From Geosiphon pyriformis uo1 (taxonomy: Eukaryota > Fungi > Glomeromycota): a DNA stretch of 64,000 nucleotides. The position numbers were made by a program, and so were the translations under genes. The stretch covers positions 62,001 through 126,000 of the forward strand of contig JAAOMT010000684.1 in NCBI GenBank assembly GCA_016748015.1, read 5' to 3'. Positions 1-64,000 of this stretch are shown one piece after another. The notes beneath the pieces were generated by a model. The model did no database searches. It saw only the letters and a list, made by a program, of their open reading frames with translations, and had not been told where the DNA came from. The first letter of the stretch is position 1; the number at the start of each line of letters is the position of its first letter.

Positions 1-1548
1 AGGCGATGTTAAAATCTTGCAAAGCCTCGCCACATCGACCTCGAATATAATAGATTTGTCCACGTGTACGAAGTGCGAATACGTCATTGGGCTTCAATTC
101 GAGTCCCCTACTCAAATCTTTCTCTGCCTTTTCATAATTTTGTAAATATTCGTAGATTCTTCCACGTGTGATCAAAGCAAATGAGTCTTCAGGATTCAAT
201 TCCAAAGCTCGATTTAAGTCTGTCAAAGCTTCTTCGTGTCTTTGAAGGCTGCGATAAATTTCACCCCTGTTGGCCAAGGTTGGCGCATCGTTAGGCTCCA
301 ATTGTAAAGCTACCTCCAAATCAGCCAATGCTTCTTTATTTCGATTCAATAAACGCAAAACACCACTGCGATGACGTAAAGCTTCAATTTGAGTGGGAGA
401 AATCTCTAGAGCATGATTGAAATCGACTAAGGCTTTCTCATTATCTTTTATGAGGCGATGAATGCTTCCGCGATTTATAAGTGAAATGGTATTGTCAGGA
501 TCGATCTGAAGGGCGTTATTGTAACATGATAAAGCGTTGCCATATTGATGATTTGCATTGTAGGCGTCAGCTAAGTGGTTGTAAATTTCTGTATTTGTTT
601 GATCATAGTGAGCTGCTCTCGTAAGGTCAGCTACGTTATCAAAAATTTTAAAAAAAATTAAAAATTAAAAAGTTTATAACGGATTGAATCCTTCCTAACA
701 TTATTTCGTTTTAAAGGTAAATAAAATCAATGAATTTTTGAATGAAAAATTGATTATCATACCTATTGCCTTTTCATAATGTCCAAGTTTAAGATAAACC
801 TCACCACGAGAATGCCAAGCAAATGAATCATCTTCAATTTCTAACGAGTCGTTCAAATCTTTTAAGGCCTCTTCATATTTTCCCAACACACTATACACGC
901 TTCCACGACTTCCTAGAGCTTTCGCGTTCCTGGGCTCAATAGATAAGGTTTGATTGAAATCTTTCAAAGCATTTTCAAATTCATCCAAATTATGGTACAA
1001 ATCCCCCCGAGTCCTGAGTGCATGTACATTATAGGGGTCGATTGAAATCGCTCTGGATATCTTCGCTAACCCCTGATCATTGTTTCCTAGCATCGCATAA
1101 ACATAACCTATATCAGTGAGTACTTTTGGATTATTTGGCTCCTGCGTGAGAAGTGTGTATTTTTCAGCTAATGTTTTTTCAAGTGTAGATGGTTTTGGGC
1201 TTATTGACATACGACGAGTTGAGGTATGTGAGGCAGTTGTGCATTTTGTTGTTGGCCTTGATTGATCTGACAGGCGAGAAAGGGAAGATAGCGACGCAGT
1301 GGTCGAACTTTCGGCTTCCTTTTGTTATCATTTTCAAAGAATAGAATAAAGTTTTAATTTATAACAAGTTATGGATGGGCAATTTATTGAGGTTTGGAAA
1401 ATGTTATAGATTTTCAAATAAATCCAAAAATTTGAGAGATGCAAAAAGGAATCAAGTTAGTAATTTTTTCAAGGTGAATATTATTCAAAAATCAACTTAC
1501 ATCTTCTGGTTGATGTTGGTAGATACTCATTTGCCGATTTAGTTCCAT
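1..1548 (-). CDS. Tetratricopeptide-repeat (TPR) protein, 3' end beyond the window
   Basis: Manual splice model: exons 1548-1501 (MELNRQMSIYQHQPED), 1318-763 and 630-<1, joined in frame by GT..AG introns. Many TPR units (ALRTRGDLYHNLDEFENALKDFNQTLSIEP; SLINRGSIHRLIKDNEKALVDFNHALEISP). Confidence 0.88.
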
Positions 1549-3162
1549 AATATCCTTTAATCAAATGTTTATTGCATAAATCTCTTTGAGGTAAAAATAA
1601 CAAACTCAAGGCTATATTTCGAAGATATTAATTGGAAAATTGTGCTTTATTAAGGTTCTCAAGAATCTTTTATAGAATCAAGGAATATATTTCTAACCTG
1701 TTTTCTTTAAGATATATGATTAATTCCTTTAAGTTGTCTTTGAACACATTAAAAAAATTCTCCTTTATGATTCAAAAAAGGCTGAAATTTACTATGGGCC
1801 AAATGAAATTTGATTTTGAAAATAACAGAAGGTAATTAAAGTTCACAGTCCAGGAGTCGGCCAAAATAATTAAAAATTTTCTTTGCTAAAACAAAATGAT
1901 CTCAAGACCAATTTTGGGGAAGCACACAAGTCTATGCCATATTTTAAGAATGATGGCTTAGTTCGGTAGTAGGCTGTGTTTTAGTTTAGATTGTCAGATG
2001 ATGGCCAGCCAGTACATATGATAATCCACTATTGAAATTTTGCTTTTTAATAAGTATCTAAAATTGAAATTTCAGATTAGGATAAAACGCCTACGGCGAA
2101 GCTTTTCAGTCCTCTTCCATGCATACACTTGGCATTGACCCTATTTGAAAAACCAAGTGATACACTGTTAGTTCTTTTACTTCCAAAGGCGAAGAATAAA
2201 AAAATTATTTTGATTATGGTACCGAGCAACCGAAATTTTTCAATCAGATTAATTCAATTCCGCGAAGTCAGCTTAAATATTTTCAATACCCATAAATGGA
2301 TAAAAAAACTTTTGAATGTTAAAATTTGCTGAAGGAGTCCCAAAGTAAACGAACTCGACCTTGTGTGAGCCTGATAAACATTAGAGAAAGTCTCAGGAAA
2401 ATCACTTGAAAATTTTGGAAGAATAAAAATCATTGGATTGATTACGTTGGATTTGCTTCTACGTTCGTTGAAAATCCCAGTTTAATTTATTAAATATCAT
2501 TATTTAGTTTTTCTAGATCGGCTTTCAATTGATTCGTCGAGTGCTAGTTTCAAATTTATATGATTGGTTTATTCTACACATCACATCTGGAGACACCTAT
2601 TCACCAGCTTTGAGTGACAAGAAAAATACCTTTCGCTTATTTTTCAGCGAGTCAAATGTTCACAATTATAAAACTCCATACCTTTTTTGTTGTTTCTGCA
2701 TCTGAATGTTAATTTGTAATACCTATTTACATTGTGATGAAAGAAACCATGTAGATAGACTCAATAGTATACTGCCTTTTAGAAGTTCTATTTTAAATAA
2801 TATTTAGCATAAAACCAAATCCAGTCTTTTCTAAATATAATAGTTTTGAAAATTTTATTCGTAAATTTGGTTAATTCGAAACTTGATAAATTACCATATC
2901 TATATGTTTCATATGTCTCATATATCAATATTTCGAGTGTTGAATAAAGAGGCTTCGCAGTTATAATTTAAAACAACCCAAAATATGTCATAGTATATGG
3001 AGAAGCAATCCGAAATTTACTTTTTCAAGCTAGATAAAGGTTTTGTCTATTGTGTTACCATGTAATCATTGACCAAACAGCAGATAGCTACATATTTAGC
3101 TGTCCAATAATTAGGATCAAACTATTAACAACTTATTCCTCATCAATTTCAATCTTTATAAC

Positions 3163-4091
3163 ATGAATCCCAATCTTTGTGAGTCACTAGTGAAAGAATA
3201 TTCAAAGGAAGAAGTTGTTGAAAATATTTACTCAATCTTCTTGGAAGCAAATAAACGTTGGGAATATGATGACGATATTTCGCAAAGCATTATCAACTGG
3301 ATCAAGACAAACAATTATGACCCAGAATATTTATTTGATTTAATTTTAAATTCGAGAACACCAGCTGAGCGTGGATGCGTTCTTGCACTCTTTTATGACT
3401 ATGGCATTGGAGTAAAGGAAAATAAAAGCCTTGCAGCTGAATCATATAAAATAGCTGCAGAGAGTGGGGATTTACTAGCACAAGTACAATTAGGGTTTTA
3501 TTTGCAAGAAGGTTTGAAAAATTAATTTGATTAGCATATCTTTCTATCAATTTATGACATAGGAATGACTATCCTTGATTCTTTAGGGTGGGGATTAAAG
3601 CGGGATAAGAAGGAAGCGGTCTATTGGTATCGAAAGGCCTCTGATGATGGTTTTGAGGGAGGACACAACTTTTTAGGAATTTGTTATCAATGGGGTACGT
3701 ATGTAAAATATATCTGAATAGAAGCATTGTTTTTGTATTTTCTTTCTTTTTCAAATTATTCAACTAAATAGGGTTAGGAGTAACAATAGATAGCAAATTG
3801 GCTTTTGAATACACACTTAAAGCAGCATCGGCTGTCGAATATGGAGAACCACAAGCTCGGCTTGGCTCCTTTTATGAATCGGGTTTTGGTACCAAAATAG
3901 ATCTATGTAAAGCCTTCAAATGGTACCAAAAATCTGCCGCTAACCAGTATTTAGATGGGCTTCTTTTTTTGGGTACTTGCTACCGATCTGGTCTTGGAAC
4001 TCGGCGTGATATACATCAAGCAATCAAGTCTTGGAGATACTTAGGGAATCATACGAGTCTTTATTACCTATTCGAAAAAAATATCGGTTAA
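3163..4091 (+). CDS. Sel1-like repeat (SLR) protein
   Basis: Exons 3163-3511, 3587-3694 and 3772-4091 splice in frame. Sel1 motifs LALFYDYGIGVKEN, LGFYLQEGWGLKRDKKEAVYWYRKAS, LGSFYESGFGTKIDLCKAFKWYQKSA. Confidence 0.9.
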
Positions 4092-6635
4092 TCTACCCTT
4101 ATTAAAAACGCATAGCTAATGAAATATTAGATGACAGACTCCTTTTTAAGCTGGGTCTAATTTCATAATTTCTCTTATAGAAGGCATTTGAACTATAAAA
4201 GATATGATTATTTGTTTTTGAGTTGAGAAATTGCTTACGCATCAAATACAGCTAAACTATTAGAATAATTTACTGAGCACATTCTAGATATACTTGGTTC
4301 CTATCACGCTACTCAAAATGACATTAATACCCACAGTATGACCTTATTTTACAGAGGAGCTCAAGATGTGCACTCACCACACCAAATGAAAAATATTTGC
4401 TCCTCCAGCCACGCTTCCCATGCACCAAGTGTGCCTCCTTTCTTTGGTTTGCTGTTACATCCCGATTCTGGAGTAAACAAAATCTTTGAATTTTTTTTTG
4501 AAAAAAAAAGAAGATAATTTCTGAAATGCATCCTCATAAAAAAAGACATGATTAAAAACCATCTCTACCAGATTAATCAGAAAGTCTCAGAAACTCTAAT
4601 TGTTTTAAGCAGAAAAAATATATTTAACGCTGATTCTAATTTTCGTTTGAAGCCTAAAGAAATTTTAATGACAGCCTAATTACTAAAAAATATAAAATAT
4701 AATTTTTTTTAAAATATTTTTTGAACCTCAAAATTTAAAATATTAATATTAATATTAGATTCTTTTTTGTTAATTGATTAAAATATTTAGCTCTGTTAAT
4801 AAACAATATTTCAAAATCTATATCAAAAATAAATCTGAAAGATTCTTTCAACAGAAAATTTTTAAATTTTAACTTTGTATCCTTGAAAATTACGGCCTAA
4901 CGTCTCATGAAATGTTTGACTGAAATTTGATAGCCTAGACCTAATTCAAAATACATCTACCATTTAGAGAATATTAAATACTTTAGTCTTCCTACTATGA
5001 AGCAATTCAAAAATATGAATCAATTTGGTAAGTGGATTTGTTCAGCAAGTTTTTAGGAAAAAGATTTTTAAATTTGGAATTGTTTTCTGTTTGCATTGAT
5101 TAGTTGCATGTGATCAATCCAATTTCTTATAGTGATTTCTCGATAAACGTGCAAATCAACTTTTTTTTAAATAAGTTAATATGATAATTTTATATTTTCG
5201 AATCACATTTGGGACTGGCTGTATGGCTTTTTCCCCAAATCAAGTAACTGTTTTTTTTTGACACTGTTTTTTTTTCTCTTTATCTTTCCATTCTGAAAAT
5301 ACTTTGCAGATCGATTTGTCATCTGATATTTTTTTCAAGTTTTATGGAATTCATCGTAAAAATTCTTTTCATGGTCATTTTTCAACTTAAATGTTTTAAT
5401 TTTTTTGTATTAAAAAAAAACGGCTCTTTATATTTTTTTTACTGATGTAAATCAATATAAACCGAATGAAGTTATAGGATGGGTCTTCGATATGGTAGTT
5501 TACAGATTTTAAAGTTCAATAATCTTGATTAAGTATCTTTTATATTTCTCCGTTATAAATATTTTTAATTTGACCAAAATATAATATTTTTGTCATGTTG
5601 CCAAACAAAACGCAAAAATTAAAAATTATTTTGGAACTTTCGCAAATAGTTTCCAAAGTTTTTCGCAAGTTTCTGCGACGATTCAAAAACCTTTTCAAGA
5701 AAGGCAATTTATCATATTTATAACTGCTATTTCGCACGATTATTTTTTATTTGTTGATCTGATAACGATCAGTTATAGTATTAGTTTACCCCCAATAAAA
5801 TATTGAGGTAATAAATTTAAGGGAGCAGAAACAGATTCTGGGTTTAGAATTCTCTTTAGAAAAAGAGTTTAGAGGGAATTATTTTAATAATTTTCTCACC
5901 TTACCTCAAATTGTGGCAACTAATTCGGCCGCTAACCAAGACCTTTAATTCTGAACTCTCATCACTTAACTTGGAAATTTTATCTATCAAAGGATCCTTT
6001 ATTTCAGAATAAAGAGGATGATGCATTTAATTTAATTTATTACAAATTTCAATTTTTTTAAAGGATTAAAAATTTTTCGGAGCATTTTGAAGATTGTTTT
6101 CTTGTCTTTTTCGTGAGAAAATTTTCATTTTAGCAATGTCTTTATTATTATAAGCTTAATTGAGAATAACGACCCTGAAACAGTGTTTCAGTTGATTAAA
6201 CAATAAAAATACAACATCCTATAAAGAAAACCGTACAATTGTTATTAGAATAATAGCCTTTCACCATGCATGCATCTAAGCCTTAGCAATATCATGTTGG
6301 TCCTAAATTTAGATTTCCTTATGAGTAGTGACATTCGAAAAATTGAATCCCCACTTGCTTAAATTATATAGTTCGAGTTGTTACACTCTTTCAAATGAAA
6401 CTAAACCTTTGTTTCAAAAATTTTATTTTACTATTCTTTATATATATACATGTATATTTAAATATGTTTATTTGTAGGTGAATATTAGATGGGCAATTAG
6501 AGTATGTTTAATAAACGAAAAAATTATTTATACTGAGAAAGTTTAGAAGTTTCCTGTTTATCCACGAAAGACTTTGCAGTCCAAAATCAAAATTATCATA
6601 AATCTGATCAATTATCAACTTTTCAAACATATTAA

Positions 6636-7103
6636 ATGAAACTTTTCATTTTTGGATTCATACTTTTGGTGGTTCTCTTTGAAATTGCTTGGTCAATACC
6701 GCTCACCCAACGACGAAAATATAAAACTTTACAAAAGAAAGATGCCTGGTGCGAAATGAAGAAAAATTCTTGGACAGATGAAACTGTTAGTGGATTTGTG
6801 GGCTTTTCCCAAAAACAAGGCAACTCACCTTCAATGTTAATATACGGACAATGGGACACTGGTTTCAATAATCCAGATATCGAAAAATATTCATTCAATA
6901 TAGTTCCCGCAAACTATAAGCTCACGGAGAAATTAAGAATTATTCCTCATGAGAATGGAGCAACCGAACCTTGGAATATTAAAGTTGAGGATTTATTCTT
7001 TGGGAGCAATTTAGAAGGCACATCTCTGACAGGCGAACAAACCTTTGAAGTTCGTTATGATGGCACCGTTATTGGATCAGCTCCGATAAATATTGTGGGA
7101 TAA
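6636..7103 (+). CDS. Small secreted protein (155 aa), probable Cu/Zn-SOD-like beta-barrel lacking metal ligands
   Basis: Single-exon ORF with a hydrophobic signal peptide (MKLFIFGFILLVVLFEIAWS). Strand pattern AWCEM..VSGFVGFSQ..MLIYGQ..G..YSFNIV and C-terminal SLTG..FEV..GTVIGSAPI echoes the SOD1 fold. The ORF is solid; the fold call is inference. Confidence 0.7.
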   Translation: MKLFIFGFILLVVLFEIAWSIPLTQRRKYKTLQKKDAWCEMKKNSWTDETVSGFVGFSQKQGNSPSMLIYGQWDTGFNNPDIEKYSFNIVPANYKLTEKLRIIPHENGATEPWNIKVEDLFFGSNLEGTSLTGEQTFEVRYDGTVIGSAPINIVG

Positions 7104-7640
7104 TACGCTTGGTAAAAACAATTGTAATATATTTTAACTCCGAAAATATTGTATATTTTCGTGGCTGTACAAATTAAAAATTGAGAAAATCAAAGGACAG
7201 AAATGTCCAAGAACTTTGAGAATTTTTATTTTTATCCATTTTGAATAATAAACTTGCTGGCATGTAAAAACCAAATTTTAAAAGATTGAAAAGTAGTTGT
7301 CACTATGCAAATGAGAATATTGTGCAATTCAATTGTCATATTGTTGGACCAAAGAAAAACACATTTTACATGCATTATTATTTAATGTTACTATGCATAA
7401 ATTAATTTAAATCTGAACTTCATTCTGGTTCGATTTTCCCAATGCTTGAATTGGCTTGCATAATCTTACTCGAATATAGTGCACCTCAGGTAAAAATATC
7501 TTGGATTTTTCGTTGTAAATTTTAATTTACAATCAAATGAAATATGCACTTGGTCAAAAATACATTTTTAAGTTTTCATTACATTAAAGTTACACTCCCA
7601 TAAAATGGAAATTTCATTGCTTGCCGATTGGGTATTATTT

Positions 7641-9578
7641 TTATGAATCGGGCTCGGGCTCGGGAATGGGATCAGGATTGACGAGAGATAGAACAGGTTT
7701 CACGACTATATAAGCATCCACGGATTGTACATCAAATTGTCCCCGATGTTCCATGCTCTCTAAACTTTCTCTTACATGCTCCATTTTTCCTTTTGATTCT
7801 TCTGTAGCTCGAAGATCATTAGGCTGAATCATAGACAACAATGGATTCCCAGAATCCTGACGTGAATGGGACGGTAAGTCGGGTGTATGTGGGGTCGAAG
7901 GATCTGATTTATTGTATTTGCGATATTTTGTTTCCAGAGATACCAAAGATTTGGTATTGGCATCATTGTCAGGATCCCCATGAGTCACAATTACTGGTCG
8001 ATCGACGACGAAAGATCGTTCTGGTTTTCTTCGAAGCAATAAATAAGCCACTATCCCAATTAAGGCCGCCCCGGCTACAGAACCGGCAACTAATAGTCCA
8101 ACCAATAATCCAGAATTTTTATTTATTCCTGGAACTGGTATTGACATGGGTAAAGGATTCTCATCCTTTGAAATTGTAGGTGATACATATGATTGATATG
8201 AATAGGTGTTTAGCCAAGTCCAATTCTGTGTATTCAATACATATAGATTATTATCAACTGAACCAGCTACTCGCCCTAATAAAAATTAACATGAAAGGAT
8301 TTAAAACTTTTTTACAAATAAAATAGGGGATCGAATTTTCTTGAGACTTCAATATCAAACAGGTAACCTACCAAATGCGACAATCATATTAACACCTACA
8401 AGAGTCGCCGTGTGTCGAAATCTCGGAGCTGGTGGATTGATAAGTATCGGTTGCGACCATGACCAATTTGTCGCATCTAAAACAGCAACGTCGCCAAAAA
8501 CCGTATTGGAAACATCATTTCCTCCGTAAATAATTATGTTATCACCTTGTTCTGTTTGCAATAACCAAAATAAATCAAGTTTTGTTTAATTGAAAACATT
8601 GCCAAATTTTAAAAATTTTAAATCTTAATAATCACCAACTGCTGTGTGGTCTCGCCTTTGTTTGGGAATTTTTCCCGTGGCATGATTCAGCTGCCAAACA
8701 CCATTAATCATATCAAACCAATAAATTTCAGTCATGTCAGCCATACTGGCTGGGCCATTGAGGCCACCCAGTAAAATGAATTTTGTTCCAACAATTGATG
8801 CCGTATGACGTATTCGATTACCGAGTAATGATACAGATACGGTGGGAGGTACCCAAGTCTTTAAAGCTACAGTATCCAAAGCCCAAAAATCCGAAAAAAC
8901 ATTATTGTTGGTAGTAATTTGACCATTCATTGCTCCACCACCATAGATTAACATAAATCCAGTAGAATTTTTCGCGGCAGCGTGAAACACACGTGTCGTA
9001 GGTTCTTGAGCTATTACAGGATTTGACCATTGAGTCGTATTTGTATCATAAACGTGTACTGAACTTTCAACAACTGAAGGTGAAGTTGCTGTTTTTGTAG
9101 TCATACCACCATAAACAATAATTTGCGAATTATTTGGACCGCCTTCTAAAGCTGTATGACCTACCAGACGAGGAGCTTGAGTTGGGTCAATTGCTTGCCA
9201 AGGTGGTTTATTTACTTCAAATGGGTTCAAGACATCAAGCATTAAAAAATCCGTAATATGATTTTGCAAGTCTCTTCTGCCTCCTATAAAGTAGATATGA
9301 TTGTCTATCAACGTAGCAGAATGACCAAATCTTGGCATGACATTTGAAGTTGGTTGCGCAGGTGGAATTGCATTTATCTGACTTGTGAAGAGGAGTAGCA
9401 GCAGTAAGGGTAAAAATTTTATTGAAATAAAAGGTTTTCTTGTGGTTTTGATTAAATTTTGAACTATTGGTGTTATTATTGGCTTTTGTTGTGGACATTT
9501 TCTTAATTCCAATAATCGCTTCTTCGATTTTTTGAGTGCAGTGATGCTTTTATGCGAAAAGGGGGGCATAATATTCAT
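7641..9578 (-). CDS. Kelch beta-propeller single-pass membrane protein
   Basis: Exons 9578-8636, 8551-8372 and 8275-7641. Kelch repeats (PRFGHSATLIDNHIYFIGG, RIRHTASIVGTKFILLGG, PRFRHTATLVGVNMIVAFG). Signal-like segment FLPLLLLLLFTSQINA; TM helix GLLVGLLVAGSVAGAALIGIVAYLLL followed by RRK. Confidence 0.88.
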
Positions 9579-10196
9579 TTATATTTATATTATATTAATT
9601 ATTATGTTGTAATCTATTAAAGAAAAGAATTTTTATACGAACAAGAATGAATTAGGAAAAGAGAATGAGAAAATTGTCGGGATATTTCGAGATTAAATCT
9701 ACACAAGTATAAGTGAATAAAACCCCAGATTGGCGGAAAGTATATATTATTGGTGTGATAATGACAAAGGTATTCCGAATAGTCGTAAAAAATGAATGAA
9801 TAACAAGTTGCAAAATTTGAATATGTTCTTGCCAATGCACAACATTATCTGGAACACAAAAGTTTCAAACTGAATTCCATCTTAAGAAGCCCAACAGATA
9901 GTTGGTAAGACACATAATTCTGCATTAAATAAGTCAGGATTTTACACTACTGCAAGCAATTTAATTAAAAACTCCTTGGACACGAGCGATTAGGACGTTA
10001 GACCAAACTCTCCTTTCCATTGCCCTACTGATATGTGAAAAAAGATCATAGACCGAGTAGATTTACAAAGTTCGTAATATTAAACGATGAAAATTAAATA
10101 AAGAGCTTTAGCAAATTTCAAAGATTTTGTTGGTTTCCACTATCAAAAAATTTTAAAATCATAGGATTTTATATATTGTTTTAAAGCGTCAGATAA

Positions 10197-11825
10197 TTAA
10201 ATTCCTACATTTAAGCCTTCAAAATTTGCATTTATATTTCCTCTATTTGAATGAACAATTAATAAGTTATTAGCACTCTCGTTTACAATCCCTACTTCCT
10301 GACTTCTTTTCTGGACTAAAACTCTTCTATTCTTTCCAAGAGCATGGACCCTTTTTCCTGCATTTAAATCATACCTTCCCGAGAATGTATTATCCTTTAT
10401 TCAAGAAGCAAAGATGGAAACTTTAATTTTAATAAACAAAAAATCCACAAATTAATTTTGGACTCTTACAAAAGTGAGTGAAATATCGCTGGCGTGATAT
10501 TCGTCAGGATAATCTTTCCGCGGGAAGCCAACTTGGGATGAAATGCTGATATTCATAGTATTTCTGGTCTTGTTTTGTACGATATTGATAAGATTAGTGC
10601 TCCAGGTTTCTTGAGTTCGATGACCAATATTCCCGAAAAAGGTAATATTTTTAAGAAAAAAACCCTAAAAAAGAAAAGTCAAAATCAAATGCGCCAGACT
10701 TTTTATGAAGATATGAGGCGGGTATTGTACATTGAGTAAAATATAGCCACTTTTGGTCACCACACTGAAATCCGAATGAATATATGGCAATTCGTTCGCA
10801 AGAAGATAAACATTGTATCCTTCTAATTTGAAAAGGGTGGAGGTATCAACTGGATTTTCAAAATTTCGAGGCAAATAGATATTAATCCGTACTGTTCCAC
10901 AATTAGGTCTGCCTACATAACTCCAATGTGGAAAAAATGGATATTGTTTTTCCTCCTTAAATTTAGTTTGCAAAGATGTCGTTAGGATAAAAGAGTTGAA
11001 AGATAAATATTTTAAAACCAAATGAAAGGTTTACCGCAGTGAAAATATAACCTTTTCTATCTTTTATAAATTTTTGACTAGCAGTTGTTGGATTTAGTGA
11101 ATTCGTTTGGACTTCCATGACAACTTTCGAGATTGTTGAACTGTGCTGAAAAATATGCACTTCTCGATGCTGGAAAATTGAAATTGGAAAGAAAATTTTC
11201 GAGTTTTGAAAAGATATTTTCTCTTAAAATATTTCATTTTTACCATAAAAATTCCAGATGAATCAATTTTGAGTTCCGGGAATTCAAAAGGATTGTAGCT
11301 ATAATATGTGGGATTTCCGGTAAATTTTGGTAGTAAATGGCATCGAATACGACCCATTTGAATAGGTGCCTTAATTAATGAAAAAATACAGAATTTAGAG
11401 AATTTTCAACACTTAATTTATAAATCAACAATTCAAACTCTTACAAAAAGCAAAATTTCCAAGGTAACGTATAGTAATAAATAGCAAATTATCAGAGATC
11501 CGAAAGCTTTTATTGTTCGGGAAAAAATTACCCAACAATAATTAAATAATTTAAAAATAATTTGACGCAGCCAACCTTTAAAAATGGAATTGCGAAAGAT
11601 CAGGACAATTTCTTTCTCGCTAGCGAGATTTACAGAAACACTCAGTCACTTACTAATAAGCCATTTTAATAATATAATCTCTATTATTTCATGTTGCTGG
11701 GAAGGTGGCGATACTGGTGTTTTGGTCAATGGAAATTCTTCTGCAATGATGTTAATAGAATCATTGTCTTCAGCAATATTTGTGATAAGTGGTTTTCTAA
11801 CATTCTCAGTGCTTCCATAGTTCAT
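10197..11825 (-). CDS. Type II membrane protein with putative adhesin-like (DUF4097-type) beta domain, about 7 exons
   Basis: ATG at 11825 (MNYGSTENVRKPLI...), then a hydrophobic exon near 11577-11445. Three ORF-track fragments join through GT..AG introns. Motifs CGTVRINIYLP, VVTKSGYI, DNTFSGRYDL and terminal LIVHSNRGNINANF; stop at 10199-10197. The family call is by motif resemblance only. Confidence 0.6.
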
Positions 11826-12600
11826 TATATATTATATTTAGGCTAATAAAAGGTTTTTCGTAAAATGAAGATTGTTCAAAGTAAATAGGGAGAATAAATT
11901 TGTGCAAACTAGGTTTTTAACCATTATGTTTTGTCTTGTTTTATTGAAACAAAAAATAACAATAACGCTGTGTTCTTTCGACTGAATCATTAATAAAACC
12001 TTTTTTTATTATTAAGAGCTACCACATGCATGGCTGTCTTGTTTTGATACTGGATTTCAATAAAATAGTTACAAAATAATTTGTATTCCAATGCAAAAAA
12101 GAGGAATATTTTAGTAAGCCTTTAATAAGAAAAATTGACATTCATGTTTTTATTCTTAAAATAGTAAATTATTTTCTACAAATAGTTAAGTGTTAATATC
12201 CCAATCTTTTGCGGTGTATCCTTAATTTTATCCAGAGCATCTAAAAACAGTAAATTTACCTCCGATAAATCTTTTTCTGAATGATAATATTTATCTTTAG
12301 TATACCCTTTTCAAATTTGGTCACTTTTTTTAAATAGGGTCCATCAAAAGAAAACATTTATACAGTTTTGTTTTATTTATAAAAATCTTAAAGTAATTAA
12401 GAACAATTCTTAGAATAGATTAAAAACGTCAATGTATATTTTAATTTTTGATCATATATATTTTTTAGGTTTTTTAAAACCTAAATCTAATTCAGAAGCA
12501 TCAAGTTAAATGAAAAGATTGACATTATGAATCATTAATTTCTCAAACTTACTCGAAAACACTACTTTGCCAACTAAAAAATTACTTTCCCTGTATTTTC

Positions 12601-14115
12601 ATGGCTACCACCAATATTTTCTCAAGTCCCTACTTTTCCTTTATTCACGTGCCATCCAAAATCAAGTAAAGATATTTCGATGTGATCGATTGCGTTTTAA
12701 AATTTGAAAGTATTTACGAGTTTGATGATAGATCGATGATAGTGATATTTGTCGAGTATTTTTTATAGGCTTCTCAAAAAAATAAATTTAAATTCTTCTT
12801 CGTCTTTATCGAAGGTAAACAATTTTATCTCAAAATTTTGCTTGATGAGGAAACATAAATGATTCAGCAAGAGTACTTGATCCTATTTTGTCACAATAAA
12901 TTGAGTATATTATATTGGCTTGCGAAAAAATTTTCAAACAAAATTTTCAAATAAAAAAATGGGATGGAATTTTTTTCTGCCTCTTAGCCTGTTAAACTTT
13001 TTTCTTTAGACTTGTACTCCCTATGAAAACTTCGCGATATGAGCCGCAAAGAGAACTGCATCTAATAGATTAAATTTCAAGAAAACGAAGATATACCAAC
13101 CTGAAAAAAGTCATTATTTAAATTCCAAATCCTTTTCTCTTCAAGAAACAAATATATTGATCCCAGCAGCCATTTGTCTCCCACCGGAAGTGTTCATTAG
13201 AATATGCAAATATCTTCCTCCATCTGACTTGCTTTCTCTCTCAAAAGTCTGCAAGCTTTATAATGGTTATTTATGCTCTGCCGATTCTACTACAACCCAA
13301 AATATCTGGAAAACAGCAAGGGTTCAATTTCTTAGGTATCTTGTATTGCCTCCTCCGAAAGACATGGATGAGCGTGGTTATGTTCGGCTTGTATTGGAAC
13401 GAGGATGTCAATTTTGTGATAATCCAAGAATTAGAAAAGTGTATTGGCCGTTCCAATTTCGATCTTGCCAAGCATGCTTAATCCAAAATATTAGGAGGTT
13501 GGGTGAAATCTTTATATATTTGTTTTTTACGAGTCGTTATCAATATTCACTCTTTGAAAATTGATGCTCATTAGTGAATCGACAATTATTGAACATTACG
13601 GTTTTCCCAAAGAATTACTTGAATGTCTCCCGTATTTTTATCGAGCATCTGGGTTTGAAGTGGAAAAGATCTATTACTACAAGAACATTCGAGAATTATT
13701 TTCGGAATATGAAAGCATCTTAGACACAAATAAACCTATATGGATCAAGCAGAAGCAAAGAGATTGCGAGTTATTTATGGAAGATGTTATTGCTCGTGAA
13801 GATGCGGAATCTGAAGAATTGAATCTTAAGCGACAGGAAAGAGAAGAACTGATTCAGTCACGTGCTTTAATCATTGAACAAAATATCAATCAAATGAGAA
13901 ATGAAAAAGATCACGAGGGTGTTCAATACCAGAAAAAATACCTAAAGGAATGCCCTTCATACTTGAAAGCTCGCATTCAACCACGACCATTTACCCATAG
14001 ATCATGGAAGATATTAAAGGGAAAAATGAAAAGGGAGTACACCGATATTGTCAGAAGATACAGGCTTCAACAGGAATGGATGGAAGCAAAAGCGAGAGGT
14101 TTTCCACGCCGTTGA
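12601..14115 (+). CDS. F-box protein with CxxC motifs and a helical C-terminus
   Basis: F-box LPPEVFIRICKYLPPSDLLSLSKVCK, then CQFC..KVYWPF..RSCQAC; intron 13498-13574. No ATG precedes the F-box in its own exon. Tentative 5' exons 12601-12665 and 12769-12814 splice in frame to 13082. The 5' end is uncertain. Confidence 0.75.
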
Positions 14116-15389
14116 CGCAGAGAATTATTTGATGTGGGGATCTAGAGTATAGGAAATAAAGGAATTATGATAATACATTAAAAAAAATTTATTGAGATAG
14201 TGTTATGGAGAAACAGCATATGAGAAAAGTCATTTTAAGTAGAAAATTTTTGAGAACCCTCTTCCATCTTTATTGTAAATTAATATTTTAAGCCATGCTC
14301 ATTTTTGAGATATGGCGTTGCTCTCTTAATAAAAAGTCTAAACTATAAATTTCCATCTTAAAAAATATAATTTTTGCATATTAATTTTAGAGAGTTAAAA
14401 ATTTAAAGAACCAGATTATAGGGAACTCAATTTCTAATCAAAAAGACTTTATAATCGAAATCAATATGAATTGATCAGACCTAAAAAAATTTTGCCGCTT
14501 TTGTTTGTAGTTATATTTAGGGATATTTGCAAATTCTGAAGTTTTTAAACATGATGAAGAGATTCGATATTTGGAAGACATCTAGTAAACGTTCTTAAGA
14601 GAGAGAGATAGATTAAGCCTGGTTTTCTACAAATTCACTTTTTTTGAAATGCTTTCAGATGATATAAACTCCTAAAAATATCGTGGATAATTTGAATTAA
14701 AACAACTTTTCAAGAGGGAAAGGGTCAGGGTTTTTAAGATAAATATTGCTTAGTCTTGCCGAAAAAGTAAAGAAATATATAGCCTTTTTAAAGGTAGAAA
14801 AAGGTAGTCATACTCTTCAGATTTTTAAAATTTTATTTCAAGAGGATCTTTTCCGCTTTCAATATTGAGGTAGTTACTATTAATCAATCGATTTTTAAGA
14901 TTTGATCTTCAAAAAATACTAATCGGTGTTTAAAACAGACAACAAAAATCTTGGAGTACAGATCGCCCATTTCTTTGCTCTTCAAAGAACACAATTGAAA
15001 AATGACAATAGCAAATCAAAAGTTTTTGGACAAGATAATGCATAAAAATTCCGGTATACAGATGTTATACCTAATAGCCTTACTGATAATTGTGATTAGG
15101 TAGATTTTACCAGTGTTGTTGTATTATATAAAAGTGGCATTTTTCGGTGATACATACTAGCAATTGCGTCTTTTTCAAGTTTCGTGCATTAATCAACATT
15201 TAAGACTACGTCACGCGTTTGTCATTCAAAAAGTGTAACATGGAAAGATAATAATTTGGTGAGGTAAAAAATTTTGGCTAGTGAGAGTTCTTGTATTCCT
15301 AAAGAAGTTGGCAGATGACCATTGTGTGAAAAATCCTTTTAAAAAACGAAATCGATGAAAAATCTTGAGAGGGGTAATTGTTAAACAGC

Positions 15390-15420
<31 letters not shown>
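15390..15420. repeat. (AAT)10 microsatellite
   Basis: Direct reading; it explains the spurious poly-Y and poly-L ORFs at 15226-15484. Confidence 0.95.
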
Positions 15421-15974
15421 GAAGACTGCGTCGAACTTGATAAAAGACTGTTTTAACAATGTTAAAAAATTTTATGGGGCGCAAAACACTTTATAAGCAT
15501 CAATAATAGCTAGAGTGGTAGGAAACAAAAAGAAGTTGCAGGAAGAAACAAAAATTGTTGAAGAAAATAAATTTTTATCAATTGAAAGAAAAGCCAAAAG
15601 TTTAATAATCAAAGCACTTGGGAACAAACCTATCAACTGTTAGATCAAAAGGCAATCGAGGAAGTTTCGATGCGTGTCAACGGCAAATCTCCTACTTTTG
15701 ACTTTTTCTCAACAATCAGGGTGAAATCGAATTGAAATATTTCTGACATTTAACGGAGCAAATGGCAGAGACATAAATGAGAAGTGGCACGTTTTAAGCG
15801 ATTAATTGAAAACGAAACAAGTTTCTTATTCTATGCCTATCTTCTCTTTACGAGCTTTTTGATTTCCCCTTTCAATTCTAACGAAATTTTAGATTTTTTG
15901 ATTCAAGACTTTTAATTTTGAACAGTTTTATAAAAATTAGTAACGCATTCATAGATTTTCAACTAAATAGAATA

Positions 15975-17260
15975 ATGGCTATTAATACCCGTCCAACAAT
16001 ATTATCAACATCTTCCTCCTCATTCTCATCGTCACAGCCCCCGAGCAGATCTCAAGCAGATGAACGAGAATATCCTGTTCGTAGAACTCGTCGGACAGGT
16101 CCTTGGGAACGTGAGGTTTGTTATCGAAATTTAACTTAAAAGTAACGTTAAAGATAAAATGGTTTGAAAATTCATAAATTCTAATAGGAGGATAAGTTGT
16201 TATGCGAATTGGTGAAAGAAATGGGAACAAAGTTTTGGAAAGCCATAGGTATCAGGCATGGTTGGCGAGACGGAAAGCAATGTCGTGAAAGGTAAAATAA
16301 ATTCTCAAAATTTCTTTTGTCGAATAGCTTCAAACAATTTTATTTTGAAAGCTGTAATAAAAAATTTTGTTCAATATTAGATGGGCAAATCACTTGGATA
16401 AAAAACGTGAGTAAAATTGTAGAGATTCTTTTCAAGCTAAATTTTTATTGAAAGTTTCTTTCATTTTTACAGTTAATTACCGACCCCTTACATCGAACGA
16501 TGACCAACAAATCTTAGCATTGTATGAAGAATTTGGTACCAAATGGGCCTTAATGAGCAAAAAAATGGGCCGCCCAGCAAACATGATCAAGAACAGATAT
16601 TATTCATTTTTGTGTAAAAAACATGTCCATCGCCACACCGATATAAATTTTCAAAATGGTGATGAAATAAGTGATAACAGCAATAAACAAAAAAATAATC
16701 TATCCAATTCCAAACATACTTATTGCACATCTTCGACTTCAATTAAAGTTCATCCTATTTATCGACGATCAACAGAGAAAAGTAAGCTATCTATTGTGAA
16801 TTTTGTCTTTTAAAATTTAAACTTTCCACCATTTAACAGATAATTAATTCTTTAAACAAGGGAACAAAAACAGAGCCAAACTCGAACATCATTTAAGTAC
16901 GAACATATTAACCCCTCCACTCAGTCCAACTGTGTCAGCTCAAGGAATGTCAAACCTACCCGAAAAGTTTCCCATCAATTACCAGAAAAATAATAAAACC
17001 AATTATTTCATATCTGAATCTTGTAATAATTTAGTAGTCAGCAGATGGATGGCTTTAGAACAACTAGCAGAACTTGCTTTAGGCACTGAAATTCCAAAAA
17101 CAAGGTTAGTTGGTTTTAACTTCTTGATCTAACATCTTTGTTTCTTATTATTTACTCCTTAAAAAAAATTTTTTAATAACTCAGTAAGCCGACTGAATTT
17201 GAAAACCACTTTCAAGAAAGGAGAGAAAATGTGATGTCAGTTGTATCACTATTAAATTAG
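15975..17260 (+). CDS. Two-repeat Myb/SANT transcription factor, 6 exons
   Basis: Exons 15975-16115, 16188-16291, 16381-16406, 16473-~16781, 16861-17104 and ~17185-17260. The splice gives GPWEREEDKLLCELVKEMGTKFWKAIG..RDGKQCRERWANHL and DDQQILALYEEFGTKWALMSKKMGRPANMIKNRYY. Confidence 0.9.
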
Positions 17261-19264
17261 AAATACTCTATCACTTTATTGTCATTTAAATCAATCTTTG
17301 CAAATTAATGCTGGACATTAAATTTTCAGATTTTTTTTACCTTAGGCAAATTCATTATCTTTTATTAATGGACCAATTAGAAATATGTCGGTGGTATAAT
17401 TTTTGTAATTTTGATTCAAATTTAATGAACACAATTTTTTCCTTAATATAATACTAAATTAGAAGTAAAGTATATAATATTAGAAAGTTTAAATTTGAAT
17501 AAGAAAATAATTGACCTTATTAAAAATTTAGTGATATATTGTAAATTTTTTAATTTATCAATAGCGAAGTTAAAAAATGACGCTAAGTTCAAAAATTTAA
17601 TTTAATGATGAAAGCTTATAATATATATAACATATTTTTAAGGTTTTCAAATAGGAATATTTAGACTGTAAAGATTAAAAACATTTTTGTAGCTAAAAAA
17701 TATATAAAAATATAGGCTGTGTTTGAGTAAACCAATATTGTCATCGTCTTACCGAGGAGGAAAAAAAATCTGATGCGTGAGTTTCTCGAAACGTTTTACT
17801 ATAATGGATCCAATTGAATTCCTCTTTTGATGATTTATTATATTTTTTGATTTCAATTTTCAAATTTTTTTATTAAAGTTTTTGGAATTCATATCTGGTA
17901 AACTCATCCTGAATAAATGGTCTGTGCTAGAAGGCTTTAATTTCTTTCTTGGATTTAGATTCTAGTCCTCATATCGGGATGTTTAAGTAATGCTCTCCTC
18001 AATAATACATATACAGAAGGAATTGATGGACTTGAATTTCATAATCCAAAATACAGATAGCCCGGGAAATATTCTTTTCACATGAAAAAGAATAACAAGA
18101 CACCTCGTAACAGTATATATATATAATAGATTCACGTTGTTTTACTAAACGAAACTTTTTTCAAGATAAATCTCCCTAAGAAAGGATTTGATTCACATTC
18201 ATTAATTATTCCACCACAATGAACACATACTGGATTATTGCATCAAATATCATTCTTCATTTCTATTGAATTGACACCAATGATCCACCCTCGCCAAATA
18301 CAATCTTCCCAAAAATAAGATCTTTAACTTCATAGAATGAAGATTTTAAGGTATCTTATAAAATGAAATGAAAATTTTTATATTAAACTTTAAACCCAAA
18401 TATTTCAATAATTTACAGTTGTAATAGGTTTATTAAGGCTTTTGGCTGAAAAAACTTGGGCCACCTTTAAATCACCGTAAGCGTTATTGAAATCTTGAAA
18501 ATTATTTTGTAATTGGCAACATTCAAGGGCGAGAAAGGATTGGTCGGTAAATCTGGAGGGTTTTTCTTCAAATCTCCATCTGACGAAATAGGGATTGATT
18601 TTAACTCTTTTGGTTTGAATAATGGTGACTATATATGCATTATCTTACAAATAAAAATGGTTTAGTCAATCCCCCAAATGTATCAACTATCACATGTAAA
18701 AATATCGAAGGTATTTATAAAAATTTTTGACTGGAGACGAAAAGAATCAACTCAACTTTCTATACCCACAAATTTTATTGAGATCGTTTAGAAAGATTTG
18801 GGTTTATTGCTCTCAATATTCTGAGCTGGAAAAGAAAATTCCAACTGGATCGTATCGTTGGTATCAAATGACACAAGAAATAACAATTTACGAGAAAAAT
18901 ATCCAAAGACTTTGGTTGTTGACTCGATATATATCAAATTTAGTAATCAATTCCCACCACACCTATGATCGATGCCATTACAAGTATCCCTTTAAGACTA
19001 GGAAACTTGGATCGTTTTCAATATAGAAATTGGAAATGTTCCAATTTTGTCGATTAACTTGGATCAATTTAATCGACTAACCGTGCTTTCCTTGGATATT
19101 TCATAAATTCAAATAGGTCCAACGAACAAATTTTCTTAAACTGATTAGTGAATGTGAAATATTCACCTTTACGACCTCAAACTTTTTCCTTGTCTCTAAT
19201 GATCATCGTAGATGGGACAATGTAGAATATCGGAAAAAAGGAAATGACATTTATCAAAAAATGT

Positions 19265-20450
19265 CCAATAAATAACTTAAATCATTGCTGTAATTTGATA
19301 TTAAGTTTCAGCAAGATATTTATCACACTATTCCTCGGATGGATCAATAATAGGCAATACTAAGCATAACTACTATTTCATGAATGATCTACGGAGAGAA
19401 TCAAGGCTCCATAAAGCAATGCCCAAAAAAAATTCCTCGAACGCGATCCTACAATTTCGGCATTTATACATCTTGGATCCTCCGATTTTTTGGATGTTTC
19501 CAAGTCTTGAATATATAAGCTTCATTTTGAATGATAACACAAACTCCCAATTCCTCCGCTTTGGCCATTAGACGTTGTCGAAATTGATAATGTGTTCAGC
19601 CGAGCATGTTTTGAACTGTTTTTGTGTAATCTTCCTCATTTTTAGTTTATTATACTCAATATCTCGAAAGGAGGAATAATAATGACATCAAATTCATGAG
19701 TGAAAAAGCAATAGTCTTTCTATGGATTTCGTTTTGCAAACATTTAATTTTTCGTCAAATACATGCTACTACTTTGTCAAGTCTTTTAGCCTTCTTCTTT
19801 TGCATCTGGAAGTTGATTGTACCAATTGTCTTTTTGTGACATTAAATTGTCTATGTAGATGCAAATTTCAGCAATACGTCCAATATCTTGCTGGGAAGCA
19901 GAATTTTCAATATTTTGCCCTACTTCTCAAATCGTGCTGAGTCAATTATATTTTGGGCTAGCTGTGTAAACTTATTCATAGAAAATTTCTTGCAATTACT
20001 CCTTCCGTTAAATGACGATAATTGTTAGTATATAATTATTGTGGAATTCGCACAATAAATTTCTAAAATTTTTATCCGTTTTGCATCAACTTTTTCTCAG
20101 TCTTTACCTCAATGCTGTATTAGAAACGTTCGATATAAATCTAACAAAAATAAGATGTCAATATGGGATTTTCACCAAGACATTTCAGAATATGTCATAT
20201 TCATTTTCACTCTATAAAATTATTCTTCTATGAGAGTCTCTTTCACTATGAAATAGATAAAAATTTTTGACTACTGTTGTCATTATTTTTGTGTTTTTTT
20301 CTTAATTTTTAACTCTTGAACCATTTTTAATTGCTAATTCAAACTATATACCTATTTAAATGTTTGACATGTTTTTTTTATCTTGATACACGAAGATGTA
20401 ACATTGAAAATTTGTAATATACAGGTATCTATTCTTGGTGTATAAGATTT
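19265..20450 (-). mobile_element. Fossil IS607-like element (TnpA serine recombinase scrap + Fanzor2/TnpB + putative right end)
   Basis: Just upstream of the tnpB remnant, 20440-20385 reads HQE*IP/ILQIFNVTSSCI, resembling the C-terminal QELxxDILxIxxVFSxR helix of IS607 TnpA. Boundaries are approximate. Confidence 0.6.
19378..20283 (-). pseudogene. tnpB: Degraded Fanzor2 / IS607-type TnpB RNA-guided nuclease
   Basis: Minus-strand translation across stops and frameshifts: QDIGRIAEICIYIDNLMS / KKKAKRLDKVVACI*RKIKCLQNEIHRKTIAF / HEFDVIIIPPFE / RKIT / TVQNMLG*THYQFRQRLMAKAEELGVCVIIQNEAYIFKT / GNIQKIGGSKMYKCRNCR / VRGIF / ALLYGAL. The blocks are colinear with IS607-TnpB/Fanzor2 motifs. RuvC-I (ALDPG) and the RD of RuvC-III were not found and appear deleted. 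Confidence 0.85.
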
Positions 20451-21415
20451 TTAATTTAAAATTCTTTGCAGTTATGAAATAAAATAAAATAAAATAAAAT
20501 TTTTAGAAATTATTAATTAAGCTTCCAAAGTTATCCAACAAAAATTATGATTTTAAATTCATTCTTTATGCTATAAACAAATTTTCAATGACACCATGGT
20601 TTTTATTTGTAGACTTTAATCCAAACTAAATTAAAATTTCATTTTTTATAACTTTGAATGGAAACATTATCAAAACTTTAATTAAACAAGAATCATTTGA
20701 AAGTCAAGTATTATATATATCAGGGTGGTTACATACCTAAGGAACTATCATACCCATTCCATCGAATAGAGATTCTTTATTCAACCAAGTTTTGATTATC
20801 TAGGTCCATTGCTAAACATCAACGTTCTTTTCATTGGAATTTGAAAAGCCCTTTTAAAGTCAAGTGATCTTTTGATTAAACTAATTTTGTGAACACAATA
20901 AAGTTTTAAATTATATAAAATTCATTTGTGATGGTATAAAAGTTTGAATCAGCGAATTATTAAATCTCAAGACAGTGAAGACTAATGATTGATAATTTCG
21001 AATTGAAAAAACTTGGAATTTCTATAATGTCCTGGATCCTTTATTTCTAAGTCTTTTATTTTGATACAATTTAAAATTGTTCTATCGAACACAAAAGGAC
21101 CAAATATAAACCCGGAATACTTTGCCTTTTCTATTCATTGAAGATAGTCAATGAAAATTCTAAATTCTAAATATACTAAAAGTTTATAATTACAAAATAT
21201 TTAATAATTCATTATAATTATCGATCTTGATATAATCTAAATTTTTTCTTTACAATACATTAAGAATACAAAGTGAAACGTGGTATCTATGATTTTTAGT
21301 GAAGGTAATATTTTAGAAAGACGAATAGGTTATAAAAAATGAATGCAATAGATTATTATGCATCCTGGAAGATAGTATTCGAATACGACCTGCTTTTAAG
21401 CCTTTCCAGGGTATT

Positions 21416-24400
21416 TCAATGACTTGACATCACCGTTGGGACCTTTTCGCCCAAATCCTGTTCTCGAACCATTTCGAAATAGATTCCTTTTTGAGCTAAA
21501 AGTTCTTGATGTGTTCCTTTTTCAGCAACTACACCTTCCTGTATTACAAAGATCACATCGGCATGCTGAATGGTTGAAAGACGATGAGCAATTGCTAAGG
21601 TAGTACGACCTTTAGCGGCAACATCAAGTGCTTTTTGAACAACCTTCTCTGATTCTGAATCAAGAGCTGATGTTGCTTCATCTAACAATAAAATCTTTGG
21701 ATTTCGTATTAAGGCGCGAGCTATGGCAACTCTATCATGTAGGAAAAATACAGTTAATTAATAAAGGCTTCGAAACATATATTAATCGAAAAAAATGCTT
21801 CCTATAAAAACCTTTGTTTTTGCCCTCCTGATAATTGAGATCCCTTCCCACCAACACGGGTTTCATACCCATCCGGTAAACCTATGATAAAATCATGAAT
21901 GTTCGCTTCACGACATGCCTTCTCAACTTCTTCTTGGGTAGGATTTTGCCCGGGTCGTACACCAAAGATGACGTTTTCTTTGATTGTCATGTCATATAAC
22001 GAAGGTTCTTGACTCACCAGGGCAATGTGTTCACGAAGACTGTTAACATTCAAAGTACTAATGTCAACACCATCGATTTCAACCTTTCCCAAAGTTGTAG
22101 AGTAAAACCTTTCCGTTAAAGCAATCGTGGTGCTCTTGCCACAACCGGAAGGACCAACTAAAGCAGCGTATTGCCCAGGTTTTACTTCAAGGCTTAAGCC
22201 GCGTAGTACAGAAACATGTGGCCGAGTTGGGTAGCGGAAATGAACATCATCAAATTTGATATAGCCCTCTACTTTTTCAAGTTTCTGACCAGAATTTGAC
22301 CAAGTATCGATCAAAGGAATACGTTCGAGCAAGGCCATGATAGCAGCAGCTGAAGATTTTGCCTTTGCTATATCAGGTGCATAAGCGAAGACACGTCCTG
22401 CCGACATAGAACCGAAAATAATCGCCATAAAAACCGTAAACATCATTCGGAGATCATATTCACCATTCATAAACTACGAAGGCACAATGGGTTTATTGGG
22501 AGTTTTGAGAAAGTCAATTTTCAATTATTTGCAAAATCATATACTTACCAATCTACTTCCATACCAGAAGGCTAAAGCAGTGGTCAAGAAATTGACACAT
22601 TGGGAGGCCGCATAAATTAAGGATGAAACAAAAGCATTTTTGAAACCTTCCTTCATAGGACCGTCCAAATGGTTATGATAAAGGTTCGAAATATCTTCTT
22701 CACGAGTGAGAGCAGCTACAGTTCGAATATTTGCAGCACCTTCACAAGCAATTTCAGCGGACTTCTCATAAGCTTTTTTAGTCTTTGCTTGAAAACCATT
22801 TAACATTTTCATTCGCAAAGAACCAGACCCAATCATCAGAGGAATACAACACATGCAGACCAAGGCTAGTTTCCATCCAACGGATAATGCAACAATAAAG
22901 CCAACCACAAGAGTAGTGGAAACTTGTAAAATAGAGCCGAAGGTGATACCAGCAAGACCGTTGACTTGGGTAGCGTCAAGAGACAATGCAGCGGTGAGGG
23001 CACCAACACTGTGACGCTCCTCGTCAAAAAAAGCAATATCTTGACGCAAGATTGCAGCAAATGACATTGATCTGATTCGAAGGGTTAAGCCTTCGCCGGA
23101 AAATCCAAATGCAATACCTTGGACGGTATTGGCTATCAGAGTAGCAACGGCAATTACGACTATAAAAACAAAATTTATTGACGGGTAATTAACTCAAGTT
23201 TTGTAAAAGCAAATTGCAAGTCATGGAGCATACCGAACATGAGCGACCAAAAATTTGCATCGTGGCGAAGTCGATCTCCAGTTTTGGCAAAAGACTCGAT
23301 AATTTTCGAAAAAATGATTGCAAATATTGGATAGATAACACCCGATACTGCTGCAGCTAATAAGCCGAATAAAATCAAAGGAATTTCGGGTCGATTGATT
23401 ATAGTCACTTTCTTAAATAATTCCCAAGTAGTGTATTGCTCTTCTTGTTTAATACTGGCCTCAAGGTCTGCATTACGTTTACGAATAATAGCAGATGAAG
23501 CTGACAGTTTTGTTGAGAGACGACCAATTTTTAAGTCCTCTTCTGGTATCATTTCGTCCTCTACTTTCCGTGAAATCAAAAGCACATCTTCATCCTCGGG
23601 AGGTATAAATGAAGTACTGGGTTCTTGTGGCTTTTGATTAGCGGTTTGAATTTGTTGAGCTTCGACCAGTCTTGAGTAAGCACCTTTTTTAACCATCAGT
23701 TCATCGTGAGTGCCAATTTCAACAATAATACCTTTTGCCATTACTACTATTTTCGTCGCATTGCGAATGGTTGACATACGATGGGCGATCACAATCGTAG
23801 TTCGATTCTGAGAGGCCTTGTCTAGAGCATCCTGAACAATTCCTTCGCTTTGAGTATCTAGAGCACTTGTTGCCTCATCGAGTAAAAGTATTTGTGGATC
23901 TTTCACAATGGCTCTTGCAATCGCAATACGTTGCTTTTGACCACCAGATAGTAAAAAGCCTCGCTCACCAACCATTGTTTCGTATTTATTGGGCAATTTC
24001 ATAACAAAATCATGAGCATTCGCCATTTTGCAGGCCCGTTCAACCATTACACGTTGCTTTTCTTCTGGGATGTTTTCATACTGGGAGCCAATCAAACCGT
24101 GTGCAATGTTTTCATAAATACTAGTATTGAATAAAATTGGTTCTTGTCCGACTAATCCTATTTGACGACGCAGCCATTTGATATTGTAACTCTCAATGTC
24201 TTTTCCGTCAAAGAGAATTTGTCCCTCGATTGGATTGTAGAAACGAAGTATTAGCGAAACGATGGTACCTGAGAAACTAAAATTAATTAAATAGAACAAA
24301 AAATCTAATGCAGATAGGAGCAAGTGATTAAGAAATTAAAGATAGGCTTACTTTTTCCTGATCCTGAAGTACCCACCAAAGCCACTGTCGTACCTGCCTC

Positions 24401-26088
24401 AATATCGAGACTAATATTATCTAATGTTAGAACCTCTGGTCTAGCAGGATAAACGAAAGAAACGTTTCTTAAAGAAATTCTTCCTTCAACTTTATCTTTT
24501 TTTTGGCCAGCTTCTGAAGCAGAGTCAATTGGTGGCACGCGATTGATAGTTTCAAAAATTTTAGCACCAGCCGCTGTAGCGTTACTGAAGGCTTGAATAT
24601 CAGGTGCTACATTTCCAAGAGCAAATGTACCGATAAGCACTGCAAAGAAAACATTAACAACCTTAAATAAGAATAAAATTATTAGATTCTGCATTAAGTT
24701 TGGATTGGATTAATCTAATAGGAAAAAGATGAACTACCTTTCCAGAAGATATTTCATTATTAAGAATTAATGTTCCTCCATAATAAAATGCCAAACCATA
24801 CGTGCAATACATGAAAAAAAAGGTAATACCAAGGCCTCCAGCACTTATAACAGATTTCTTAATTGCTTCCCTGTTCATGGTGAGTTCAAAATCAGTATTT
24901 TCTTTTATTTCTCAATATTGCCAAATAAATATGAGAAAAGCACCTCTTTGCATCATGTAAATGACGATTATAAAGAGCCGATAACTTCTTTTGGGTTCCA
25001 AAGGCGACGGCTGTTCGAATAGTAGAAAGAACTTCTTCAGCAAGTGTCCCCGAGATTGAATAATGTTGCAGACTTTTCCTAGAATAGATCGCGGAAAATT
25101 TATTCATAATGGTTGTTGTAACGACAATGAGTGGGAGGAGGCAGCTAATAACCAGAGTCATCTTCCAACTTTTAGTGAATGCGATAACGTAGGCTGAAAC
25201 AAATTGAGAAAAGTACTAAAAAAGTGAAGTATCGGCATGATGAATTTTAATTTGACAGCAATCATTGAAATGAAAAATGATATCAGAAATTGACTTACCG
25301 AGAAAGCCAGCGTTACTTTTTCGCTGATACCATCTTGGATCAAATGAGTTTCAGAAGTGATACGGGTTGTAACCTCACCGGCACCAAGCTTGTCAAAATA
25401 TGCGATATTTTGGCGAAGGACTGCTCGAAGGTAGTTTTCACGAATTTTGCGAGTTAACCTGTTTGGATTTAGACTATTAAAAAAAAATTTTAATTTAAAA
25501 ATGATTCTCGTAAAAAGGGAAAACTTACTTTTCACCGACATAAACCCATGTCGACATGTAAATGTAGGTCGAGAAGAATGTAATTATGGCGAGATAAATG
25601 TAAAATAGGGAAAAGAAATTGACGCGACTTTGAAAATGATCTCGGGTAATTTCTCGTTTTTGAAAGTTTGTAAATTCATCAACCATTTGTCCAAATAAAA
25701 CAGTTGTAAGCGGCTGACAAATAAATTGAAATGTGATTTGATTAAATATTTCCAAGAACGTGGTTTAGCTCAGGAAACAGTTTTTCAAAATATTCACCAT
25801 TGAAGCACCAGCGACTCCGGCAAAAATGAATCCAATAATCATCAAAAACCAGTCTCTACGTGTTGCATATTTGAATAATTGACTATAAGTCGCTGGTGTA
25901 GGGTTAAGTTTAACCTGATCTTCTAAAATTTTTCGACTTTCTTCAGACAGATGTAATAGGATTGGCTCTTCTAAGTGAATTCTGGTTTCAGTTTTTAATT
26001 GGGATGCCTGATTATCATCGCTATTAATGTCACTTTCAGATAGTATTACATGGCCTTTTGAGCCTTCTTTAGGATCGATTTGTGACAT
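21416..26088 (-). CDS. MDR1: Full-length ABCB (MDR1/P-glycoprotein-type) transporter, multi-exon
   Basis: TMD-NBD-TMD-NBD layout. Walker A GTSGSGKS and [12 protein letters not shown] signature LSGGQKQR twice, Walker [12 protein letters not shown] twice, H-loop IAHR twice. ORF-track fragments join at GT..AG introns. Confidence 0.96.
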
Positions 26089-26541
26089 TATGAATAAAAA
26101 TATCGAACTTCCAAATATAAATTTTCTAATGGAAAAATTCTTTTGGTGTCAATTATATATAAAAATTTTCGGCAATGAAAGGTTCCGGCAATTTTCTCTA
26201 TTTGGGTATAATAGGACTGTACAGCATTATTTTAGCCGATCGCGATTAAGTGCGAAACCGATGTCACTGACCGCCGAATCAAAATAAAAGGTGAATTTTT
26301 TATTGAGAGATATTCACTTTAATGTAGCTTCCATTACATCATTCAAGATCTCATATCAGTATATAGGGCTCGGTATAGAGCGCCAAATTACCTTGGACCG
26401 TAAGTTTCCCCCTCCTCCGATGAAAATTTTCTTAGTGAATTGGCTCCGGAATATTATTTAGGGTGGGATTTTTGAGATGAATGTTGGTCATCCTCTAACA
26501 AAGAAAGGGTTTTTGATTTTTTAGTAGTATCATACACCTAC

Positions 26542-26625
26542 CATATCGAGAAATTTCAAATTAAATTAACAGATCCATTGTTGCATATCGAGAAATTTCA
26601 AATTAAATTAACAGATCCATTGTTG
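26542..26625. repeat. Perfect 42-bp tandem duplication in the divergent MDR1/SWIRM intergenic region
   Basis: catatcgagaaatttcaaattaaattaacagatccattgttg at 26542-26583 and again at 26584-26625, no mismatches. Confidence 0.97.
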
Positions 26626-27721
26626 TTTCACACAAAAAACGCCAAGAAAAACTTCCAAAGAGCATCACATGATAGATAACAGGTAGAAGTTTTAAAGTTT
26701 TCGTACAAATGTTACAAACCTGTCTAGTCATGCAAAGTATGTAGTTCAAATATTTCCCATGCACCAAGAAGAATTGTTTTTTTATTTTCAATATATTACC
26801 TCTCGCTCTAAACCAGTAATAATTTTCGTTCTACGGTCCATATCCGACGAACAACTTACATATCAGGATTCGGGATTTAGAGGGGCCGATTTATCATCTT
26901 CCATTTGACAATTGCTCTGTTATTGATGGTTGATTCCTATGAAAGGGAGATGAACAATCGAAGCACATAACTTTTTCGATCAGAAATATTGGATTAGCTC
27001 AATCCATTTCTTATCTGATATAACGATCTCATCAATAAACATACGGAAAAACTTTTTCGAATTCTTTGTTACGCTCTACACAAGTAAAGCTTTCCTAATT
27101 TTTCAAGCTTTTGAAATATTAAAGAACTCAAAGTGTTCTCATCAATGAAGTTAAGTTTTATTGCTTTGGGCTGTTGATTGGTCAAGAAATTCTTGATAAC
27201 ATTGATTCATTCAGTGTAGCAATTCTGATTTGACATATGAAACCATGTTTACTGAAAATATGATTAATTCGATGCTCATTATTAAAACTCAAAGGTTAAA
27301 AATTTCTTTAAATTATGTAAGTTTGTATCGATCTCATTACAAAAATAATTTTTTAGAGAAATTCAAAATTAATTATAATATCCTAGTGCATAAAATGATA
27401 GAAATATCTTGGCAAAAGATCTTCATTTAAGTACGCTTTGCCCAATCGGTTTTGGGATTACAATTTTGCCATATTTCTCATATAAAGTGGACTTTAATAA
27501 CTCGGAGTTTGCCAAGAGAAAGCAAAATTTTTAAATTACGTAATTAAAATTTTGTGAAATTGAACCTTTCTATTTAAATCTTTGAATTAAACTAGTTCAC
27601 CCGTAAAAATTAATATTCGTAACCAAGCCTACTACATATTGTGTCAAAAGCAAATAAGCATCTATAGCGAGTTTTGAAAAAAAAAATTAAAATAAGCAAA
27701 ACTTTTGAGCCTGTAAAAAAA

Positions 27722-28918
27722 ATGAGGATTGACAAGTTGATTGGAAATGAAATTCAATCAGAAATCCCTTCAATTAATACGCTACCCCTTACACGTTTAT
27801 TAAGCAAAAGCAACTATATTCTGATCAATGATGTTCCAAAGGAAGAAAATTTTCCTTTTAGTTTTCCAGTGTTAATTACTGAGGAAAAAGGCCCTGTCGA
27901 TGATTTGGTAGCTTCTGATGACCCATTACCAATTTCGATGAAGATTGAATCACCAGAGACATCGAAACGAGGACTTAAATTTCGATTCATTCTATGTGAA
28001 GCCCCACCAGAGATACAGGAAAAGTCTGGTGTTCAAGATTTTTCAAAAGGCTCAAAATTTCCCACCTCTTCTTCTTCTTCTTTAACAGAGATCAATTCAG
28101 TTTCACCAGAAATAAAGCCTCCTTTATCTTACAATTATAAAGTAAAAAATCATAAAATTCCTCAATATGAAAGAACTCAAAAATGTCCATATCCCGCAAA
28201 GTTCCCAACTAAATCTTTTGAAGGGCTCACTTTCAAACTTAATAATGAGCCAAAAACTGTAGCGACAAACTTTCAATATAGTCAAAGTATGGAGCCAGAA
28301 AATTCGAAAATCAATTCTATGTCTTCTCAAATTTTATCATCAGATAAAGTTTTAACAGAAACAAAAACTTTCACTGAGATTGTCTATGAAAAAATAAGCA
28401 ATAAATCTGAATATAAACCGAGAAAAATAACTAATCGTCGGCAACATCGGCGAAAGGGAAACTCGTTTGCGCGTGTGATGGCCGATCGTGGTTTGATCGA
28501 ATCAACGCTAATGACGATTCCTATGATCAATCTACCCACTGCCGATCTTAAATCTGGACGGTTTCCATTCCCACCAACGATTGAATTTCCTCAAATGGTC
28601 CGAGAACTTGAAGATTTAAAATTGGAGACAACTGGCTTGAAGATAAAGCCGGATATTACTTGGAAGAGTGCTCCTTTATCGATTCAACATCTGCCCCACT
28701 ATGAAGCATTGCATGAGACCGAAGCATATGTTGCGTCAATTTTGCGGCTAACACCAATTCAATACATTAATGCTAAACATTCATTAATAACAGCAAAACG
28801 CCGGTATGACGCCCGCCTTTTACCTTTTCGCAAAAGTGATGCACAAAAGTTTCTTAGAACTGATGTCAACAAAGCTAGTAAGCTTTGGGAATTTTTCACT
28901 CAACTTCAGTGGATATAG
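27722..28918 (+). CDS. SWIRM-domain protein (Fun19/YOR338W-like)
   Basis: Single ORF, first ATG at 27722. Low-complexity N-terminus; C-terminal ITWK..PL.I.HLP.Y..LH..E..VASILRL....Y...K..FRKSDAQK....DVNKASKLWEFF...WI. Confidence 0.88.
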   Translation: MRIDKLIGNEIQSEIPSINTLPLTRLLSKSNYILINDVPKEENFPFSFPVLITEEKGPVDDLVASDDPLPISMKIESPETSKRGLKFRFILCEAPPEIQEKSGVQDFSKGSKFPTSSSSSLTEINSVSPEIKPPLSYNYKVKNHKIPQYERTQKCPYPAKFPTKSFEGLTFKLNNEPKTVATNFQYSQSMEPENSKINSMSSQILSSDKVLTETKTFTEIVYEKISNKSEYKPRKITNRRQHRRKGNSFARVMADRGLIESTLMTIPMINLPTADLKSGRFPFPPTIEFPQMVRELEDLKLETTGLKIKPDITWKSAPLSIQHLPHYEALHETEAYVASILRLTPIQYINAKHSLITAKRRYDARLLPFRKSDAQKFLRTDVNKASKLWEFFTQLQWI

Positions 28919-29264
28919 CATAAAAGAAATGATAATATGACATATATAAAAATTTGATTAAATCAAGGTGCAAAGACATTTTAGGTTAAAAGCATTGAGT
29001 TTATTTAGTTTTCAAATTGGGAACAATAAGTGGTATAGAAAATAAAAAAATAAATGACGTATTTTCTTTAAAATTATGAGGTAATCAAACGATCATCAAC
29101 AAACAAGGATTTTCCAATCAAAAAAATTTCGGTTGGAAGCAAATGAAACGATTGTTTTATTAAATTTTGGTTTTGGCTATAAGGAAAAGTTTGATGTATA
29201 GTTTTTATAGACTAAATGGGGCATACTGCATATCAAGGATTTCAGGGATCAATAGTGTTTGTTT

Positions 29265-32200
29265 AACATCACAATTGTGTTACAATGTAATGTGATCATG
29301 ATATCATTTGTATTAAAATTATTTCTAGATAAAAATAGTTAATATGAAACCAATTTACATTAAGTCTTCTATAGAACCAAAGAAATATATTACAATCAGA
29401 AGTATTTTGAAAAATAAACAAGGTGAAAAAATTGCTCCTTATATTTTCAAAGTAAATAATGCTCAAGTACTAAAAGCTTACTAAAAAAAAAGGATTACTT
29501 ATAAAATTTACCAAAAAAATAAATAATAATAAATGTTAAAGAAAATTATTATGATAATATATTATTACTTAATAAAAAGCAAAAATCTTTACTATTATTT
29601 TTTTTAACAGTTGAAATGAATTTCAATTTATACAAAATTTTTTTAAACTACTTTTTATTTTCGATCAAAATTATTTTTTGTTTTTTTAACTTTAATTTGA
29701 ATAACTTGTTGGTTTTATTGTTTTATTAATTATTTAATCTTTTTTTTAAGTCTTTTATTTTATTTAATAATGTTTATCTTGTTTATTATATTAATCTTTT
29801 TAAATTTTTAAGGTTTTTAAATAAATACTAATTTTTTTAGCACTAATTAATTGTTATTTTAAATTTTTATTCTGTTGTTTTATTTTACCAATATATTTTT
29901 GTGCCATTATTTCTATTATTGTTGGATTTAATTGTTTTTTTTTTTAAATTACAAAAACAATCTATTCTGTTTTTTATAACTTAATTATAATTATTATAAC
30001 ATGGCAAAATATTATTATTAAGAGTTTTTTTATATTTAACATAATTATAAACAATATTATAGTAATTATTATTATTTATAATAAAAATTACCATTTTATA
30101 ATTAGCAATTAAACTTTTTTTTTCAAAGAAACAAAAATTACAATGTTATTTATTTATTTTAATTTATTAATTTTATACTAATTTTTTTATAAAATATAAA
30201 TATTAAAGTTTTTTTTGATTATTTTTTCTTTTTTTAATAAAAATAGTAGTTTTTGAAATTGTTTATTTGTTAAATAATTCTGTTATGTTTTAATTTTTTT
30301 TTACAACTTTATTTACTTAAAAGCTTTTTTTAAGTTGTTATTTTTGCTTTATTTTTTACTGTTTAATCAATTTAAAAGCATCTTAATAATATTTAAATGT
30401 TTTTTTTTTAATTTTTAATGTTTTTTTTTTAATTTTTTAATTTGGTTTTTTTAACTTTTTTTTATATTTTTGATTTTGTTTAAACTTTTAAAAATCTAAA
30501 TTACTGATTTTTTACATATTTTAAAATTAAGTTATTTGAATAATTAATAAATTTTTTAATATCTTTTTAATATTATTATTATTAAATCAAATTTTTTAGC
30601 TTATTTTCTGGTTTTATTAGGATTTATTGTTATTTTTAACTTATTTTTATTTATTTATTTCTTGTATTATGTTTTCTTAAAAACATAATGACTAACTCCA
30701 TTTTTATTATTAAAAAATTAATTAGTAATATGTTAAATTTTTAGTTTAAAATTTTTTTTTATTTGTTAATTGTTTTTTTTTGATTTTTATTTTCTTTTAT
30801 TTATTTTTATTGTTTTTTTAAAGTTTACTTATAATATTTGTTATAATTTTTTTTTATTATCTTTTTTATGAAAACATATTAAGTATATAAATTATTTTGA
30901 TACTTTTTAAAAAAAATAAAAAAACTAATAATATTTCTTAAAAGATTAAACTTAATAATAGTAAAAACAAAATTAAAAAGATTTTATTTTATTTATTTTT
31001 AATATAAAATAATATTTTTATATTTATTTTTTATAAATAAACAAATATTATAATAAAAATATTCTTGTTTTTTGTAATTTTTTAAAATAAATTCCCAAAT
31101 AACTTTAATATTTAAGTATTAAAAAATTTTTTTATCTATTCAATTTTATTAGACTAAATTTTTTTATTATATTAATTATATAACTTAAATAATTTATTCT
31201 TGTTTTTTTATAAAGTTTTTTTATTAAATTAAAACTATTATTATATTTGAATTTAGTTTGTTTAAAAACAATAAAATTTTATTTATATTTTTATAATAAT
31301 TACAAATCACCAAATACAAGTAAAACCAAATTATTATATTATTTTTATTTTGTTATTTAATATTATTATAAGTAATTTTTAAATGCTTTTTATTTTTATT
31401 TAATTTTTTAATTTTATTAAAAATCATATTAAGTATGTTATTATATTTTTCTTTGATTTTATTTTTATTAAGAACATAATTAATTTGTTTTTTTATTGTT
31501 TTATTTTAAATATCAAATAAATAAATTTTATATAAATTAACATAACAAATTTTATTTATTTATTAATTTACATATAACATATAAATATTTTGGCTTAATT
31601 ATAACTATAATAAACAGTAATATTAATATTACAATATTGTAATTTACTTTAAAAATAATTTTAACTAATTAATTTTCTTTATTTTTTAATTAATTTAGTA
31701 TTTTTATTATAATAATTTTTTTAATTTTGTTTTAAATAGATGTTTTTTAAATTTTTAAGCAATTTTTTGGTTTTTTCTTGGTAAATATTATAATATAAAT
31801 TATTTTAAAAATGGTAACAAATATTATACAAATTAGTTTTAGAACTTATAATTTATATTTTTGGTGTTAATTAATATTACAATTTTTTAAAAACATTATA
31901 TTTTAAGAATTTTAAATTATTATCTTCTTTTAGATCAATTAGAAAATTTTGTATATTAATTTATAACTTATTTCAATTAATAAAAATATAATTAAACAAA
32001 TTTTTCTATTAATATTTTTTTAAATTTAATAATTTATAAATTTTTGCATAATTTCCAAAAAAAAATCATGATTTTTATAACATTTTTATTAATTACCATT
32101 TTAGTTTTTTATTAAACCATTTTCTTAATATTATCATAAATTTTTGATAAGGACTATTGTTTATTTGATAATTTTTAATATTTTTAAAATAAGTTTTACT

Positions 32201-34140
32201 AATTCTTAATATATTAAGTTAAAGTTTTTTAATAAAGAAATATATTGTAATTTTAATGATAAATTTTTTTTATTAAATCTAGTTTTCTTTTTAAGATATT
32301 TGTTAGTGCTTATTAATATATTATCTATTACTTTAAGTTGAATTATTAAAAATAGAATATATACATAGTTTAAACAAAAATGAATAAATATTAAAAGAAA
32401 AATTTATGGAATTTTCAATATGAAACCAAGTATTTTTGAATAAAAAATAAGTTATTTATTAATTAGTGCATATATATATATCATTAACTTAATACTTATT
32501 TACATTTATTTTGATCATCCTTAAATATGTAATATGTATTTATAATAAAGCTCATAACTATTTATATAAAATGAAAATTAGTAGTTGTTTTTATATAGTA
32601 CAACAAATAACTACAATATATTTCTATATATAAATTATAAATAAGTTTTTAATTTTTATAATTTAATTATATTGATTGTTGATTAATACTGTTAAGTTTA
32701 TTTTTAGAATTAAAAAATCTATTTATATTTGTAAATAATATAATTAATATTAAGAATTTAGCAAGATTAAATATGTAATAACTATAACTACATCAATAAT
32801 AAAAAGTATATTTAATAATGTTTTGAATTGTTTAAAACTTTATTAGTAAGACTATTATAATTTTTTATTGATATTTGTATTAGTAATAATATTTAATTGA
32901 TACTTATATATATAGAAAAGAAATTAATATCTAATATTATGTTTAATTATTATCAAATAATTTATTTAAGAATTGTTTATAAAGCCAAAAAACTTAAACT
33001 CAGCCATTGTAAATGTATAAAAGCTTTTATATTTGCAAAAACTATATATAATTATTCAAAATGGTTACAAATATTGAAAAATGTTTTTAATAATTTTTTA
33101 AAAGAAAATTTATCAAATAATAAAGTTTAAAATTCAAAAATATTAGAAATTTAGTTTATTAATAAGGTCTATTGTATTCATGTATTTAGAGTTAATATAT
33201 TATGTGATCAATATTTTGGTTATTACATAAAAATTTAAATAATCAGATAATAGAAATAAAACTTTTTAAAAATAAACTGTATTTTGAACTAAAGAGACCA
33301 ACTTTTAATTTTTTAGCAGTTTACAAATATTAAATGTCTTTACTATATACTAGAAACTTCATATTTTTTCAAAGTAAGATGCTAACATTTGTTGTTAATA
33401 TTTATTTATTCTTTTTATTTTTCTTATATTAGCAAAATATTGTTAAAAAAATAAACTTAATATCTGATTCAAAAAAAGTAAATCATTCATATAATGAAAT
33501 ATTGTACTGCAATTCAAATACTTTAAAAAAAAACAAAGCATTTCAAGATTAAGTTCACCCAAAAAACAGATTTTACTCCAAAAACAAAAAAAAATAATAT
33601 TCTAATTAATAACACACAAATTAGTATCTTTAAAATTTAAAATTGACTTAAGAACTCGAATTTTATTAACGCAATAATAAAATAAAATAAAATTTTTAAT
33701 TTTTTTTAAAATTGTTTTAACAATGAATTTATTTAAATTTTTCAATTTTGATGATAATGTTTTATTTAACAGATTGTTGTATAGTGTATTATTGAAAAAA
33801 AAGCCTATTTTATGCATGAATTAATCCGAGATCTTTCATATAGATTAATTTAAAAATTTGTGAAATTTTTTATGTATCTCTGTAGATTTTTATTATTGTT
33901 TATTATTTTTCTTTCTTCTTGATAAGTAAACCTTTTTTTAGATAAGCTTCAAGTGTCTAAGTATCATTTATTTTGAAAATATAAGGAGCAATTTTTTATC
34001 TTGTTTTTTCTTCAAAATACTTATAATGATGTTATATTCTTGGGCTCTATAGTAAACCTAATGTAAATAATTTTCATATTAACTATTTTTGTCTAGACAA
34101 ATATTATGATCACATTACATCGTAATACAATTGTGATGTT
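29265..34140. mobile_element. Decayed DNA transposon with ~220-240 bp terminal inverted repeats, probably Mutator/MULE
   Basis: 29265-29502 (aacatcacaattgtgttacaatgtaatgtgatcat...attgctccttatattttcaaa) is the diverged reverse complement of 33922-34140. Flanking 9-mers tgtttgttt (29256-29264) and tacttgttt (34141-34149) match at 7/9, a candidate TSD. The interior is extremely AT-rich with no intact ORF. Confidence 0.8.
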
Positions 34141-35503
34141 TACTTGTTTGGTTTTGTTGCAGTATACTTTAAATAATGATCACATATTTCTACATCTACA
34201 AATAAGAACAAATTAGAATATAAAGTTTATTAAAAATAAATCGGGTGGCTAGTCACGTGTATAAAGCAAATATTATAGAACATGATACTGTTTTGATATT
34301 AATCATCAACATTATTAATATATAATATTCAAAATGTAATTTTTCAACTAATTATGTTATATTATATTTAAATCTGGCCAATTATTTAGTTCAAAGTATT
34401 TTCTATTTTCTGATTTTTGATTTATTAAAATTATCTTATTTTAGACAAAATATTTAGTTTTTATATATTAATATTCAACTATTTCTAAAGATAACACTTT
34501 GTTTTAGGAAAGTTTTTTTACTAATCATAATCAAAAAACATTTTATTGAATGACAAATATACGTCCTTCTTTCTATTTGAAAAGCATGTATCAACATTGT
34601 TAAGAATTTAAATTAAACTGACAAAGAAAGAGAGAAAGAAAGAAAGAATCAACTCATACAATTTAAATAAGTAGCATGAAAAAATTTCTTAAAAGAAAAG
34701 AACAATTTTTTGTTTTTGGTTTTGTTTACGTCTAGCTAATTCTTAATTTGCTGCTATAGATTTTGATTCTTAAAAAAACCCTAACTTTAATTTGAGATAT
34801 ACCTTTGCCACATTCCGAGATTGATTCACTAAATTTGTTTTATTTGTTACTTCGTTTTATATCTTTAATAAAATTCAGCTAATAATTTTTCACTCTTATT
34901 GTGGAAGGAAATCATAAGTAGTTAGTCAAAGTAAGTTGGACATGGACTTAAAGCCTTTTAGTATTAGGTGATTCAAAAAAAATTCAATCAGCGTATTTCA
35001 TTAGATTGGCATTTACCAATTTTAGCCTTACTCTTATAGCTTCCTTTCGGATTTTAAATTTCCAAAAGGGTTTCTTTTATCTTTAAGAAAGTATCATAAT
35101 GCATATGTAATAATTAAGGAGTTCATATCTACCTAAAACTTGAAGCAAATTGACGACGTAACAATAAGATAAGACTAGAATATCAGGCCCATACTATCAT
35201 ATTATCATATCATCATATCCTGATTTTAATGTAATAGCGACCCTGAAGTCATTCTCATATGTAACTTTTGAAAAAAAATATCCTGTAATTGTACCTATGA
35301 GCTTACAGAGTTTCAAAGAAATTAAAATTATATTACAGAAACTTAAGTTGTTCCAATCACTTTGGTTAATAGGAACGAATAGTGTGGTAAAATGATTTGA
35401 TTTCATGATTATGCCTTCTAATAGTCTATAATCTTATTAATAAGCTCTGAATATTCCCTTTATTCAACCCGTAAAAATTATTTTTCCCTCGATCTCCTCA
35501 AAA

Positions 35504-36011
35504 ATGATAGTAAGGTAAGTTATTGCAAAACTCCCTCCTTGCAAATTCAGCCCTCCAAACTATTTAAATATTTCTGTCCTACAATTTTATTAGTGAAAAT
35601 GATAAGGTTGAGAAAATTATCTTTCAAACAGGTAGGGTTGTTCGTTCGCAAAACTTGTCAAAATCTTTCGCGATATTATCTTTCATTTTTTTCATTCCTT
35701 ACCACAAATTATGACCCACAGCTGGTTTCGATGCCCGCTTTCCAAACACAAACCAAACAAAGCATTGTTTTCAAAATTATATTGACTATTACAAGTGCAT
35801 TAAATCCAAGGGTGAAAATTATCGCCCTTGTAAGCAATTCTATCAGGCTTTTCACAGTCTTTGTCCAAATGATTGGGTAGGTTTATTGTTTTTAACATTT
35901 GTTCCCATTAAAACTGTTAAAATATATTCTCGCCACTCGTATGATTTGCAGATTGCTCGCTGGGATGAACAACAAGAAAGAGGTGCTTTCCCGGTGAATC
36001 TTGATGAATGA
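35504..36011 (+). CDS. COX12: Cytochrome c oxidase subunit 6B
   Basis: Exons 35504-35514, 35594-35631, 35722-35876 and 35952-36011 give MIVSENDKVEKIIFQTAGFDARFPNTNQTKHCFQNYIDYYKCIKSKGENYRPCKQFYQAFHSLCPNDWIARWDEQQERGAFP. Diagnostic DARFPNxNQ and Cx9C/Cx10C. Absent from the ORF track. Confidence 0.96.
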
Positions 36012-36673
36012 ATCATATAATCAACCGATTCAAAACTCTTTCAAAATTAGATGAATTTTGGCTACGACCACCCGTAAGAGAGTTTTAGTTTTTTGAACTT
36101 GCTCTGTTTTCTCAGATTAAATTAATCGAGTTGAATACGTTTCGCCTTTCAAAAAGACGTTTTGTCCATCGGGGCTTCGGCATTTTAAATGTAGGAAGAT
36201 CAAAGCTAACATTATTTTTATCCTGTTGCGCATTTACAAGTGTTAGTGGAATTAAGTATGTATAACGTATTTTTTGAACATTGAAATAATTTTGCTTCCT
36301 ACCCAGTTATGAAATACAATATTTAATGAAGCCCGAAAATGTTGGGCTCAATAAACTTTATCGAACCAGTGACTTTTTGCGAGAAGTTAGGAAAGCATAA
36401 TTTTTAATCGGATCTTACCGATGAAAATAGATGTTTCTCTCCGGAGGTTAAAAAGCACGTTCACGTGCACCAAACATAAGCTTTTTAGGGTATACCAATC
36501 AAAAGGTGTTAGTATCAGGTCATGCATTGCATGTTCGGGACCAAGACAACTTTTTCCATTATTTATTAATTCAAACCAATTAAAAGATGAAATGTGATTG
36601 CTGCAGCAAAACAATAACACCAGAGAATTGGCTATAAATATCAGTTGACTTTCCCTTACCCAATTTAATCAAA

Positions 36674-38162
36674 ATGTCTTCCGATTTTTTGCTACTTCTA
36701 TCAAAGGATCTTGGAAGACTTTTACAAGAAGAAGCTAATTACAATGTTCTACTACACATTGGCGAAGGGACAAATATGAAAACATTTCGAGCTCATTCAA
36801 TACTTTTACGAGCACGTTCTTTGTATTTTCGCATAGCACTATCGAGTGATTGGGTTAGAATGGAAAATAATATAATAATATTTCATAAACCAAATATTAA
36901 AGCGGACACATTTCAAGTTATTCTAGAGTAATGTTTTATGAACACTTTCCTTTGTTGTTTGAAGTTACCCTTTGGGAAAAACATCCAAATTCACAATTAA
37001 ACTTAAATTTATTAGTTACATTTATACGGGGAAAATAACTATTGAAAAGATTCATCCCGAGATAATCTTAGAGATTCTGGTAGCAGCAGATGAACTTCGC
37101 TTAGAAGAAATATTCACTTTTATCCAAGATTATCTGGTCTATCGAAAAACTCAGTGGTTACGGCAAAATTTTGAGCAAGTTTACCAAATAGCCAACACAA
37201 ATCCTTCATTTAATAGGCTTCAAGAATTTTGTATGGTTTACATACGTGAACATCCGGAAGAGCTTTTGAAATTGAAAGCATTCTTATCTTTTGATGAATA
37301 CCTCGTTGCTGATATTTTAAAAAATGATATAATCAATATTCCAGAAATTGAGATTTGGGGCATTCTTTTAGATTGGGGAGTTTCAAATACTCCTTCGATT
37401 AAAAGTTCGGATAGCTCAGATTGGTCAGATGAGGATTTTTTTGAATTACAAAAAACATTGCAAAATTGTCTGCCATTGATTCGATATCGGCATGTCACAT
37501 CGAATGATTTTATCACGAAAATAAAACCATTAGAAAAACTTTTCCCTTTTGGACTTTTTCGACGAATAACTGGTTTTCAAAATAAACTTATGGTTGAGAC
37601 ATATTTTGGATTACCTCCAACAAGAGATGGTTTTACCTCACGACTAATTACCTTGGAACAGATGCTGCGAATTAGTGGTTGGATTCATCCATTCTCGCAA
37701 GGGAACAAGATACAGCTTCTTTTACGTGCAAGCCGTGATGGCTTCTCAGCCTCAGATTTCCATAGATTATGCGATGAAAAAGGTCCTACAATCACAGTGG
37801 TAAAATTGCGAAAAAATGGTAGACTCATTGGAGGTTATAATCCTTTAAGTTGGGATTCTTGGTCGGGTACGCATCATGCAAGCAAGAGTTTTATCTTTTA
37901 CCTTGATAAAAGCGATGTAGCTCGAAGTCCTTTATTTGGAGATCAACCCGATTATCCAGGATCTATTCAGTGTGGCTGGCATCATGGACCAGCATTTGGG
38001 AGTGGCCCTGATTTAATATTAACAGGAGGCAATGCTACAATTTTTTCCCACAAAACACATGCTCTTTATTACAAAGAAGGACCAATTTTAAATCGAGCAA
38101 AGCATAAATCAGGTGAATATGGAATTGAAGATTATGAGGTTTTTAGTGTTGGATTCAGATAA
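36674..38162 (+). CDS. BTB/POZ-BACK-TLDc domain protein
   Basis: Exons 36674-36927 and 37016-38162. BTB (FRAHSILLRARSLYF..YIYTG..ILVAADEL), BACK (EIEIW..LLDWG..LPLIRY), TLDc (LLLRASRDGFSASDFHRLCDEKGPTITVVK..IGGYNP..GPAFG..DYEVF). Confidence 0.94.
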
Positions 38163-39219
38163 TTAGCTTATTTTGAAGGTAACATCTGAAGTCAAATTAA
38201 ATCTTGAAATAATTTCGATTAAACGGGTCCAAATTTCCAGAGTTAAACATGCACTCGTTAGCTAACTTAAAAACTGTGATGGCGCAGTGTTGGTTTTCGC
38301 GAATCTATCTGGTCAACCTGACCATTGACCACTGACCTCTGACCTCGGAGAAGGAAAGAAAACCGTCCAAACAATTTATGTTTTGCTGGGCCCGCCAGAT
38401 ACTGGTGATTACATAATAGCTATTGACGATTAGCTATCCTCAAAAAGTACTTTTGAATTATTAATACCCGGGCCGCGACACCCTTAAAGGGTTCATTGCT
38501 GATTAGGGTCCTGATTTTAAATTTACATCTGAATATTATATCTATTTTAGAAAACCTTGATGATTTTCCAAATAATTCTAATTGAAGCTTGCAAAGGGCT
38601 AATTGTATATTCAAAGAATTTTACATTCGAAAAAAAATAATTCCTTGTTATAAAATTCATCTCATCCTTTATCAACATCAATATATTTTTTTTCTAGACC
38701 TTTCTATAAAAGTATCAACATGTAACTCGCTGAAATTTGATTCGTTTGATTCGCATACCAAACAATATCAATATTTTATTAGTTTCGTGAGCCGTAAAAA
38801 TATAACTGGAATACAAGATACCACTCTAACCGTTAATGGATCTTCACTGCAACAGCCCTCAAAAATACGACTTATGAGATTTTGAATTTGATATTTTCAA
38901 GTTACTCAACTAACTTCTTTTGGCAACTAACTAATTTATTCAGTTAGTCTATCTGACCAAGCATGGCTTCACTCACAGATAATTTAACTCGTTTATTTAA
39001 TTTTCAAAAGTGTTCAAAGAGATGAATATGAAAAGATGTAATTGGAAATAATATTCAATGTTCTTTTTTTCGTTTTTTGAAAGGGATCTAAATATTGATA
39101 AACAGGATGATTCCGATCACAAATGACATGGGAATTTGAAAAGCGGACCAAAAAAAGAGGGATTTCATGATGGTTGCAACAATCTAAAAAAAATTCGTGG
39201 TTTATCAAAGGTGTTCCTC

Positions 39220-40296
39220 TTATTGAGTATTTTCAATTCTACTTTGCGTGATAACGGTCCGTAGAATTGTGCCGTATTGCTTGCATTCGTCCTCGACTGT
39301 GCGCCATTTATTCTTGACAGTTTTAGCGACAAATTTTGACATTGGAAAATCATCATCACCATCACCATCACAACATTTATCTAATTTTTCAATTAAAGAT
39401 TCGAGTTTAGTTACTTCTGATCCCCAAAATACTTCAAATTCTCCAAGATCACAAATTATGTGGCGGAGGTTTTCAGTCAGGGAATCAATAGTAATGATGC
39501 TCTGATTAACAAGTTCTTTCTGTTTTTGGATATCTTCGATCAATTGTGAGATATCGGTAGTAGCTTTCGCGGCGTTTTCTTCATTTTTTTTAGCGAATAA
39601 AGTTTGCAGGAACGCTGCTACTGAACTCCCAACAGTAATAGTACCACTGGTAGCGAGTAAACCTTCAGCGATTGCAATCGATAAAGCAACCCCAGGTAAA
39701 GCTATGACAACAACGGCCCCACCAATAATGGCAACAGTAGCACCTAGCTTCACATTTTGCCAATGACGCTCAGCATTTTCAATATTTTCATCAAGATCTT
39801 CTCTCTTGGTGCGCAACGTGTTCTCGTTGAGTTTAATCAAGTCTTCAGTGTCATGAATAATCGGTTTATATTCACGAAGATCATCTTGAGTTTTGTTTAG
39901 ATTTTCGGTTAACTTACGGTACTGGTCTAGGAGCTCTTTTGACTTTTTATGATTATTCTTGGCTTGATTCAATAACTCACGAGCCCCCACCCAAACGTCG
40001 TGAACATCGTTTTGGTTATCAAGACAAAAATCCACATATTCAATTAAGTCACTAGCGTACAAAGCCATCAGAGTACTTTGGACAATCGATTCCTCAGTGA
40101 TTTGACGAAAATGTCCACCATAAACTTTAATTTCACGGATTTGAGTCGAGATAAACTCGTTTTTGGTACCATGATTTTGACAATTTTGAAACTTTTTCAA
40201 AATGCTCTGTGTCGAGGATACAAGAGCCTGAAAGTTCATGACATTAGGGGGTAAGAGTTCATTCGCACTAACACTTGTCTCGGACATCTCCTTCAT
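39220..40296 (-). CDS. 358-aa helical protein with a central hydrophobic hairpin; candidate HBL/NHE/ClyA-like alpha-pore-forming protein
   Basis: Intact single ORF, with a probable 5'-UTR intron at about 40377-40300. Coiled coils flank a ~45-aa Gly/Ala-rich hydrophobic stretch (LGATVAIIGGAVVVIALPGVALSIAIAEGLLATSGTITVGSSVAAF). C-terminal helices carry W residues (FEVFWGSEV; KNKWRTVEDECKQY). The ORF is secure; the family is inferred. Confidence 0.6.
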   Translation of the reverse strand: MKEMSETSVSANELLPPNVMNFQALVSSTQSILKKFQNCQNHGTKNEFISTQIREIKVYGGHFRQITEESIVQSTLMALYASDLIEYVDFCLDNQNDVHDVWVGARELLNQAKNNHKKSKELLDQYRKLTENLNKTQDDLREYKPIIHDTEDLIKLNENTLRTKREDLDENIENAERHWQNVKLGATVAIIGGAVVVIALPGVALSIAIAEGLLATSGTITVGSSVAAFLQTLFAKKNEENAAKATTDISQLIEDIQKQKELVNQSIITIDSLTENLRHIICDLGEFEVFWGSEVTKLESLIEKLDKCCDGDGDDDFPMSKFVAKTVKNKWRTVEDECKQYGTILRTVITQSRIENTQ

Positions 40297-40599
40297 ATTC
40301 TATTATTGAAATTTTTATAAATACTCCTACTAAATTATATACAACCAATTTTCCAAATATTTTCATAAAGTACTTACGTTTTGCCTTTAAAAAAAAAGGA
40401 ATTTAGAGTGGTTAAGCTTTTAGAATTAACAATAAAGCCTTTTCGAAATGGCAGTCAAAGGTTATTATCGCGCAGTAAATGAAAAGCAGTACTGGTTAAA
40501 GAGGTTAACAAAGATAAGCTTACTGATGTCTATATATGAGGATCGAACAAATGATTTTCCGCATGTTATGCGGTGCATTATGTATGGTCAGTAATTTAA

Positions 40600-41235
40600 T
40601 AATATTCAGCTTAACTAATTTAAATTATTGATTTTTAATGCTATAAAATTGAATATTAATTTTAACAATATAATTAATTATATTATTCATAACTTGAAAA
40701 TTTGTACCAGAAATGTGTAACAAAATAGAAAAGAATTTATTCTAAGTAAAATTTTAACTTGTATAATTTATTTTTATTGAAAGTATTTTTGATTTTAATA
40801 TTATAAATAATTACTAATTCTTTAATTAAAATCGAAATAATAAATAAGAGTATTATAATTTTTAAAAATATTTTTGAGTTTTAAATTTCTTTTAATTATA
40901 AAATTAACAAAATTTTATTTTAACATACAATATTAAGATTAAAAAATATTTAAATTTATTGTAATATATTATAATATATCAATAAGCATCTACAAAAGTA
41001 AAAATAAATTTAATATATAAAATTTATTTAAAATATAGTTAAAAAATTAATTTATAATAATAATGATAAAAAAACTTATATTTATTTATACCTAATTTTT
41101 TTTTATTCTGCTTTAACAAAGTGTGGTCCAACCACTACCTCTAACCATACAATGAAAAAAATCATTATACAAAAGGTGTGGCTCACGCAATTTATACTTA
41201 ATTATTAAATTTTAGTTAAAAAATTTAATTATTTA

Positions 41236-41266
<31 letters not shown>

Positions 41267-41700
41267 TTCTTTTTTTATTTTAATTTTATATATACATTAT
41301 TAAATAATATATATTTTGTATACTAGATTAATATTATAGGTGGATATATTCTCACGTGTCATAGTTGGAAAATTTTGATTGGGTGACTGGTCACGTTTAA
41401 AAAACCTTTTGTTGTATCGAGTATAGTCACGAAATTTATTAATAAGATATTAACATCAAAATAAACATTTTTAATTTTTAAGTCAATGTAAATATTATGA
41501 ACTTATTATTATACTTATAAAATATGTTAAATAATTAAACTAAAGCTATTATTTTTTTAATAAGCTAAATAAATTAAACTTCAAAATTAAATAAAACAAC
41601 TGTATTTTTATAATGAAAATTTTAATTAAAAATATTGAAAAATAAAATATATTTCGTAAAATATAATGTTTTAGCAAATGAAATTAATAGTAAATAAATA
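40600..41700. other. AT-rich decayed block, probably repeat-derived, with a (TTA)n tract near 41238-41266
   Basis: Abrupt drop in G+C and no ORFs; origin not recognisable. Confidence 0.45.
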
Positions 41701-42690
41701 ATGTAAAAAAAATTTTCTCTTGCTCACGAAGATCTTTCACATAAGAGCCTGATACGAAAGTGGAGACGCCAAAAAAGATTAACATTTAGACCGAGTTAAA
41801 TAGTGCAAGAAATGTTTGGTAAGAGTTTCATAAAATTCTTTTTATTACCATTGAATTTCATCATACAAAATTTTGCGCGAAAACTGATTTTTTCATATTG
41901 GTAGGGAATTTAAAGACATACAAACATCTCCGAATTTTTTGGCATAGTTCAAAATTATAAATTTGTAAATTACCTTTTCATAATTTCTATATTTTCTTAT
42001 CATATTCCAACCACAAGTTGTTTTTTAAATTCTAAATTTGGATCAATAAGCTAATCTTATCAGTTATTATCTAATATTGCTGGAATTGAATTCAAAGATC
42101 TCTACTTAAATCCACAACCTTTGTTGGCTCAAATAATAAATAATTGCTTGACCTTTTTCCGAAGTTTGAAATTCTGAAGATAAACATTTAAGAAATTATC
42201 CGAAAGTATTCAATCAGAAAATCTGAGAAAACAGAAGTGGAAAGACTTTATTTTTTGTTTAGAAAGCTTAGAGGATGAAAATTATCTTATAGATTTCTTG
42301 TATGAAACACGAAGCAAGAGAGTTTGATTGTGTTTGTTTTAATAGATTAACATATTGTTAGCATTATGCCAACACCTTTAGAATGAAAATCAAATTCAAA
42401 GTTGAATCTCAAGAAATATTTGGGTTTTTTGTAAATGACAAAACAAATTACATGTATTCTGCTCCCTAACAGTAAAGTGTTCTGATAAAACAAACCTATT
42501 TTTAGTTGGAAAAAAAATCACAGGTATCAGACATTTAAAGAAAGTGATACAGAGATTCTTTTCTTCAATATTAAGAGGAGAAAATTTAAATTGGCCAAGT
42601 GAAATTATTTTTTATATCTAATTTTTCGGACAGAAACATATAGCAAGATCCTCTTGCTTCCACAGTTACCACTATTAAAACTATCTAATT

Positions 42691-45600
42691 ATGCAAAATC
42701 TTTTCTTATTAATTTTTATAATTATTTCTTGTTATGTCGGCCTGTTGAAGGCAAACGATAAAGGTCCTATGTGTGGAGCGCAGAGTTTAAGAAAAGGTAA
42801 GAGAAATTTGCCAATAATTTTTTAAGTTATTACATTCACTCTAAATTGATCCTGAAACATTTATTCTCTAGCATCATGTGGCAATGGTGAATGCTGCTCG
42901 CAATATGGGTAAATATAAAAGTAAAAATTTTAGTTAGAATAAATTTCGAAATCTATATAAATGTTTTCTCAAGCAAAACACTGAAAGGGGGATCTATATA
43001 ATAAGGATAATATCCCGATCATAAGAGGTCTTCTCATGTTCGCTACTCTGCATAGACGCGTGATTAATTTATTATTTGAATCTGAAGGCATAACCGATGA
43101 TGAATTTTTGTTTCTGGCGTTTCTTTTTCTAGATATTGCGGTACAGCTTTATCATGGTGTGGTGCTGGTTGCCAAAAAAACTTTGGCGTATGCAATGTCT
43201 CAAAAAGTCGCGTAAAAAAAAATGCAAAGGAAAAAAGAATAGTTTGGACGTATCCGAAGGTCAGGCGTAATTCCTCCGTTATCGAAGAATTGCATGGGAT
43301 TCGTGTGGCTGACCCATATCGGTGGTTAGAAGATCCAGATTCCGCCGAAACAAAGGTAATTATTTTTTGACTGAACGAAAGGTTTTTGTTGAAATATTTA
43401 GATCTTAACTATCATGAATTTTTGGTACTTGCATTAGGCCTTTGTGGAAGATCAAAATGCTATCACTAACAAGTATCTGGAATCGTACCCTGATCGTGAA
43501 AAGTTCCGACAGAGGTTTACATCTGTTCTTGATAAATAACGATTTGTTGCATTTCAAATTTAATAGCATTGAAAGAATTTTCCAATTCTGAAAATTTTTT
43601 AGCTTAACGACTATTTATAATTACGAAATTTATGGATGCCCATTTAAAGAGGGTGATTTCTACTATTATTTTTACAATACTGGATTACAAGCGCAAAGGT
43701 CAGTTTTCAAAACGATTTTTTAATCAATGAAGAAGGTTTCATTTATCTTGATCGATATTTTTGGCTTTTTCTCCACAGTGTCCTCTATCAACAATCCTCA
43801 CTTACAGCTGAGCCGAAAATATTCTTTGATGTATGATCGCTTTTATATCAATCGAAGTAATTTTTCGTTTGAATAAAGATCAATAACATTTTTCAATTGT
43901 TAATAATATTCTCAGCCAAATACACTCGAGACAGACGGTACAGCATCCTTATCTTCATTCAGTTTTTCCAAATCTGGTAAACTCTTTGCTTATGGTATCT
44001 CTAAATCTGGTAAGTAAAAAAAGATGATTATAGTGCCTGTTTACCAGAATGTGGTTTCGATAATTGATTTTTCGTTTTTATCAAAGGAAGTGATTGGATT
44101 ACAGTTTATATTAAGCCCACTACTGGTATTGAATCAAACCAGCACCTTGATGATTTACTTGAATGGGTCAAATTTTCTGGTTTTAGCTTTACACATGATG
44201 ATGCTGGGTTTTTTTACAATGTATGTGGGATACTTGACATTTCAAATTTCTTTTTGAAGATTCTGCAAATTATATGAGGCTAATTTTAAAACCGCACCAA
44301 CTATATATCTCCTCCAACTTAATCATAAAGCAATATCCAAAGCCAGAGAAAACAGAGGACAAAGGCACTGAAACAGATTCTAATTTAAATGCCAAGGTAA
44401 CGCTAAGAAATAACCTGAATTTAAGCAGTCGCACAAGACGCTTTATAATGTAAACTCATTTTGGGCCAATTTTTATTAGATCTATTATCATAAAGTCGGA
44501 ACTCAACAGGTCGAGGATATTCTTGTATACCAGGATCCCACAAACCCTGAATACTTTTTGAATGGTGAAGTTTCAGAGGATGGACAATATCTTCTGTTGA
44601 ATATTCTTAAAGATACTAGCCCAGTAAACAAATTTTGGATAGCGGACTTGCAAAAGACTGGAGGAAAAGTTACAAGTGAGCAATTTAAAAAGATTGAAAT
44701 TTTTGTACAATATGAAATCTCAAAATAATAATTCATTATTTTCTCAGCTGATTTGGGTTTCGTCAAAATTGTCGACAATTTCGATGCAGAGTATAGTTAG
44801 TCAGTAAATTCTCCACTTTTTTTCTTTGATTTTGCTATCCAAACTTCTTACAACTTATAAGAAATTGTAATTGCAGCATCATCAATCAAGGGTCGAAATT
44901 CTATTTCAAGACTAACTTGAATGCCCCGCGATATAAAATAATCACTTACGACATAGAACAACCCGATCAGGTTGCTTGTTTTTAACATTATATTCGCAAA
45001 TTTCGAAGCCTTTTTTTAATACAAAGTTTTTATATTCAGGGCTTTGCCGAACTCATCCCACAACATCCTGTTGACATTCTCTCATTTGTCAAACTCGTTC
45101 ATCAAACCAATCTTATCACAATTTATATGCACGATGCAAAAGAGCAACTTTCTATACACGATTTATCAACCGGTAAATTACTCCGAGAGCTTGATCTTCC
45201 AATAGGGTCGATTGAGTCGTTAGCCGGTCGAGACACGGAATTCTTTTTCAAATTCACCGGATTCCTCAATCCTGGCGTAATTTATCGATACAATCTTTTA
45301 GATTATTCAATGTCTGTTTTCCGAACCACCCAAATTCAGGGCCTAGACGCCGAAAATTTGGAGACCAAACAGGTCTTTGTGAAAAGCAAAGATGGCACAA
45401 AAATACCAGCTTTTATCATTTCTCGAAAAGTTAGGAAAATTTTATTAAGTCGGTTTCTTTTAAAATTATGGTATTCTTTGACGCTAATTTATCCCTCTTT
45501 TAATAGAATATCACGCTTGATGGCAAGAATCCGACTCACCTGTACGGATACGGAGGCTTCGGTATCAGCCAAACTCCAATATTCAGTCCCACATGGATCA

Positions 45601-46649
45601 ATTTTGTACAGCACTATGATGGTGTTGTGGTAGTTGCTAACATACGAGGTGGTGGCGAATATGGTGAGGACTGGCATGCTGCTGGGACGCTTCATAAGAA
45701 ACAAAACGTATTCGATGATTTTCAGGTAATTTTTTCAAATTAGATCTCGGCAAGCAGGAACTTTAACTTTTGCTTTATTTCGTGTATCTCAGGCTGTCGC
45801 TAAATGGCTAATCGCTAATAAATACACAAAATCTGAAAAATTATCCATCAATGGCGGATCTAACGGTGGCTTGCTTGTTGGTGCTTGTATTAATCAGGTA
45901 CCTTAAAAAAAAATTTTTTTTTTCACATCTAATTGAATTAACTGAATTTATTAAAGGCTCCTGAACTATTTGGGGCAGCGGTTGCCGATGTTGGTGTGAT
46001 GGATATGCTAAGATTTCATAAATTTACGATCGGTCACGCTTGGCGAAGTGACTATGGTGATCCTGACAAAAAGGAGGATTTCGAATACATTTACAAGTAA
46101 ATTTGAACTTTCTATGTTTTTGGTTCTGTCATTTTCTCCTTTTCAATTTTGCATATTTTTTATCTTTGCAGATACTCTCCTTTGCACAATGTTCAATCAG
46201 AAAAGCCATACCCAGCGGTCATGTTGGTTACATCTGATCACGACGACAGAGTGTAAGATATTTGGTTAACATTAAAGAATTATTTGCTTAAATCACTTAA
46301 CATTCTTTTTATTCTAGCGTACCACTCCATTCTTATAAATATATTGCCCAATTGCAATATGTTGCCAAGGATAACCCTAAACCACTGCTGTTAAGGGTTG
46401 AAACCAAGGTACTTGGAAAAATGACATAGTTATTTGGTCTCTTAATATTGTGATTAATGACCCAACAAATTTACCTTAGGCTGGACATGGGGCAGGCAAG
46501 CCGACTAAAAAACAGGTAAGTGAGCTTTTATCATTTTAATCCTTTTGGAGATGAGATTTAAGATTATTTTTTAACATGATTAGATTGAGGAGCAGACTGA
46601 TCAATTCACTTTCATTTCACTCGCAACTGGTGCTCAATGGCACGATTAA
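42691..46649 (+). CDS. Prolyl oligopeptidase (S9A) with N-terminal signal peptide and hevein/CBM18 chitin-binding domain, about 20 exons
   Basis: Exons 42691-42796, 42872-42908 and 43133-43355 give [111 protein letters not shown]. Downstream POP motifs [37 protein letters not shown] (Ser), DHDDRV (Asp), AGHGAGKP (His). Stop at 46647-46649. Confidence 0.92.
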
Positions 46650-48669
46650 TTCAAGGTGCTTTTTTGAGATCACGTAGAATTTAAAAGAATATTTCTTAAT
46701 ATATACTTTTTTATGTTGCTTTTGATGATACTTTAAAAGAGTTTTAATCAGATTTAAATTTGGACTGTTGGATCAGTTAATAACTTTTAACATATTCTCT
46801 TGAAGAAAAGCTTTGACAAGATGAACTATATGTTTTAGATTATTGTTGATTAAAATTATCATTTATTTCTTCAATTGTCATTGAAGTGTTTATGGGCTTA
46901 TTTATGTACTTTTTTTTTACTAATATTAACATGGCTGTTGATAATAATTTTTTAATAATTTAAATAAGAAGAATTCACTTTAAAATAGAAAAATCTTAAA
47001 CGATTTTTTATGAGTGACTATTTTTCAAAATTTTTGTGTTTTTCATTTTACAAATATAACAAAACTTGGCATTGATTTTTTTCAAGACTGACATTTTGTG
47101 ATAAGTTCATTTGGAAAAAAAGAACCAACAAATGTGACTTTTATTAAATTTAGGCAAAATTTAAAATATAATTTGCAAAATGAATATGCAAACCACACTT
47201 AGATTTTTTAAAAAAATGATATAATACAGCTGATTTAAGTCTTGATTTTATACAGAAATAATTAAAAGTTGTAAATTCAAACAATATTAAACATCAATTT
47301 AGTTTGCAAACTTTATAATTTTTCTTTGATGGATGCTATTCGATTTGAATTAATTTCGTATTGATTAATCTAATGGTTACTTTTTTTCATTATCAATACA
47401 ACTTTCGCAGTTTTTCCTCTAATTAAATAGGCCAAGATTTCTCAATATTGACATATACATACTTTATTATAAATGGTCTTAACCAACTTTTTTTAGGTTC
47501 CCAGCTGCTCAATAAAAATTTATACGTTGACGTTATTATTATTCGACGTGGTTTCAATCGGAATCTATACATGAAATTTTTCTTTTCAAAAATTTTTTTG
47601 AAACGAATTTAATATTTTTTGTCATGATCTAAATCATACTCAATTTATTAAATTAAAAATACTAAATTATCAAAATAAGCAATAAATTTATTAAAAAGAT
47701 ATTTATACAATTAAATTTATTAATAAAATTAATCTGTTTATTATAAAATTTTTACTATTGAGTTTAAGATATATTTGATGATTTTGCATTTGTTAAAAAA
47801 TATAATCAAGTTAGACATAATGTTTATAAGTAAATAATTAAACCTTTTCTAATTAAAATGTTTTAAGATCCAAGGATTTAAATTATTTTAAACCCTGTTT
47901 TTTTTATAGCTCTTAAACTCTTTCATAACTTTAACTTCTTTACGTTCAAATCAATTGTTTTCATGTAAAAGAATCAAATATGATTTAATTAAAGTCAAAA
48001 CCTAATTCTTTTTAATATCAACATTAATCAAAAACTTTCATTCTAGGCTATTAGGAGCCTTTTAATGGTCCAGATTGTTATTAGCTAGCTATAAGCTAAA
48101 ATTTTTTGTTGAGAGCCCAAAGGTAGTGTTTATTAAAAGCGGGTTTAGACAATTGTTTTAACGTATATATTTCACAAAATTATTGACGTTAAGTTTTAAT
48201 AGGCAAAGGATCCATTTCAGCATGAAAATCTGTAATTGCTTTTTGAGATTCTATATATTTTGGACAATAATGGTATACTTTCATAGGAATCTAATTACTC
48301 TGGGTGATTCTTGATAAGAGCATGTTTCTCTAAATTTAGTTCCTGTGACCAAGTATGGCATAAAATTAAGGTTTTAAATGAAAGAGATTGTCAAGATTTC
48401 TTGTTTTTTACTTATCTGAAGGTTACATAACATTATCCTTCCCCAATTTTACAAATTATAAACACTGTGTAGCATTTTAATTCAAATTTATAACAAATAC
48501 TCTAATGTTTCTTCAACATCGCATTTTTCTATAGCTTATTTGTTTGTTTTTAACTTACAATTGCATAATTATGATAGCTTGGCTTAATTCTGGAACCTAA
48601 CTATTTTTAAAGTAGTTAATATGATAGCACATCATGAACAGTTTCAAAATCCGAAAATTCAATAAATGT

Positions 48670-49991
48670 TTAATCGCGTATCCATCCGAAAATTGTTTTA
48701 TCTTCGTTTAATTTTTGTCCGACAATAAAGATTTCTGTCTGGCCACACCTCAAATCACGGCAAACAGTGGCAATACATTCCATTCTTGGCATACCTCTAA
48801 CTCTAACTTGTTCCCATTTCTTTTGTAAGGGCGAAAACAACTTGAGGTATTGGCATGGTTCCTGATTTTCGTAAGCTTGATTATTTTGGCCGTTCAAACC
48901 ACCTAAGAAAGCAATTTTATTTTGAATGGAGAACATAGCAGCTCCATAGCATCGACCAGGATCGAAACCTTCTCCAAATGTTTGTATCCAATTATCCGGT
49001 AAACCAAATGGAAAATTTTGATAAGATGGCGAAATATATTTTTTCCATTTATCTTTATTCACATCGTAGACCCATAAATCTTCATCATCATTTATTTTGG
49101 GAAAATCACTACCAGGAATTGTTTGTTTTCCGCCAAAAATGTATAGTTTGTCAAACGCTACCGTGGAAGAATGAAAAGACCTCGGGTATGGGAGATCAGA
49201 AGACGGGCTATTGGTGACACATTTTTTCAGAATGATATCATATATTAAAAAATCCCTGATATCGTATTTCGTGCCTTAAAAATACACGGCCAAAATAAAA
49301 GAAGTTAAATAACTTATTGCCATATTTATCATTAGTAGTTTTGATTTGTAGCTTAAAGTTTAGGCTTACCGTTAATATCAGAAATTCCACCAAATAGTGC
49401 AAGACGACGATTATCGATTGCATTCAATGAATGCCTGTACCTTGAAACGAGTTCTTTGTCGAAAGATAAGATTTTACTCAAATTCATTGTCTCAATATTT
49501 AATTCGTATAAGACGTTTTCCAGTTTTCGAGTCTGGACATTCTCACCACCGAAAAAATAAATTTTTTGTTCAATCGAAGTGACAGCTGCGTTTTGGATTG
49601 GCTCATGTTGTCCGGACAAGATGTTGATTGTTTTTGGTAGCCAATTAGGACGAGGCTCGTTTAAATCAAGGATCCAACATATCGGTTGTCGGATTGTGAG
49701 GTCAAGAAAATAAAAAGTTTTGTTGATCAAGATGCCTTCTCGATAATTTTTTATTGAAGGACATACCCCAGAATTAAATTCTGGTGCCTCTTTCCACACT
49801 GGAGACACAAGGCCAAAATGATGAATACGAACGACTCGATAAAGTTTACGGCAAGTAAAAGAAAGACTTTTTTGACCTTGGACCTCGAGATTCTCCAAGA
49901 CCATTTCAATTACTTCATTCGGTAAATTGACAAGGCTAGCCTTGATCAAAGACGACGATTCGAATTGTAACCACGAAATATTTATACTCAT
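48670..49991 (-). CDS. F-box / Kelch-repeat protein
   Basis: F-box LVNLPNEVIEMVLENL..SLSFTCRKLY, then Kelch blades (KIYFFGG, RYRHSL..LALFGG, PRSFHSS..KLYIFGG, IAFLGG). One intron at about 49369-49275 joins the two ORF-track pieces. Confidence 0.85.
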
Positions 49992-52621
49992 TTTTTTCTG
50001 TTTTTTTAATTATGTAGCGAAAAATAGACCAATGTTGTCCATAAAAGACAAAAAAGTTTTTATAGGAAAAATTTTCTATTGATTTTTTAAAGAATTTTTT
50101 TGTTATAATAAGAGCGAGTGATATCTTATAATCATATGAAATAATTTTTTAAACCTTTATACATTGGTGCGAAGAGATCTCTCCCATCGCTACAAGGCAT
50201 CTTTCTATCTCTTGTTGGGATCTTTATATCTTTGAGAAAATTGAGGGAACGATAATTATGATAACACAAATTGATGATTCGAAGAATTGTGTGTCAATAA
50301 ATTTAGAGCTTCTCATTTAGATCTTAATTTTTGGTTGTTCACCGTCTCTTTAGGACAACCATCTTTAAAAAATTTCATATACAACCTTGGCATTCCAAAC
50401 ATTACGTGGTTTTTTAGAACTTTCACATTGACGTTTTGCCGCCGAACACTGCAATGTGTGTCAAAGATTATGAAATCAGATTTAATGAAAAATTTTCTAT
50501 TCTTCGATATCGAGAATTCATTCTTGTAGATTATCAGTTTTTACTATTGGCTAAGCTTATATTTTCCCGAGTCTTAAACTCAGGATATTGGGTAAACATT
50601 TCACCAACTTAATTTCTGTAATTTCCGCCAATTATCTTTGAAAAACAGGTTTTAAGCCAGGTGATTTATTAATTCCTTAAATTTATTTTTAGGTATGCTT
50701 GGCCAAAGAAAGGAGTGGACTTGGCCAATAAAAATGGTTTAAAAATTATGATCAAGATCAAAAATATTTGAAATGGTTTCTCCGAAAAATTTTATTGTCT
50801 TCTTAGACCATTGTAGCAAGTTTGCGTCATTTGCCTGCATCGCTGACCAGATTAAGGAGATAATAAAACTGAATTCTCATCTCTTGGCTTGCCATTGTTT
50901 CTTGTTTTTCACGATTTGATTTTCCCCTGCATCTGGATCACTAAAAAATGATACTTGGATGATCCCCAACTTTGGGGATTTCTATTGTTACAGCACACAA
51001 GGATTCACAAAATTACTTTGAGATTTGTTCTTAAAAGCCAGTGAAAAACATCAAAAATATTTATAAACTTACACAAGAGATTAGAACATTTATTTTTATT
51101 GGTGAGGATTTTAAAGTAATATTTTGAATTTAATGCTCTTAATAAAACAAGACAGCTTAGCAAATAGCTTTTTGAGCTCCCAAATTAAAATTGGCGGGTG
51201 AAACTGATCTGCACGTTATAATCCTTAGTTGAACTTTGTTTATTATTCTGATTGCGCAATCGCAAATTACAAAGATTTTAGCAGGTCATGTACGCATTTA
51301 AAAATTACAATTCCAAGCATTCACTCTATTGAAAAATTTTTGAAGGCATTGTTGCAACGGTAAATTCAAGCACAATGGTAATGAGATGATCCATAATTTT
51401 TGCCTGACGTAATATAAAAATAAACACTTTTTCAAAAGTGGTATAAAATCAGCTCCCTAGGAAATTTTCTTGGGATGTGAGACAAAAGATGATTCTCATC
51501 ATGAATCACAAGAAATGCTGTTTTAAAGCTATATTTGGCAGTCGCAAAAAAACAGGAATGAAACGATTTGAGAACTGAGGTCATAATGCAATAGATTCTG
51601 AGTTTTGTGAGAAATTCTAAAATAGGTTTAACTTGTTTTGAGACTTGACTATCCTAAATTCGCTATACATATGGCGTATTTTTGCTAAAAACTAGTTTTC
51701 AATATCAAAATTAAATGTATGTTTACTCAAGTAAGCAGTTCTGGAACCGAGTCACAAAACAAATCAATTTCATGGTTGAAACGTGGAATATTATAAACTG
51801 ACAATAGATACATTATAAAACCTTAGCTCTTTGATTTGTGTTATTTGTACATTTTAAAATCAGGTTTTAGGTCAAATTCGTTTCAGGGGAATGGTCATTC
51901 GTTTGTTTTTGTCCTTCATCATAGCATAATTTTGAATAAATTTCATGACTTTTGGATTCGCTAATGAGAACAACTCAACAAAAGTACTTGGTTCGTCATT
52001 ATGTTTAGAGTTGCACTTAATTTAAAATGGACTTTGTTACAGATAATATCAAATTACGGTCGATTATCTAAATTAGATGCCAAGAGGAAGATGGAGAATG
52101 TCATTTGATTTAATTAACCTGGATTCACTTGAAGCTGATTCACAAACTTGAATTTAACTCTCAAGTTTTATTTTAAAAAATTTATCCCAAACATATTCAA
52201 GTTTTGGTAAAAGGCTGATTTTAAAAGAAAGCAATCTCAATATAAAGTCTAAGACAATAAAACAAGGCTCTAACAAAATTAAAATCCTTTATTCCTCCTC
52301 CGAAAAATTTTCAAAGCCAAAAATGAATTAAGGCTTTAAGTATCAAAGGCTGAAAGAGCAGATATGTTCTTTTATTTTGCGCAGTCAAAAGAAACATTCC
52401 TATTATCACATATAAAGCCAATTTATTTGGTTAGCTCTATATGTAATTTTAACATTAAATTACAAATTTAGTGTGGTTGAAAAATCATTTCTGCAAGGCT
52501 TGATAAAAGCGCTGAATATATTAACAATCGTTGATTATTAAATCTTAAAATAAATCTTTAGGACAATTTAAATTAATGACCTTTATTATCATCAGATTCA
52601 TAATCAAAATGAGGAATTCCT

Positions 52622-53794
52622 TCAGGTGAAGTAAAGCTCCAAAATCTCCATTCTTTCTTTATTCACCTCCCATTTAGCAATTGCCCAATCTGTATCGTCG
52701 ACCAAGGCCATTTTTTCCTCCTTTTTATTAATGTAGTAAACCCGAGAGCGATTTAAACGTGTCTGAACGCGATTTTCAATCAAACAGAGTAGTTGATCCA
52801 AGTTAAGGTAAAAGGGAATGCTAAGTGGATGTCGGCGAAATATAAAAACACAGTTGACTCGTAGCTGTGGTATGGAAAAATAATATGCTTAATATAAATT
52901 TTAAATGTCGAAAATAATTGTTTATATTTAAAAGGAGATTATTTTACAAATATACCTCCGAGTCATTCGTATATTGTTTATTCAGTTGTACATCGCTGGT
53001 CGCTAACTCTGGCTGGTTCGTTCTTTCGAATTTTTTGATGACATTTTGCGAATTTTGAACAGGCTTAAAAATATGTCATAAGATAGTTTCAGCTTTTTTT
53101 TTTGAATAAGTTTCTATTAAAGCTAAAGTTATATATACCTGCGTGAAATTGGGTTTCTTTTCAAAGCGTAGTTTCTGCATAGTAAAGCCTAACAATAGTA
53201 ATGTATTGTCTTCTACCCCTTTACAGGGAGTAAATATAATACTGAGTGCCTTGTCTAGAAAACTCATTGAAATTATAGGTTTCTTCGAAGAGGGATTTCT
53301 GATGTTGTCCACATGAATAAGCTATTCAAATAAAGAATTCAAAACTGGAACTTTTGAAATACAAAATCCTAAATTTCAGACAGAGAATTCTCGAGGTACC
53401 TTAGTATGCTTCTTGAATCCTTCCCTTAAGGAGATCAATACTTTTCCTTCAAATATTTTGAATTTCATGACTTGTTTCAATGGAAATATGAATTCATCAT
53501 GCATATTATTTAGGCTCCACGACACCTCCGAATATTCATATCGTAAGATTACCGCCATCTCATTTCCCGTGTTAGAAGAGAACCTTTTTCCAGTTGGCAC
53601 AATATCAACAGCTTCTACATCCATTTTGATACAATTGTTGTATTTTATGGCAGTAAGTGAAATTTCATCGATACCTAACTTTTGGCTAACAGCTGTGCAG
53701 AGAAATTCATCTAATTCCTCTTAGTGCCACCTATTATTTGTTTATTAAAACGCAGAAACTATGTTTTACCTTTTTTAGATTTTTGGTTTTCCAT
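52622..53794 (-). CDS. Multi-exon protein with a C-terminal PB1-like domain
   Basis: ATG at 53794; exon 1 53794-53770, exon 2 from 53719. The last exon reads LRVNCVFIFRRHPLSIP..LDQLLCLIENRV..VYYINKKEEKMALVDDTDWAIAKWE..ILELYFT*, resembling a PB1 OPCA motif. Stop at 52624-52622. Confidence 0.65.
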
Positions 53795-54289
53795 TGTTCA
53801 GGTTTCCCTGATTATGTCCAAAGTTAGAATTACGATATAATTTTATTTCTACGCTTTTTATTGTTTACAATAACCGTTATAATATATTTTAAATAATGAC
53901 ATCAGATTTTGATGAGAAAGCACACATACCCGTGACTTAAAAAAAAATTTCACGATCCTATGGTAATATATATTTTTGAGGTGATATTTTAATTATATCA
54001 TTACAAATTTTCAGCCAATCCAATCATATATTGATATATTAGTTGCTGGCTTTATTCAAGTAATATTAATTAGTTTATCACACGCAAAAAAAGATAAGTA
54101 TTGGTTTTAACATTCTGTTCAATGATAATTTCTGGAATCTTATATGCATAAATTTATTTTTAAAATATTGGTAACTTTTATAGCAATTATTAATTCCATA
54201 TATAGATTTTTTACCTCAAAAAATTAAAAATATGTTTATTATTAATTGTAACACATCAGTAGTAGGCATTGTAAGATTATTATTTCTTG

Positions 54290-54664
54290 CATGACCCTCA
54301 GGAGAGGATCAAAGCTCTATCAAGCAATGCCTGGAGGGGAATCCTTTTAATCTCTGTGCATTAAAGCCCTGCAGCTGTACACTTAAAACCCTCTGATGAT
54401 TTTTACTACCATACCAGCTACAAGACTTGGATTATAAGATGAAATTACGGACTCCTAACTCCTCAGTCTTGGCTATCAGATGTTGACAGAAACGGTAATA
54501 CCCCAAGGAAATATTTTTCAGCCGCCTTACAATTCATCATGTCTGACATCTCAAACGGCAGCAATTGCGTCAAACTCATGATTTAAGAACACAATCGTCT
54601 TTTTGTGGATTTCACTCCTGTGGACGTACAATCTTTCGTCATAGGTGCGAGACTGCTTTTTTGA
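54290..54664 (+). pseudogene. Possible degraded coding fragment in a relatively GC-rich island, unidentified
   Basis: One frame of 125 codons with three internal stops (TAA, TGA, TAA); higher GC than its flanks; no recognisable motif. Confidence 0.25.
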
Positions 54665-55799
54665 GTCATTGAAATAGAGACAGTCAATTTTAAATGAGGT
54701 AAGTGGGATTTATAATATTTTCGCTACTATAAAACTTCCATATTAGGAAATCCCGGTGGCATACAGCATCGGGAGTAAAGCAAATAGGTTAGCGTTTGGG
54801 TTTACAAATATATAGTGTAACAACCTTTTTTGTACCAATGATATATGTACTAGAATAAACTACCAATTTAAAATGGTAACGCTACTATTTTAGAACGAGT
54901 TTTTTAAAAAAGTGAAATAATCTAATTTCTAAAAAAGTTCTCAAATGCAAGAAAATTTTTTGTCATTGTAAATAAATAAGTATCATATTAATTGCAATTA
55001 AACCTATCTGTAAAAACTAACAAATTGATTTTAATTACTTAAGCAGCCATCTGTAACAAAAAATTTGATAATAATATATTATTTTCATCCCATATATAAA
55101 TGTATTAAAAACCTAAAATATGGTTTATATTATTCAAATTGAACAGAAATCAGGAAAATAATATGCCCAAATAATATCAAATCTATACAATAAATATTTG
55201 ACATTCAATCATATTTATGCAATTCAAAAAATTGTGCATACATATAATATTATGAATAATTTTAAAACTTTTTACACATATTTTTTATTGAATATGTTTA
55301 ATTAATTTAATTTATATTTTAATACTTAAGAGCGTTAGATGAACAAATATTTTTTCTATTTTAAAGGAATTTGTAATTGACTATAAATCATTAATTTAAT
55401 ATTTAGCATTATAAAAATAATTAAATAGTAAAAAATTCAAATTCATAAAAATTAATTTTCAAATTTCACAATAAATAAAGTTTTTATATTGTAAAAAAAA
55501 GTGCATATAAGCAATGTCAAAAGATTTTAAATTATTATAAAAATTCAATTTGCTAAAAATCAAAAAATTGCTAAAAAAACACAGTATAATATACTAACTG
55601 TTTTTGTTTTTATACAATAAATAATTATTCAAATAAAATAAAAATAAAAAAATATATATATTTTTTATAATTAATTTATTTAAAAGCATTTTTTAAAAAT
55701 TGATATTTTTTTATTATTAATATTAAATTAAGATATTACAAATAATATTATTATGTAACATCTATTATTTTTTGCTTAATTATTGTAAAACCAAAGTTT

Positions 55800-58700
55800 T
55801 GCCAATCAAAGTTTAATTATTAATTCGTTAATTTTTGAAATTTTTATAACTTTTGTATATTATTATGTAAATAAAAATTTATAATTATTATTTAATTCAA
55901 TTCAATATTAATTATTTAGCTTATTAATTAACAACTTGAAATTTTTTTTAATTTATAATATTCAATTGTTATAATACAACAAAATAGATATAACTATGTA
56001 GCAAATAAGTAAATAACTAATTTAAAAAAAGTGTTTGATAACTGGTATTGATTTATTTAAAAAACCAAAAACCAGTTCGATCTTTTTTTTTATGTTTAAA
56101 TAAATTTTATTAGTAACTAACTGCATTAATAAACTAACTAGAATATTCAACATATTTAATGAATCTTTTTAATATATTACAAACCTATAATAATATTCTT
56201 TTTGAATAATACTTTATTATTACAACAAATTTGTTGAAATATTACAAGTGAAATTTTCTAATTAATTTAAATAAATTTTTTATATTATTTGCAGATTTCC
56301 AAATAACTTTGGAAATTAGATAATTTTTTTTATAAAACCAGATATTTAATCTGATTTCTATTTTTTTAGAGTTTAAGATTTTCTTGACTTTATCATTTTT
56401 TAATCTGAATAAGTAAAAAAACTCTTTACAACAATTGATTTAACATAAGTTTTTATTAATAATACATAGAAAAAATTATGAATTTTAAAATATTTAAACA
56501 ACTTTAATTCAAGTAAAACTAGATTTACTTGTTAAACTACTGAAAATAGCTTTAATTTTTATAATTTAGTTTCTTATAAAATCTAATTGTCTTAATATTT
56601 TATTACAAAAATCATATTTTCTAATTTATTTAAAGCATTAGAGTTTTTTTACTATTTATTTGCTTGAATTTTTATTTAAACAATATTGATTTTTTAACTA
56701 TTAAAAAACTGAAATATAAATTTTATTTATAATTGGTAAAAATAATGTTACTTTAATTAAAGTTTAAATAACATTATTATATATAAACTCTATTAATACA
56801 CATAAATTATCTTGTTAATAGTTTACAAAACATTACAAATATTGTTCTAAATTAACTCATGACTATTAATTTAAGAATAAAAAGCTAAAGACAAAAAAAT
56901 CTGAACTTTTAAAAATTTAAAAACAAATTAAAACTTATAATCTGAAATTATTTTATCTAGAAGACTATAAAGTTTAACAATATTTTAGAAAACTAACTAA
57001 ACAGTATCTTTAAAAATTATGGTCTTTACACAAAAATAAAATAGGCTATTTTAGTTAATTGATTGATCATAAAAATAATCGAGTTTTTTCCATCTATAAA
57101 AAACAAATCTGTTATAAAGTTTATTAAAATAAATTTCAAAGACACTTTGAAATAGATAATAAATACAATGATCTAAAAATTTACAATATAGAACTTTAAA
57201 CATAAAACAAATTTACATAACTTTTAACAAATTAATACTATTATGACTATTAATATTTCTTAATAACCAATTCAAAAATTTTATTAATTCAAAATATCTG
57301 ACAAGTCAATTATTATAAATTTTTTCTGAAATTTTACAATCTTTTAAAATATAAATTAAGTTATTATAAAGTAAGATCTCATTATTGTATATATATATTT
57401 TTAATAGATAAATAAAAGTTAAAAGATTATATATTATATTCTAAACATAAATATCTGTAATTTTAGATCTTTTAATTATATTAAAAAGTTTCAAATTTAA
57501 ATAAACATTTGAAATAGCTCAATCTTAAATTGTTTAGACTATAATAATGTAATTTTTTGTTGATTATAAATCTTATTTTTTTTTAAGTTTAAATTTTAAA
57601 TATTATAAAAAAAACATTTATCTTATTTAATAACAAACTAAAATCATAAAAGATTATAAAGTCGAAATTAGCCATAAAAATTAACTTTTGAGCCTAATAA
57701 TAATTAAGTATTTTAATCATTATAAAATATTAAAGATTTTTATTATTACATAAAACTATAATTCGGTATTATGTATTGATAAAATAATACTGTTATTATT
57801 TAAAGACAGTAATAATTGTTAATAATTCGTTATTATAGATTTTATAATTAATTTTTTGATATTGCTTTTAAAACAAAATTTAAAGCATTAGTTTTCATTC
57901 TATATAACTTATTAAATTAGTATAAAATAAAACTATAACTATAATAAGAACTTTTGTAGAATCTAAAACGTAACACCTGGTTGAAAGTCTACTTAAATGA
58001 TCTATTCTTCTCTATTAAAACTATTAATAAAATAGCAAAATGTGAATAATTTTTAATAAATTAATAATAAAAATTGGCAAACCAGCGAAATTTTTAAACA
58101 TTTTTTACATAATAAAATGTTGTTCAATCTAAAATTATCTAGATTTTACTTTAATATATAAAAATATTTTTCAAGAAAATAAAATGCCCCAAAAACTTAA
58201 TTTTAAATTGGCATATAATTCATATTGTTTTAACTATTTAAAAACTAATATATATGTTTTTTATGCTTTTTTTAATTATTAAAGTAAATTAAAATATTGT
58301 TGAAATAGCATATTACAAAGTAATTCAAATAATATAAAAAATATTATTTATTAAATGTTAAAAAACTGCAAATATATTTTTTAATCTAAATAATATTACT
58401 AAATATAAAATAATTATAATATGTTCAAAAGACTGTTTTTTATTTGTTTTTTATATTTCTATTAAATGGTAGATTCTTTAAAAATTTATTTTTGTAATAT
58501 TTAACCAGCATATAATTGGTTTAATAGATTTAAAATCAAAAATAACAGATATTGATTCTTAATTATAATTTTATTAATATTTGACTTAATATTAACAGAT
58601 TGATACTTTTAGAGAGTAATTAACCTAATATAAACATTATTATCAAAAGAATTATCATAATTTTTTATTTGATCAATATTTAATTTTAATTATAACTACA

Positions 58701-60680
58701 TTTAAAAAAAGCTTGCCTAAAGTTTTACTAAAAACAAATACTTTATTTTGAATAGAGTTAATTATACTTTTAAGCTTTATATATAAAACAAAAAGTGTTC
58801 AACAAATTAATTACCAAAACAACCGAAAAATTAATCAATATAACAACAAATTTAATTAAAACAGCCAACTTAAAGATTTAAAATTTCAAAAAATTTAATT
58901 TAAATTTAGTTATAAGATCAATAACAGAAGCAATCAAAAAGCAACAATAGAATAAATTAAAAAGCTTAAAGTTAATTAAAAAACTTAAAAAAAAACCTAA
59001 AATTAAAAAACAAAAATACTTTAATATATGATTAATTAATATATAATATATATTAATTACTAATTATTATTATTTTATATATAATATTATAAAAATAACT
59101 ATTTAATTTCTTTTATTTAACAAATTTTGAATAATTTAGAAAATAAAAAATAATTTTTAATTTTATTTTAATTAGCAAATATTAATAATTAAAAATAAAA
59201 ATTTTAAGTTTAATATTATGTCTTTTAATTTATAAAATTTTAACTACTTTTTAGTTTTTATTTATTGTCTTTAATTAACTTGATTATCAATTTAGTTATT
59301 AATTTGGTTATTAACTTGATTATTAACTTGATTATTAACTTGATTATTAATTAAATTATTGATATAATTATTAATTTAATTATTAATTTTTTTAAGAGTA
59401 TATTTTTTTTATTTTTTTATTTTAAGAAGTAAAAGTAAATAAATAAGATTTTTTAAAACTATAAAAAAGCATTTATATTTGAATTTATATTCAGATCAAT
59501 ATAATAATATTAATTTTTTATTTTTTATTTATTTATTTTTTGATTTTTATAATTATTAGTTTTGGTAAAGTATATTGAATAAAACACTTACTAAAAAATA
59601 AAATTAATATCTAATATTGAATTCTAAAAGTGTTAATATGAAACATAAAATTATATCAATATGTTATTTTTTGTTAATAATACAGACTATCTTTTTACTT
59701 TTAAATTCTCTTGCTATTTTTGAAAAGAATAGTAATTAAAATATTTATAAAATTGATTTTATATATTAAATTCTTACTAATTCAATTTATTTATTAAAGT
59801 TGAATTATTTTTTTAATTATTTTATTATTATATGATGCTGTTTATTTTGTTATTTATTAATGTATTATATCTTATTATAATACTACTATTAATATAAAAA
59901 GCTCTAATATTTGTTTTTTATAAAAAAACTATCAAAATTTTTATATATACCAAAGATTTTTAAATTTAATAAAATTTTTAAGAACTAATTTTATGTAAAA
60001 TAAATACCAAAAATTACAATATTTTATTCAAATAAATTATCTATAATACCATATTTTTTAAAGTTCAAATATTTAAAATTTTAGTTTTATTAAAAAAATA
60101 TTAAAGTCTTATAAATTTATTAATAGACTTTGTTAAGTTAATAATGCTTAATAATAATATATTTTTAAAACAGTTCTATTTAACAATAATTTCATTTCTA
60201 AATTGTACTTCTATTGATTTTTATTTTTATTTTTATAAAATAACAATTTAAATATTTAAAAAATATTTAGTTTAACTAAATTTGATAATTAATATTAATA
60301 ATCTTTTTTATATTTAATATTTTTTGATTAATTATAATATTTGCAAGTAATATATTAGCAAAATATAGTTGATTACTTTTTTTATTTTCTTAAAATTTTA
60401 TTAAATTGTAGACTTAATCACAAAACTACTTATTAAGAAATTAACCAAGTCTAAATTCAATTATTTTCTGAAGTTTTTATATTTTTTAGAGCTATTCTTA
60501 TTAAAATCATTATTTAAAACTACAAAAAATTTTTATTTATAGTTTTAATTAAATCTTATTAACCTAAGTCAGTCTTATCTTAATAAAGTACCAACATAAA
60601 ATCTTAAAATTACAAAAAAAAAGATTATTCTTAAAAAACAACTTAATTAACAATAGTTAATTAATTATCTTAAAACATTA
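55800..60680 (-). mobile_element. Hypermutated Ty3/Gypsy LTR retrotransposon (pol remnant)
   Basis: Minus-strand order RT, RNase H, integrase: KTVF*TYYN/YLVILFRLKN (~58440-58375; KTAFRT.YG..YLVMPFGL.N), FVICYFNNILIY (58319-58284; YxDD), KFLGHFI, FANFYY*FIKNYS, MKTNALNFVLKAI (57898-57860; ETDASDFALGA), INFITDLFFIDGKNSIIFMINQLTKIAYFI (~57125-57035; MDFITDLP..VDRLTKMAHFI), IVKLYSLLDKIISD. LTRs not identified; ends approximate. Confidence 0.88.
59275..59390. repeat. Degenerate 12-bp tandem repeat (unit ttgattattaac), about 9 copies
   Basis: About three near-exact copies around 59316-59350, with decayed copies on both sides; lies inside the Gypsy remnant upstream of RT. Confidence 0.75.
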
Positions 60681-60682
60681 TA

Positions 60683-61770
60683 CAGTCGTCTCTGAAATTA
60701 ACACCCGATTTTGGTATAACAAAGTACCTGAACATATACATTTAGTTTACTTCTTTGTTATTACTTTTTTGGACCAATATTTATTTGTTTACTTCTCCAT
60801 TACCTACTCAAACATTATGTAAAACAAAATTGGAATAAATATGCCTTGTACTCGCTCTTTATTAACTGCTGAGATAAAAGAAAAATTCTTGTGTATCTTA
60901 AAAAAATAAATACTGAGCAAATTGCAAAAAAAATGGAGCATGATCCCACAACAATATGATGTTTCATTAACAAGTATCAAAAAACCAGGAAAATCGAAAA
61001 TTTACTATGATCTGAACGCCCACCAGCTCTCAATAACAAAACAAAAAGTGCTCTTTTATGAAAAGTTAAAAATGAACAATGTAAACTACCACAAGAGATT
61101 GTTGATAATTTGAAGCTTAATTGTAGTTTAACAACAGCTTGTCGAGTACTTCATAATCATGGTATTTGAGGTTATATTGTAGCAAAAAAGCCTTTTATTT
61201 CAGAAAAATAAGCAGAGGCATGCATTTTTTGGTACAAAAAATATCAAAATAAAGATTTTTATTTTTGGAGATGGATAATTTTTTTAGATGAAACCAGTAT
61301 AAAAATTGCCAAACAATCTCAACAAATTAAAGTTTATAATATTGAATGCTTAATACTTAACTTTAAAAGTGGTCGACAATCAATAATGGTTTGAAGATGC
61401 TTTGTTGGAGAACTTAAAAGTCTATTAACATTTTGTGATGAATACAAAAAAAAACGGAAAAGATTATGAATTGACCAACCAGTTCTCCTAATCTAAATCC
61501 CATAGAAAATGTGTAAAAAATAATGAAGAACAATATTCAAAAACATGAAAACTTTCCAAGAACTATAGAAAAACTTAAAAGTACTCTAAAGAAAGAATAA
61601 TCAAGTTTTAATATGTCAGTTTTAAAATAGGTTGTAGACTTAATGCCACAAAGAATTGGAAGCAAATAGAGGGCCAACACACTATTAATTATTTATATAT
61701 ATATAAAAAGTTATATATATATAAATTAGGTTTAGAATAAATCAAATAAACAAAATTTAGACCAAAAACA
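60683..61770 (+). mobile_element. Tc1/mariner DNA transposon remnant (transposase pseudogene 60841-61688)
   Basis: Starts TA|CAGTCG at 60681-60688. Broken transposase: SERPPAL (GRP), VAKKPFIS, WRWIIFLDETS (FSDE), SIMV*RCF (MVWGCF), *PTSSPNLNPIENV* (WPxxSPDLNPIENVW). The second catalytic Asp region is deleted and the right TIR is only partly visible. Confidence 0.92.
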
Positions 61771-61799
61771 AAGATTTTTATTTTATTAAATTTGTTTAT

Positions 61800-64000
61800 A
61801 ATTTAAAGTTTAGTTCAATTTTTTAACTTAATTTAATAATAATAAAAATTAAAATTATTTGTTATTTTATAATGTTTTTTTGCTTTGCAGAATTATTTAT
61901 CTTTTTAATATTGTATATAGCAATCTTATAAATTAAATTGTCTATTGAAAAAAAGATACATAAAACTTATTTTTGAAAAAAACTTTAAATATACAATATT
62001 AAAAAGCTTGAAAGTTTAATCAATTTAATTTTAAGATTATTTAACTTAAAAACAACAAAAGTATAAATATTAAAGCTTACAGTTAGTATATTAGTAACTT
62101 TTATAAAAAAAACATCTAAAATTATATTTGAATTAAAAGCCAGTATCAAAAAAAATATCAGTCTGTAGAGAAAAAATGACCAAAAACAATACATTAAATT
62201 TGGAAAACATACTTAAAATCTTATTTAATAGTAGTTCTAAATTTTGCTTAAATATATTCAATCTTAATTTCAAAGTCAAAAACCCAAATTTTAAAAAGGT
62301 TTTATCTAAAGTGTACTTAAATTATTATTATGTTCAAAAAAATAATTAAAAAAACTATTTATACTTAATATTTTTTATTAAAAACAATCAAATATAAAAT
62401 ATAAACATTTTTTTTGCATAAAACTAACAAGTTAAGTTTAATTTAAATCTGATAATATATGTTTAACAAATTTTTGGTTGAACTTTTAAAAAATTATATT
62501 TTAATTCAATATAACTAAAATATTTACAATTTTTATAGTAAGTTTAATTTAAGACAAATTAATTTTACTAAACACTAAAATTATACAATAAGTTTTATTT
62601 AAATATTTTTTAGTTTTAAAACAAATTGTAATATATCTTATTTTATTATTAATAATAAAATTATAATTAATAATACATTTATTTTTCTTATAATTTTTTG
62701 TTTTAGCTTAATAAAATATAATTAAATTAATATTATCTTATTAAACTTAAATACAACTATAATAATTGTTTTTTTAAAAGCATTTATTAAAATTTTTTAA
62801 CAATTATTACTAATTTAAATATACAGAAAATTTTTTAAAATTATTATTTACCAAAATATTTTTATTTGTAATTAATATTATAGTTTTTTTTAAACTAGTC
62901 TTTAATATAAACATAAATCTAATAATTTTCTAATTTTTTTTAATAATTTATAAATTAATATTCAAAACAAAATTATTTTTTAATAATTATTTATACTAAC
63001 TAATTAAATTTCAAAACAATAAAAAAAGTAGATAGAATTAATCTTTTTTTATTATTAAATAGAAAAAATACTAATTTATTGGTATTTAATCTTTTTGCTT
63101 TTAAAATATTTGTTTAAGAGATCAAAAAAGTTTTACTATTATTATCTGTTTTAAATCTAATATTAATTACTATAAGTCATTTTATCTTCTTTTTAAATTA
63201 GTTTTTATGTTGTTATATTTCTTAATATTAGCCAAACTTTTATCCAAAAACAAAATTATTTGAGTTTTTAATATTTTTATTTATGTTTTTTGGCTTTTTT
63301 ATAAAAGTATTATCAATAAAATTATAATTAATTCTTTTTGTTACCTTTTTTAAATATATTGTTACTAGTAGTAGTTATTAGTTTCTAAACAAAAAAATTT
63401 GTATTTTGTAAAAGTATTAAATAATAAAACAGAAAAAAACAAAAACTTTTTTTTTTAAGAAATTTGGAGAAAAAAGAAGTTTTTTTATTTTATAGATAGT
63501 AATTAATATGTATTTGTTAAATAAAATAATAATTAATAATATATGTTTTATTTTTATTTAAATTAGATAATTTTATATATTATATAGCTTAATTTATATA
63601 TATAAATTTTCTTTAATATTATCAATAATTTTGTTTTTAATATTTCAAATTTTTTTATCTTTTACTGTTTTTATATATATATTAATAAAGATAAATTATT
63701 TATTTATTATTATTTTGTATTAATATATTTGATATATGTTTTTTGTTATAATTTAATAAGTTGTATCTTAAATAATTTTTTTAATAATATTATAAATAAA
63801 ATTCTCTATAGTTTTAATAAATTTTTTTATTGTTTTTGTTAATTTTATTAATTTGGCTAAGTATTAATCTGAAAATATAATTGTTATAATAGTTTAAAAA
63901 ATTAATTTATTATTAATTTAATTTAATGTTGAACAATAAAATTAATTTATTACAAAAACAAAAAAAAATAATATTATATTTATTAATTATTAAAAGTTAT
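61800..64000. other. Extremely AT-rich decayed repeat DNA, unidentified
   Basis: Same composition as the decayed Gypsy and MULE blocks; no readable motif found. Confidence 0.5.

Follow-up and report, generated by a model that had tools for sequence, protein, structure and literature searches.

The window analysed here, a stretch of 64,000 nucleotides of Geosiphon pyriformis uo1 (assembly GCA_016748015.1, contig JAAOMT010000684.1, positions 62,001 to 126,000), carries at 42691-46649 of its forward strand a gene of 20 exons, in which every intron is of the GT..AG type and the reading frame comprises 784 codons. The encoded protein begins with an N-terminus resembling a signal peptide, continues with a complete CBM18/hevein domain of 8 Cys and a Lys-rich linker of 16 residues, and ends with an entire prolyl oligopeptidase (POP) of the S9A family. 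Its parts are located as follows:

42691-42796, + strand: exon 1, with the start codon, the signal-peptide-like N-terminus (42691-42753), and the first CBM18 Cys (42772-42774)
42872-42908, + strand: exon 2, Cys2-Cys4 of CBM18 including the CCSQYG core
43133-43355, + strand: exon 3, with Cys5-Cys8 of CBM18 (to 43193), the linker (43194-43241), and the POP N-terminus (from 43242)
43438-43514, 43603-43698, 43779-43830, 43916-44009, 44087-44220, + strand: POP exons 4-8, mapped by hand
44331-44396, 44480-44675, 44748-44799, 44877-44970, 45040-45429, + strand: POP exons 9-13, mapped by hand
45507-45725, 45793-45897, 45957-46096, 46172-46252, + strand: POP exons 14-17, mapped by hand
46318-46408, 46480-46515, 46584-46649, + strand: POP exons 18-20, mapped by hand, with the stop codon TAA at 46647-46649
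44615-44617, + strand: Thr codon at the position of pig POP Cys255, where the paralog and 90% of 40 homologs have Cys
45859-45861, + strand: catalytic Ser (GGSNGG), S609 of KAG9287111.1, nearly invariant
46242-46244, + strand: catalytic Asp (HDDR), D692 of KAG9287111.1
46486-46488, + strand: catalytic His (AGHG), H728 of KAG9287111.1

Exon 1 ends in phase 1 in the exon-by-exon translation, while the 17 POP exons 4-20 are all bordered by GT..AG and stop-free when translated one by one; 14 homologous splice junctions are backed by a spliced cDNA contig of the POP paralog. The gene model is already public as an unnamed hypothetical protein of G. pyriformis, GenBank KAG9287111.1, identical to the exon translations from Met27 on. 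In GenBank the start is placed at the second ATG (42769, Met27), which leaves out the putative signal peptide; the first ATG (42691) has an A at -3. What is new in this analysis is the status of the gene as a lineage-specific chimera, with both parents located on contig C642. Database searches were performed with single exons or with KAG9287111.1, and the 26 residues preceding Met27 were analysed through exon 1 alone.

A first-pass annotation, made from the sequence without searches, had proposed a signal peptide and CBM18 fused to an intact S9A POP. The exon translations, the Pfam matches, and KAG9287111.1 support this architecture, the signal peptide being called on hydropathy and homology. 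The three small exons with GT..AG introns described there are also found; the boundary given there for exon 2 is no more than one base off, and the codon split by the intron reads Gly in both cases. The three Pfam families it had named for checking all match KAG9287111.1: PF00187 with 34.8 bits (cut-off 27.8), PF02897, the N-terminal seven-bladed propeller, with 386.8 bits over residues 63-476 (cut-off 24; single exons match this family too), and PF00326, the catalytic alpha/beta-hydrolase, with 206.1 bits. The fusion was said not to depend on a guessed splice, and exon 3, one uninterrupted frame of 74 codons, indeed matches both kinds of family by itself: positions 1-34 of Peptidase_S9_N with an E of 3e-8, which passes the cut-off, and positions 22-37 of Chitin_bind_1, half a domain, with an E of 0.07.

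The N-terminus encoded by exon 1 has a 16-residue hydrophobic core ending in ..LLKA, the 15-residue Kyte-Doolittle window peaks at 2.87, and 27 of its 35 residues match exon 1 of the chitin deacetylase (CDA) gene that is the 5' parent. The disulfide-rich CBM18 of this parent needs the ER, and the N-terminal segment, a putative signal peptide, is conserved between the two. The Cys residues of CBM18 are spaced C-x9-C-x4-CC-x5-C-x6-C-x3-C-x6-C, and every column that is invariant in 58 CBM18 domains is retained. Modelled separately with AF2, the domain reaches a pLDDT of 89.6, and Foldseek places it with probability 1.00, at an rmsd of 1.1-1.6 A and 49-60% identity, beside wheat germ agglutinin (WGA), pokeweed lectin, rice class I chitinase, and the Hevea CBM18; in a profile search WGA is matched at E 1e-32. 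Read directly, the CCSQYGYCG....W segment retains Ser, Tyr, Tyr, and Trp at the putative GlcNAc-ligand positions, which we take to be the equivalents of hevein Ser19, Trp21, Trp23, and Tyr30. The module is predicted to bind chitin.

The Ser/Asp/His triad, reported as intact in the first-pass annotation, is found at the three codons listed above; its columns are invariant or nearly so across 42 POPs and align with the solved POPs. The match to pig POP has an E of 3e-244. In the full-length AF2 model the POP body has a pLDDT mostly above 90, with beta strands throughout the propeller region; residues 1-55 stay below 50 for want of alignment depth. Copy-specific departures at columns conserved in at least 85% of sequences number only four. 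Cys255 of POP is thiol-sensitive. In the fusion copy it is replaced by Thr, and within the PDB the segment around it matches best those pig POP chains that have Thr at residue 255 (1vz2, 1e5t). The body has only 2 Cys, the median among 95 POPs being 7, and both features would fit an oxidising location. The two N-glycosylation sequons gained on the fusion copy (NSS, NIT) were discarded as evidence, the total of 2 being equal to the median of the 95 POPs. The fusion protein is predicted to have post-proline activity on oligopeptides.

Both parent genes lie on C642. The 5' part was copied from C642:207.9-210.03 kb (+), which includes the beginning of a CBM18-CDA gene located at 209.3-211.0 kb; window 42474-43212 is 73% identical to C642:209317-210030, and the CDA locus has the same two intron positions with GT..AG, followed by a CE4 domain (PF01522, 90 bits). 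Window 43232-47422 was copied from an ordinary POP gene at C642:114.4-110.6 kb (-), with 87.5% identity, introns included, over 43232-46667. This gene, coding for KAG9293227.1, is the separate non-secreted POP paralog whose existence the first-pass annotation had left as a question. The two Geosiphon POPs are sister sequences (support 100/100) that arose after the split from Ambispora. On each side the homology extends beyond the coding part:

41785-42690, + strand: 5' flank co-duplicated with the CDA parent, presumed promoter region; collinear patches with 73-97% identity to C642:207918-209530
46650-47422, + strand: 3' flank co-duplicated with the POP parent; homology to 46667 and again at 47239-47422 (69% to C642:110589-110759)

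The matched patches on C642 lie upstream of the ATG of the CDA parent; the 5' flank is a putative promoter. A dispersed repeat of ~180 bp (46693-46871) interrupts the POP-derived 3' flank; Rfam and repeat scans around the fusion locus gave no matches.

Between the two homologies lies the junction:

43213-43231, + strand: fusion junction, A-rich, ~19 nt, between CDA-derived and POP-derived DNA
43239-43241, + strand: ATA (Ile) codon at the site of the parent POP ATG (Met before VWTYP)

Homology to the CDA parent stops at 43212 and homology to the POP parent begins at 43232, 7 nt before the ATG of the latter. Within the junction are a run of nine A (43214-43222) and, at 43222, an ATG that is out of frame; the last base of the junction is the first of a run of six A (43231-43236). 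That the two halves are joined in frame depends on the lengths which the assembly gives for these runs. The POP frame contains no ATG, GTG, or TTG from the upstream stop to 43302. As the old ATG is now ATA and this frame offers no alternative start, a translated POP body implies the fusion frame. Both parents are identifiable and the breakpoint is defined. As judged from sequence comparison, the chimera is probably young and specific to Geosiphon; it was built from two duplicated genes and does not represent an old family.

The POP parts of the fusion copy and the paralog differ by a pairwise dN/dS of 0.21 at a dS of 0.26 (694 codons). About 70-75% of the amino-acid changes fall on the fusion copy (45 vs 18; branch lengths 0.094 vs 0.031), whose protein has evolved ~3 times faster than that of the POP parent. 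Its branch nevertheless has a dN/dS of ~0.3 vs the neutral 1 (binomial P 3e-7, or 4e-3 with a conservative split). The POP exons contain one in-frame indel in 2106 nt, the introns 23 indel events in 1305 nt; no frameshift is seen vs ~15 expected on the fusion-copy lineage (P 2e-7). The 5' module differs from its CDA parent by a dN/dS of 0.40 at a dS of 0.30 (72 codons); none of its 8 Cys has been lost, and the Ser and aromatic residues at the putative ligand positions, the splice sites of both introns, and the ATG are kept as well. Judged by these codon substitutions, both modules have been under purifying selection, measured since the duplication and not since the fusion. Identity between the POP copies is mosaic (77% to 96% per 150 nt), which points to gene conversion, a process that could help to keep the frame clean.

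Among 5.8 billion clusters no other protein with the PF00187, PF02897, and PF00326 architecture was found. In a search with the first 100 residues PF00187 is combined with PF02897 and PF00326 in the fusion protein only; the CBM18 partners seen there are CE4, CAP, and CotH. Exon 3 was compared with 1.84 billion representatives, and none of the best 150 matches contains both motifs, all being either multi-CBM18 proteins or POP N-termini; among metagenome loci it matches only POP N-termini (query residues ~21-74), with no CBM18 part. No contigs encoding KAG9287111.1 are on record. The earlier claim that the architecture is undescribed therefore holds in these searches.

We regard as probable, though with reserve, that the locus is an in-frame chimera of the 5' part of a CDA copy, bringing promoter, signal peptide, and CBM18, with a near-complete POP copy, and that it is made as a wall-targeted POP. 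What the sequences show directly is the domain order, the identity of both parents, an intact frame, and purifying selection on either module; the following sequence of events is proposed. Duplication and rearrangement in the Geosiphon lineage would have joined two pieces of DNA, one with the promoter, the signal-peptide exon, and the CBM18 exons from a copy of the secreted CBM18-CDA gene, the other a nearly complete copy of the housekeeping POP gene, the in-frame join falling inside exon 3, 7 to ~20 bases upstream of the POP start codon. The signal peptide of the 784-residue preprotein would direct the product into the ER, where the CBM18/hevein domain would fold with four disulfides and later anchor the protein to chitin, either of the fungal wall or of a chitin-containing symbiosome layer. 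The POP body, a seven-bladed propeller with an alpha/beta-hydrolase, would then act extracellularly and cleave short peptides after proline. We infer that the fusion gene is transcribed and its protein secreted; the product would be a wall-tethered, active enzyme.

Transcript data consist of contigs from one sample under one condition, which show presence and not absence. In this one run with RNA of the species the contigs cover POP exons only and bear the differences and the 5' sequence of the paralog, whose mRNA is spliced and reaches a depth of ~99. Aligned to the window, they proved to be the paralog's transcript and not mRNA of the fusion gene; they support the intron positions by homology. 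Depth over 42300-43223, which includes the hevein exons, is zero, and a chimeric transcript was not seen in this run, a weak negative result. This silence beside a well-covered paralog would agree with a chimera that is genomically real but a silent or dying by-product of rearrangement, a promoter-capture accident that never gave a protein or has ceased to do so, and whose clean frame would be due to youth and to gene conversion from the functional parent. The threefold rate of amino-acid change, the loss of a Cys conserved in 90% of homologs, the tracts of 95-96% identity that include introns and indicate conversion, and the occurrence of the gene in a single species agree with such an origin. 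It is nevertheless held to be unlikely: the exons that have diverged most, where conversion is improbable, keep pN far below pS, the expected frameshifts are missing, nearly all conserved POP residues are retained, and the 8 Cys, splice sites, and start codon of the 5' module would have survived to a dS of 0.30 by chance with a probability of ~1% (a rough estimate).

The A-rich junction invites two further explanations. If through a homopolymer error the assembly lacked one A in the run at 43231-43236, ATG 43222, which sits between the two runs and is shifted by one base against the POP frame, would open an ordinary non-secreted POP, the upstream part being a small signal-peptide-plus-CBM18 gene or its remnant; the public model comes from the same assembly and hence gives the frame no independent support. 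As assembled, however, the frame is continuous, and a POP starting there would have to be served by a new promoter inside intron 2 or exon 3, or else be translated downstream of a long reading frame, because the parent-homologous DNA begins only 7 to ~20 nt before the old start codon. The CBM18 frame would moreover stop ~10-25 codons past the junction, which is possible but requires two separate events; such an error is considered distinctly improbable. Still less credible, to the point of being almost dismissible, is a misassembly in which reads from two separate genes, one CDA and one POP, were put together. The junction is of low complexity and both parents lie on one other contig, but the two halves differ by 12-27% from the C642 genes, so they are not made of the parents' reads, the flanks on either side are collinear with the respective parents, no third POP locus was found in the genome, and neither the genome nor the window contains an orphan CE4 half with a divergence to match.

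If the wall-targeted protein is made, the chimera is a natural experiment in enzyme relocation, in which a cytosolic housekeeping peptidase gained a promoter, a signal peptide, and a wall anchor in one rearrangement, and a directly testable case of new-gene birth in Geosiphon. A proline-specific oligopeptidase would thereby join the fungal cell-surface toolkit, with a possible role in handling peptides of partners or competitors. Both parent genes persist, which allows comparison with the fusion, and early, adaptive-looking changes are visible, in particular at the thiol-sensitive Cys255, which has been lost. A silent gene would still be a well-resolved example of chimera origin, though with limited biological consequence. 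To our knowledge, Geosiphon is the only fungus with a cyanobacterial endosymbiont, and Schuessler et al. (1996, cited in PMC6634985) reportedly described a thin chitin-containing layer lining its symbiosome around Nostoc. It is a long shot, and offered as speculation, that a chitin-anchored POP tethered to this layer is an adaptation to endosymbiosis, trimming or destroying proline-containing cyanobacterial peptides, possibly Nostoc differentiation signals, by which the fungus would manage its partner; the protein would then be the first wall-tethered POP at a fungus-cyanobacterium interface, born from gene fusion.

The fusion protein shares with canonical POPs (MEROPS S9A; pig POP, PDB 1H2W/1QFS; KAG9293227.1, ~89% identical to its POP part) the Peptidase_S9_N propeller, Peptidase_S9, and the GGSNGG/HDDR/GHG triad motifs, but where those have a free N-terminus it carries a putative signal peptide, CBM18, and a linker rich in Lys, and it has Thr instead of Cys at 255. 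Most of the surveyed fungal proline-specific peptidases have no signal peptide (PMC8469457). With the CDA parent it has in common the promoter flank, the signal-peptide exon, CBM18 with the same two introns, and the first residues past the last Cys, whereas the entire CE4 catalytic part is replaced by POP and no CE4 remnant is found within the window. The usual partners of CBM18 are deacetylase, tyrosinase, or lectin-like proteins (PMC3569864). The peptide-macrocyclising POPs (GmPOPB 5N4B, OphP 7ZAZ, PCY1 5UW3) are neofunctionalised POP duplicates of the S9A fold; judged by E, the fusion protein resembles housekeeping POP (1e-244) far more than these (1e-167 to 1e-207), and a gene for a precursor peptide was not noticed next to it. 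The mycoparasite Syncephalis has POP paralogs (KAI8053484.1, KAI9591900.1), eukaryotic S9A proteins in which a hydrophobic, signal-peptide-like N-terminal extension precedes the conserved Wx[10 protein letters not shown] start; they have no CBM18 and an origin unrelated to the fusion protein. With their putative signal peptides they may, as a lead, be a case in which POP reached the secretory pathway independently.

A gene that joins a hevein/chitin-binding domain (CBM18) to a prolyl oligopeptidase (POP, S9A) is real in the Geosiphon pyriformis assembly and well resolved. Reading of window 42300-46900, followed by exon-by-exon translation, bore out the three 5' exons of the first-pass annotation:

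42691-42796, plus strand: exon 1, hydrophobic N-terminus and first cysteine
42872-42908, plus strand: exon 2, CCSQYG core
43133-43355, plus strand: exon 3, a single open frame of 74 codons

The proposed joining of hevein and POP within one exon also stood, exon 3 leading from the last four hevein cysteines through a 16-residue Lys-rich linker to the conserved POP start (VWTYP...DPYRWLEDP), and this exon by itself matching two Pfam families, Peptidase_S9_N over positions 1-34 (E 3e-8) and Chitin_bind_1 over its second half, positions 22-37. The 17 further exons, mapped by hand, are each bounded by GT..AG and stop-free in their own phase, and the coding length is 2355 nt (784 codons plus TAA at 46647-46649). 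The first ATG (42691) has A at -3 and leads into a hydrophobic core of 16 residues.

The public model of the chimera, P0278 (KAG9287111.1, "hypothetical protein G9A89_001005 [Geosiphon pyriformis]", 758 aa), retrieved by a search with Funneliformis POP, is identical to the exon translations from Met27 (42769) on; since it starts at the second ATG, the putative signal peptide is missing from it. The three Pfam families expected were all found on P0278:

P0278 2-38: Chitin_bind_1, 34.8 bits (cut-off 27.8)
P0278 63-476: Peptidase_S9_N, 386.8 bits
P0278 544-749: Peptidase_S9, 206.1 bits

Among the 120 POPs listed, P0278 alone carries PF00187 in its precomputed domains. A search of 5.8 billion protein clusters with its residues 1-100, lengths being judged on the whole protein, gave CBM18 proteins with CE4, CAP, CotH or LRR partners plus ordinary POPs, and PF00187, PF02897 and PF00326 together in P0278 only, in agreement with the earlier statement that no described protein of this architecture was known; the 150 representatives that matched exon 3 best include none with both motifs. 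CBM18 has been described alongside deacetylase, tyrosinase and lectin-like proteins (PMC3569864), and most fungal proline-specific peptidases are devoid of signal peptides (PMC8469457). The putative chitin anchor is unique to the Geosiphon chimera among the proteins searched, and secretion of POP may not be, in view of the hydrophobic, signal-peptide-like N-termini of two POP paralogs of Syncephalis, a mycoparasitic zoopagomycete: P0143 (KAI8053484.1, S. plumigaleata) and P0053 (KAI9591900.1, S. fuscata), with a spacer of ~60-90 residues ahead of the POP start, may have become secreted eukaryotic POPs independently.

Both parents of the chimera lie on contig C642. Window 42474-43212 matches C642:207.9-210.03 kb (plus strand), as do collinear patches reaching back to 41785, at 73-97% identity, and the putative signal-peptide exon with its hydrophobic core, two introns and CBM18 are all present there as in the chimera. 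Further on, that gene has ..FDDGP.. and a NodB (CE4) domain (Polysacc_deac_1, 90 bits), and is thus a CBM18-chitin deacetylase. Further CE4 chitin deacetylase paralogs, 51-58% identical to it, are found at C673:27124-28403, with a CBM18 match just upstream, and at C700:100160-100783, so CBM18-chitin deacetylases form a small family in the genome; at C608:217.3-219.0 kb the CBM18 is repeated in tandem at least five times within one gene. Exactly two POP loci exist in the genome, the second being the separate paralog whose existence the first-pass annotation had left as a question:

C642, ~110.9-114.5 kb, minus strand: POP parent, KAG9293227.1

Window 43232-46667 aligns to it in one block, introns included (87.5% identity), and the homology resumes downstream at 47239-47422. 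It begins 7 nt, possibly ~20 nt, before the old start codon, which is ATA in the window: the parent reads M-VWTYPEVRR where the window reads [10 protein letters not shown]. The fusion junction (43213-43231) is A-rich. The window holds no CE4 remnant, and the genome neither an orphan CE4 half nor a third POP, which speaks against misassembly. Divergence from the parents is alike in the 5' module (dS 0.30) and POP (dS 0.26), compatible with one event or two close in time. The two POPs of Geosiphon group as sisters (100/100) in a protein tree, after the Ambispora split, so the chimera belongs to the Geosiphon lineage alone.

In its public model (P0381, 782 aa) the parent POP starts with 84 extra residues ahead of MVWTYP, lacking Asp and Glu, rich in Arg, Ser, Thr, Ala and Leu, and without a Pfam match; the composition of this extension resembles that of a mitochondrial presequence. 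A cDNA contig from X1, the one run found to hold Geosiphon RNA (one sample), reaches 213 nt beyond the MVW ATG in the 5' direction, short of the upstream Met of P0381. Judging from this extension and the contig's 5' end, the parent POP may not be purely cytosolic.

The chimera is probably a functional, secreted, chitin-tethered POP. A transcript across the hevein exons was sought in X1, where depth over 42300-43223 is zero; the 2162-nt spliced contig confirms 14 homologous intron positions and agrees with the paralog at the sites where the copies differ, in the paralog's 6-nt insertion and in 5' sequence, so in this sample expression of the chimera is absent or very weak. This would suit a silent young chimera, an unlikely reading beside the constraint on the coding sequence since the duplication (a span that may differ from that since the fusion). 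Pairwise dN/dS is 0.21 for the POP part (694 codons), with introns diverged by 0.16; introns carry 23 indel events in 1305 nt and exons one 6-nt in-frame indel in 2106 nt, where ~15 frameshifts would be expected on the chimera lineage without selection (P 2e-7). The synonymous excess on the chimera branch is significant (P 3e-7; 4e-3 with a conservative split). The chimera has changed faster than the parent: of the amino-acid differences polarised with seven outgroups, 45 fall on the window copy and 18 on the paralog, branch lengths are 0.094 vs 0.031, and omega is ~0.3 for the chimera and ~0.1 for the parent with dS split evenly. The 5' module, at dN/dS 0.40 over 72 codons, retains 8/8 cysteines, the Ser and aromatic ligand positions, the splice sites of both introns and the ATG. 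Its predicted CBM18 model, built with 57 other CBM18 domains (pLDDT 89.6), superposes at 1.1-1.6 A on WGA, hevein and CBM18 structures. The catalytic triad and surrounding motifs are intact, and the POP body has a predicted fold of high confidence. Improbable is the frameshift alternative raised by the first-pass annotation, a homopolymer artefact in the A-runs at the junction (43214-43222 and 43231-43236), by which ATG 43222 would be in the POP frame if the second run held seven A; as assembled, no ATG, GTG or TTG occurs in the POP frame from the upstream stop to 43302, so a translated POP body implies reading through the hevein exons.

In a comparison with 40 other POPs, columns of at least 85% conservation show just four departures confined to the chimera (D68N, C315T, V396I and V416A). 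Thr315 of P0278 (44615-44617) aligns to residue 255 of pig POP, a Cys in the wild-type pig enzyme, the paralog and 90% of homologs, and the best PDB matches for its segment are pig chains 1VZ2 and 1E5T, both Thr255. Cys255 accounts for the sensitivity of POP towards thiol reagents, whose Thr255 variant, an engineered form, retains activity. The replacement, together with 2 cysteines in the POP body vs a median of 7, fits an enzyme placed in oxidising extracellular surroundings; relaxed constraint could also account for both.

Identity between the POP copies is mosaic (77-96% per 150 nt), exons 16-17 (window 45957-46347) being 92-100% identical with their introns and exons 5-6 (43532-43831) having pS 0.45-0.59, which suggests gene conversion, with recent tracts, between contigs C348 and C642.

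The neighbours of the chimera in the window are:

36674-38162, plus strand: BTB-BACK-TLDc gene
39220-40296, minus strand: coiled-coil ORF, 358 aa, no family above cut-off
48670-49991, minus strand: F-box/Kelch gene

The BTB-BACK-TLDc and F-box/Kelch families are expanded in arbuscular mycorrhizal fungi, so the chimera is set in a fast-evolving, repeat-rich neighbourhood. The upstream gene is separated from the duplicated, presumed promoter flank by a highly repeated element (40727-41338), present in dozens of copies on both strands at 66-92% identity, and directly 3' of the stop codon a dispersed repeat of ~180 bp (46693-46871), with copies 71-77% identical on at least eight contigs, splits the 3' flank shared with the POP parent.
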